64,000 nt of DNA from Octopus vulgaris (lineage: Eukaryota): the NCBI GenBank assembly GCA_951406725.2, contig OX597818.1, forward strand, positions 49,600,001 through 49,664,000, in the 5' to 3' direction. The first letter of the stretch is position 1; each line of letters starts with the position of its first letter. Positions 1-64,000 of this stretch are shown here, one piece after another. A program made the translations under genes and the position numbers. Under the pieces are notes generated by a model. It did no database searches. It was given only the letters and a program-made list of their open reading frames with translations, and was not told the origin of the DNA.

Positions 1-427
1 TGACAGAAAGAAAGAGAAAAAGATTATCATTAAGAAACTATGAATAAAGTTGTGTAAGAACAGTTTGCTGAACACATCTTTATTTAGATTAGGCTATGAT
101 TATGATGAGCCATTCTAAGATTGAATCTTTTCATATGGTAATGAGTGAATTTTAACATCTTTTAAATGAAAATATAGAAAGTTTGACAGATATGAAAGTC
201 TGTGTTATATATCAGGAGAAAATATCGATAATATAAATAATTCATTTTTTTTAAAAAACAGAAATTTCATCATTTTTTGTGAATTTCATATATCCAATTT
301 AAATCTTCAATATGTTTGGATTAACTTAATTTCTTTATCATAATATGTACTTTTAAGCAGAAGCAAAACTTATTTTTGCACATTAATGACTGGCAAAGTA
401 TTCATGGATGAGTGAATTTCTTTGCTG

Positions 428-1065
428 TCGTTTAACCCTGGGTCAACCATGATTGAGTAGACCTATCATCAAAGGTTTTGCGACAGTGATCACCCTACTT
501 TATCTACCTAGGACTACATTATCTGGATCTTTTCGGTTTGAACGGCAGTTTTTTTCTAGTGGTGTCATATGAAATTGTCACTCATAATTATGACCCTAGT
601 ACCGATCCATTGCATTTCAATCTGTTTTAGGGTTAGGGTTAGAGTTTGGGTTAGTTAGGGTTAGGGGTGGGGGGAAGGGTATCTTTTTTTCTTCAGAAAT
701 GTAAATAAACCCAATCTGTTTCTTAAACAAGGGACATATTCATACGGCACAGAATGTATTCACCTCCAATAGACGTCATTGATTGGTTGAAATTGCAGAA
801 ATTGAAGAAAAACAACAACAAATATCTTACAAACCATAGAATTTTCTCAATAAAGCCAAGAGAAAAAGATGTTTTATAAACACATTCTACCAGTATACGA
901 AGTTAAAATTTTTTAGTTACCTAGAAATTATGCTAAAAACTGCCGTTCAAACCGAAAAGATCCCCAAACTACATTATCCAATGTGTCTATTTTTTAAGAC
1001 ATTAGAATGTAATTTGAGGGAGATTTAGCTGCTATTTCTAGCTGTTCAAGCGACCTCATTGGTTT
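428..1065. mobile_element. Old dispersed repeat (working name family F), interrupted by a MITE at 525-963
   Basis: The motifs tttaaccctgggtc..gattga..gacctat..atcaaa, actacattatccaatgt and gagatttagctgctatttc recur in degraded form at about 11690-11855, 13120-13270, 21555-21770, 22320-22500 and 56890. Confidence 0.55.
525..963. mobile_element. MITE with 29-bp terminal inverted repeats and internal telomere-like TTAGGG repeats
   Basis: ggatcttttcggtttgaacggcagttttt at 525 and its exact reverse complement ending at 963; (TTAGGG)-like run at about 627-670; no ORF. Confidence 0.85.
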
Positions 1066-2230
1066 GTGAAACTATTATATTTATAACGATGTTTCTTTTT
1101 ATCGATATGTCGCAGATTTCAGCATATCGCTAATGCTGCTAAAACAGAGCAACAGAAACATGCTTTGCAAACCATAATGTCAGACACTTTATTACTTTAT
1201 TCTCCCATATTATTGCATCACTGTTAATATGAAGTTGACTAAACATACATTTTAACATCTGACTCCGTCCTGCCATCAATATTGGCAGCCAGTGACGTTT
1301 ATCTCCAACATCATTATTGAATAAATCCATCAGAAACTGAACAAATATTGTGATGCTTATGAACGTGTATGGCGTGTATCTGTTGCGTATTGTAAGCATG
1401 TATTGAGTTTGATCTATTATGTATAATGTATTGTGAATTTATGTATGTCTACGAATGCAACTGTGTATTTGTGGGGGACTATTTGCTGTTTGTCTGTCCA
1501 TTTATAAATGCATTGACTATTTTGCTTTCTATGTATGTTTTCATGTAATGCCTTGCTATTGTTTCTGTTTAATGGCCATAGTCACGAAATTTTTTCCTCA
1601 AAATTCTCATCCTACTCATACATTGTGGTTTTCATTCAACGAAACAACTAAAATATTGTTATATTCTCATTAAATATATACAAATGCGTGCACAAACACA
1701 CATACATATATACAAGCGCACACATACATATACACACACAAACACATCATCGCTTTAACGTCCATTTTTCATGCTTGCATGAGTCAAGTGGAGCTTATTG
1801 AAGTAGATTTTTCTATGTCAGGATGCCTTTCCTGTCCTCAATCCTCACATGTTTTGCCAAACATTTTCATGGAAGATTGGAGGGGAATGCCACCGCTTAA
1901 GACATCCATTTACGATTATTGCATATCAAAACAAGGAGACAAACGTACACACATATACGCTCGCTTGCGCATTTGAATGGCGTCAACATGTCTAGGAAAT
2001 GTTATAAATTTATCGTGCAACACATGTTTATTTCTTAAGTCGATTATGTTTCGCATAATGATGTCTAATCAAATTGAATGAACAATAGTAATTTTTATTT
2101 TATTGCATATGTTGCATATATCGTATACACTACATATCTATAAATGTGGTATGGGATATAAAAAAAAGTGCCCGTTTACTGAAACGATCGTAACATCAAT
2201 TTTAAATTTCTATTTTCCTCATTTAAATCA

Positions 2231-2274
<44 letters not shown>

Positions 2275-2705
2275 CACTCAGTGAGGCATATATTATTCCT
2301 ATTGGATTATAACTTGGATTTCCAGTGTTCCCCTGCACATTCAGTTAACAGAATGCTACACCAACCACGTTCCTACATGAAGTATTGACACTTGGATTAT
2401 AATTATTCTCACAATATATGTGTGCGTGCGCGCACGTGTGCGTGTGAGTATATGTGTCTATGCACACACACATGCGCGCAGGTGAGCACATAAGTGCAAA
2501 ATAGGATGCAAAAAACAGTACTTGAATTCCAAAGCTAGAGTAATACGCTTTTATTAAAGCTGCAAAATTATCTCAAAACTGTTACTCAGAGTTTCACATT
2601 CCCCATTCATTATAACTATGCGATGAATAGAAACTTGAAACTCTGAGTAACGGTTTTGTGATAATTTGGCAGTTTTGATAAAAGTATATATATATATATA
2701 TATAT

Positions 2706-3392
2706 TCTTATTCTTTTATTTGTTTCAGTCATTTGAATGTGGCCATGCTGCAGCACCGCCTTTAGTCATACAAATCGACCCCAGGACTTATTCTTTGTAA
2801 GCCTAGTACATACTCTATTGGTCTCTTTTTTGCTGAACTGCTAAGTTACGGGGATGTAAACACACCAACATCCGATGTCAAACGATGGTGGGGGGACAAA
2901 CAGACACACAAACATATATATATATATATATATAAAATACAAAATGGAACAAGAATGCAAAACATCCAGACAGTAAGGTTATACAAAAAGGTTAAGGTGA
3001 TACAAAAAAGGGACAACAAAACATCCAGATAGACGATACAAAGAAAATAAGGACGGGTCATTTGGAGTTTTCTTTCCTCAGTCGAGTTTGAGATTATCTT
3101 TGCAATTTCGGCTGGTTATACTCGAGATTGCTCCAATCTGGCCAGCCCCAAGGAAAAACTAAGCTAAGAGCATTGGATTCCTTGGAAGAAAGCAGCGAAT
3201 GTATATGAAATCAAAGATGGGAAAAAATGGAGAATGTTACACAAATACAAATAACAGGATAGAACAACAAGTGTTGTTCGACTGGTCAGCTCAAGGCTAT
3301 AGTAGAGACACTTGCCCAAGGTGCCACACAGTGGGAATGAACCCAGAACTATGTGGTTGGGAAACTAGGTTCTTAGCAGACAGCCACACCCA
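2706..3392 (-). mobile_element. tRNA-derived SINE family A, interrupted by an unrelated insert at about 2931-3280
   Basis: Matches full copies such as 4655-5060. The tail half is at 2706-2930 and the head half at 3282-3392. Confidence 0.85.
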
Positions 3393-3569
3393 CACCAATA
3401 TATATATATATATATATATTAAAATTGGGTAGTTCTCAAGTCTTAGTGATGCACACATACAGATACACAGAGACAGACAGACAGACACACATTCTCAGTT
3501 TTATATATATATAGTATGTATATACATGTATATATATCATCATCATTGTTTAACATCTGTTTTCCATGC

Positions 3570-3970
3570 TGTAATCATAACTCTAGGCACAAGGCCTGAA
3601 ATTTGGGGGGAATGGAGCTAGTCGATTAGATCAACCCCAGTACACAACTGGTACTTAATTTATTGACTCTGAAAGGATGAAAGGCAAAGTAGACTTGGCA
3701 GAATTTGAACTCAGAATGTAAAAACAGATGAAATACCTATTTCTTTACTACCCACAAGAGCCTAAACACAGAGGGGACAAACAAGGACAGATAAACAGAT
3801 TAAGCTGATTACATTGACCCTAGTGCGTAACTGGTACTTAATTTATCGACCCTGAAAGGATGAAAGGCAAAGTCGACCTCGGCGGAATTTGAACTCAGAA
3901 CATAAAGAGAGACGAAATACCACTAAGCATTTTGCCCAGCGTGCTAACATTTCTGCCAGCTCGCCACCTT
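3570..3970 (-). mobile_element. SINE family B (MetaSINE-like core), tandem-duplicated body
   Basis: Reverse complement of gagctggcagaa..gttagcac..gagttcaaattccgccgaggtcgactttgcctttcatcctttcggggtcgataaattaagtaccag; the body is repeated. Confidence 0.85.
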
Positions 3971-4654
3971 AGGTATTTTAATTAATAAATTATGTATCAT
4001 GTTATTTATTATCAAGTATCAGCTTCTTAGATTATATATCATCACATACTGTGCGCAAGTTACCTAATCTCTGTCCCACTGACTGAAAATTAGGCCCAAA
4101 ACATTAAGTAGGTTAGAATTAGATTAATTGCCATAGAAAAGCTTAATTAAATCTATCTAAATGACTTTGAAAAAAGCTAAATGACAAATCATACCAAAAA
4201 AATAGGACGTCAAACAATGACAGCTCTGGAACAGTGATCGTAATGTGGTATTCTGGGGCACGGATTCTGAGTTTTTTTAGCAAACATTCAGCCAACATTA
4301 TATGCATGATAAGAATCCTGCAAAGTAGAATTTTTTATGGTTGTTATACAGCATAAAATCTCGATCCTATGTATGTCACCCAAATAAAAGAGCTGAGAAC
4401 CAATTTCAATTCTGTAATATGGTTTTAGTTTTTGACATTTAGAGTAAAGATAAATATTTAGCAGTCTTCTAAACAGAACATGGAGTAAGCAGATTCCTTA
4501 AGAAATAATTTATGCACTATCTTTAATCATTGACAATCTGAAAATCCCTTTTAGCAATTTACAATAACATGCACTAACATTTTCAATTAAATAAAAACAG
4601 AGGAATGTTTTGAAGTGCCATTTTTTAAAAACTTCTTATTTTGCTCAAACTTAC

Positions 4655-5060
4655 TCTTTTACTCTTTTACTTGTTTCAGTCATTTGACTGTGGCCATCCT
4701 GGAGCACTGCCTTTAGTCGAGCAAATCGACCCCAGGACTTATTCTTTGTAAGCCTAGTACTTACTCTATCGGTCTCTTTTGCCGAACCGCTAAGTTACAG
4801 GGATGTAAACACACCAGCATCGGTTGTCAAGCGATGTTGGGGGGACAAACACAGACATACAAACATATACGCACACACATATATATACATATATACAATG
4901 AGCTTCTTTCAGTCTCAGTCTACCAAATCCACTCGCAAGGCTTTGGTCGGCCCGAGGCTATAGTAGAAGACACTTGCCTAAGGTGCCACATGGTGGGACT
5001 GAACCCAGAACCATGTGGTTGGTAAGCAAGCTACTTACCACACAGTCACTCCTACGCCTA
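4655..5060 (-). mobile_element. tRNA-derived SINE family A, full length
   Basis: The minus-strand head aggcgtaggagtg(a)ctgtgtggtaag..ggttcagtccc has Pol III A/B boxes; internal (TA/CA) microsatellite; (gagtaaaa)-type tail. About 20 copies occur in the window. Confidence 0.92.
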
Positions 5061-5788
5061 TAACTTGTATAACTTTTACTAAAACCTGCTATCAATAATA
5101 TATATTGGTTTGTGTATGTCATCCAAAAATATTAATGAACAATATGCTTTGATTTGACTAATAGTATGTTTGTGTTCCATTTGTACTTGCAAAATATTTT
5201 ACCAACAGACTCTTCCTTTTTTGAGAATTCAGACTGAATTTGTTTGTTTTAAATATACCTTGAAGACAGTACTTTATTCTGTTTTCTTTTGTTGTTGTTG
5301 CATATTAATATAAAGATATCAGCTATCAAGACACACTTTGAGTATTCAGGGAAAACCAAATGGGAAGTCATAAAAGGCTATCATAATCCAATTTGACAGT
5401 TTGGTTTTCTATTTTGCATTCTATACACACACACACGTGTGTGTGTAATGCTAGAGTAGAGCACTTTGAAATTGAAAGCAAGAGACTGCATGTATTTTTC
5501 AGACCATGTTGGTGTCCAGAGAGTAGCTAATTTCCACTACAGAACATATCTTTTCCTTGTAGTCTCATACAACAATATCAAATGACCTTGGTGAGGTTTG
5601 AACTCAGAGTGCAGTGTATAAGAACAACTACCATTTGGTCTTCTATTGAATGCTCTAACAACTCTGCCAGTTCACCATCTATTTAAGTAATATAGTTTTA
5701 AAGAAGTATAAGGCTCACATCGAATACTGTTGAAAAACTGATCCCTGTAAAGAGGCCCTCTGTCAGTCACAGTATATAAGGAGAGATA

Positions 5789-6110
5789 CTACTTACTTAA
5801 GCCCTTTGCTCCTTGTGGAGCATAGGTCATTGCTGACTTTTCTCCATTGTTCTCAAGTCTGGGCTGTCCTTCATTTCCCTGGTCTTGTTGGTTTTGAATT
5901 GTCATCAGTGCTTCTGTAACTTTGCTTTTTTCAAGATAAGGTTGTTGGTCCTACATAAACCCATTTTTACCTCTGGGAAGAGGTGGCTCATATTAGCCTT
6001 GCCTCTGTCCTTTGAACTGTCCCCCACGGAAGGCGCTACCAGGAACTTTCACTCCACTGACATAGCTCTTAGGGTCATTAAAGCATTCAAGCTACCATAT
6101 TGCAACAAAG
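5789..6110 (-). mobile_element. Probable bipartite non-autonomous RTE-LINE derivative (5' UTR joined to 3' tail)
   Basis: The minus strand starts with an RTE-like 5' UTR (cttgaatgctttaatgaccctaagagctatg) and ends in a (taag)n tail; no ORF. Confidence 0.5.
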
Positions 6111-6171
6111 ACTAGACATTGTGATGGAAAGAAGAGATAACTGCAGATAACTATCTTGTAGATAACTACAC

Positions 6172-6750
6172 GAGGCAGCGAGCTTGGCAGAAATGTTAGC
6201 ACACCGGGCGAAATGCTTAGCGGTATTTTGTCTGCCGCTACATTCTGAGTTCAAATTCCACCGGGATCGATTTTGCCTTTCATCCTTTCGGGGTCGAAAA
6301 ATTAAGTACCAGTTACACACTGGAGTCGATATAATCGACTTAATCCGTCTGTGTGTTCTTGTTTGTCTCCTCTGTGTTTAGCCCCTTGTGGGTAGTAAAG
6401 AAATAGGTATTTTGTCTGTCTTTATGTTCTGAGTTCAAATTCCGCTGAGGTCGACTTTACCTTTCATCCTTTAGGGGGTCAATAAATTAAGTACCAGTTA
6501 CGCACTGGGGTCGATATAATCGACTTAATCCCTTTGTCTGTCCTTGTTTGTTTCCTCTGTGTTTAGCCCCTTGTGGGTAGTAAAGAAATAGGTATTTTGT
6601 CTGTCTTTATGTTCTGAGTTCAAATTCCGCTGAGGTCGACTTTGCCTTTCATCCTTTCAGGGTCGATAAATTAAGTACCAGTTATGCACTGGGGTTGATG
6701 TAATCAACTTAATCTCTTTGTCTGTCCTTGTTTGTCCTCTCTATGATAAT
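6172..6750 (+). mobile_element. SINE family B, one head plus three tandem bodies
   Basis: tRNA-like head, then three copies of about 180 bp (ttctgagttcaaattcc..gcctttcatccttt..aagtaccagtt..); agataactaca on both flanks is TSD-like. Confidence 0.9.
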
Positions 6751-6826
6751 AAGAAGAGATAACTACATGTTATAATCATTATTTGTTGTATCATGTGACA
6801 ATTACCATTGTTCAATATATCAATTA

Positions 6827-7222
6827 TCTCTTATTATAAAAGGCAGATTTTATCTGCCTCCCTTTGGGAGTTATACAAATCTACAATATAGGATTTCTTC
6901 AATTACAATTTACCTAGCAATTTTAAGAGTACAATGCATCGCGTCATGCCAGGTCCAGTTTTTAAAATTTAAACTCCAATTAAGCAAAATTTACAGAAAA
7001 CTCACATTCTGGTGTGTGTGTCAAATGCTTTTCTTAGTCTGGTTTACACCACACGCAAACGCACACACACAGTGGGCAACAAATAAAGTGAAACTAGATG
7101 TAATATTTGTTTCTCTCTATCACGCTGATAGATACATGAGTAAAATGTATGGGAAGCTAACACATAAGTGTGAGTGAAAATGTTCTTGGAAGGGAGTAAA
7201 TAGCCAGAGATAGTGATTTGAG
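6827..7222 (+). mobile_element. Non-autonomous Helitron 5' segment (3'-truncated copy of 20221-20615)
   Basis: Starts with A^TCtcttattataaaa and is near-identical to the sequence from 20221 onward. Confidence 0.8.
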
Positions 7223-7227
7223 GAACA

Positions 7228-7248
7228 CTCATACATACATACATACAT

Positions 7249-7279
<31 letters not shown>

Positions 7280-7595
7280 TACATACATACACACACACAT
7301 ACATACATACACACATACATACATACATACATATACATACATACACACACACACACACATACACACACACACAGTATTGAAGCTTGAGAACAATCAGATA
7401 CATTTGCAACACATCTGTTGAAAATATTATTGTTCACACACATACATATACATATATACATACAGACAGACAGACAGATAGACACACACACACACACACA
7501 TGATCCAGCATGGCCACAACCTCAAGGCTGAAACATATAAAAGAATAACAGAATATAAATGTGTGCATGTGTGTGAGAGAGAGAGTGTGTGTGTG

Positions 7596-7627
<32 letters not shown>

Positions 7628-7635
7628 TATATAAT
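7228..7635. repeat. (TACA)n/(CA)n/(TATG)n microsatellite cluster
   Basis: Directly visible simple repeats; they explain the ORFs at 7044-7651. Confidence 0.95.
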
Positions 7636-7639
7636 AAAG

Positions 7640-8065
7640 CGGTTTTTTCAACAGCTTGAACTAAAAGTCAGAGGGGAATGGGATAAACTACTTATATTAA
7701 CTTGCTATAAAAGCAGGTAGTAATTTTATCTTGTCCTTATTCATAGTGCAAGTTTTGAAGAGTGCATTTCGATTTTAACAGCTATTTTTTTCAAAGCTAT
7801 ATTGGAACAGCCTAGAAGACGAGCCTCATCCTGAAAGATCTGTAGAACTCGACAAGGACATCCTGAAAACCCTGGTGGAACAAAATCTCATCGTAACTGT
7901 TGAGGAACTAGCAGAGAAGCTTGGATTTGGTCATTCAACCATTCATTGAGACCTGTGTGCTATCGGAAAAGTCAGCAAATTGGGTCAATGTGTTCCTCAC
8001 GAACTTTCCGAGTCTAATTGCATGCAGAGAGTGAATGTATGCTTTTCTTTGCTGTCACATCTCAC
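7640..8065 (+). mobile_element. Mariner transposon 5' fragment (internally deleted)
   Basis: Homologous to the reverse complement of 57600-58140; encodes a decayed HTH region (DEPHPERSVELDKDILKTLVEQN..VEELAEKLGFGHSTI). Confidence 0.85.
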
Positions 8066-8084
8066 CACTACTGCGCTATGTATA

Positions 8085-8720
8085 TCTATATATATAAAAC
8101 TGTAGTTGTGTGAGTGTCTGTCCCCTTCGATTTAGATTCCTAACTACTCCCACATTTTGCGGTGCAGTTTAACCAAATTCGGGTAGCTTATAGTCGTGAT
8201 TCATACCGAGCTCGTCTGAGTATTAGCGCGCGTCTACGATGAGTCTACGATTTTAAAAATAATTTAACATCATTTTTTATTCCATTTTAATGCATAATTT
8301 TTCGTGTGTCGATGGCGGCGGAGTTGGCGTCCACGCTCACACCTGCACCTGTGGGGAAGGGAGTGTAAGGAAATCAACGTCGTAATGCGTTGTCAAGGAG
8401 ACCATCGTTCTTTTAGAACAACGACTTCATGGCTTGAAGACACCAAAACAGAAATGGCTAAGAAAGCGTCTACATGAGTCTACGATTTAAAAAAAATTTA
8501 CCATCGTTTTTTTTCCATTTTAATGCATTTTTTCGCTATTATATAAGGGAAGTAACTCTCTAAAAATGTCTACGATGAGTCAACGATTTTTCAAAAAATT
8601 TACCATCATATTTTTTCCATTTTTAATGCATTTTTTGCTATTTTTTGGCTATAACTCTCTAAAAATGCTTATATAGTTATTTCCCTTACAAACCCGAGCA
8701 ACGCCGGGCGATACTGCTAG
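8085..8720 (+). mobile_element. Non-autonomous Helitron
   Basis: 5' TC after A, 3' subterminal hairpin cccg-agcaacgc-cggg then CTAG before T, no TSD; a second copy is at 21002-21395. Confidence 0.9.
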
Positions 8721-8814
8721 TTCCTCTATAAACAAAATGTCTTTCTAATATCCAACAAAATTATTGCTTCATTATGAAGTATTATTAGGAGTTAGAATTT
8801 GATAATACATTAGA

Positions 8815-9000
8815 ACTAGATTTGGTTTGCAAGATTCTTTACATGAGTTCATGTGTTGAAACATTCTGTTGTGTCTGGGGAGAGTCATTTTCTTTTTGTG
8901 CCTTATAATGTAACACACTCACTGGTGAAATTTCCACTTATTTCTTATATTTATTTTCCTAAAATTTTCGTTGTCTCTTGCAACCGTTTCAATAGTCTTG
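8815..9000 (-). mobile_element. Short Penelope-like fragment with a variant minimal hammerhead motif
   Basis: Shares about 45 bp with 16581-16626. The minus strand at 8959-8996 reads cta-TTGAAAC-g-gttg-caagaga-caac-GAAA-attt-tag. Confidence 0.5.
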
Positions 9001-9188
9001 ACGCAATGAAAATGAATTTTTTGTAGATAACTATTTATATGATTGAGACTTTGTGTTCAGAAGTTGACAGCTCGTAGTTGACCTTCACCTCCTCTGCAGT
9101 TGAAACATTTCCTTCACTTGAGATTGTCATCTACACAGGAGAGACAAAAGAAAACGTTGAATCAATTTTCATAGTAAAATGTACATAT

Positions 9189-9565
9189 AGGCGTAGGAGT
9201 GGCTGTGTGGTAAGTAGCTTGCTTACGAACCACATGGTTCCGGGTTCAGTCCCACTGCATGGCACCTTGGGCAAGTGTCTCCTACTATAGCCTCGGGCCG
9301 ACCAAAGCTTTGTGAGTAGATTTGTTAGACTGAGGCTGAAAGAAGACCGTCGTATATATATAAATATATATGTGTGTGTGTGTGTGTTTGTGTGTCTGTG
9401 TTTGTCCCTCCAACATCGCTTGACAACCGATGCTGGTGTGTTTATGTCCCCGTAACTTAGCAGTTCAGCAAAAAGTACTAGGCTTACAAAAAATAAGTCC
9501 TGGGGTTGATTTGCTCGACTAAAAAGGCCATGCTCCAGCATGGCCACAGTCAAATGACTAAAAAT
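9189..9565 (+). mobile_element. SINE family A
   Basis: aggcgtaggagtggctgtgtggtaagtagc head with A/B boxes; body matches the other copies. Confidence 0.92.
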
Positions 9566-9639
9566 GTCCCCTTGTGATGGAACAATTAGTTTGATGGATT
9601 CCAACTGAATTTTATTACTACTTTATATATATATATATA

Positions 9640-10018
9640 CTAGCAGTATCGCCCGGCGCTGCTCGGGTTTGTTTTGACCCTTTAGAATTGGAATTTTTGA
9701 AAAGTAAAACCTTTGCATGATGTAGTTTGTTATTCTCTTTAAGTGAATATTTTTCTGGTTGAAATACACTGAAAAATGGTGACACAGCAGTCAAAAAATA
9801 GGGATTTTCATCGAAAAAAAGCACCTTTTTGATGTAAATAATTTTTGGTCTTAAAATGGTCCGATTTGAATTTTATCTTCTACGGAATGAAGAGCAAGTC
9901 TTCTTCTATCATACTTTTAATTTTGGTCAACTTGCACCACAGGGTCTCGGAGGAGATAGTGTTAGTTGAAGGTTACCAAACCTGCCACACACAGACAACT
10001 TCAGCTTTATATATATAT
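9640..10018 (-). mobile_element. Non-autonomous Helitron (different body, same 3' terminus)
   Basis: ctagcagtatcgcccggcgctgctcgggtttg is the reverse complement of the Helitron 3' hairpin+CTAG. The other end reads ataaagctgaagttgtctgtgtg on the minus strand, like the 5' ends at 8085 and 21002. Confidence 0.85.
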
Positions 10019-10600
10019 CCTTTTAGATGTACTTTTACATATACTGTATTTCTTTTTACATGCACCAAATGTTTTACTATTCCGGTTTCTTTATTATGTT
10101 CTATGCTTGCCAATCTCAGAAGTGTATTTACAGCAGTGCCTAAGGCTCTTATAAGAAGTTATGTCTTGGCAGAAGCAATGTGTCATCTCTGAGATGTTGC
10201 ATGATGATTAAGTAAAATCTTCAGCAGATAATAATCAAAGTTGTGAGGTTTGGTGGGAAAACTTTAAGAGTATGTCTTACAGTTCACATTACTGTTTCAT
10301 TACTTCTGCTTGTTGGTTGCTGTTTGTAGGTTACTGCAAATTAGCATTTGTAGGGTTTTGCAAGCTGGTGTTAGTAGATTATTATAGGTTGTTGTTTGTG
10401 AGTTATTATAGGTTGGTGTTTGAAGGAAGGGCATTCAGTCATAGAAACCTTTGTCGAAACAGAAACTGGGGACCAGTGCAGGACCTCAAGCTAGTTGGGC
10501 CCTGTTGAACCATCCATCTCATGCCAGCATGGAAAAAAAAAAGGTGTTAAATAATAGTGATAATGATGATAGTGATTAATTAATAATTATAGTTGTGAAA

Positions 10601-10897
10601 GTAGAGGCACATGGTTTAGTGGTTAGAGCAGCGGACTCACGGTCAAGGGATCACGAGTTCGAATCTCAGACTGGGTGATGTGTGTGTTTACGAGTGAAAC
10701 ACCTATGTTCCACACAGCTCTGGTAGAAGGTAATGGTGAACTTCTGCTGACTCTTTCACCACAACTTTCTTTCCTCCTGCATTTTGCAGCTCACCTGCAA
10801 TGGACTGGCATCCCATCCAGGTAGGGAACCTATATGCCAATGAAATTGAGAAACCAGCCCTTACGAGCCAGGCATGGTTCAAGAAGGAACAAGCAAC
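10601..10897 (+). mobile_element. tRNA-derived SINE family D
   Basis: Head tggtttagtggttagagc..gagttcgaatctc (A/B boxes); 12-bp TSD atagttgtgaaa; another copy at 61540-61838. Confidence 0.88.
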
Positions 10898-11204
10898 ATA
10901 GTTGTGAAAAAAGAACATCAAAGATCCTTCCTGAGCTATAGGCCCATAAGGATTCTGTAGCATACATATTCCTCCGTTGGACAAGATGCCAGTCCATTGT
11001 AAGATCACTTATTTTTGCCAGCTAAGTGGACTAGAGTGAAATGAAATGTTTTACTCAAAAACACAACACACCACCCAGTCGAGGAATTGAAACCACAATC
11101 TTACAATCATGGGTGCAACACACTAAGCCATGCATTTCCCCAGTACTTATTGCAATAAATATTAAATGTCTTAGTCTTTTAGATAAATAAACAGAGCATG
11201 ATCA

Positions 11205-11602
11205 TTGCCGGAGCAACAAGCTGGCCTCCGTGCCGGTGGCACACCATTCAAGCGTGATCGTTACCTGCGTCGCCTTACTGGCACTTGTGCTGGTGGCACA
11301 TGAAAAAAACATTCAAGTGAGGTCATTGCCAGTGCCACTGGACTGGCTCCTGTGCAGGTGATGCATAAAAAGCACTATTTGAGCGTGGCCGTTGCCAGTA
11401 CCGCCTGACTGGCCCTCATGCCGGTGGCACGTAAAAGTACCCACTACACTCTCGGAGTGGTTGGCATTAGGAAGGGCATCAAGCTGTAGAAACTCTGCCA
11501 GATCAGATTGGAGTCTGGTGCAGCCATCTGGTTCGCCAGATCTCAGTCAAATCGTCCAACCCATACTAGCATGGAAAGTGGACGTTAAACGATGATGATG
11601 AT
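11205..11602 (+). mobile_element. SINE-like retroposon family C with (GAT)n tail
   Basis: gtggttggcattaggaagggcatc..ccaacccat..agcatggaaagtggacgttaaac(gat)n; about 20 copies occur in the window. Confidence 0.88.
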
Positions 11603-12741
11603 AAATACTATATATACATATATTTATAACCCTGTAATCTGTATTTACTCTTTAGTTGTTGCTATTGGTATTTTTTGTTGTTGTTTTGTTATTGTTTAGC
11701 CCCAAGTTGGTTTTGATTGAACTGACCTAAGATCAGAAACACAAGCAGTGACCATCCATCTTGGAATAGTGTATATCAAACCCATTTTTTCAGTTTAATA
11801 GAATATGGTTTGAATGAATTCAGCTGCTATTTCTCGAAGGTTTTGCAACCACATAGTCTCTCTGTCTCTGTTTCTCTCTCCCCCTCTCTCTCTTTCTTCC
11901 TCTCTCTCTCTCCTTCTTCCACTCTCTCTCCTTCTTCCTCTCTCTCTCTCCTTTTTCCTCTCTCTCCCTCTCTAGCACATTGAACCTTTAGTCAGAATAT
12001 GAAGTAGGCCATTGTAAAACACTAACTGTTGAGAAAGAGATATAATTGTCACTTTATAGTGTGTCACATTTTTTGTCTTGTCTTTTATTCTGGGAAATGT
12101 GGGGTAGTCTTTAGCACAGCCTGTCTACACAGAATGAATAAATATAAATATATAAATAAATAAATAAATGAAAGAAAGAACAAAAAAGAAAGAAAGAAAC
12201 TGTAAGGAAAGTTTTGCTTTTAAAGTGAAACTCGAGAAACTATTTCATGAAACATAATGCTTTTCAACATCAGCATCATCAGTGTTATCATCATCATCAT
12301 CATCATCATCGTTTAACGCTCCACTAGCTCCACTAGCACGGATGCCAGTCATCAAATTTGATTTCGATTTCGATCATTGTTTATATTCCATGGTTGTATA
12401 AGTTGAACAGTTTGATTAAATCCAAAGGGGTCTAAGGAGATCATTGTGCTCCAGTGTCTGCTTTGGCATGGTTTCTATGGCTTGATGCCCTTCCTAATGC
12501 CAACCACTCTGAATTGAGTACTAGGTGCCTTTTTTTCATGCCACCAGTACAAATGAGGTTCCAATGAAGCTTGCAAGACTGCAGACCTCAAAAGGAGATG
12601 CAGCTTTATGCTAGGAGATGAAAGGTTAAAGTATGAGAGAGAGGGACCAGAACAGAATAGGATTTTTGCTGCAGAGGGGCTACATGATTACTCATATTTT
12701 TGAAGTTACATAGGGTATTTTGGTTGGTGCTGTTGCTGTTG

Positions 12742-13110
12742 AGCGAATGGTCTATGTCCCAGAGCTCTCGCAAGATGGGAGAAGTCTGAAATGTGGTCCT
12801 TTGCTATTCGTAAGACCCGCAGAAGAGAAAGTAGGTCAACTCCCGACACCGAGAGCATCGACGGATGGATGAATGCGCATCCAGGCTCAGCAGTTGTGTA
12901 GGAAGTCAGGGACAAGAAACAGGAAGAAAGAGTGGGAGAAAGTTGGGGCGAAAGAGTACAACAGGGGTCGCCACCACCCCCTGCTGGAGCCTCATGGAGC
13001 TTTAGGTGTTTTCGCTCAATGAACACACACAACGCCCGGTCTGGGAATCAAAACCGCGATCCTCCGACCGCGAGTCCACTGCCCTAACCACTGGGCCATT
13101 GTGCCTCCAT
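12742..13110 (-). mobile_element. tRNA-derived SINE, family D variant, CpG-rich (probably young)
   Basis: Minus-strand head tggcccagtggttagggcagtggactcgcggtcggaggatcgcggtttgattccc; TSD ttgctgttg. Confidence 0.85.
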
Positions 13111-13336
13111 TTGCTGTTGGTACTTAACCCTTAGTCGGTCCTGATTGAACAGACCTATAATGAAGGCATTACATCTGTAAGCATTCTGTCTTTTAATTTG
13201 GTACATGGAATCCAAGACCACATTATGCAATGTATTCTTTACTAAGATGGTGTGGTGTGATTTGAGGTTTAATTCTTCATTGGTTCAATACAGTTTTAAT
13301 CAAATAGAATGGAGGAATATAGGTTATATGATCCAA

Positions 13337-13885
13337 CATCATCATCATCGTTTAACATCCGCTTTCCATGCTGGTTTGGGTTGGATGGTTTGATTGAAGT
13401 CTGGCAAGCCAAGAGACTGCACCAGGCTCCAATCTGATCTGGCAAGGTTTCTACAATTTGATGTCCTTCCTAATGCCAACCACTCTAAGATTGCAGTGGG
13501 TGCTTTTTTACGTGCCACCAGCACAAGGCCAGTCAGGTGGCACTGGCATCGACCACATTCGAATGGTGCTTTTTACGTGTCACCAGCACGAGGGCCAGTC
13601 AGGTGGCACTGGCATCGACCACACTTGAATGGTGCTTTTTACATGCCACCGGCACAGGGGCCAGTCAGATGGCACTGGCATCGACCACACTCAAATGGTG
13701 ATTTTTAAGTGTCACCAGTACAAGGGCCAGTCAGGTGGCACTGACATCGACCACACTTGAATGGTGCTTTTTACGTGCCACTGGCATGAGGGCCAGTCAG
13801 GTGGAACTGGCATCGACCACACTCGAATGGTGCTTTTTACGTGTCACCAGCACGGGTGCCAGTCAGGTGATACTGGCATCAGCCA
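13337..13885 (-). mobile_element. Family C element with an expanded 66-bp tandem array
   Basis: (CAT)n tail at the left; units start at about 13499, 13565, 13631, 13697, 13763 and 13829. Confidence 0.9.
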
Positions 13886-14214
13886 TGACAACAATTTCAC
13901 TTGTTAAATATCTGTCAACAAAATTTCATTGTGAAGAAACTTTGTAATCCATATTCTTCTTTTCTGTTTCTTTTTCATTAAACTGCAGCCATGTTGAATT
14001 ATCACCATTAATGTTACTTTAGTTAATTATATTAACACCAGCACTTCATATACTTATTTTAATGGTCTTGGAATGAAGGAAAGGAAGGTGATCTGGGTGA
14101 AGTTTGAATTCAGCGTGTTAAGGGATGTAACCAAATACCACAAGGTATTTTGTTACATGTTCTACCAATTCAGCTAATCTACCACAATATAAATAGAAAT
14201 AACCATGAACCATT

Positions 14215-14692
14215 AAGATTGGAGCCTGGTGCAGCCATCTGGTTCGCCAGCCCTCAGTCAAAATCGTCCAACCCATGCTAGCATGGGAAGCGGACGTTAA
14301 ACGATGATGATGATGATGATGATAAGAGAGATTTGGTGGAAATAACAGACAAATCTCAATCAAATCTCATCATGTCTTAAAAAAAAAATGGATAGATTCA
14401 TCATCATCATCGTATAACGTCCGTTTTCCGTGCTAGCATGGGTTGGACGGTTTGACCGGGGTCTGGGAAGCCAGGAGGCTGCACCAGGCTCCAGTCTGAT
14501 CTGGCAGTGTTTCTACATCTGGATGCCCTTCCTAATGCCAACCACTCCGTGAGTGTAGTGAGTGCTTTTTACGTGCCATAGGGAGTCTGGCAGCGGCAAC
14601 GATCAGTTGGTGCTTTTTACGTGCCACCAGCACAGAAGCCAGTCAAGGCGGCGCTGGCATCGGCCACGTTCGGATGGTGCTTTTTATGTGCC
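14215..14692. mobile_element. Two family C copies in opposite orientation (14215-14322 plus, 14398-14692 minus)
   Basis: Family C motifs with (GAT)n and (CAT)n tails. Confidence 0.85.
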
Positions 14693-15580
14693 GAATAATA
14701 TAATCTTCGATATACTGTGTCTGAATGGAAAACAGGATGATTGTTGTCAAAATACCTTAGCTCACAGGCTTCTGGATCAGAGCTGACCTGGGGCTAAACA
14801 ATTACAACACACACACACACACATATTAATGCATGTTTTTATGTTCACTTATATAAAAGAGGTTTTACATTAACAGGAAAGATTACTCCATACTTTTGTA
14901 GAGTACAAATTTATTATTCACAAACAGAAATAGTACTGACAGTGACTTCGAAGTTTCGGCCGGTTATTTCAGAGGGGCCATTGCTTACTTTAGCTATTAC
15001 AAATGAGAAACAGTAATAATCATAACCTTCTGGAGCTCATTCTTCTTCGCCCCACATTTTTTTCTCAGTAGCTACTTCTATCTTACTCTCTTTCTCTTTC
15101 TATCTCTGTTTCTCTCTCTCTCATTCATTAATTTTTCCTTCTTTTCCTCCCCTCCTGTTTCTTGTTAATTCCCTCCTCCTCTCTCTCTCCTGTCCCCTAT
15201 TTCCCTCTGTCCCCCTGTTTTTCTGTATCTGACTACCTTCTCATTGTCTCTAGATAACACACATGGAAACATTTTCATTTTATGGCTTACTTAGTCAGAG
15301 CCGAATTGGAAATGCCCATGGTAATTTTAAAGGGCCTTTGAGACTGGTGTAGGGGAAGAAAGAAAGATCTTGTCATCTTCCAACAGGAGACCTGGTCTAA
15401 GTGCTTAATGCACAATAAATGCTCCCAATGGACAGATTGAATCTACCATAATCAGTGAACAGTTTTATAATAATCTCTGATGGTATTTATCCTTTACTCA
15501 TTCTAACTCCTGTTCACTTACTTTCTGTTTTACGGCCTTCCCTATCTTCACCTCCATCACCAACTCTTTAGTTGCCAATA

Positions 15581-15914
15581 AGTGAGGACGCGTGGCTTAG
15601 TGGTTAGGGCATTCGGCTCATGATCGTAAGGTTGTGAGTTCGATTCCCGGCGACGCGTTGTGTCCTTGAGCAAGACACTTTATTTCACGTTGCTCCAGTC
15701 CACTCAGCTGGCAAAAATGAGTTGTATTTGTATTTCAAAGGGTCAGCCTTGTCACTCTCTGTGTCACGCTGATTATCCCCGAGAACTACGTTAAGGGTAC
15801 ACGTGTCTGTGGAATGCTCAGCCATTTGCACGTTAATTTCACGAGCAAGCTGTTCCGTTGATCGTATCAGCTGGGACCCTCGTCGTCGTAACCGGCGGAG
15901 TCTTTTTTTTTTTA
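15581..15914 (+). mobile_element. tRNA-derived SINE family E with oligo-T tail
   Basis: Head gtggcttagtggttagggc..gagttcgattccc, core gtgtccttgagcaagacactt, 11-bp TSD agttgccaata; decayed copy at about 41955-42150. Confidence 0.88.
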
Positions 15915-16100
15915 AGTTGCCAATAGTGTTGTAGTTCATTTTTAAAACCCTTTCGTTACCGTATTTATTTTGAGATGCTCTATATTTCATTCAGTTAATT
16001 TTAATTATAACGAGGAATTTAGTAAAAGAACTTAGTTATCATTAGGCTTGTGTTGGGAACATAAATTGTGACTAAGGTTTGGTGGAAGATTTTAATTCAA

Positions 16101-16640
16101 TATTGTTGTATTTAGGAATGGTCATTTTGCCAGTTTAGCCAATAAAAACACATGCACTATATATTTGATGTTACTTTGCTTCAACGTTATTTATTTTTTA
16201 TTTTTTACATTAATCTTAATCTTATTTTGACCAGAGTTCTTTCGTCACACTCCTGTGACCTCATCAGTGGTCCTTTGCTTTTTCTTTCTTATTTGTGTGT
16301 CTCTCCTTACTAATGGTCAGCCATTTTGTATTTTGTATTCCTATTGTATACAAAATGGCTGACCGTTTGTAAGGAGAGGCACACAAATAAGAAAGAAGAA
16401 AGCAAAGGACCACTGATGCGGTCACAGGATTGTGATGAAAGAACTCTGGCCGAAATAAGATTAAGATTAAGATTAATGTAAAAAATAAATAATGCTGAAG
16501 CAAAGTAACACCAAATATATAGTGCATGTGTTTTTATTAGCTAAACTAGCAAAAATGACCATTCTTAAATACAACAATATCTGTTTCAACACACGATTTC
16601 ACATCAAAAATCTTGCAAAACAAATATATTTAATTCAATA
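16101..16640. mobile_element. Fold-back (palindromic) Penelope-like insert
   Basis: Inverted arms of about 235 bp (16101-16579), a unique tail of about 50 bp, and a duplicated tttaattcaata at both junctions. Confidence 0.8.
16229..16272 (-). ncRNA. Minimal type I hammerhead ribozyme motif
   Basis: Minus strand: gacca-CTGATGA-g-gtcac-aggagt-gtgac-GAAA-gaac-TC-tggtc. Stem I is 5 bp, stem II is 5 bp, the core is intact and stem III is very short. Confidence 0.75.
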
Positions 16641-17355
16641 CTTATGAAAGTAAGACATTTGTACTACAGAGCCAGAGGCAGTTTTGGCCGGGTTGGTATC
16701 AAAAGGGTTAATGTGTTACAGTTTACTTTCATTCGTTTCTTTGAAGGCAAGTCTGACCATGAGGAAATATTGCCTTGCTTAGAAATAGGTGAGGATGGAG
16801 ACAAGAAAGGCATCTAACTGTAGAAAATCTGCCTCCATAAAGTCTGTCTGACCCATGCAAATATGGATAGGTAGACATTAAAATGATGTTGATGATGATA
16901 ATAATGATTAAATTATAATTTAAGATTTTAAGCAAAGATTATGATTTAAGTTTTAAAGATTTTTCTGCAATACAACGATAGACATGAAAGCAAATGAGAT
17001 GATATTATTAGCGGAAGAAACTCTTTATTTATCTGACAAATTAATCAGACACCAGCCACATGGAAAAACAATAGTTAAGTTGGTGTTATCACAAAGCTAA
17101 TTAGAAATAATTATGTAGGAGGCAAAGACAATATCATTCAATAACTAATATTATTTTAATCATTCTGGCATGCATGGGAGACAAAATATCAACTTCACAT
17201 TATTTGTCGAGGAAGCAATGGGAGCATCGCTATGTAAATGTAAACTACTGTTGTTGAGCTGCTGTAAAAATTGGCACATTTTTTAGAGAATAAATTACTC
17301 AGTGGTGTCATCTGCATGAGAAACAATAGTCAAGTTAATGACAACATATATAATA

Positions 17356-17610
17356 CTCTTTTACTCTTTTACTTGTTTCAGTCATTTGACTGTGGCCATG
17401 CTGGAGCAGTGCCTTTAGTTGAGCAAATTGACCCCAGGACTTATTCTTTGTAAGCCTTGTACTTATTCTGAACACGTGTTCGTATATACAGCAGACTTCC
17501 ACACAATTTCTATCTACCAAATTCCCTCACAAGGAACTGGTTGGCCTGGGGTTATAGTAGAAGGCACTTGCCCAAGGTGCTGTGCAGTGGGACTGAACCT
17601 GAAACCACAT
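17356..17610 (-). mobile_element. SINE family A, internally rearranged partial copy
   Basis: Family A tail and head motifs. Confidence 0.8.
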
Positions 17611-17779
17611 ACTGATATTTTTTTCAGGGAATCGATTTTTGGTAAGCAAACCCTTTTAATTCGTGACCTTTTCAATATCGCTTGTAGATGATGCTCCAAG
17701 CCTTTTTACTTCTCCAATTTTTTTATTTTTTTGATTGGTCTAATGGGCTGTACCTGTTGACCTTTGCAGGGCTTCTGAG

Positions 17780-17960
17780 ATTGTTAACGCAGACGTGATT
17801 AATATTCCTCTTGAACAATTGCATGTTAATGGTTGTAGGAAAATGATGTGCATGGAAGGAATTCCAGGGAAAAACAGGATTGGACGTAGAGGTTAGCACA
17901 GAGCCTGAGGTGGACACGTAGTATGGGTGATGAGAGGAAGAGAGTCAAGTGAGTCAGGAC
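17780..17960 (-). pseudogene. LINE (CR1/L2/Jockey group) 3'-end fragment
   Basis: The translation WNSFHAHHFPTTINMQLFKRNINH resembles the WNxLP..FK C-terminal motif of these LINE ORF2 proteins. Confidence 0.5.
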
Positions 17961-17989
17961 TGCTTGAGTGGCAGCAGGAGCAAGTACTG

Positions 17990-18032
17990 CAATGGTGGTG
18001 GTGGTGGTGGCAGCGGCTGTAGCTGTGGCAAC

Positions 18033-18082
<50 letters not shown>

Positions 18083-18256
18083 CGGTACGTTAGTAGTGGT
18101 GGTGGTGGTGGTGGTGGTGGTGGTGGTAGTAGTAGTAGTTGTAGTAGTAGTAGTAGTAGTGGTGGTGGTGGTGGTGGTGGTAGTAGTGGTAGCGGTAGTA
18201 GTTGTAGTAGTAGTAGCGGTAGTAGTTGTAGTAGTAGTAGTGGTAGCGATAGCAGC

Positions 18257-18288
<32 letters not shown>

Positions 18289-18373
18289 TAGTAGCAGCAG
18301 CAGCAACAGTAGTAGTAGTGGTGGTGGTAGTAGTGGTAGCGGTAGCGGTAGTAGTAGTAGCAGCAGCAGCAAC

Positions 18374-18406
<33 letters not shown>

Positions 18407-18553
18407 GGTGGTGGTGGTAGTAGTGGTGGTGGTGGTGGTGGTGGTGGTAGTGGTAGCGGTAGTAGTTGTAGTAGTAGTAGCGGTAGTAGTAGTAATAGCA
18501 GTAGTAGTAGTAATAGCAGTAGTAGTAGTAGTAGTAGTAGCAGCAGCAGCAAC

Positions 18554-18603
<50 letters not shown>

Positions 18604-18613
18604 CAGCAGCAAC

Positions 18614-18667
<54 letters not shown>

Positions 18668-18668
18668 T
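17990..18668. repeat. Compound trinucleotide array (GTA/GTG/GCA)n, about 680 bp
   Basis: Directly visible; recurring higher-order blocks gcagcagcaacagta and gtggtagcggta. Confidence 0.97.
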
Positions 18669-19134
18669 ATAGAAAGAGGCAGATGGAGAAAGAGACAGCA
18701 CATCTGTGAGAAAGAAGTTGAGATGTGTTGGTGAGTGACTCCACACTCATTCAGTCATGTAGCCTTTCTTTGGATGTGTGTGTGTGTGTGTGTATGTGTG
18801 TGTGTGTGTGTGTTTATAGTAGCAAGCAGCATCCTTCCCAGGTATTCCTTGTGGATCTCATCTGAGCTTTGTAAATGGTGAGTAGTTTATTAGAAGATGA
18901 AGTATTAATAGCAGTTAGAAGTTTGATGCTACAGCTTAAAGAATAGAAAGTTCAATCAGGAAGAAATGTGATGCCTTTTAAAAGAATGTGAAAGTTGTTA
19001 TGGTTATTGGATCTGGTCAAGAAGGAATGGAAGGGAATTTTGAAAAGCATATGCTTCTGGGTTCAGTCCCACTTCGGGTAAGTGTCTTCTACTATAGCCC
19101 GGGCCTTAGTAGATGAAAACTGAAAGAAACCCAC

Positions 19135-19735
<601 letters not shown>

Positions 19736-21405
19736 TTAATAGAGGTCATAAAAGTGGCGGAGGGTACTGATGAGCATCAGCTTTTGCTAGAAACAAGTGT
19801 TAAAATAACTCAAAAGCCACAAAGCACTGTACTTAATGACTGACAAAGGCAGGTAAGTCCCCAGCGAATATAGCTGGATCGAATGATTTCAGATTTTGAG
19901 GCATAGCATCTTAATCCTTGTCACCGACTCTTAACGCCTAGGGTTAAACTCAACAACCCCTGTGAATCTTATAAGAAAAACCATTGAAAATCTGCACTGA
20001 TTTTCAGAGCAGTAAAAGTCTAAACAACAAATTAAATGGGTGGTTTTTTAGCAATTTGAACCTAAAGGCAAAATTGATAGAGGTCACACAGGTGACAGAG
20101 GTTACTGACCGGCACCAGCTATTGCTAGAAACAAGTGCAGTGCTTTGTGGCTTTTGAAGTATTTTAACTCTTATTTCTAGCAATAGCGGATCTGGTCAGC
20201 ACCTGCCATCACTTTTGTAATCTCTTATTATAAAAGGCAGATTTTATCTGCCTCCCTTTGGGAGTTATACAAATCTACAATATAGGATTTCTTCAATTAC
20301 AATTTACCTAGCATTTTTGAGAGTACAATGCATCGCGTCATGCCAGGTCCAGTTTTTAAAATTTAAACTCCAATTAAGCAAAATTTACAGAAAACTCACA
20401 TTCTGGTGTGTGTGTCAAATGCTTTTCTTAGTCTGGTTTACACCACACGCAAACGCACACACACAGTGTGCGACGAATAAAATGAAAGTAAATGTAATAT
20501 TTGTTTCTGTCTATCACGCTGATAGATACATGAGTAAAATGTATGGGAAGCTAACAGATAACAGTGAGTGAAAATGTTCTTGGAAGAGAGTAAATTAGCG
20601 ACAGAGTGATTTGAGCAAGACTAAACTGAAAGTATGAAACAGTGTTTATGTATAAACAGACGACACTTATATAAACCCTTTCGTTACCAAACCGCCCGAA
20701 TTTACCTATTCATATTTAAATGAGAATATCAGAGTAAATCTCTTTAGTACATTCGTGAAAACACGTATTATACTTCGTAAACACTTCAAATACAGTTTTG
20801 TACAAAAATCGAAGTGTAATTTTAATTCCGTGAATTATGGGAGATTTTTTTCCGAAATTTGTTCCTATTGTGTTTTCAAAATTTGTAATTCTGACAAAAA
20901 ATGGATACGAATTTTATTATATCAAGCAGCGAGTCAGAATTCGAAGGATTTTCTACTGAAGACCTTCATAAATCTAACTCTATGACTGAAAACAAAAACC
21001 ATCTTTATATAAGAGTGAAGCTGTGTGTCTGTCCCCTTCGATTTAGATTCGTAACTACTCCCACATTTTGCGGTGCAGTTTAACCAAAAGCGGGTATCTT
21101 ATAGTCGTGATTCATATCGAGCCCTTCTGGGTATTAGTGCGCGTCTACGATGAGTCTACGATTTAAAAAAAATTTACCATCATATTTTTCCATTTTAATG
21201 CATTTTTTTCGCTTTTATATAAGGAAGTAACTCTCTAAAAATATATACGATGTGTCAACGATTTAAAAAAAAATTTACCTTAATTTTTTTTCAATTTTTA
21301 ATGCATTTTTTTGCTATTTTTTGGCTATAACTCTCTAAAAATGCTTATATAGTTATTTCCCTTACAACCCGAGCAACGCCGGGCGATACTGCTAGTCTCT
21401 ATTAA
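19736..21405. mobile_element. MITE with imperfect TIRs of about 95 bp; right TIR split by a Helitron
   Basis: The left end ttaatagaggtcataaaag matches the reverse complement of the rejoined right end cttttgtaa|tctctattaa. The arms share ttgctagaaa..gttaaaata..caaaagccacaaagcactg. Confidence 0.75.
20221..21395 (+). mobile_element. Composite non-autonomous Helitron (1175 bp, two 5' ends)
   Basis: Outer TC start at 20221, inner TC start at 21002, a single hairpin+CTAG end at 21395; inserted at A20220^T21396 without a TSD. Confidence 0.88.
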
Positions 21406-21965
21406 TTTTGACTTGGATGTGATTTGGCTCCCTTAGAGTGTAAAGAATTAAGGGTCAAAACACTTTCATGAGGTGGGGGGCTTCTTCTCTGAAGACCTTC
21501 AGCTGTTTGAGTCTCTCTAGAGTTTCTTCCTAAGGAAAAGTTGTTATTGTTATTGCTGTTTAGCCCAAGGCAGATCAGCTCAGATTCAGAAGATCTATCA
21601 TGAAACATATTCTTATGATGAATATCCTTTTTTTGTTTTAAGGCATAGTCTACTTAAAATAAGCCATCCAAAGTGTCCTGTTTTTATGACAGTGAGTTGT
21701 AATTGAAGAATTTTGATACTACTTCTAGCCATTCAAGTAGTTGCATACAGATTCTGTCATTGGTTTGGAGCATTTTTATTATTATTGTTTAACTTGTGTA
21801 TTGGCAGAATTGTATTTTGTTTGGCACTTTATATTCTGAGTTCAAGTCCTTCTGAGGAAAGCTTTGCATTTCCTCCTTTCTGGGGTTGATGAAAGAGAGT
21901 AACTGTCAAGAACTAGGATTGATTTCATTGCCTAATCTTTCCTTCACAAAAATGTTAGCCTTGTG

Positions 21966-22302
21966 CATCATCATCATCATCATCATCATCGCTTAATGTC
22001 CGCTTTCCATTCTAGCATGGGTTGGATGATTTGACTGAGGTCTGGCGAACCAGATGGCTGCACCAGTCTCCAATCTGATCTGGCAGAGTTTCTACAGCTG
22101 GATGTCCTTCCTAACACCAACCACTCCGAGAGCGTAGTGGGTGCTTTTACGTGCCACCAGCACGAGGGCCAGTCAGGCGGTACTGGCAACAGCCATGCTC
22201 AAATGGTGCTTTTTATGTGTCACCTGCACAGGGGCCAGTCCAGTGGCACTGGCAACGACCTCGCTCGAATGTTTTTTCATGTGCCGCCAGCACAAGTGCC
22301 AG
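21966..22302 (-). mobile_element. Family C retroposon
   Basis: (CAT)n tail plus family body. Confidence 0.9.
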
Positions 22303-23021
22303 TATAGAAATTATTATTGTTGCTTACCCTCAGATCATCTCTGATCAAACATACATATGATCAAATGTATTTGAGCAATATCATAGTTTTAAGGGTATCT
22401 AAGAGTACATTATTTAATGTCTTCTAGTTTTTTTGTGTTTAAAGAAGTTGTGATTTAAAGAGATTTGACTGCTATTTATAGCAAGTGAAACAACCACATT
22501 CTATTATCTCAGTGAGTAACTAACTATAGTGGGTATCAGTAGTCAGGCAAAATGCTCAAATTTTCAAAATTTCAAGCAAAGGCTGGTAGCTTATTATTCA
22601 GAAACAACAAATCTTTTTGCACAACTTGATACATATCATTTGCCAAATATGAATATTACAAGGCATTAAATAATCTTCAGAACTAACAAACCTGTGAAGC
22701 ACCTCACATCAAGTTCTTATTAAGTGAAGCACAAGTTCTTATCAACTCAGTTGATAAACCATAACTCACTTTTGATGCTTGAAATCAATTGTATCAGTTT
22801 ACTAGAATACCACTGGGTGTTACGAATAGCATTGATTGTTTCCGAAACATAATGGACTCAGTTATTGAAGAGAAAAAATTAACAGTAGTCTTCATTATAT
22901 TTAGGCATAGTCATGGATGTCTAGTTAAGAAGCTTGCTTTATAACCACTTAGTTTTGAGTTCAATCCCACTGTATGGTACCTTTGGTGTATTTAACTAGA
23001 GGCCCAGGCCAACCAATAGCT

Positions 23022-23300
23022 TCATCATCATCATCATCATCATCATCATCGTTTAACGTCTGCTTTCCATGCTAGCATGGGTTGGACGATTTTGACTGAG
23101 GGCTGGCAAACCAGATGGCTGCACCAGGCTCCAATCTTGATCTGGCAGAGTTTCTACAGCTGGATGCCCTTCCTAATGCCAACCACTCCGAGAGTGTAGT
23201 GGGTGCTTTTTACATGCCACCAGCACGGGGGCCAGTCAGGCGGTACTGGCAATGACCTCGCTCGAATCTTTTTACATGTGCCACCAGCACAGGTGCCAAG
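23022..23300 (-). mobile_element. Family C retroposon
   Basis: (CAT)n tail plus family body. Confidence 0.9.
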
Positions 23301-24038
23301 TGTAATTTAATATATAAAAGCCCATTGGAGTGACTATTTCTTTTCTTGGGTGGCAGATTTGATCTGTAACTAAGTTTAAATCTACCCCTACAACTTAATT
23401 CATAGGGACCTTAAACAAAATTCACTCTGTTGTAAATGTCCGGGTCCAGCCTCTAATTTGAAGATAAATTCCTTCCTTCCTTTCACTAATCTCAGAGGCC
23501 CTGAGAAAAGAGCATTCAGCACCCCTAAAGAATGTTGACAACTGCTGGTGTTCTTCCTTTGACTGAAGTAGACGGAAAAAAATTTTAAAAGATTGTTATT
23601 CTTCAATATTGATATTAAATATCTTCCTCTAAGCAACAATAGTAATTAATAACCATTGGCAATTATTCCCAAATAAAGTTGGATACATTCACATTTCATG
23701 TTGCTAACATGGCTGCTTCAGCTGCTATTTCATGTCTGACCCAGTTAGTTGCAGTATCCAGAATGTCATTTTATATCCAATCTGATAAGGACACATCTTC
23801 TGGGAGTATTGTGAAAATGTCTCACTGATCAGGCTAGGAAAAGCAGTACATATGACCCTGTTCAGGTCACCCCAGTCATCATGACTGGCAGGAGGAAGTG
23901 GGGAAGTTATCTTTTGACTGGAAACCAAGAATGAATGCTTGTAACTGAGGGAACTTTGCCAAAGCTACCCAAGGATGAAGTAGTAGTGTTAAACGAAGTA
24001 ATACTTTAAGTCTATAACCGATATGAAGGGACAACAGT

Positions 24039-24405
24039 CATCATCATCATCATCAACATCGTTTAACGTCCGCTTTCCATGCTAGCATGGGTTGGACGAT
24101 TTTGACTGAGGGCTGGTGAACCAGATGGCTGCACCAGGCTCCAATCTTGATCTGGCAGAGCTTCTACAGCTGGATGCCCTTCCTAATGCCAACCACTCCG
24201 AGAGTGTAGTGGGTGCTTTTTACGGGCCACCGGTACAGGGGGCCAGTCAGGCGGTACTGGCAACAACCTCACTCGAATCTTTTTACACATGCCACCAGCA
24301 CAGGTGCCAGTAAGGTGACGTTGGTAATGATCACGCTCAAATGGTGCCCTTTTACGTGGCACTGGCACGGAAGCCAGTTGGCTGCTCTGACAATGATCAT
24401 GCTCA
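24039..24405 (-). mobile_element. Family C retroposon
   Basis: (CAT)n tail plus family body with subrepeats. Confidence 0.9.
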
Positions 24406-24507
24406 GCTACTTATAGCATTGCAGTATTGAGATATTCTTGGAAAATTTTGGTATTGAGTACTGCTGAATGGCTTCCATTCCAGGAGATCTTTGCCCCATG
24501 ATTGTAT

Positions 24508-24722
24508 CTTTTATTTTTTACTTATTTCAGTAATTGGACTGCAGCCATGCTAGGGCACCATCTTGAAAAGTTTCAGGCAAAACAAATTGACCCCAATTCT
24601 TATTTTTTAAAGTTTAGTACTTATTCTATTGGTCTCTTTTTCCAAACTGCTAAGTTACAGGGACGTAAACACACCACCATTGGTTGTCAAGCGGTGTTGG
24701 GTGGACAAATATAGACACGCAA

Positions 24723-24789
<67 letters not shown>

Positions 24790-24963
24790 CACACATATAT
24801 ATATATACATATATATGATGGGCTTCTTTCAGTTTCTGTCTACCAAATGTCAGCCCGAGGGCATAGTAGAAGACACTTGCCCGAGGTGCCACGTAGTAGG
24901 ACTGAACCCGGAACCACGTGATTGTTAGGCAAGCTACTTACCACACAGCCACTCCTACGCCTA
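24508..24963 (-). mobile_element. SINE family A
   Basis: Family A head, body and internal microsatellite. Confidence 0.88.
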
Positions 24964-26119
24964 TGTATAGAACATATATCATCATCATCATCATCTAATG
25001 CCTGCGTTCCATGCTGGCTATGACAGGCTTCTACACAGTTTCCACCAACCAAATTTACCCATGGGGCTGCACAGTTGAACTGAATCTGAAATTAAGTGGT
25101 TGCAAAGCAAGCTCCTTAACCACACAGCCATGCCTGGTTGTACCAACAAATGTAGTAAATTGGCATTGGACAAAACTGCCTGTGGTATTTAGTTATGGTA
25201 CTATATGCTCTGAGTTCAGATCCCATTGAGGTCAACTTCGCTTTTCAATTTTCAAGCTTCAATAAAACAAAATAGGGCATCCTACTCATAAATGGAATTA
25301 TAATAGAAAACAACACAATAGTCTTCTGTTGTTCAAACTCTTTTCTGTCGGCTGATAAATCCTGGCAATGTTTGAAGTAAATGTGATTTAAAATATAATG
25401 TTTATCTACATCATTTTGCTATGTTTGTTCATTTCTAAATTTTTCAATTATCGTTTTTTTATTATTATTATTATTATTCTGCAGCTCTGTTTGTTAATTA
25501 ATTGATCATATCTATATTTTGCACAAAAAAAAAAACGAAAGGAAAAAAAGAACAAAAATAGTACATAAATAAATTTTTAAAAAAAGCAAGATGGCAAGAA
25601 TTCTTTTGAGAGATATTATTTTACAATTGTATTAAAAGTTTGAATGAGTTACATTCAATGGTTCGCTGGCACAATGGATGTTTTGGTATCATGATTTTAG
25701 TGAAAGAAGAAATGCCAAGACAAAGTGTACATAAAGAAAATTAATCTGTTCCTTTTTAAACAAGCTTTTTAGAAAATTCTGAACACGTATCCACAAAATA
25801 TTAAATGTGTAAATACCATAACAAAGACAATAAATATTTAAGGAATAAAACAATCCCCTCTTTGGGTAAATTTTATCTAAATTTCTTGCTTGTAGTAGTT
25901 CAAGAGGTTTTGGTACCAACAGAATCTTTAATTATGACAGTTCTCTGCTTTCAGTTTTCAGTTTACATTGTATCTTGGTGATTGCAGTTCAGACAATGTC
26001 ATTGTCTTTAGTACAAATAAACTATTATAATTAAGATTTCAAACATTAATCTTTTTATAAGTGTCTCAGCCTCTTAACGACTAACTTAATATTATACTTA
26101 ATGACCTAATTGAAAATGC

Positions 26120-26650
26120 TAAGCTTCCTTTGCAATCATATGACTTCAAGTTCAATCCTACTGTGCTCCACCTGGGGCAAGTGTCTTTTATTGAAGCCTT
26201 GTGTCAACTAATGCTTTGTGGGTGAACCTGATATACAAAAACTGAGTGCCGGTGGCACGTAAAAAGCACCCACTACACTCTCGGAGTGGTTGGCGTTAGG
26301 AAGGGCATCCAGCTGTAGAAACTCTGACAGATCAAGACTGGAGCCTGGTGCGGCCGTCTGGTTCGCCAGCCCTCAGTCAAAATCGTCCAACCCATGCTAG
26401 CATGGAAGGTGGACGTTAAACGATGATGATGATGATGATGAGTAGAAACCTGTCATGTGTGTGTGTGTGTGTGTGTGTGTGTTCTGCTTGACAACTGATG
26501 TTGGTTTGTCTATATCTCCATAACTTAGCAGTTTGGCAAAAGACCCTGATAGACTATGTACCAAACTTTAAAAATAAGCACTGAGGTCAATTCATTTGAC
26601 TAAAACCCTTCAAAGTAGTGGCCCAGCCTGGCTGCAGTCCCATTACTGAA
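26120..26650 (+). mobile_element. Older SINE A copy interrupted by a family C copy (26246-26440)
   Basis: The family A body resumes after the (GAT)n tail of the C element. Confidence 0.8.
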
Positions 26651-26652
26651 AT

Positions 26653-26812
26653 AGAGTGGCTGTGTGGTAAGTAACTTGCTTGCGAACCACATGGTTCTGG
26701 GTTCAGTCCCACTGCGTGACACCTTGGGCAAGTGTCTTCTACTATAAGCCTCGGGCCGACCAAAGCCTTGTGAGTGGATTTGGTAGACGGAAACTGAAAG
26801 AAGCCCGTCCTA

Positions 26813-26883
<71 letters not shown>

Positions 26884-27105
26884 GTGTGTGTATATGTTTG
26901 TGTCTCTGTGTTTGTCCCCCCTAACATCGCTTGACAACCGATGCTGGTGTGTTTACGTCCCCATAACTTAGCTGTTCGGCAAAAGAGACCGATAGAATAA
27001 GTACTAAGCTTACAAAGAATAAGTCCTGGGGTCAATTTGCTCGACTAAAGGCGGTGCTCCAGCATGGCCACAGTCAAATGACTGAAACAAATAAAAGTGA
27101 TAAAG
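26653..27105 (+). mobile_element. SINE family A, full length
   Basis: Near-consensus copy. Confidence 0.92.
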
Positions 27106-27597
27106 TCTCTCTTTAAGAATGTGTGACACATAGTACATACTTTCTCAGTAAAGCTGGAAAAGGATTGTCTCAGTTTTGGTTGTCATTGACACCTCTATCT
27201 TAAGTCAATAGCTTGCAGAATAATATTTCCTTGGTGATTTCCTTTCACTTACTTAAAAACTTAATTCTGTATTAAACATGAAGAGTGAATGTTTTAATTA
27301 GACAAATATAACCATACTCATTAGACCACTAAATTAGGTTTCGTACAGCTTTGTATAAACTAATAATAAAATAATTACATCTGGGAAGACTTAATTTAGA
27401 AGCTATGAGAAAATTTATCTTTAAGTGACAGTGAAATTTCTACCAATGTCTGATTACTCAGGAAATACAAGTAGAGATACAGGAAATCTAACTATGTCTA
27501 CGGGACAGTTCTCATGCTATACAAGATTAGTTTAGACTTGTCACAAATCAAACCAAGTACAAATACAATGAAATAAAGACACTCCTTTCAATCTATG

Positions 27598-27654
<57 letters not shown>

Positions 27655-27803
27655 AACTTTAGTAATTTGTTATTTATTAAAATATGTTGAGAGTTAAGAA
27701 ACACTTCAACTGGAAATTTTCAAATTTTCGGTTTTTTTGTTCAGAAAATTAAATAGTTCATATTCACGTTTAATTGCTGATAGACAAGTTTATATGTGTA
27801 TGT

Positions 27804-27845
<42 letters not shown>

Positions 27846-27849
27846 TCCA

Positions 27850-28225
27850 GGTCAGAAGGATACCAAGAAGCAGATTACTCTGGAAAAGAAGGATTTGGAA
27901 GCTTCATATGGTCAGAGATTTAGGGATAGCCTAATTGAGAAATTTGGTTGGAGGGAGGAGGAGCCCCAGTTGTGACATAGAGGGTAACTGAGAATTCCTG
28001 TGGCACAGCTTTCTGAGTTCCACAGACCAATCTGTAGCTGGTGCAAAGTCCCATCAAGACCTAGGGTGACATGGTGGTGGAACGGTGTTGTAGACAGGGC
28101 CATTAGAGCAAAGAAACAGGCCTAGAAGTGTGGGGGTAGCAGGGAACTGTATCAGATAGCCAGAAGGGAAGCTATGAGACAGGCACATCTAGCCAAGGGA
28201 GAAGCAGAAAAGAAGTTTGCCAGTA
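27850..28225 (+). pseudogene. RTE-clade LINE ORF fragment
   Basis: The translation includes RVTWWWNGVVDRAIRAKKQA and RELYQIARREA, typical of the EN-RT linker (WW motif); disrupted by stops. Confidence 0.7.
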
Positions 28226-28400
28226 GCACATAAAAGCATCCATTATATTCTCAGAGTGATTGGTGTTAGGAAGGGCACCCAGCCATAGAAACCATTCTGA
28301 ATCAGACTGGAGTTTGGTGCAGCCTTCCAGCTTGCCAGCCCTGGTCAAACTGTCCAATCCATGCCAGCATGGACTGCAGAAGCCAAATGATGATGATGAT

Positions 28401-28456
<56 letters not shown>

Positions 28457-28499
28457 GTATGTATATGTGTGTGTATGTATGTGTGTGTATATATATATA

Positions 28500-29369
28500 T
28501 GAGGTAGTATCAAAAGATTCCCGGGCTAGTTATGTTTAATAAAAAATAACTTATTTACCTAAGTTTTAACATCATCTCCTTCGAAATAGTCACTGGTCCC
28601 AATGTTCCTGCCACTTTTAGAATCTAACCTGGAAGTCGTTTTCTGTTAGTGAGTCAAGGACTTTCTGTGATTCGTTCTGGATCTCAACAATAGTGTTAAA
28701 ACTGCAACCTTTGAACTACATTTTTATCTTGCAGAAAGGATGGAAGTCCACAGTTGCTAAGACTGATGAATAGGGCAGGTGTGGAAGTGATACCACGTTG
28801 TTTTTGGTGAGAAACTCAAGAATGAGGAGAGTTTGGGGAAGAATCCAATTCTTTGCGCTTCACAAATCTGGATGCTTTCACCAAATGTCCTCCCTCAGAT
28901 GCTTCGGAACATCACAGTGGAGCTCTCAATTGACAATCTGGCTCAGTGAGGATGAATTCTCGATGTACAATACCACATTTCTGGGGGTGACGCTTGTAGC
29001 AGGTCTTCTAGATCACTCATCGTCTTCCAAGGATGTTCTACTTTTGAAGCACCTGTGCCACTAGAAACATTGTGTATGACCCATTGCCTCATTGCTGGGG
29101 ATTTCCTGAAGCATGCTCAATGTCTCTGTAGCAGACTTTCCAAGTTTACCACAAAATTTCATGTTGGATCTTTGTTCCTGTCCATGACAAAATCACAGAC
29201 TACAGATCACAAAAATACAAATTTCACAACTTGTGAAGTAAACACAGCAATATCACTCAGCACATTGCCTCATGAAGGTCACTACTAGCTCTCATCACAA
29301 ATGCAACCATGTGCTGCCATCTGTTGGCATGCTACAGAACTACTCTGGGAACTTTTTGATACCACCTCA
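28500..29369 (-). mobile_element. Internally deleted mariner transposon
   Basis: TIRs tgaggtagtatcaaaagattccc and gggaactttttgataccacctca flanked by TA; decayed transposase sequence on the minus strand. Confidence 0.85.
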
Positions 29370-30026
29370 TATGTATATATATATGTGTGTATGTGTGTGT
29401 GCGGGTGTGTGTGTGTATGCATGCTCACACAGACACTCACACACACATACACTAAAGATCCTGTGCACCTACAAGTGAAACTCAGACTAGCATGATACTT
29501 ACTCTACCATACACGTACATCTATATGTACGCATGTGTGGTGTGTGTGTGTGTGTATGTGTGTGTGCGTGCGTGTGCGTTTGTGTGTGTGTGTGTGGGGG
29601 AGTGTTTGTTTGTTAAAGATTGTTGTAGTTTGCTTGCAGCAATGCAGAATATGTAAAAAAACAAATCAGTGTGTTTTAAAAGGGAATAGCAATGCAGATA
29701 AAACATTAAACATAGAAAATATCCATAGCAAAAATATCAAAATGTTAGCTTAAAAATGTTTCATTAATACTGATATTTCAGACCTTCCGAAGGCTTTAAA
29801 GAATGAGATATATATATAATGTGTCTTGTTTTTTGGTGCGTCAAATCCTGAGTTTTTATCTATCTCAGCAGCTCTCTGAAGCCTTTGAAAAAAGTGCTTT
29901 TGGCACTTTTTTGATATTACCTTGCATAGCAAATGCTTTGAATCTCATTTTTTAATTTGCTCTTCTCATATAAACATGTTAAGATTACTATTTTTTCATT
30001 AACCCTTTGACATCTCTAAATGTAGA

Positions 30027-30207
30027 CTTTACTCTTTTACTTGTTTCAGTCATTTGACTGTGGCCGTGCTGGAGCACTGCCTTTAGTCAAGCAAATCGAC
30101 TAGTACTTATTCTGTTGGTCTTTTTGCCGAACCGCTAAGTTACAGGGACGTAAACACACCAACATCGTTTGTCAAGTGATGTTGGTGGGACAAACACAGA
30201 CACACAA

Positions 30208-30252
<45 letters not shown>

Positions 30253-30427
30253 CACATATATACGACGGGCTTCTTTCAGTTTCTGTTTACCAAATTCACT
30301 CACAAGGCTTTGGTCAGCCTGAAGCTATAGTAGAAGACACTTGCCCAAAGTGCCACACAATGGGACTGATCCCGGGACCATGTGGTTCGTAACCAAGCTA
30401 CTTACCACACAGCCACTCCTACGCCTA
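30027..30427 (-). mobile_element. SINE family A
   Basis: Family A consensus match. Confidence 0.9.
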
Positions 30428-30700
30428 TCTATATATGACTATATTTAGTGACATTATACAAGACTGTGAAGGCACATGGCCTAGTGGTTAGGCTGTTGCA
30501 GTCATGATCGCTAGATTTTGGGTTTGATTCCCAGACCAGGTGGCACATATTCACAAAAATCTTATGCCAGTAAGCTACAAATGAAATATGAAGACTCTTT
30601 ATTAGAAATCGCCCCCTTTGGAACCCTCCAAAGTAAAGGATGAAATAGAACTCGTTTTCTCTTTCTCTCTCCCCCTCTCTCCTCCTCTCCCCCTCCCCCC

Positions 30701-30736
<36 letters not shown>

Positions 30737-30997
30737 TTTATGTATGCATACACATTAGTGTGTGTTATTGTCTCCTTGACATTGCATGATAGTTGTATCT
30801 TGAGTGCTTGTCACGTAAGCGTGTCCACCATTTCCAATGTTCCCTGAAAATGTTTCTAGTCATGGAGAAAATATTACCTTACTTGGAAACAGCTGAGGGT
30901 TGGCAACAGAAAGGGCATCCAGCCATAGAAAATCCACCTCAATGAATTCCATCCAACCCTTGCTAACATTGGAAAAGTGGATGTTAAAATGACAACG

Positions 30998-32400
30998 AGG
31001 TATGGCTGTGTGGTAAGGAGCTTGCTTCCCAACCACATGGTTTGGGGTTCAGTCCCACTGCATCGCACCTTGGCAAGTGCCTTCTGCTATAGCCTTGGGC
31101 TGACCAAAGCCTTATGAGTGGATTTGGTTGGCAGAATCTAAAAGGCGGTGAGCTGGCAGAGACGTTAGCATGCTGGGCGAAGTGCTTCGCGGTATTTTGT
31201 CTGCCGTTACATTCCGAGTTCAAAATCCGCCGAGGTCAACTTTGCCTTTCATCCTTTCAGGGTCGATAAATTAAGTACCAGTTACACACTGGGGTCAATA
31301 TAATCGACGTAATCCCTTTGTCTGTCTTTGTTTGTCCCCTCTGTGTTTAGCCCCTTGTGGGTAATAAAGAAACAGAAACTAAAAGAAGCCTATTGTATAT
31401 ATGTATGTATGTGTGTCTTTGTGTGTCTTTGTATCTGTGTTTGTCCCCTGCCACCACCACTTGACAAGTGGTGCTGGTGTGTTTATGTCTCCATAAAAAA
31501 AATCAAATGGAAATTGTAGTTGTGATACCTGTGCTGGTGGCACGTAAAATGCACCATCCATATGTGGCCGATGCCAGAGCCGCCTTGACTGGCTTCTATG
31601 CCAGTGGCACATAAAAAGCACCAACCATTCGTGGCCATTGCCAGCCTCCCCTGGCACCTGTGCTGGTGGTACGTAAAATGCACCATCTGTACGTTGCCGA
31701 TGCCAGCACCACCTTGACTGTCTTCCGTGCCGGTGGCACGTAAAAAGCACCGACCGATCGTGGCCGTTGCCAGCCTCCCCTGGCACGTAAGATGCACCAT
31801 CCATACGTGGTTGATGCTAGCACTGCCTTGACTGGCTTCCGTGCTGGTGGCACGTAAAAGTACTGACCGATCGTGGCCATTTCCAGCCTCCCCTGGCACC
31901 TGTGCCGGTGGCATGTAAAAAGCACCATCTGTACGTGGCCGATGCCAGTGCCGCCTTGACTGGCTTCTGTACCGGTGGCACGTAAAAAGCACCAACTGAT
32001 CGTAACCGTTGCCAGCCTCCCCTGGCACCTGTGCCAGTGGCACATAAAGAGTGTAGTGGCATCCACTACACTCACGGAGTGGTTGGCGTTAGGAAGGGCA
32101 TCCAGCTGTAGAAACACTGCCAGATCAGACTGGAGCCTGGTGCAGCCTCCTGGCTTCCCAGACCTCGGTCGAACCATCCAACCCATGCTATCATGGAAAA
32201 CGGACATTAAATGATGATAATGATGATGATAACTTAACAGTCCAGCAAAAGTACAACAAACGAAACCAGTAGAATAAGAACCAGGCTTGAAAAAAATAAG
32301 TACTGGGGTCAACAAATTCGGTTAAAAATTCTTCAAGGCAGTGCCTCAACATGGCCACAGTCTAATGACTGAAACAAGCAGAAGATAAAAGATAGAAGAT
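30998..32400 (+). mobile_element. SINE A split by SINE B (31143-31372) and by a family C element (about 31500-32230)
   Basis: Family A segments at 30998-31140, 31372-31495 and 32230-32400 are collinear. Confidence 0.85.
31527..32050 (+). repeat. Alternating 67-bp/62-bp tandem array within the family C element
   Basis: Units start at 31539 (A), 31606 (B), 31668 (A) and 31735 (B), and so on for about 4 dimers. Confidence 0.9.
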
Positions 32401-32787
32401 TGTTGAGTTTCATTGAGATTGTTTGACCTTCCAGACCTAAGCAAGTCTTCTGTTGAGCCAGTAGCTTTAACCCCTTCCTTGGTGACTCTTTTTGGAGAAA
32501 ATGTTTCATTTTCAGACAAATTTTTTCTATCAGACAATTTTGTACTCTCACCTGATATATCCAAGCTTCTAATAGAAGGTTCATACTCATTGTCATCTTC
32601 TGAGCTTGACATCTGGGCATAATCTGTAAAGAAAGAAACAGATGAAAACCAAGAAATGCCAAGAATTGACATATAAACTCGTCTGTGGCTGTTTTTGAAA
32701 TTATATGTTTTGGATGAGTTTACTCATCGCACACTGAAGAAGACTTATTGGGTGAAGACAAGTTAACTTGTCTTTGCTGAGTAAGGG
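32400..32787 (-). mobile_element. piggyBac-like 5' end with an acidic N-terminal ORF fragment
   Basis: Minus-strand start TTAA|CCCTT; palindromes gacaagttaacttgtc and gatgagtttactcatc; ORF MSSSEDDNEYEPS.., truncated by SINE A. Confidence 0.6.
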
Positions 32788-32791
32788 TTAA

Positions 32792-33011
32792 CCCTTTCAT
32801 TACTGTATTTATTTTGAGATGCTCTCTGTTTCTTTCAATTACTTTAAATATAACAAAGAATTTAGTAGAATAACTTATTTATCATTCAGCTAGTGTTAGG
32901 GACATAAATTGTGACTAATGTTTGGCGGAAAATTTTAATTCAAAACTTATGAAAACAAGGCATTTGTACTCAGAGCCAGAGCCAGTTTCAGCCGGGTCTG
33001 TAACAAAAGGG
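32792..33011. mobile_element. piggyBac-type MITE (220 bp)
   Basis: TTAA|CCCTTT..AAAGGG ends; same family as 15948-16707. Confidence 0.85.
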
Positions 33012-33666
33012 TTTAATCACTTGAAAACATTGTGAATGTTGACATGACTAGAAGCATTCTGATTTTTTCATACTTCTGCATCATTTGAATTTATACTATG
33101 AATTCATTAGAGTGTGCCACTTCTAAGGGCAATTAACAATTCTCTCATCTTTTGATAAAAACTGAAAAATGTTCTCACTTGTCTCCCATTCTTACTTTAC
33201 TTATTGAAATATAGTGTTTAACATTCCTCACCAAATTACTATTTTTAGTTAGTTTTTTTTAAAATGTGTTCTATATTAAGTATGTTTGCACTGATTTAAT
33301 TATCATTTATTTATACCAGTCAATATTCAGATTAAATCATCTCTTAGTGTAGATTTGTCAATAAGTATATGTAATATACAAGGAAATTAATTCATATGAT
33401 GTGTTATGTAACTTTGCTTTATCCCAAGCTCCAAATGTAAACCACCAGATGATTTATTCCTAATAATGACTGACATATATAAACAGTCTGACCGAGATAA
33501 CATAGCAAGGAATGCACTGAAGCTAAATCACACCCAATTAGGTTGATTTGACATTCCTTCTGTTGTCAGATTGAACACTGTGACCAAAGCAATGGCACCC
33601 AAATGAGTACCCAAATGGTACACATTAGCTGGGTGCATTTTCTCTTTTCACATGTACCATGCCTAC

Positions 33667-33902
33667 AGGTGGCGAGCTGGCAGAAACGTTAGCACGCCGG
33701 GCGAAATGCGTAGCTGTATTTCGTCTGCCGTTATGTTCTGAGTTCAAATTCCGCCATGGTCGACTTTGCCTTTCATCCTTTCGGGGTTGATAAATTAAGT
33801 ACCAGTTACGCACTGGGGTCAATATAATCGACTTAATCCATTTGTCTCTCCTTGTTTGTCCTCTCTGTGTTTAGCCCCTTGTGGGTAGTAAAGAAATTGG
33901 TA
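33667..33902 (+). mobile_element. SINE family B monomer
   Basis: Near-consensus copy. Confidence 0.9.
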
Positions 33903-34251
33903 TTGACAATGATGGACTTCCTTACCAAAATCTGAAGATTTATGAATTTTCTTGAGAAAGATACAGCAATGGTTTTCTATTGCCACCTTCTGTTTTTTAC
34001 ACAGTTTACTCAGTCTTCTTCTCTTTTGTGCTTACTCTTAAGATACAGGGCCTTTTTTTAACCCTTAAGCAGGGTGACTGGTTCACATGATAATACACCT
34101 GTGGGCCTGTGTAATACATGGCTAGGAGCTAGCCCACCTCTAAATCCTGCTTACCTAAGTCATAGGGCCATCTTCTACCATTTGACACAGTACTAGGTCC
34201 CTTAGTAGGTACTAATGTCCCAGACAAGAGTGGACCTTTAGACTTCTAAAT

Positions 34252-34691
34252 CAGTGGTTCTCAACCATTTTCTGCGTATGAACTCATTTGATTCCAATTT
34301 TACTCTACTGGACCTATATAACCATTTTCTGTATATGTATATATATAGTTAATCCAAACATGAAAACACAAAGAGAAAACACAGCAACGTGGGGACATGG
34401 AACAAGTATAATGTTATTGGACGCTCAGAAAAGGAAAGAAAGAGGATTTAACGTTTCGAGCGGAGCTCTTCGTCAGAAACATAGGAAAAGGAAAGATCCA
34501 AGGAAGGAAATATATATTTATATATAAATCTTACTGTATTTTATTAATTAAATATCATTAGGAATTGCATTTAAAAAATTAAAATATTTTGTGTATTGTA
34601 AAAGTATAACCGATTTAATGCCCTTACATTTTAACAACAAAATCTTATATGGACCCTGGAGGGTCATGTTGACCCTGGCTGAGAACTACTG
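34252..34691. mobile_element. hAT-type MITE with a nested insert
   Basis: TIRs cagtggttctcaacc and ggctgagaactactg; 8-bp TSD ttctaaat/ttctaaaa (7/8 match). Confidence 0.82.
34447..34480 (-). ncRNA. Minimal type I hammerhead ribozyme motif (Penelope type)
   Basis: Minus strand: ttt-CTGACGA-a-gagc-tcc-gctc-GAAA-cg-TT-aaa. The core is intact and stem III is the palindromic aacgtt. Confidence 0.75.
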
Positions 34692-36468
34692 TTCTAAAAG
34701 TAGGTAGTCTGACTAATTTGTGAAGATTCACTCATCAGCACATTACAACTACATTCTCTGGCCTGGACATACTGTCTTTCTTCTCTGTCTCATCTATAAC
34801 TACTATATTGACCTCTGTTTGTTCCTCTTCTCTCCATCCCATTTGTGCTCTGGCTTACACATGCTAACTACTATGTCTAATCTATCCTATCTAGAATGTA
34901 AACCCTTTACAGAATTATCATCCTTCACATTCCCCCTACAAGGCTTTGATTTACGATGATGATGATGAACCTCAATTATAAGGATCTTAAGAGTCCCAAA
35001 GGGTCTACAAAGGTCAATAACATTGCTCTGTATTCTCCTGACTAAGCCATATATAAATGTAGAGTTGTAGACAGATTACAAACCTGAAGCCACAAGCTCA
35101 TAATTATTGATGCAGTAGATTGTTCTTAAGTTATTTTAATATCATAAAATGACATTGTAAAAATACCAGAAATTAAAATCACTTTCAACATGATATAATG
35201 GTTATGTTATTTTATGAACGTGTATTAAAATAATTACTACAATAAATTAATTATCTAGACATTCATTTAGATAGTGTTTCTCAACATTTTCCCTTCAGTG
35301 TCAAGTCTTAATCTGGGGCACTTAAGTTTCTATTTCAAACAAAAGTATGCTGTTTGTTCCTTCTCAAGCCTGGCTCATAGGGCTGGTTTCCCGGTTTCCT
35401 TGGCATATAGGATTCCCCACCTGGACAGAACGCCAGTCCGTCACAGGTGGAATGTCTTTTTTTATGTATTTGAGTGATTGTGTGGATATGTGTGAGGTCT
35501 GTTCAAAACGAAACCCAACATTTTAAAAAGCAAATTTTCCTTTACAGGTGCGATGCCAGTGCCATGTTAAATTCATTCAGTCTGGAGCTGTATAAACACA
35601 CTTGTGATGGTGGAATGTAAAAAGGGTTGAAGAAAGAGACCCTTGCCCTGGGTGCTGCACAATGAAATTGAACCGAAAACTGAGACCATCTGGTGTGAGA
35701 ATTGAAACCACGATCTAGCAATCATGAGTGCAGCATCGTAACCACAAGGCCATGCACCACCATGCACCCCTTTGTATTCCCTAACAGTTCTGCCTATCCA
35801 CTACCCCAGACTGGTGCTTTATTTTATCCAGGATGGATGAAAAGCAAAGTTGACTTCGGTAAGATTTGAACTCAGAACTTTTAGCGGGAATGAATGCTGC
35901 AAAGCATTTTTGCCTGATGCTCTAAGAACTCCACCAATTTTCTGCCTCTGTTTGGAACAACTTAACGAAAGGTTCTTACATAAATTATGATGGTAGGTTT
36001 TAATTTAAATAGCAATACTTTAAAATGGATAGTTTTGTATCCTGGAACCAGAGGCAGTGACAGGCAGGTTAGTATTAAGAGTTTGTGTGTGTGTTGGTAT
36101 GAGAGAGGCACTGAGGAAGAGAAAGATAGTGAGAAGAAGAGAGAATAAAAGTGAGAAAAACAAAGAGTGAACAAGAGAGAGAGAGAGAGAGAGAGATTTA
36201 GAATTTTCAAAACAGTTTCATTCAATCAAGATATGCAAGTGTTTATTCTACATTCAGGAAATGTACCGAACACTTGTGGGAAAAGTAGGAAGACAGATGT
36301 TTGCTGATTATACATGTAAAAATATATTCAACAAACTACAAGGGATTTGAATGTACCAACTTAATATTTCATCACATACTTTGTCAGTGACAAATTATTT
36401 ACTAAATGGGAAGAAGCCCAGAAGGACTAATATTTAATTTTAATTTTCCATTCTAAATATCTCTTTAA

Positions 36469-36689
36469 CCCTTTAGTGTTTGCATTATTCTGCCAGAATT
36501 AATGCTTTTTCATCCACATTGTCTTGAACTAATCAGGCATTATCTTGTATCTTTGAGATTTTGGTGAGGTAGCTGTTCATTTTTAAAACAATATTGTAGG
36601 GTTGGTATGAGAGACTAGATCTGGCCAGTTTGAACATAAAACAGGTAGAATATTTTTGGCCGGATATGGCCAGTTTAAATGCTAAAGGG
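36469..36689. mobile_element. piggyBac-type MITE, second family
   Basis: TTAA|CCCTTTAG..CTAAAGGG|TTAA. Confidence 0.85.
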
Positions 36690-37659
36690 TTAAAGGTGAT
36701 GGAACTTTTAGAACCAGATGGAGTTTCTAAAGTTTTCTAAAGTTTCATTGATGTAAGGAATAAAAGAAATTCTATGTAATTAAGTTGATTAGAAAAATTT
36801 CCTTTGATGACCACATTTCTAACTAATTAAAGCATGCTTACATGTTTTAATTAATTTTAAAAATAATGAAGAATTTGGCAGGACTCAATAAAGTAATTAC
36901 TGTATTTCTTGAAATTGAGGATATGTTTCCTTTTTTAATATCAGCAGCAGCCGTTCAAGAATTTGGACCTGGAGATCTCCATTTCCAGCGACTTCGAGGG
37001 CCACCTCCCAGTGGTGTTGGGCGTCAACGAAGAGCCCTCGACTACAACAAGACGACCAAAGTTGTTTTGTTTTTTTTCCAAGGTCTGGGATCTCCTGCCC
37101 CTAAGCCCTAGATCATCACCTAATCACCCTTACCTGTCTTGCTGCTTAACAACAGCAACAACAACAACAATAGCAGCAGCAGCATTTAATGTCTGTTTTC
37201 CATACCGGCATGGATTGGACAGTTCAACAGGATCTGACAAACCAGGAAACTGCACCGAGATCCAATGTCTGCTTTGGCATGATTTCTATCACAGGCTGTC
37301 CTTCCTACTGCTGACCACTTCACAGAATATATTGGATGCTTTTTATGTGGCATGAGCACTAGTGAGAACAACAACTGCGTTTTTCATAAGCCTATTTTAA
37401 TCCCTCTTGACAGGCTCTTGGTGTAAAATAAAGTGTTAACACTTATGGCATGCAAGTTAGTGGCTCCAGTTTTTTGTGGCTACTGAAATTATTGAGTATA
37501 TAATGACAGCTTCTTGTTTCTCTGGGATTGGTCAGAATGATGTAGACAACCCTGATGAGAATCCAATAAGATTCGAATATCAATTCAGATTTCGGTATAT
37601 GGAGAACTAGCTAAACTTAGCCCTGTTTATAAATCTACTTTGTGGTGTTATCATATACT

Positions 37660-39148
37660 ATCCCTTGTCTTGGTGTTATCAAGTACCTGTAGAAAAAGGC
37701 TTTAACTCCCAAGGACATTCATGCTGACATGATTGTTAGATTAGGGGATGGTGCTCCAGCTTTATCAATAGTTCAAAAGTGGGCAGCTGAATGTAGGAAG
37801 GGAAGGGTCTTGAAGGTAACCCCAAGATGTGGATGTCCTATAACTCTCATCATTAAGGAAAATATTGATCATGTTCACCACATGCTGATGGATGACAGGC
37901 AATCAGCTATAAATCAAATAGCATATCCTGTAAAAGATTTTTTTTTATCTTTTATCTTTTATTTGTGTCAGTCATTTGACTGCGGCCATGCTGGAGCACC
38001 ACCTTTATTCGAGCAAATCAACCCCAGGACTTATTCTTTGTAAGCCCAGTACTTATTCTATCGGTCTCTTTTGCCAAACCGCTAAGTGACAGGGACATAA
38101 ACACACCAGCATCAATTGTCAAGCAATGCTAGGGGGACAAACACAGACACACAAACATACATTCACATATATATACATATATACAACGGGCTTCTTTGTG
38201 TTTCTGTCTACCAAATCCACTCACAAGGCTTTGGTCAGCCCGAGGCTATAGTAGAAGACACTTGCCCAAGGTGCCACGCAGTGGGACTGAACCCAAAACC
38301 ATGTGGCTAGTAAGCAAGCTACTTAGCACACAGCCACTCCTGCACCTATATTGTGCAGAATATTCTCAATATTCTGCACAAAACACTTGACATGACAAAG
38401 TTTTCTGCCACATCTGGCACCTAATCAAAAGCACACCAGGCTAATCACATCATGGAAAAATCTGATATTGTTTGAAGTAGATTCAGCCGGTTTCATTGAA
38501 CATTTCCTAACCCTGGATGAGTGTTGTGTTCATCACTTTGAACCAGAGACAAAGTAACAATCCATGCAGTGGAAACATTCCTCCTCACCCACTCCAAAGA
38601 AGGTCAAGATTGTTTCATCTACAGAGAAGGTGAGGGCCTCAGTTTTTAGGAATGCAAAAGGCATTGTGTTTATTGACTATATTCAAAAGGGCCACACCAT
38701 CAATGGAGAGTACTATATCAACTTACTGAGACAGTTACAAAAGGCTTTCAAGACCAAATGCCCAGGAAATGATGAAAGGGGTCTTGTTTCATCAGGACAA
38801 TGCTCTAGCACACAAGTTCTTGGTTTCAATGACTACAGTGTGTGACTGTGGCTTTGAACTGGTTGATCACTCTCCCTATTCTCCTGATTTGGTCCCATCT
38901 GACTATTATTTGATCCTCAACCATTATTGCAGTGATGACGACACCATATATGTGGTTGATGAGTTTTTTGGGGTTTTCTTGACCAACAAGAAGAAAGCGT
39001 CTTTATCAATGGGATCCAAGCACTGCAACACTGATGGAAGAAATGTGTGGACTGCAAGGGGGTCTATGTTGAAAAATAAGCCTTATTTGGTCATATTCCA
39101 TGAGAGTATCTTGGTCAGCCCATGTACTTTTCAGCCAACTTTTGTATA
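37660..39148 (+). pseudogene. Decayed mariner transposase, interrupted by SINE A (37946-38348, minus)
   Basis: ORF fragments: GDGAPALSIVQKWAAE (HTH), MQWKHSSSPTPKK..KGIVFIDY..GHTINGEYY, GVLFHQDNA..H and HSPYSPDLVPSDYYL (YSPDL motif). Confidence 0.92.
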
Positions 39149-39259
39149 TAGTTTACATAAATATATATATATATAAACAATTCCTGAGCATTATACTAAT
39201 ACATCTGTTTGTTTTGTACACCACCTGTCTTCATCTTTTGTTTCTTTCATGAACTCTCC

Positions 39260-39351
<92 letters not shown>

Positions 39352-39661
39352 AAAGTCGAACACACATATACTGGGTATGTGTAGTAGGCTGCGGTTTTTA
39401 GGCATAAGAGAATATATTCTCTATTGTCTAGAGAATAGAAAATGTATTCTCTTATGCCAAAAAGCGCAGCCAACCCACGATCTAACAACACACATACCTT
39501 GTGTGTTCGATTTTGTTTATATACCCCAAGCTGTTTCTAATTCATATTTGGATCTCTCTCTCTCTCTCTCTCTCTCTAGATATATATATATATATATAAT
39601 TCGTGGTTGAAACCTTTTGGATTAACTAGTGCTAGAGTGAGCAATATAGTGACCACTCTCT

Positions 39662-39742
<81 letters not shown>

Positions 39743-39743
<1 letters not shown>

Positions 39744-40073
39744 TCTCTTTACTCTTTTACTTGTTTCAGTCATTTGACTGCGGCCATGCTGGAGCACCAC
39801 CTTTAGTCGAGCAAATCAACCCCGGGACTTATTCTTTGTAAGCCCAGTACTTATTCTATCAGTCTCTTTTGCCGAACCGCTAAGTGACGGGGATGTAAAC
39901 ACACCAGCATCGGTTGTCAAGCAATACTAGGGGACAAACACAGACACACAAACACACATACATACATATATATACACATATATACAACAGGCTTCTTTCA
40001 GTTTCTGTCTACCAAATCCACTCACAGGGCATTGGTCAGCCCGGGGCTATAGCAGAAGACACTTGCCCAAGAC
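39743..40073 (-). mobile_element. SINE family A (head truncated)
   Basis: Family A consensus match. Confidence 0.88.
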
Positions 40074-40369
40074 ACTATCCCTTTCTTATACTGTTTCTTC
40101 TGTACTTCATGACATCTATTTCTGTTCCTCTCTATACATTCTAACCTCTCATCATTTAGTACAAAGCCACCTCCTGCAATACTACACCCACCCACTCAAT
40201 TGGAGGGTTTTGTCATGCAAGCCACTTGGTGACCTCACAGCTGCTGCTCCTGGTGGCATGTAAAAACATCTAATACACTCTGTGAAGTGGTTGGCATTAG
40301 GAAGAGCACCCAGCCATAGAAACCATGCCACAACAGATATTGAAGCTTGGCTCAGTCTTAAAATAATAA

Positions 40370-41207
40370 TTATGAAATTATTGTATATGGTGCTCAGGTG
40401 CACCACAGCTTGTCAAAAGTATGTATAAAGCATATGCATTAATGTACAAATGTCTGGAAAGCGAACAATGTATGAGTCAGATACATGCTTGCGTGTGTAT
40501 GGAGGGGAGAAAATCAGGTGTAGTGTTGGCGAATCTCAGGAAGCATGGAAGTTTTGAAGGATGCAGTGCTCCGACAACTAACAACCGATGCCGGCAGTTT
40601 GTTCCATGCTTCAGCAACTCTCAGCATGAAAAATGTTTCCAAAAGTCATGGAGGCTGTGCTGTTTTCTGACTTTGTAACCATGCCCACGGGTGTTAGACA
40701 GGTGGAGTTTGAAAAGGTTCTCAGAGTTATTGTTTGTAAGATGGTTAATAATTTTATGGGTGTCTGCCAAGTCAGCTGCCAGACGTTGGAGTTTCAATGT
40801 ATCGATGCCCAGGGAAGTAAGGTGTTCAGAATATGGCAAATACCTGATGGAGGGTATTCTCTTGGTTGCACATCGCTGAACGGTTTCCAGACGATTAATA
40901 TCCTGGGCAAGATAGGGGTTCCAGACCGGTGATGCAAATTCGAGGTGAGGCCGCACCATAGCTATATAAAACCTCAGATAGATAGCTGGAGAGTAGCTCA
41001 CAAAGGACTTGGTAAGTGATGCCAAGACACCCTCAGCCTTCTTGGCAATTTTAGTAATGTGTTTTGTCCAACGTAAATCGCTGTCAACAATAATGCCCAG
41101 GTCACGTTCACAAGAAGACTTTTTGAGATTAGTGTTGTGGGGGGAGTAAGTAGACGCTGGGTTTTTCCTCCCAAAATGCATGGTGGTACATTTGTCCACA
41201 GCCAGTC
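40370..41207 (-). pseudogene. CR1-clade LINE 3' fragment (RT C-terminal region)
   Basis: ORF 40621-41253: KC..MHFGRKN, ERDLGIIVDSDL, VRPHLEFASPVWNPY, LETVQRCATK, TRGHGYK. Confidence 0.92.
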
Positions 41208-42309
41208 TTCTTTCTTGCCAGCTACTGTCAAACCATTTAATCCATCTCTGCATGGAAGAAGGATTTTAAATGATGATGATGATGGTGATGGTGATGATGA
41301 TGATGGTGATGATGATGACAACAACGATGACAGTGATATGTGTGTTTGTTTTTTTTTAGCCATCTATTTCCATGTAAGCATGGATTAAATGAATATATTC
41401 TCAAGGCTTTAATTTTTTTTACAATTGGACGCCTTGCCTGTTTCTGATTCTTATTAACTGTTCTTCAAGTCTTTAAAGGTGCAAAGCCAGCAGATGACCT
41501 GTTGACAGGGGAAACAGCAGTAAAGGCACTGCCTCAAGCTGAGTGGGTTGTTCAGAGAATATAAGCAAACACAGTCATACAAGCACAATCATATGCACAT
41601 ACATGCACGCATGCACATGCGCACATACACACATACACACACAGATGTTTACATGTATGTAAATATCTATGTTAGCTCCTGGTAAATTCTTCTATGTATG
41701 TGTGTGCATATATATGAGAGCATGTATGTATATGTGTGTGTATGTATGTTTGTGTACATATGTGCATCTGTATATATATATATGGGTGTGTGTATATGTG
41801 TGTGTATGTCTCTCAGTCACTTTGATACCATGGAAACAAAGATAAGCTCCAGCCTAATGGGTTTGTAGGCTCAAGACAGATTTTATCTTTTCTTAATAAT
41901 ATATATATATAGACTTATGTTTTTAATATAATGTGTGTGTGTGGGAGTTCTGTGAAGGCATTTGGCTCAGTGGTTAGGGTATTCAGCTCACAATCACAAG
42001 GTCATGAGTTCAATATCTAGTGGTGGATTGTATCCTTGAGCAAGGCAATTTATCTCATGTCTACTCAGCTGGCAAAAATGAATTGTACCTGTTCTGTTGA
42101 TCGGATTAACAGGAATACTCTCTGCTGTGACTAACAGAGTGTCAGTGGAAAAAATATATACTCTTTTACTTGTTTCAGTCATTTGACTGTGGCCATGCTG
42201 GAGCACTGCCTTTAGTCGAGGAAATCAATCCCAGGACTTATTCTTTGTGAGCCTAGTACTTATTCTATCGGTCTCTTTTTCCTGAACTGCTAAGTTATGG
42301 GGACACTCA

Positions 42310-42720
42310 TTTACAAGTACATGCTTGTGTGGCATGGTGCAGAGTCCTGTTGCCAGACACAGGGTCTTCCAACAGCCACCCTCTTGACCCTGGACAGCAC
42401 TACCTCCTCCAGGCACTTGATATGTTGAGTCTGAATCTGTGTGGGAAGATGAATGGTATCATAACATCACCATCACTAGTGATCACTCCAATCACAATGA
42501 TATTGACTGGATATTGATTTTTATTGCTTTTGGTACATGTTTTGGGGACACAGCAAGCCAATGGTTGTTCTGTGTGCTCACCATCTGTTTCTATTTGAAC
42601 TTCTGGTGGGAATGCCAAGCAGTACAGCAAGTTGTTTCCAAATTTCTGGCAGAGTGAATTGCGTCATGGTGCTGTTTTTCTCACAGACAGTGCCCACCAG
42701 ACCCTACTATACTGTGTAGT
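42310..42720 (-). pseudogene. Tc1/mariner-superfamily (maT/DD37D-like) transposase fragment
   Basis: Minus-strand translations YPVNIIVIGVITSDGDVMIPFIFPHRFRLN and VWQQDSAPCHTS. Confidence 0.75.
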
Positions 42721-42932
42721 CAACAAAACCAAGAACAAATAATTCATGTGCTTGAGATCAAAAATATAAAATGGAGACAATTTACCCGTCACACACACAT
42801 TTTTTGCATTAATCACATATATATTTGTATTTATTCTTTTACTTGTTTCAGTCATTTGACTGCAGCCATGCTGGAGCACTGCCTTTAGTCAAACAAATCG
42901 ACCCCAGCCCAAGACTATAGTAGAAGACACAT

Positions 42933-43010
<78 letters not shown>

Positions 43011-43324
43011 CGTAAAGTATACTAGCCATCTCAATATGGCTAACCACTAAGGGTGGGTGTTACTGTAGCTTTTAGCCCCAGGAGATCATCGTCTCCAGCT
43101 GGCTTTAGGCACACTTTCTGTGCCCTTATGGTATTTGCAAAGGGAGGTCATCCCTCTCTCGTAAACTTAAGTGATACGCACGGACTGCAGTTTCTAGGTA
43201 TTTGCCTGTCTTCGGCGTACGGCAATCACCGGTTTTCGATGAAGGGAGACCTGTTTGCAAATACTTATTGTTTTTCCAGTAACTTCCGATATATATATCA
43301 TATGTATATATATATATATATATA

Positions 43325-43577
43325 TCATCATCATCATCATCATCATCTTCGTTTAGCATCCGCTTTCCATGCTAGCATGGGTTGGACGGTTCAACTGGTG
43401 TCTGGGAAGCCAGGAGGCTGCACCAGGCCCAGTCTGATCTGGCCAGCCGTAGAAACATTGCCAGATCAGACTGGGCCTGGTGCAGCCTCCTGGCTTCCCA
43501 GACACCAGTTGAACCGTCCAACCCATGCTAGCATGGAAAGCGGACGCTAAACGAAGATGATGATGATGATAATGATG

Positions 43578-43578
<1 letters not shown>
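43325..43578. repeat. Inverted duplication of a family C 3' end (palindrome, 16-nt spacer)
   Basis: Arms 43325-43443 and 43460-43578 are near-perfect reverse complements. Confidence 0.92.
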
Positions 43579-43625
<47 letters not shown>

Positions 43626-44364
43626 ATATACATACATACATACATACATACATACATACATACATACATACATACATACATACATACATACATACATACA
43701 TACATACATACATACAGCATGGGCTCCTACAACGCAACTTCACTCTATGGAAATATTCTTACACTGTTTTAGTATATGCAAAGCTATGGATGAAATGGAT
43801 GCAGACAATTGTCCAAGGGACTGAGCTATGGGATCAAATTCAGCAGAATGTACTTGTGGAATTGACTTCTTAACCACAGAGCCATGTTTGCACCCATGTC
43901 TTCAAGGAAAAGAGAGAAAAACGAAAGTAAAATGTTTAAGAAACTATTAGTGATCTTTGTTTTATCTCTTTATAAAGAGTTGGCCAACTTGACAGGGTAC
44001 CAAGTTTAACATTTGAATAGTTAGGAATTTACGTCCCATTACTGGTGCTGCACAATGTCTACAGACAGGCAATAAATAGGTCTACATAGCTATAAATAAT
44101 TATAGTAGGTACAATTCACCATTGCAAGTAACCAAAATTACTGTATAATCAACGAGGTTTTTAATAGCTTGCAGTGCTAAATTTCTAATCCTCTCTTAGA
44201 CCTGATGCAGACAATAAGAAATAATTTCAGTGCATGCATTCTCTCCAAGAAATCTCATATTAGGCAAGATCAACAATAGTCCAATCTGTCCGCTATGTAT
44301 TCAACAATACAAAATTATAGAAAACACCAACAAAACTGCTTTTATCAATGAATTTCATCTCATT

Positions 44365-44600
44365 ACCTATTTCTTTACTGCCCACAAGGGGCTACACACA
44401 GAGGGGACAAACAAGGACAGACAAACGAATTAACTCGATTATATCGACCCCAGTGCATAACTGGTACTTATTTAATCGACTCCGAAAGGATGAAAAGCAA
44501 AGTTGACCTTGGCGGAATTTGAACTCAGAATGTAGCGGCAGACGAAATACTGCTAAGCATTTTGCCCAGCGTGCAAACATTTCTGCTAGCTTGCTGCCTT
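44365..44600 (-). mobile_element. SINE family B monomer
   Basis: Consensus match. Confidence 0.9.
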
Positions 44601-44948
44601 AAATATCTCATTAATTTATCTCATTACCATCATTATCATCATCATCACCGTTTAATGTCCACTTTTCCATACTTGGATCAGACAATTTGTTGCAGCAGAC
44701 TTTTCACTGACCAGAGATGCCCTTCCTGTTGCCAACGCTTATCTGTTTTCAGGTAATCTTTTATCTTTTATTTCTTTCAGTCATTAGACTGCAGCCAAGC
44801 TGGGGCACTGCCTCGAAGAATCTTTAGTTGCTGAAGCATTAAATTACAGGAATGTAAACAAACCAACACTAGTTGTCAAATGGTGGACGAACACAGACAC
44901 AAAGACACTCAGATGTATATATTATATACAAATATTTGTGTGTTTGTG

Positions 44949-45268
44949 TCATCATCATCATCATCATCATTTAACGTCCGCTTTCCATGCTAGCATGGGT
45001 TGGATGATTTGACTGAGGACTGGCAAACCAGATGGCTGCACCAGGCTCCAATCTTGATCTGGCAGAGTTTCTACAGCTGGATGCCCTTCTTAACGCCAAC
45101 CACTCCGAGAGTGTAGTGGGTGCTTTTACGTGCCATCGGCATGAGGGCCAGCCAGGCAGTACAAGCAATGGCCACACTCAAATGGTGATTCTTTTATGTA
45201 CCACTTGCACAAGAGCCAGTCCAGTGGCACTGGCAACAACCTCGCTCGAATGTTTTTTCACGTGCCTA
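44949..45268 (-). mobile_element. Family C retroposon nested in a decayed SINE A (44757-45440)
   Basis: Family A tail to the left, family A head to the right. Confidence 0.82.
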
Positions 45269-45625
45269 TATATATAAATATATACAATGGGCTTCTTTCA
45301 GTTTCCATCTATCAAATTCACTCACATGTCTTTGATCAGCCCAAGAATATAGTAGAATACGCCCAAGGTGTCACACAGTGGGACTGAACCCAGAACCATG
45401 TGGTTTGACCAGAAAACTTCTTATCACATGGCCATGCCTATGTCTATCAGTAAAGTAATATTTCTCTGTGGCCAGATATGTTTCTCATGGAAAACTGAAA
45501 GTGAACAACATCACTTTTATGATGGTGGCTATCTTTAACAACCGTCTCATGACATCAATACAAGGGCACACACACACACAATCACTCACACAATCACTCA
45601 CACACACTCACACACACACTCACAC

Positions 45626-45657
<32 letters not shown>

Positions 45658-46959
45658 TCATCAAGGGCTTTTTCCAAATTCCATCTACCAAATCGACTCA
45701 TAATGCATTGGTTACCCTGTAGCTATAATAGAAAACACTTATCCAAAGTGCCACACAGTGGATTGAAACCATTGTTCGAAAGCAAGCTTCTTAACTACAC
45801 AATGATGTCTGCGTTTGTCCTGGATGTAAAATCGAAAGTTTAATTAACTTACACTTACGTATTCCTGTCATTGCAAACGCTACATTTCAGGGCAACACTA
45901 GACAAAGGAGTGTAGCTTGGACACCGCAGATGGATTAGAGACAGCTGATGAGAGATTTATGTGTCAGACAGGAGTAGAATGTGTCATTTTTCCTGTTAGT
46001 AGGAAGTGAAGGGAGGGGTTCAAATTGAAGTGACGTCTATACATTTTTTGTGATGAGAATCGAGGATGGTTTAGCAGATTTATATTGCTTCTTATCTGTG
46101 TTGTTTTATGGTTTTGTTGGTTTTTGTCTTTCATATATGGAAGAAAGATGAATAGATGATGTCTTGTGGTTGTTGTTGAGCATGATGCAATTTCTATAAT
46201 TAACAATGGGAAACCAGTGGCTGTGCGTAGGTTTCTCCATATCTTGTGCCCACTGGGCATACCAGTACCAAATAAGGGGAGGAGAGGGTACAAAATTATT
46301 ATTATTTTTTTTTTGTAGAATCATTAAAGGTACTGTTCCATTATCCAAGGAATGTGTTGTGTACTTATTAAGTTTTGTCAGAGGGAAATATCAGGTTTTC
46401 AGGTATCTCTCTCAACCTATCATTACTTGTCTACTTCTTAGCACAGTGGCCATAGTACGTGTCGTCTTCATTGGCTCCATACTAAGTGATTATGAAATAG
46501 CCCAATGCAACAGTGATGATGCTAGGCTCTTGTTCTATCCGATGAAGGCCTCTGGTAGGAAATCTTTTCCACCACTACTCTCTGATAAATAGTAGCACTA
46601 CATAAAAGAAAGTACAATAGGAAGCAGAAGATGTCCTCAGATGATATTATTTTCAGACAGGAAATTTGGTCCAAATGCTTAAAATATAGTACACCTTGCC
46701 AAAGTCAACCAAAAGCCAAGTAAATATGTTAAACTGGACAGCATGTTGAAGCTCACTTCAACAAAAAAGTGCTATATTATCATTGCACCAGCATTAAAGA
46801 TGGACACAGATATCACTCAGAACCCTAATTAATTATGAGGAAGGTTCTGAACCAGGTTACTGTTTTGTAGCTATAGAAATTACACTTCCCTTGCAATGTG
46901 CTGTATATTGAGATAATTACATCTCAGTGGTGTACACCACATTTCAGTGGATCCACTGT

Positions 46960-47480
46960 AATCCCTATTCGATATCCTTTGCGAATCTTGTCTTTGCTCC
47001 ACGATTCTGAGTTCTGTAATTCCTGTTTCTTCCTGATATCTTCTTTAATCTGTACCTTCCTTTGATGATATCCTCTGTGATTCCTGCCTCTTTGTGATAT
47101 CTCATGATACCTGATTCTGTTTAATTATATCCTCTAAGATTTGTACCTCTGCCTGTTTATGATTCTTATCTGTCTGATATCCTCTGATATTGTTGCCTTG
47201 CTTACATATTCTATGTTATTTTTCTCATTATCTGATATTCTCTGTGATATTGCTGCATCTGATATTACTGTTTCTACTTTATAGCCTCTGTTATTGTTAT
47301 TATATCTTCTGTGAATTCTGCCTCTGCTTAAATATTCTTTATGATTCTTTCATACAGCTTGATATCCTCTGTAATTCTTACTTCTGTTTGATATCCTCTA
47401 TGATAAAATCCTTCCTAATTCTTGCCTCTTTCTTTGCACTTTCTGCGATTCCTGATTCCACTTGTTCTCTGTTATTCTTG
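46960..47480. repeat. Degenerate minisatellite, unit of about 25-30 bp
   Basis: Recurring gatatcctctgtgattcctgcctc-like units. Confidence 0.7.
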
Positions 47481-48757
47481 CCCCTGCTTCCCATCTGTGC
47501 TTCCTGTCTCTACTTGATGATAACTGATGTCATTGTTGTCTCTTAATATCTTTTGTGAATATTCTCAACAAAACTTGAATTGCTAATATTGATCCAGATA
47601 TTCATGTGAAATAATGTATTTATATAATTACCCAAATCATTACAGCATGGTGAAAAATTATATTCTCTACGTATAAAATATTTTAATTTACTTGGTGACA
47701 TTTTGTTAATATGCATGTATTTTAATTGGCAGCTCATTCTTAAGGTTATACATGATGATATGAAAACATCCTTTTCAATGCTCTCCAGAAATTTAAGTAT
47801 ACACTTAACAAAGTTACTGCTGCTGTGCACACACTTTATTAAATTAGGTCTGCTTAGGCAGAAGTTACTGAGGTTATTCTTCAACAACTTCAATATAATA
47901 GTCAAATACAAACTAGAAATAAGTATTTTGTATACAAATTAGAAGGGAAATTAGAAGATTCAAGTACAAATTATAATTGTTATGCAAACAAGAAAGCAGA
48001 AGTGACCAACTGTTACATTTATATGACAGTAATACATTATTACAAAATATACATTCATACCACACCATCTCTCCCTCTCTCTCTTTCTTTATATATATAT
48101 ATATATATATACATTTCCTGTGTGTGCTCTTAGATGTATAACTGATAGTAGGTGAATTTAGAGCTCCACATTAAGTATCATCATCCAGTCTGCTTTCAGT
48201 ACAGTGGTGTGGTTACTTCTGTATTCAACAGTATTACTGGTTATGATATACAGAACAAATGTAAAAGAAAATATAATAAATACAGGATGCAGTTTATATA
48301 CTTTGTACCCGATGTATGTTTCACCATTGCGGTTATTTGCATCCTCTGCAGTGGGTATTTATTTGATGTGGATATTTATTGAAGTAGTTGGTCTGTGTAA
48401 ATGAAAGTAATAAAGTGTTTTCTTTGTACTATGAATATCTACTGAGTGCAGAGGATGCAAATAACCACAACGGCATAACCACAATGGCAAAACACACATA
48501 GGGAACAAGCAGTATACACTACATCTTATGTTCATTATACTTTTGCATATATATATATATCCTTAAATCCTTAAAAATGTTTTAGCCCGAAGGCCGCGGC
48601 CATGCTGGGGCACCACCGCTGTTTAACTGCCCAACTGATATATATATCTATGATATAATATATATGATATATATATATCATCATCATCATTTAACGTCCG
48701 TTTTCCATGCTACCATGGGTTGGACAATATATATATATATATATATTTATACATACA

Positions 48758-48903
48758 CCAACCACATGGTTCCGGGTTCAGTCAAACTGCATAGCATCTT
48801 GGGCAAGTGTCTTCTACTATATAGTCTTGGGCCGACCAAAGCCTTGTGAGTGCATTTGGTAGACGGAAACTAAAAGAAGCCCGTCATATATATGTATATG
48901 TGT

Positions 48904-48946
<43 letters not shown>

Positions 48947-49172
48947 TGTGTGTGTGTGTATTTGTATGTCTGTGTTTGTCCCCCTAGCATTGCTTGACAA
49001 CCAATGCTGGTGTGTTTATGTCCCCGTCACTTAGCAGTTCGGCAAAAGCGACCGATAGACTAAGTACTAGGCTTACAAATAATAAGTCCCGGGGTCGATT
49101 TGCTCGACTAAAGGTGGTGCTCCAGCATGGCCACAGTCAAATGACTAAAACAAGTAACAGAGTAAAGAGAGT
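48758..49172 (+). mobile_element. SINE family A
   Basis: Consensus match. Confidence 0.9.
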
Positions 49173-49194
49173 ATATATATATATATATATATCT

Positions 49195-50049
49195 TAGGTT
49201 GTATTCAGTTAAGTATCATCATGTAGACCATTTTTGCAACAGTGGGTCACAGACTGATCCCTCTGTAATTCCCAGTATCACTTAGGTTTCCAGTTTTCGG
49301 CAGCGATAGCAAGTCTATCTCAGACCATTGTTCTGGCTTCTCATTGTCATTTAGTAGTTTGTTTGCAAATTCAAGGATGATGTCATCTAAATCACACCTT
49401 TTTAGTACTTCTGGTGGGATGTTGTGAGGACCAGTTTGTTTTACTTTTTTTAGGTTACTTGTAGCTCTTTCTATTTCTTGTTTTGTGAAGTCTCCATCCT
49501 CGATTTGCAAACCATTGAGTATCGTTGCTAATTCTTCATTTTCTGTTTCACTGTCAACTTCTGGATCCTTCCCAAGTAAGGATTCCCAAGAAATGAGTGT
49601 ACCACTTCTTGATTCTCACATCCTTTGATTTCCCTTTGATGATTGTTACCGGCGTCACCTTACTGGCATTTGTGCATGTGCTAGTAGGGTGCCAAGAGCA
49701 CCATCCGAGCATGATCGTTGCCAGAGCAGCCAGCTGGCTTCCATGCCAGTGGCACGTAAAAGGGCACCATTCAAGCATGATCGTAACCAATGTCGCTTCA
49801 CTGGTACCTGTGCCGGTGGCACGTGTAAAAAGGTTTAAGCGAGGTCATTGCCAGTACCGCCTGACTGGCCCCCGTGCCGGTGGCACGTAAAAAGCACCCA
49901 TTAAACTCTCGGAGTGGTTGGCGTTAGGAAGGGCATCCAGCTGTAGAAACTCTACCAGATCAAAATTGGAGCCTGGTGCAGCCATCTGGTTCGCCAGCCC
50001 TCAGTCAAAATCGTCCAACCCATGCTAGCATGGAAAGCGGACGTTAAAC

Positions 50050-50082
<33 letters not shown>

Positions 50083-50520
50083 CCCCTGCTTTGCAACCAG
50101 TGATGGAGTTAATCCGCCTCCAGCTTTCTCCGTGTTTACTTTTTGCACCTGCATTTTCGACCTGGGAGATCATTTTATCCAGTTCCTCTTCTTGAATCTC
50201 TTGGTACACCTGTTTTAGACCTTCTTTCTTTCTTTGTGAAGTTTGTTTTGTATCGTTGTTGGCAGCTCTTTGATAGTTGCTAAATGCCTCTTGTACTTCA
50301 CTGCATGCTTTTTCTACCCTAGTATCATCAGCTAACTTTCTCCATTTCATCCTCTTCTTTATCAGTATCAGTTTTGCTGCCGCTTCATCATTTGATTGCA
50401 CAATCTTGCCATATTGCTCTGTAAAAGCATCCCTGTTTTTGGATAGTTCAGCAAATCTGTTATGCACTGTAACCGTATAAAGCTGTTGAAGTTCTGTATT
50501 TCGCAATGTAGACCAATCAT
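49195..50520 (-). pseudogene. RTE/RTEX-clade LINE, inverted 5' part (EN-RT linker to RT domain 1), interrupted by family C (49640-50081)
   Basis: ORFs YDWSTLRN..VHNRFAEL and FTKQEIERA..GPHNIPPEVLK..LPKTGNLSDTGNYRGISL. Confidence 0.88.
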
Positions 50521-52024
50521 AGCAAATCAAAATGGGTTCAAATCAGGACGATCAACAATATCTCACTTTGTCACATTTAGAAGACTGCTAGAGGGAGTTA
50601 AGAATCATAATAGGAAGGCTATCATTATCTATGTAGACTTTAAAAAGGCTTTTGATTCAATACATAGAGGAATGATGAAGATACTTAAAGCATATGATAT
50701 TCTACAAGAATTATGAGAGCAATAGGTAAGCTGTATGAGAACATCAGAGTGAAAGTGATCACTACTGATGGAGAGACAGAATACTTTGAAGTCAAAGCTG
50801 GAATCTCTTGTGAAAGGTAGAAGAGTCCAGTTTGCTGGACATTGTTGTAGAGCTGAAAACGAGGTAATTTCTACTCTTCTCCTCTGGAAGCCATCTGCTC
50901 GTGATACCAGAGGGCGCACACTCTCCTACCCTGATGTAATCTCCAGGGATACAGGCATCCAGCAACAGGACCTCCGTAATGCTATGATGGACCGTGAAGT
51001 CTGGCGTAACATAGTCTCATTGTCTCATAGTCCATTGTCTCAACCACGGTCGAACAATGATGATGATGATAGGGCAACATGCTAGCACCTTATCTCTTCG
51101 CCATCGTTCTGGACTATGTAATGCTTAGAACATGCGAGAACAAATTAGAACTGAGATTCAAACTGCATAGGCAAAAAAGTAGATGGCATCAAGCAGTAAC
51201 AGTAACTGACCTAGACTATGCTGATGACCTGGCATTACTAACAGAGAGGACAGATCAGGCACAGAAGGTGCTGAGCAGATTAGAGCAGGAATTGGGGAAG
51301 GTAGGATTGTACTGTAACGCAAAGAAAACAGTTGCAAGTATTCAACCACAAAATGCCTGTATCAGTGAAAGTGAGAAACAGTAAGTCTCTGAAGGTAGTT
51401 GAACAATTCAAATACCTTGATGCATGGACACAAAGTACTGAAAAAGACATTGTCTCAAGGAAAGCTCTTGCCTGGAGCACATGCCATAAATTGAGAAATG
51501 CATGGAGTTCAAAGTTAGCAAGGAAATTGAAAGTGAGATTGTTTCTGGCAACAGTGGAGTCTGGCAACAGTGGAGTCTGTTCTTCTATAACATGGATGCT
51601 CACTAAAGCATTGAAGAAGCAGTTTGACGGTTTTATATGAGGATGCTTAGAATTGCACTCAATGTCTCCTGGAAGAGTCATACTACAAACATCGACTTAT
51701 ACTAGGGACTACCAAAAATAACATTGAAGACGCAACATAGAAGGATGAGGCTAGCTGGATGCTGCATCAGACATACTGATGAAATTGCTAACAAGCTAGT
51801 GCTCTGGCAACCAATGAAAGGAAGAACCAGGAGAGGAAGGAGGAAGACGACCTAGATCGACAACTTGCTGTAGGATATTAGTATGAAAGGGGTACAGGAG
51901 CTGAGGACCATTATGGAAGTTCAAGATAAATGGGCAAAACATGTGGAAACAGCCTTGGGGCATCTTGAGGGATAACATATATATATATATATATATTGTC
52001 TCAACCATGGTCGAACAATGATGA

Positions 52025-52030
<6 letters not shown>
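50521..52030 (+). pseudogene. RTE/RTEX-clade LINE, 3' part (RT domains 2-7 and C-terminus), with a nested RTE 3'-tail insert at about 50800-51070
   Basis: NQNGFKSGRST, YVDFKKAFDSI, LAPYLFAIVLD, DLDYADDLALL, FKYL and RMRLAG; the nested piece reads RRVQFAGHC..LLLWKP..DREVWR followed by (GAT)n. Confidence 0.9.
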
Positions 52031-52072
<42 letters not shown>

Positions 52073-52191
52073 TGTACAATCATTTGTTTGTACTCCACCA
52101 GCCTTCGTCTTTTGTTTATTTTCATAAACCTTCCCGTTATATATATATATATATATATATACTTACATACATACAAAGAGAGAGAGAGAGA

Positions 52192-52577
52192 CAGGCATGG
52201 TTTTGTAGTGAAAAGTTTGCTTTCCAATTACATGGTCCTGGGTTCAATACCACAGCATGGCACCTTGAATAAATGTCTTCTATTATAGCCTCAGTCTGAT
52301 CAAAGCCTTGTGAGTGGATTTGGTAGACAGAAACTGAAAAAAGCTTGTATGCATATGTATGTGTGTGTGTGTGTGTTTTTTGTGTCTGTGTTAGTCCCCT
52401 GTCAGTGCTTGACAACTGGTATTAATTTGTTTACATTCCCATAACTTAGCAGTTTGGCAAAAAGAAACCAATAAAATAAATACCCGGTACACATTGGGGC
52501 TGACTAAAAAAAATTCCTCAAGGCAGTGGCTCAGCATGGCTGTAGTCTAATGACTGAAACTAGTAAAAGATAAAAGA
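52192..52577 (+). mobile_element. SINE family A (diverged)
   Basis: Consensus match. Confidence 0.85.
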
Positions 52578-52995
52578 TATATATATATATATATCGTCAC
52601 TCACCTAGTCTCACCAAGATATATGCAAAATTTGTCAAAGACAAAAAAGCACTATCTGAACATGGTCAATGCCAGTGCCGCCTGACTGGCTCCTGTCCTG
52701 GTGGCACATAAAAAGCTACCCACTACACTCTCAGAGTGGTTGGTGTTAGAAAGGGCATCCAGATTGGAGCCTGGTGCAGCCTACTGGCTTGCCAATCCCC
52801 AGTCAAACGATCCAACCCATGCCAGCATGGAAAATGGATGTCAAACGATGATGATGATGACACATTGACTGAAAATGCTTCAACTGTTTAATATGTTTTG
52901 AGTACAATGTCCATATTTCACACTTGTACAAGAAAGCAGACATAAAGCTTGTTTTGGAAATATATTTTAGAGTGTTTTTTTTTTTATATATATAT

Positions 52996-53228
52996 TTATT
53001 TCTTTATTGCCCACAACGGGCTAAACATAGAGGGGACAAACAAGGACAGACAAACGGATTAAGTCGATTACATCACCCCCAGTGCGAAACTGGTACTTTA
53101 TTTATCGACCCCGAAAGGATGAAAGGCAAAGTCGACCATGGCGGAATTTGAACTCAGAACGTAACGGCAGATGAAATACGGCTACGCATTTCGCCTGGTG
53201 TGCTAACGATTCTGCCAGCTCGCCGCCT
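52996..53228 (-). mobile_element. SINE family B monomer
   Basis: Consensus match. Confidence 0.9.
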
Positions 53229-53239
53229 TTTTTATATAT

Positions 53240-53960
53240 ATATTGTTGAGACTGTAATTTTCCCAAGGATATCCTCATCTTCTGAAGTCTCTTTGCAATT
53301 TCATCAAGATTTGTACCACTGATTAACATGGGGCTAAGACATTTTGAGGGAAAATACGCTTTCCAAAGTTTTACTTTATGCCATTATTTTAGGATCCACT
53401 TGAAGTTTTCCGGGTAGGGCTGGTAAAGAATAATAATTTTATCAAGATTTATTGTGAGGCCTAACATGCGACATGCCAATGAAATTTTATACATAACAGT
53501 TTGAAGATCTTTTTTCATTGCTTGTGACGATATCACTGCCATCAATGTACAAGAGGTCTCTTATCAGATGTACAAAAGAGTATGGTTTAGAATTAAGTTG
53601 TTCGAGGTTGAATAACTTACCAGCTGTGTGACAGTGTATTTATAGACACTATCACACAATCCTTGCGACTGTTTTTGAAAGCGATTAAAAAAACATTATG
53701 AAATATTTGGCAAATAGAATAAGACCAGTTAACCCTGTTTTGCTAACACCACTAACTGTAAAAAAGTTTGATCATTTTCCCCTAATTACTGCAAAATATT
53801 TTTACATCATCATGGAAGGACTTGACAATATTTGTAAATTTATCACAGTAACCATTCTTTCTGAGAGTTACCCATAATGCATCACAATTCACTGAATCAA
53901 AGGCCTTAGTGTAGTCTGTAAAGCAACAGTAGAGATCAAGTCTCTGCTCAATATATCTCT
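53240..53960 (-). pseudogene. Highly decayed RTE-clade RT fragment
   Basis: Minus-strand DLYCCFTDYTKAFDSVN (RT motif); probably continues past SINE B to about 54570. Confidence 0.7.
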
Positions 53961-54408
53961 ATTCTTATTTCTTATTTCTTTATTACCCACAAGGGGCTAA
54001 ACATAGAGGGGACAAACAAGGATAGACAAAGGGGTTAAGTCAATTACATCGACCCCAATGCGTGACTGGTACTTAATTTATCAACCACGAAAGGATGAAA
54101 GGCAAAGTCGACCCAGGCGGAATTTGAACTCAGAACGTAATGGCAGACAAAATACCTATTTCTTTACTACCCACAAGGGGCTAAACACAGAGGGGACAAA
54201 CAAGGACAGACAAACGGTTTAAGTCGATTATATCGACCCCAGTGCATAACTGGTACTTATTTAATCAACCCCAAAAGGATGAAAGGCAAAGTCGACCTCG
54301 GCGGAATTTGAACTCAGAATGTAATGGCAGACGAAATACCGCTAAGCATTTCACCCGGCGTGCTAATGTTTTTGCCAGTTCGCCACCTAATGTTTTGCCA
54401 GCTCACCG
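53960..54408 (-). mobile_element. SINE family B dimer
   Basis: Two tandem bodies; 13-bp TSD gctcaatatatct. Confidence 0.9.
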
Positions 54409-54573
54409 CTCAATATATCTTTATTGTTGATGAGTGGAAAATATATCACTAGCTACTCCAGTGTGAAAACCTGGTCAAGATTCAAATGATGATATTGAAG
54501 TTTTGTGAGTTAGAAAATGTTGTAAATATAGAAACTCTCTTGTATTGTTGCAGACTGAGGTGGGCTAACCATG

Positions 54574-54800
54574 TCTATTATATAAAATCGTTGTGTCTGT
54601 CTGTGTGCGTGTCTTCTAGGATCTTGGGCATCCTCTATCCGATTGCACTCAAATTTGATATGTAGATACCGACGGTATCAGGGCATATATAAGTCTTGAA
54701 AAAATTACAAAAATCGATTCCAGGTGAGAATGTGATTGATAAAGCCGTGGGAACGTACATTTGTACGCGCAAGTACATCAACTGTTGCGATGTACTTACT
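54574..54800 (+). mobile_element. Probable Helitron 5' end (third family); right boundary unknown
   Basis: TCtattatataaaa..tgtctgtctgtgtg..ccgattgcactcaaatttg has the typical non-autonomous Helitron 5' layout; no 3' CTAG hairpin was found. Confidence 0.5.
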
Positions 54801-56219
54801 GGTACTTTAAACTCTTTGGTTGCATATTTGTGTGAATAAAATCGTTTTTCTTTGGAACAGAAAAAAAGTCTATCTTTATTTCTTCTTTTGCTGGTGTCTC
54901 AAATTTAGGTTAAATCAGTGTTTCCCAAATGGCAGGCCTATGGGACGGTCAGACAAGTTGTTTTGAGAAAATTTGGTTTAAATGTTTGACAACTCAGCAC
55001 CATCCATTGGACGGCAGGGTGTTTTGCTCATAGTTCACAAGGAAGATAAAATCATTTACAAACATTTATTCTATGGAAAACTATGTTCTGAGAAAAAGAC
55101 CTCCCTACAAACAAAAGTTAAGATACAAATATTGACTTTAATCTGATTTTTTTTTAAATTTTAGGGGGAAATAAGGGAGGGATTACAGCTGATAGAACAT
55201 CATAGAAGAAAATATAGTCGTTGTGTCCCTGCATTTTGAAGAGGATCACATAAAATATGAAAAACTGAAATGAGAAAGAAGAAAAAGGAATCCCATAGAC
55301 ATCATAATACCTTCAAATGTCCAATTTAAAATTTAGTTTGTCTTTCTAACGCCAGTTTTGATAGCCTTCTAAAAATACATGAATGAAAGCAAGCTAATAA
55401 TAATTCTTTGTTGCCCGAAAGAAGATATGCCTGCCAATCATATAATGAATATCTTTCTATTAGTGGCCTGAAGAGATTACATGGTAACACACATTGTCAA
55501 AAGACATGATTCTGCATTGCATTTAACTGAAAGGAGACATGAATTCATAAATGCTGTGGAAAAGCTGTATATCATCAGCTGAAATAAAAAAAAATCATCT
55601 CTGGTTTGCAGTTCATTAAAAACAGTGGTCATACTCATTATTGAGCTGACTTCCATCATATGTACAAACACACACACACACACACACAACTACAAAGTCA
55701 CAGTTAGTTGGGTACTCCTAAAACTGAGAGAGGAGTGTATTGAAAAAACTGAATTTCCCAAAACATTTTTTTAACAGAATCATATTCTCTTTTGCTTAAA
55801 ACATACAATTCAAAAAAAAAATATTGGAAAATAAGACAAAAATTTAAATATTATGGCTGTTGCATATTCCTAAACAGAGAAGACAGCTCTGGATATCAAA
55901 AAAAAAATAAATAAAACACCTTAAAACAAAAATATTGCAGACTCGTAATCTCTAATGTTTAAAATATACAAATCTGAGGAAATTTTCTAAAAGAATAAAA
56001 ATGTGATAGGGTGGGGCATTTATTGCCCAAATCCATCTCCATATCATCCATTTTTGTTGTTTTTTTCTTTCTATTGACAATTTCATGACAAAGTAGCAGA
56101 GTTTATGTACATGAATACATTCCTTATCTATGTATTTATCTCTGTGTCTCTGTCTCTATGGGTATATGTGTCTCATATCTCCATGGGATCTATCACATAC
56201 ATACCCCGCCCCATGCCTG

Positions 56220-56240
56220 CTCCCACTTTCTCTCTTCCAA

Positions 56241-56285
<45 letters not shown>

Positions 56286-56286
56286 T

Positions 56287-56332
<46 letters not shown>

Positions 56333-56710
56333 GAAGTATCTCATTGTCTATCTAAGTATCTATTTATGTCTCACTCATTATCAAGATGATTATTTTCCCT
56401 TTCCAGAGAGAGAGAGAGAGAGAGAGAAGAAGAAGAAGGAGGAGAAGAAGAAGAAGAAGAAGAAGAAGAAGAAGAAGAAGACTGACAGACAGAGAGATGG
56501 ACAGAAGTAGGGGGAGGAGATATAGAAAGAAGCAGATGGACAGACAGACAGACAAACAGACAGGCAGAGAGTATCAAGAATGATTCACAAAATAAAGAAT
56601 TAGGAAGGAATGACTGCAAAAAATTGGAAGAAAGAGGTAGAGAGAGAGAGAGAGGGGAGAAGGAAGAAGGAAGAAGGAAAGAAAATAAAATTAAAGAGAG
56701 ACAGAAAGTG
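56220..56710. repeat. (CT)n, (GA)n, (GAA)n and (GACA)n simple repeats
   Basis: Directly visible. Confidence 0.95.
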
Positions 56711-57074
56711 GAAGTAAAGCAGAGTTTGACATCACATAAATTTTTTGGACATTTTTGATGACGTATTTTAAAATTTTTTTTTCCTTCCTGTTGACACTTT
56801 TCAACTCTCACTGTTTCACCTTCTCCCACTATTACCCTTTTTCAATTTTCTGAGGTTTTTTGGGGGGTTTTTTTGTCTCTTGTGGTTTCAAGAGAAATTT
56901 GGCTGCTATTTCTCAAAATAAATATTATAAAAACTTGCTGTTAGATGACAAATAATATATGCATATGACTATGTTGTTAAGAAGTTTGTCTCAAAACCAT
57001 GGATGTGTGTTTATTTGGAAAAACAAAAAAAATAATAAACAGAATGACCATCCCGAAATGCAACAATATATATA

Positions 57075-58170
57075 TTTGGTCATCCCTTAATAATGTGGTT
57101 TTTTTATACTTCTTTTATTTTTCAGAATTAAGATAAACAAAGTTTTTTAAATCTAAAATATGCTCTCCTTCATTTTCTACAATGCTCTTCCATCTCTCTG
57201 GTAGACTTGCAAGGCTCTCTTCCAAAATTCACTTATCTGTGGTGAAAAATACTCCTCCAGTACTGTTCTGACCTCATCTACACAATTCAAATTTATGTGA
57301 CCGAGCATTATCCTGATGGAAGAACACCTTTCATCTTGAAACCAAAGATAGTCATTTTTCTTCTAGCGCTGACTTAAGCCACTCAAGCTGCTCACAATAA
57401 ATCTCCTTTGTTATCATTTGGTTTGGGTTTAAAAGTTTAAAGTGGATTAAATCTTTCATATCCTACCAAACAGATAACAACACCTTACATGGGTGAAAAC
57501 CTTCTTTAGCCTGGGATGCCAGCGCTTAACATTTTTATAGAGAATCTATCTCTTGTCACCAGTCAATATTCAGTCCAAAAATGGTTCATTCACAAGACTT
57601 GGCAGCAAAGATCACACATTCTCTCTCTGCATGTGATTAGACTCAGAAAGTTTGTGAGGAACTCATTGACCCAACATGCTGACTTTTCTGATCGCATGCA
57701 GGTGTCGATGAATGGTTGAATGACCAAATCTGAGTTTCTCTGCTAGTTCCTCAACAATTATGATAGGATTTTGTTCCACCAGAGTTTGCAGGACATCCCC
57801 GTTGAGCTCTACAGATCTTCCAGGAGTAGGCTCATCTTCTTGGCTGTAATTTCTGGCACGGAATTTCTTGAACCACCGTTGACACAGGCTTACACTTATT
57901 GTCTGATCCTCATATACTGCATTAATATTCCTCACACTTTCTGTTGCCTTGTTGCCTTTATTGAACTCAAAGCAAAATATGCCAAATATGCTCCTTTGGA
58001 AAATAATTGTTAAAATCGAACTGCACTCTTCAAAACTTGCACTAAGAATAAGGACACAGTAAAATTACTACCTGCTTTTATAGCAAGTTGATGCAAGTAG
58101 TTTATCCCATCCCCTTCCTTTTTTTAGTTCATGCAATTGAAAAAAACATGTCATTTATGAGATGACCCAA
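57075..58170 (-). mobile_element. Decayed mariner transposon with TIRs
   Basis: TIRs tttggtcatccc and gagatgacccaa flanked by TA; ORF RNINAVY..CQRWFKKFR..DEPTPGRSVE and GVFFHQDNAR. Confidence 0.88.
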
Positions 58171-58309
58171 TATATATATATATATATATATATATACACC
58201 TCCCCACACACACACATATATTTTTCTCAATATACAATATCTGTAGACCGCTTCTAACACTCTATACATACATACATATATATGTATGTATATATATATA
58301 TATATATAC

Positions 58310-58700
58310 TCTCTCTTTTACTCTTTTACTTGTTTCAGTCATTTGACTGCGGCCATGCTGGAGCACCGCCTTTAATCGAGCAATTCGATCCCGGGACTTA
58401 TTCTTTTGTAAGCCCAGTACTTATTCTATCGGTCTCTTTTGCCGAACTGCTAAGTAATGGGGACATAAACACACCAGCATCGGTTGTCAAGCAATGCTAG
58501 GGGGACAAACACAGACACACATACACTCATATATATATACATATATACGACGGGCTTCTTTCAGTTTCCGTCTACCAAATCCACTCACAGGGCTTTGGTC
58601 GGCCCGAGGCTATAGTAGAAGACACTTGCCCAAGGTGTCACGCAGTGGGACTGAACCCGGAACCATGTGGTTGGTAAACAAGCTACTTACCACACAGCCA
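58310..58700 (-). mobile_element. SINE family A, CpG-rich (probably young) copy
   Basis: Near-consensus copy. Confidence 0.92.
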
Positions 58701-58874
58701 CATTTATATATATGTACAAAAATTAAAGAATGGAGTAGATAAAATCCGGGCTACTATGTTTCATAGTGAGCGGAACCTTGAAAGTAGTAATTATTCAAGC
58801 AAAGTGTATATTGCAGGTTACTCTTCAGGCCAAAGATATCTAGAAAATTTCCACTTTCCTGTTTTGTTACATAT

Positions 58875-59138
58875 CATCATCATCATCATCATCATCATCA
58901 TCGTCCTTTAACATCCGTTTTCCATGCTAGCATGGGTTGGACGGTTCGACCGGGGTCTGGGAAGCCAGGAGGCTGCTCAGGCTCCAGTTTGATTTGGCAT
59001 GGTTTTCTACAGTTGGATGCCCTTCCTAATGCCAACCACTCCATGAGTGTAGTGGGTGCTTTTTACGTGCCACCGGCACTAGTGCCAGGGGAGGCTAGCA
59101 ACGGCCACGATCGGTTGGTGCTTTTTACGTGCCACCGA
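58875..59138 (-). mobile_element. Family C retroposon
   Basis: (CAT)n tail plus family body. Confidence 0.88.
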
Positions 59139-59181
59139 CACACACACACATATATATATACATATATATATATATACACAC

Positions 59182-59276
<95 letters not shown>

Positions 59277-59422
59277 ACAATCCATATGGATAAAGACAGA
59301 AAGCACACAGAAACCTGCTTCCTCCAAGTGATGCCACAGTAGAGATTGTAGGTTCACAGCAGAATGAGTGTGTAATATGAGATTAATTCAGTTGTAGCGG
59401 TTTCACTTTCCCCAATAATAAC

Positions 59423-59453
<31 letters not shown>

Positions 59454-59470
59454 GAAAACGGACGCTAAAC

Positions 59471-59548
<78 letters not shown>

Positions 59549-59811
59549 ACAAAACAGAAAAAGTGGAGATTTTTGGTGTTATTTAATCTCTAACACATGC
59601 GTCTCATTAGCAAATAGGAGTTACAATTTTTATAATACCCAAAAATTTCCATTTTCCCGTTTTGTTATACAATAGCTCTGCAAAAAAATATTTCCATAAT
59701 TCTCAATTTTTTATATACATTTTGTCTAACATACAGCAGACCACATAAATGAATAAGATAAGCAGATGTGCTTCAAGAGGAAACAGCTGGGATTTACCTA
59801 ACTACCTATAT

Positions 59812-60141
59812 ATAATAGTTATCGCCATACTAATATGGCATTCTTATAAAAATAAGAAAAAAGCTGTCCGCTTATTAGCTCCATGAGGCCATCGCCTTAA
59901 GTTAGCTATTTGATACACAAACTGTATCCATATAACCTTCGAACAAGGGAGGTCAGTCGCTCCACACTACTTGACCGGTCAAGTAGTGTGGAGCGACTGA
60001 CCTCCCTTGTTCGAAGGTTATATGGATACAGTTTGTGTATCAAATAGCTAACTTAAGGCGATGGCCTCATGGAGCTAATAAGCGGACAGCTTTTTTCTTA
60101 TTTTTATAAGAATGCCATATTAGTATGGCGATAACTATTAT
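59812..60141. repeat. Spacer-less palindrome of 330 bp
   Basis: Centre ..ttgacc|ggtcaa.. at 59976/59977; the 165-bp arms show no mismatch on visual reading. Confidence 0.92.
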
Positions 60142-60205
60142 TTTCCGGGAACGCTGCCGCTGTTCTCTCTTTTAGAGAGACTTAGTTATTTTAATATTTC
60201 TATTA

Positions 60206-60330
<125 letters not shown>

Positions 60331-60454
60331 TTGAGTATAGAAATTCGGGGTGAGTACTTGATAATTATAAGCACCTGTGTATACCGTTTGGTGGTATACC
60401 GTTGTGTATACCGTTTTGGTGATCCTTCGCATCATGTTTTTATTTTATTTTGAT

Positions 60455-60540
<86 letters not shown>

Positions 60541-60666
60541 GTATATATATATAAACCTACAAATAATACCAGGTAAATATTTACATGGTATTATTTATAC
60601 TTTTATATGTGCTTCATGATCCAGCTCCATTCTCCTGAAAATATATGAATTCTTATGACTACATTA

Positions 60667-60703
<37 letters not shown>

Positions 60704-60864
60704 TAGTCTTCACATTTCGTGTTAGTTATGTAATGACTGTCATTGTTATACAAGTATTGTCACCCAGTTTCAGTCTTCTGTAAGAACATGTCTGGCCAGG
60801 GGGCAGAAATATTTTGCTGCCTGGAAACAAGTGAGGATTGGCAACAGAACGTGGATGTTAAAAT

Positions 60865-60869
60865 AATGA

Positions 60870-60903
<34 letters not shown>

Positions 60904-60929
60904 GGTGGTGGTGGTGGTGGTGGTGATGG

Positions 60930-60963
<34 letters not shown>

Positions 60964-61025
60964 GGTGGTAGTGGTGGTGGTGGTGGTGGTGGTGGTGATG
61001 GTGATGGTGATGATGATGATGATAT
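60865..61025. repeat. (GAT/GGT)n trinucleotide array
   Basis: Directly visible. Confidence 0.95.
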
Positions 61026-61539
61026 CTATAATTGTATTCGTCATCATCATAATTTAACATCCATGTTCCATGCTGGCATGGGTTGGACGGTTTAACAGAA
61101 TCCAATGTAACCAAGGACTGCATCCTGCTCCAGTGTTTGCTCTGGCATAGGTTTTAACAGCCGGATGTCCTTCCTAGTGCCAACCACTTTACAGCATGGA
61201 CTTGGTGCTTTTTTTTGTGTCACCTGTACTTTGGAGAGGTCGCCATGTAGTTTGCAGGACTACAAGCCGTTGGGTAAGTGGGGGCCAGTTTCATACTTGT
61301 GGAAAATGAGATTACTATGAGAGGTGGGGACAGAGCAGGTTCCTACAGAGGGATCTGCATTGCTACTTAGATCTAGTAAGCGAAAAGGAAGTAGAGAAAG
61401 AGAAAATTATCAGTAGCAGCTGCAAGACATAACCAATAATGATAAGGGCATCAGGTGACCCCACAATGCACAAGCTAAGGAGAAGTGAATGGGTGACTGG
61501 TTTGCAAGATTGTATAGGAAGGTGAATGAGGGGTGGAGA

Positions 61540-61838
61540 TTGTTCCTTCTCGAACCACGCCTGGCTCATAAGGGCCGGTTTCCTGGTTTTCTTGGCATAT
61601 AAATTCCCCACCTGGATGGGATGCCGGTCTGTCACAGGTGAACTACAAGATGCAGGAGGAAAGAGTGAGAGAAAGTTGAGGTAAAATAGTCAGCAGAAGT
61701 TCGCCATTACCTCCTGCCGGAGCTGTGTGGAACTTAGGTGTTTCGCTCATAAATGCACACATTGCCCGGTCTGAGATTCAAACCTGTGATCATTCGACCG
61801 TGAGTCTGCTGCTCTAACCACTAGGCCATGTGCCTCCA
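61540..61838 (-). mobile_element. tRNA-derived SINE family D
   Basis: Reverse-complement homologue of 10601-10897. Confidence 0.88.
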
Positions 61839-62039
61839 CAGGAGTGGGGATGCAGACATCCAAGATGGGTAGAGTTTAAGGGTGGATGAAACAAGATGTG
61901 GAAGATAGAGGTATGCAGAAGGGTGGAGGTAGCAAACAGCAGGTGTTGTAAAGATGACACAATCACTAGGGTCAGGGAAGGACAAGAGAAATATGATATG
62001 GTTGCATAGTCTATGGAACCAAGATAGAGGAAGATCATC

Positions 62040-63610
62040 CATACATATCACATGTCCTTATCAACACTGCCTTCTTTCTTCTACACATCTGATTCCTCTT
62101 ATTCTCAGTTTTTCACTCAGTACCCATGTACTAATTCTTATATACACATTCACATTGCACATCCTATGGAGCATGCTCGCTTCATTTCTTTCCAGTCTTA
62201 AGTCCTTTGCGATTGCTACCATGCAGCATTGCAGTTCTAACTCAAGCCTCATACAATCTGCCCTTTACTTTTAGGGAAAAAATTAAGAGTGTGAGGGAAG
62301 ATGTTTAGAGACAGGAAAGATATGACTGTAACAAGTGATGGTGAGAGAAAAAGGAGTGGTTGGGAGGGGGTATGGTAGACATGTTAGAGCATGGAGAGTA
62401 TGCAAATAGGCACAGGAGGGAGAGTAGAAGGGCCTGAAGTGGTTGATGATCATGGGTGGTGGGATGGAAGTCTATTGGAAAGATGAATTACAGGAGCATT
62501 TTGACCAAGGACAGACTCTGTGTGCATGGCAGGGGGAAGCATGATCGTAAAGGATATACTTGTATGTAGGGATGGCCACAATTTTATTTAGCTTGATGTG
62601 TCTTCACAAGCACTGTAAATTGGCAGAGGTCTCGGTTCCTTGTCATCACCTCTGTGCAGCTCATCATCTGAAGGTCATTTCTCACCACTTTGTCTCAACT
62701 CATCCTGGGTTTACTCCTTTCAAAGGTTCTCCCCATAATTTGAGATCAGCACTTCTTTATGCAGCTGTCCCCATCCGTATATATCACATGATCATACCAG
62801 CACAATCTTTTCTCTTGCACACTACATCTAATGCCACTTATACCCAATTTTTCTCTTAACTCATTTACACTCTGTAATGTCAGTGTGCACATACATTCAC
62901 ACTGACATTGCCCATCCAGTGGAGCATGCTGGCCTCATTTCTTTCAAGCCTTCATATGTCACTGCCATGTTAGCACAGCTGTTCATATACAGGTACCATA
63001 CAATCTGCCCTTCACTCTGAAGGAGAGGCCTTTGTTACCAACAAAGGTAATAACTCTCTGAACTTTGCCTAGCCTGTCCTTATTCTAATAGCTACACTTA
63101 GAGCATTTTCCTTCACTGCTAACTTAGCTAATTAGGTAATAAAAACTATCTACTATTTCTAAGGACTTCCCTCTAGGAATTTGAGTAAGTTTATTTTCTG
63201 TATATTCTTAATGTTTATTGTACCTGCACACCTACCACACACACAGACTACTTTCTCTGTTAACCTTCCTGTGATACTGCTATGCTGATTACATGCTTGT
63301 ACTGGGTACTCTACAGAATTTCTACCTACACTTTTTCAACGTATTGAGCAGGGCCATCTTCCTGAAGGGATTTGTAATTTGTCTGTTATCTTACTTATGA
63401 GGGCTTTTGGATATGGTTAAATTAACTTTAAGGCCCTTTAGTTCCAGACCTTGCTTCCAAACCTGAAATTTTCTCTTCTTGTTCTTGTAGGGATTCAGCT
63501 ATAAAAACAAGGTCATAGGCATAGAGGAACTCTCAAGGGCAGCCCGTCTTAAATTCCACTAGAGGGCCATGATAAACAAAAGGGTTCTTTAGTGAACTCC
63601 TACTTGTACA
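62040..63610 (-). pseudogene. Decayed RTE-clade LINE RT/C-terminal fragments (two pieces, about 62040-62270 and 62640-63610)
   Basis: LERNEASMLHRMCNV and LERNEASMLHWMG motifs, plus a decayed LYA(D)DL-like motif near 63520. Confidence 0.75.
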
Positions 63611-63626
63611 CTATACATGTGTGTGT

Positions 63627-63960
63627 GTAGGAGTGGCTGTGTAGTAAGTAGCTTGCTTACCAACCACATGGTTCCGGGTTCAGTCCCACTGCATGGCACC
63701 TAGGGCAAGTGTCTTCTACTGTAGCCTCAGGCTGGCCAAAGCCTTGTGAGTGGATTTGGTTAATAGAAATGAGTTGCGACGTCACAGGTGCCAAGCTGTA
63801 TCGGCCTTTGCTTTTCTCTTGGATAACACTGGTGGCATGGAGAGGGGAGGCTTGTATGCATGGGCAACGGCTGGTCTTCCATAAACAACCTTGCCCGGAC
63901 TTGTGCCCTGGAGTGTAACTTTGCAGGTGCAATCCCATGGTCATTCATGACTGAAGGGGG
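63627..63960. mobile_element. SINE A head (63627-63762) abutting an RTE-related UTR-like repeat (63765-63960)
   Basis: Family A head; the second part resembles non-coding ends of RTE-type elements (recognised from memory, unverified). Confidence 0.6.
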
Positions 63961-64000
63961 TCTCAATATATATATATGCATGTATATATATTTTAAATAA

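What the first reader, a model, noticed from the sequence alone, without database searches (positions are those of the whole stretch)
16101..16640. 480-bp fold-back insert with a hammerhead ribozyme motif in each arm, nested in a piggyBac MITE
Seen: comparison with the empty MITE (32792-33011) defines the insertion, with a 12-bp junction duplication (tttaattcaata). The left arm encodes an intact minimal hammerhead on the minus strand (gacca-CTGATGA-g-gtcac..gtgac-GAAA-gaacTC-tggtc). The right arm has the mirror copy on the plus strand with a mutated core (CTGATGC). A short unique tail makes the element asymmetric, unlike a MITE. Inference: an inverted pseudo-LTR product of a Penelope-like retroelement; a transcript in either direction would carry a ribozyme motif and a dsRNA stem of about 235 bp.
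Basis: partly seen in the sequence, partly recalled or inferred. Interest (0 to 1): 0.75.

Follow-up and report, generated by a model that had tools for sequence, protein, structure and literature searches.

The report
Penelope retrotransposon stub, altered ribozyme core
This 530-base hairpin is two back-to-back ends of a known kind of jumping gene (Penelope type), likely written into both cut DNA strands from two fixed start points, and the family's youngest, most numerous copies carry a ribozyme core change that is predicted to weaken self-cutting.

Summary
A 529-bp insert (16100-16628, TSD 8-12 bp) sits in a TTAA/CCCTTT MITE; its arms are head-to-head and about 90% alike, with one hammerhead motif each. 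It is not a separate family: it is the 3' end of a protein-coding Penelope-like element (PLE) found intact in this genome (pLTR, 1309-aa RT plus GIY-YIG ORF, pLTR). The 'tail' is the start of that ORF, and head-to-head copies range from about 270 bp to 8.9 kb. This anatomy is published, and the scan found it before on other DNA (690 notes, at least 48 genomes). In 46 of 47 classifiable pairs one arm is tailed and one is not. Here the tail-less arm is also the longer one inward, so one cDNA folding back cannot make it; two priming events are likely. It is the family's main allele (2753 exact copies versus 172 with canonical A9), carried by the younger subfamilies and by the intact element. The ribozyme is probably weakened and not needed for spread; cleavage is untested.

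The parts
15948..16707 (.). Host MITE with CCCTTT/AAAGGG ends and TTAA on the right (piggyBac-type by recalled end motif), split by the insert
   Evidence: loose ends at 15946-15948 and 16712
16091..16102 (+). Left copy of the target-site duplication (last 3 bases shared with the element end)
16100..16349 (-). Tail-less arm: 5'-truncated PLE 3' end ending at the short 3' site (family position 223); 18 nt longer at the inner end than the other arm; old-subfamily haplotype
16229..16272 (-). Minimal type I hammerhead motif with canonical core (A9), extra base between 9 and 10.1, CUC triplet
   Evidence: features as in PMC4209133
16348..16349 (.). Head-to-head junction, 2-nt AT overlap, no foreign bases; lies in the family's breakpoint cluster (-20 to +20), the likely RNA 5' end
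   Evidence: RNA start is inference
16348..16580 (+). Tailed arm, pLTR part; holds the parent's start codon near 16555
16408..16452 (+). Hammerhead motif with C at core position 9 (family majority allele) and a private C11.1 to T change
16581..16628 (+). Tail: continuation of the parent's ORF (about codons 9-25), ending at the long 3' site (family positions 270-284)
16629..16640 (+). Right copy of the target-site duplication

Best explanation
The insert is a dead, doubly 5'-truncated insertion of an endonuclease-bearing Penelope-like retrotransposon, likely made when both cut target strands primed reverse transcription on the element's RNA at two fixed sites about 50-60 nt apart and the two cDNAs were joined head to head. 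Shown: parent element, arm anatomy, two 3' end sites, one long plus one short end per insertion, variable TSD, (TA)n preference. Inferred: two priming events, a shared RNA template, cDNAs running off near the RNA's 5' end (which makes many copies near-symmetric hairpins of about 500 bp), microhomology joining. The hammerhead is the ordinary pLTR motif; the lineage went from A9/C17 to C9/C17 to C9/U17 while it kept spreading, so self-cleavage is probably weakened and not required for insertion.
For: Intact parent L094: identical pLTRs around a 1309-aa ORF, weak RVT_1 and GIY-YIG matches in the expected order (E 4.5e-4 and 4.7e-4), 99% to an Octopus vulgaris predicted protein. 3' ends of 152 arms: 76 at 219-229, 67 at 270-284, 9 elsewhere. 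Pairs: 34 of 37 long+short in the C9 census (3 unclassifiable), 12 of 13 in the A9 set; 46 of 47 classifiable, p = 3e-13 against 50%. In 16 of 32 simple junctions, this one included, the tail-less arm reaches further inward than the tailed arm (read), which one cDNA folding back cannot give. Arms share all diagnostic alleles in 35 of 46 pairs and 25 rare variants are shared by both arms in 15 of 57 pairs. 20 of 46 insertions have an arm ending at -20 to +20, against 1 and 4 in the flanking 40-nt bins (read). C9 2753 versus A9 172 exact 38-mers; median divergence 2.9%, 1.8%, 0.0% for A9/C17, C9/C17, C9/U17. PMC11167929: RT starts at two internal sites, both strands are cut and extended, hammerhead mutants do not affect insertion in vitro. 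PMC4075628: A9 changes cost 10-100 fold.
Against: Pfam matches are below the curated cut-offs and the whole protein gave none; no solved relative. One short+short pair and one long+long pair among the 20 selected fold-backs exist; 57 ends had no partner in the fetched DNA. Shared haplotypes are also expected from two RNAs of one source locus or from arm-to-arm conversion; 11 of 46 pairs differ at diagnostic sites, this copy among them (A9 left, C9 right). A-to-G excess among shared rare variants is not significant (6 of 25 versus 20 of 157, p = 0.21). The RNA start is not measured. The 10-100 fold figure is second-hand, for another minimal hammerhead, and not specific to C. 17 arms begin exactly at the predicted cut site, 5 of them of the youngest subfamily, so residual cleavage is not excluded.
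Confidence: 0.8

Rival explanations
1. Same PLE origin, but the inverted arm is made by self-priming: one cDNA (or an antisense template, as proposed in PMC3846280) folds back and copies itself.
For: 6 of 32 simple junctions are symmetric within 3 nt and 10 have the tailed arm longer; arms usually share haplotype; PMC3846280 reads junction palindromes this way.
Against: In 16 of 32, including this copy, the tail-less arm is the longer and the other arm still carries the tail; some tailed arms hold tail sequence only (L061, L052, L112).
Confidence: 0.12
2. The C9 motif is a working natural hammerhead variant, rescued by dimer formation or by the PLE protein, and cleavage still matters in vivo.
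For: Stems I and II stayed unchanged across subfamilies; C9 is in the intact element and in runs of at least three organisms; 17 arms start at the cut site; PMC11167929 shows protein-assisted cleavage.
Against: A9 is a consensus core base (PMC3088659); loop 3 (GAAC) is not palindromic, so a dimer helix would hold two A-A mismatches; truncations at the cut site (18 pattern hits) do not stand out from neighbours (3, 11, 7, 19); no paper found for A9C or CUGAUGC.
Confidence: 0.2
3. The 500-bp hairpin is its own non-autonomous family (fold-back MITE or retrozyme) that is copied as a unit.
For: Four copies on three contigs share the same centre (L014-L017).
Against: Centres otherwise differ per copy, sizes run continuously to kilobases and into the ORF, TSDs vary, one end always has the tail; a shared centre is expected at a palindromic microhomology near a common RNA end.
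Confidence: 0.04

Closest known systems
EN+ Penelope-like insertions with an inverted 5'-truncated copy and one-sided tail (PMC8557442 Fig. 2 legend; Adineta vaga Pen2a_Av, PMC3846280)
   Same: pLTR holding the first codons of the ORF, head-to-head inverted copy, tail on one end, TSD of 8-15 bp, microhomology junction, asparagine-rich stretch in the ORF.
   Different: Tail is 47-61 nt rather than 30-40; this copy is a stub with no ORF body; asparagine-rich stretch lies before the RT here.
Minimal hammerheads of metazoan PLEs (PMC4209133)
   Same: Type I, short stem I, 6-bp stem II, extra base between 9 and 10.1, G10.1-C11.1, vestigial stem III; that paper already notes dual motifs on opposite strands 100-700 bp apart.
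   Different: Majority allele has C at position 9; loop 3 is not palindromic.
Poseidon element of Anolis (PAc), in vitro (PMC11167929)
   Same: Two RT start sites inside the ORF start that bound the tail; AT-rich targets.
   Different: Parent here has a CX4CxxC linker (Neptune/Nematis type) and the hammerhead lies about 100 nt upstream of the ATG; the paper does not show one long plus one short end per insertion.
Metazoan non-LTR retrozymes (bioRxiv 10.64898/2026.07.22.740005; PMC7229834 listing only)
   Same: Type I hammerhead, derived from PLE pLTRs; this family also forms short tandem arrays.
   Different: This insertion is inverted, not tandem, and is made anew from the coding element.

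Membership tests
EN+ Penelope-like element (C-terminal EN) | Single ORF with RT followed by GIY-YIG endonuclease | tested here: met
   Parent L094, 1309 aa open; RVT_1 E 4.5e-4 and GIY-YIG E 4.7e-4 on sub-regions, below curated cut-offs; RT and EN motifs read by eye
EN+ Penelope-like element (C-terminal EN) | pLTRs in partial tandem, containing the ORF start | tested here: met
EN+ Penelope-like element (C-terminal EN) | Inverted 5'-truncated copy and tail at one end | tested here: met
   46 of 47 classifiable pairs; tail longer than the published 30-40 bp
EN+ Penelope-like element (C-terminal EN) | Variable-length TSD, AT-rich or (TA)n targets | tested here: met
   34 of 46 pairs abut (TA)n; 8 of the other 12 show 8-15-bp duplications
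Neptune clade | CX2-5CxxC linker before the GIY-YIG domain | tested here: met
   C-TDNY-C-TV-C in P0001; definition from PMC8557442; shared with Nematis
Neptune clade | Placement in an RT tree with named reference elements | not tested
   No named PLE references among the 120 listed homologues; clade left as Neptune-like
Minimal type I hammerhead of PLEs | Core C3 U4 G5 A6 N7 G8 A9 / G12 A13 A14 A15.1 / U16.1 H17 in the left arm | tested here: met
Minimal type I hammerhead of PLEs | Same core in the right arm and in most family copies | tested here: not met
   C at position 9: 2753 versus 172 exact copies
Minimal type I hammerhead of PLEs | Palindromic positions 15.2-16.2 allowing a dimer helix III | tested here: not met
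   GAAC is not self-complementary (sequence)
Minimal type I hammerhead of PLEs | Self-cleavage | not testable with these tools
   Genomic truncation test at the cut site inconclusive
MITE / DNA transposon | Fixed TIRs at both ends and fixed-length TSD | tested here: not met
   One-sided tail, variable TSD, continuity into an RT ORF
Non-LTR retrozyme | Head-to-tail tandem units each with a hammerhead | tested here: not met
   This insert is head-to-head; tandem arrays occur only at other loci (L103, L105)

The most novel reading that the evidence does not exclude
An octopus Penelope lineage replaced an invariant catalytic-core base of its hammerhead (A9 to C, then C17 to U) and afterwards produced its largest and youngest burst, with an intact ORF. 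It is a natural experiment showing that PLE hammerheads are dispensable passengers in vivo, or else the first abundant natural C9 hammerhead that still cuts with protein help; and its strict one-long-one-short ends record a dimer priming both target strands on one RNA.
Probability: 0.55. Interest if true: 0.55.

Novelty: new member of a known kind. Interest (0 to 1): 0.32.

Why it matters
The element itself is an ordinary by-product of a known retrotransposon class. Its family bears on two open questions stated in PMC8557442 and PMC11167929: what PLE hammerheads are for, and how the inverted copy and one-sided tail arise. The family offers matched natural alleles (A9/C17, C9/C17, C9/U17) and an intact coding copy, so both questions can be put to a direct test. 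It also seeds many hundreds of near-perfect palindromes up to several kb in an octopus genome, which would be ADAR substrates if transcribed (recalled: cephalopods edit RNA heavily; not shown here).

Tried and rejected
Rfam: no hammerhead model hit; the E-value list is miRNA models matching the hairpin. Pfam on the whole protein: 0 families; PDB sequence search: one chance hit. Cleavage footprint: arms starting exactly at the predicted cut gave 18 pattern hits (17 true truncations, 7 with the same TGG microhomology junction) against 3, 11, 7 and 19 at positions -5, -3, +2 and +4; pattern stringencies differ, no clear peak, inconclusive. Edited single template: A-to-G excess not significant. 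Expression: no RNA holder listed; contigs of guessed RNA runs cannot be assigned to this copy and showed no editing signal, which is no evidence either way. Two templates for this copy (A9 left, C9 right): only one clean diagnostic difference among 16, cannot be told from a single later mutation. Lunse et al. 2017 on PLE hammerhead dimers is not held; it and the supplements of PMC4209133, which I did not read, may already list position-9 variants. No host gene was identified around the insert; only a long-ORF listing was made.

Full report
Observation. The insert and its host are as described. The empty MITE (32792-33011) matches 15948-16100 and 16629-16707. The duplication TTTAATTCAATA stands at 16091-16102 and 16629-16640; four of its bases also fit the element's ends, so 8-12 bp. 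The arms are 16100-16349 and 16348-16580, joined over a 2-nt AT overlap without foreign bases; the apparent loop is 18 nt of extra upstream element sequence in the left arm. The hairpin folds at -330 kcal/mol, z = -41.6. The left arm has a complete minimal hammerhead core, the right arm has C at position 9. Rfam finds neither. In a read-through transcript stem II of either motif is predicted not to form (probability 0.0).

Family and parent. A DNA search of the own genome gave 3208 candidates, 40 scored. Exact 38-mer counts are 172 for A9 and 2753 for C9, reversed controls 0. Many C9 hits come as minus/plus pairs 120 bp to 4.5 kb apart. Fetching 16 such regions showed that the longer pairs hold the 3' part of one ORF, and L094 holds a whole element: pLTR with tail, an open 1309-aa ORF, and a second identical pLTR. 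[quoted passage not shown] Its closest protein is 99% identical and named Octopus vulgaris by its source. The start codon lies inside the arm, and the tail is the ORF's continuation, as described for Pen2a_Av (PMC3846280, passages read). The window holds no other piece of this element.

How the two-armed form arises. 3' ends are bimodal: of 152 arms, 76 end at 219-229, 67 at 270-284, 9 elsewhere; loose ends at the same two places appear in contigs of four organisms. I took a near-census of the first C9 hits on contig C1 (94 of the 100 listed places lie in fetched loci) and the first 30 A9 hits. One search gave 40 pair rows for C9; I dropped 3 second rows of the same insertion (L063, L112, L094), leaving 34 long+short, 0 short+short, 0 long+long and 3 unclassifiable. 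The A9 set gave 12 long+short and 1 short+short. That is 46 of 47 classifiable, p = 3e-13 against independent choice. Against this: one long+long copy among the 20 selected fold-backs (L009), and 57 ends without a partner in the fetched DNA. Of 47 insertions mapped, 32 have a simple junction (15 complex ones left out): the tail-less arm reaches further inward in 16 (this copy included), the tailed arm in 10, and 6 are symmetric. A cDNA that folds back cannot give a tailed arm when the longer arm lacks the tail, so two priming events are needed at least in those 16. This fits PMC11167929 (parts 1-2 of 4 read): two internal RT start sites, both strands cut and extended, a predicted dimer. Arms share all diagnostic alleles in 35 of 46 pairs (one row pairing a neighbouring older copy dropped) and 25 rare variants are shared by both arms in 15 of 57 pairs; this fits one RNA but also two RNAs of one source or later conversion. 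Inner ends cluster at -20 to +20 in 20 of 46 insertions, against 1 and 4 in the adjacent bins (read); I infer the RNA 5' end there (a YY1-like motif at that place is recalled, not tested), which would explain the many hairpins of about 500 bp. 34 of 46 pairs abut (TA)n and 8 of the other 12 have 8-15-bp duplications.

The ribozyme. Arms fall into three classes with median divergence from their class majority of 2.9% (A9/C17, n = 46), 1.8% (C9/C17, n = 59) and 0.0% (C9/U17, n = 65), so A9 is the oldest. The intact element is C9/U17. In contigs of four runs the A9 share of depth is 18%, 16%, 13% and 60% (last one thin), so C9 likely predates the split of at least three organisms (depth is a rough measure). 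Both window arms carry the old haplotype; left A9 and right C9 may reflect two templates or one later change. A9 is in the consensus core (PMC3088659, passages) and changes there cost 10-100 fold (PMC4075628, part 1 of 2, citing earlier work). PMC4209133 (parts 1-2 of 4 read) describes the extra base, low in vitro activity and dual motifs on opposite strands; PMC8557442 (passages) suggests hammerheads may simply parasitise PLEs. A genomic test for cleavage was inconclusive: 18 hits at the cut site against 3, 11, 7 and 19 at four neighbouring positions. Searches for 'hammerhead' with 'A9C' or 'CUGAUGC' found no paper, and Penelope with twin priming gave 2 unrelated listings; Lunse et al. 2017 is not held and supplements were not read.

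What the scan noted before. The same two-armed Penelope stubs and the twin-priming reading were reported on other DNA (690 notes in at least 48 genomes); I had reached this reading before the look-up, and the repeat is not independent support. One note's lead, shared A-to-G changes, was tested here and not significant (p = 0.21). The word CTGATGC was met in no note on this genome.

Verdict. The useful additions are the intact parent, the strict long+short pairing and the fixed core change in the youngest subfamilies. Interest 0.32; new member of a known kind.

Noticed in passing
window 34454-34476 (-): A second, unrelated minimal hammerhead motif with canonical core and extra base (4-bp stem II), single copy in the window; probably the pLTR of another PLE family.
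   Followed up: partly
L103 (C14, period about 340 bp) and L105 (C6, period 248 bp): Three-unit head-to-tail arrays of the pLTR end of this family, each with the A9 motif region: retrozyme-like tandem forms.
   Followed up: partly
L091 852-5685; L092; L093: Near-perfect palindromes of 4.3-4.9 kb (arms about 99% alike) made of two truncated copies; L094 is an 8.9-kb insertion with a full copy, a partial tandem and an inverted copy.
   Followed up: yes
P0001 residues about 245-510: Long asparagine/serine-rich stretch in frame before the RT, recalling the N-rich inserts of Adineta Penelope ORFs (PMC3846280).
   Followed up: no
family positions 162-180 and 197-251: Tailed arms often stop 100-115 nt from their start, or hold little more than the tail, as if the trailing RT stalls behind the leading one.
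   Followed up: partly
window 15561-15900: tRNA-like SINE copy just left of the MITE, with weaker relatives at 41963-42087 and 11007-11111; SINE label by recall.
   Followed up: no
window 38730-39173 (+), 57666-58064 (-), 40624-41265 (-), 49955-50542 (-): Open frames that look like mariner transposase and LINE fragments by eye; not scanned.
   Followed up: no
L068/L069 and L140/L141: Pairs of loci with the same insertion layout 19 kb and 203 kb apart, likely local duplications.
   Followed up: no
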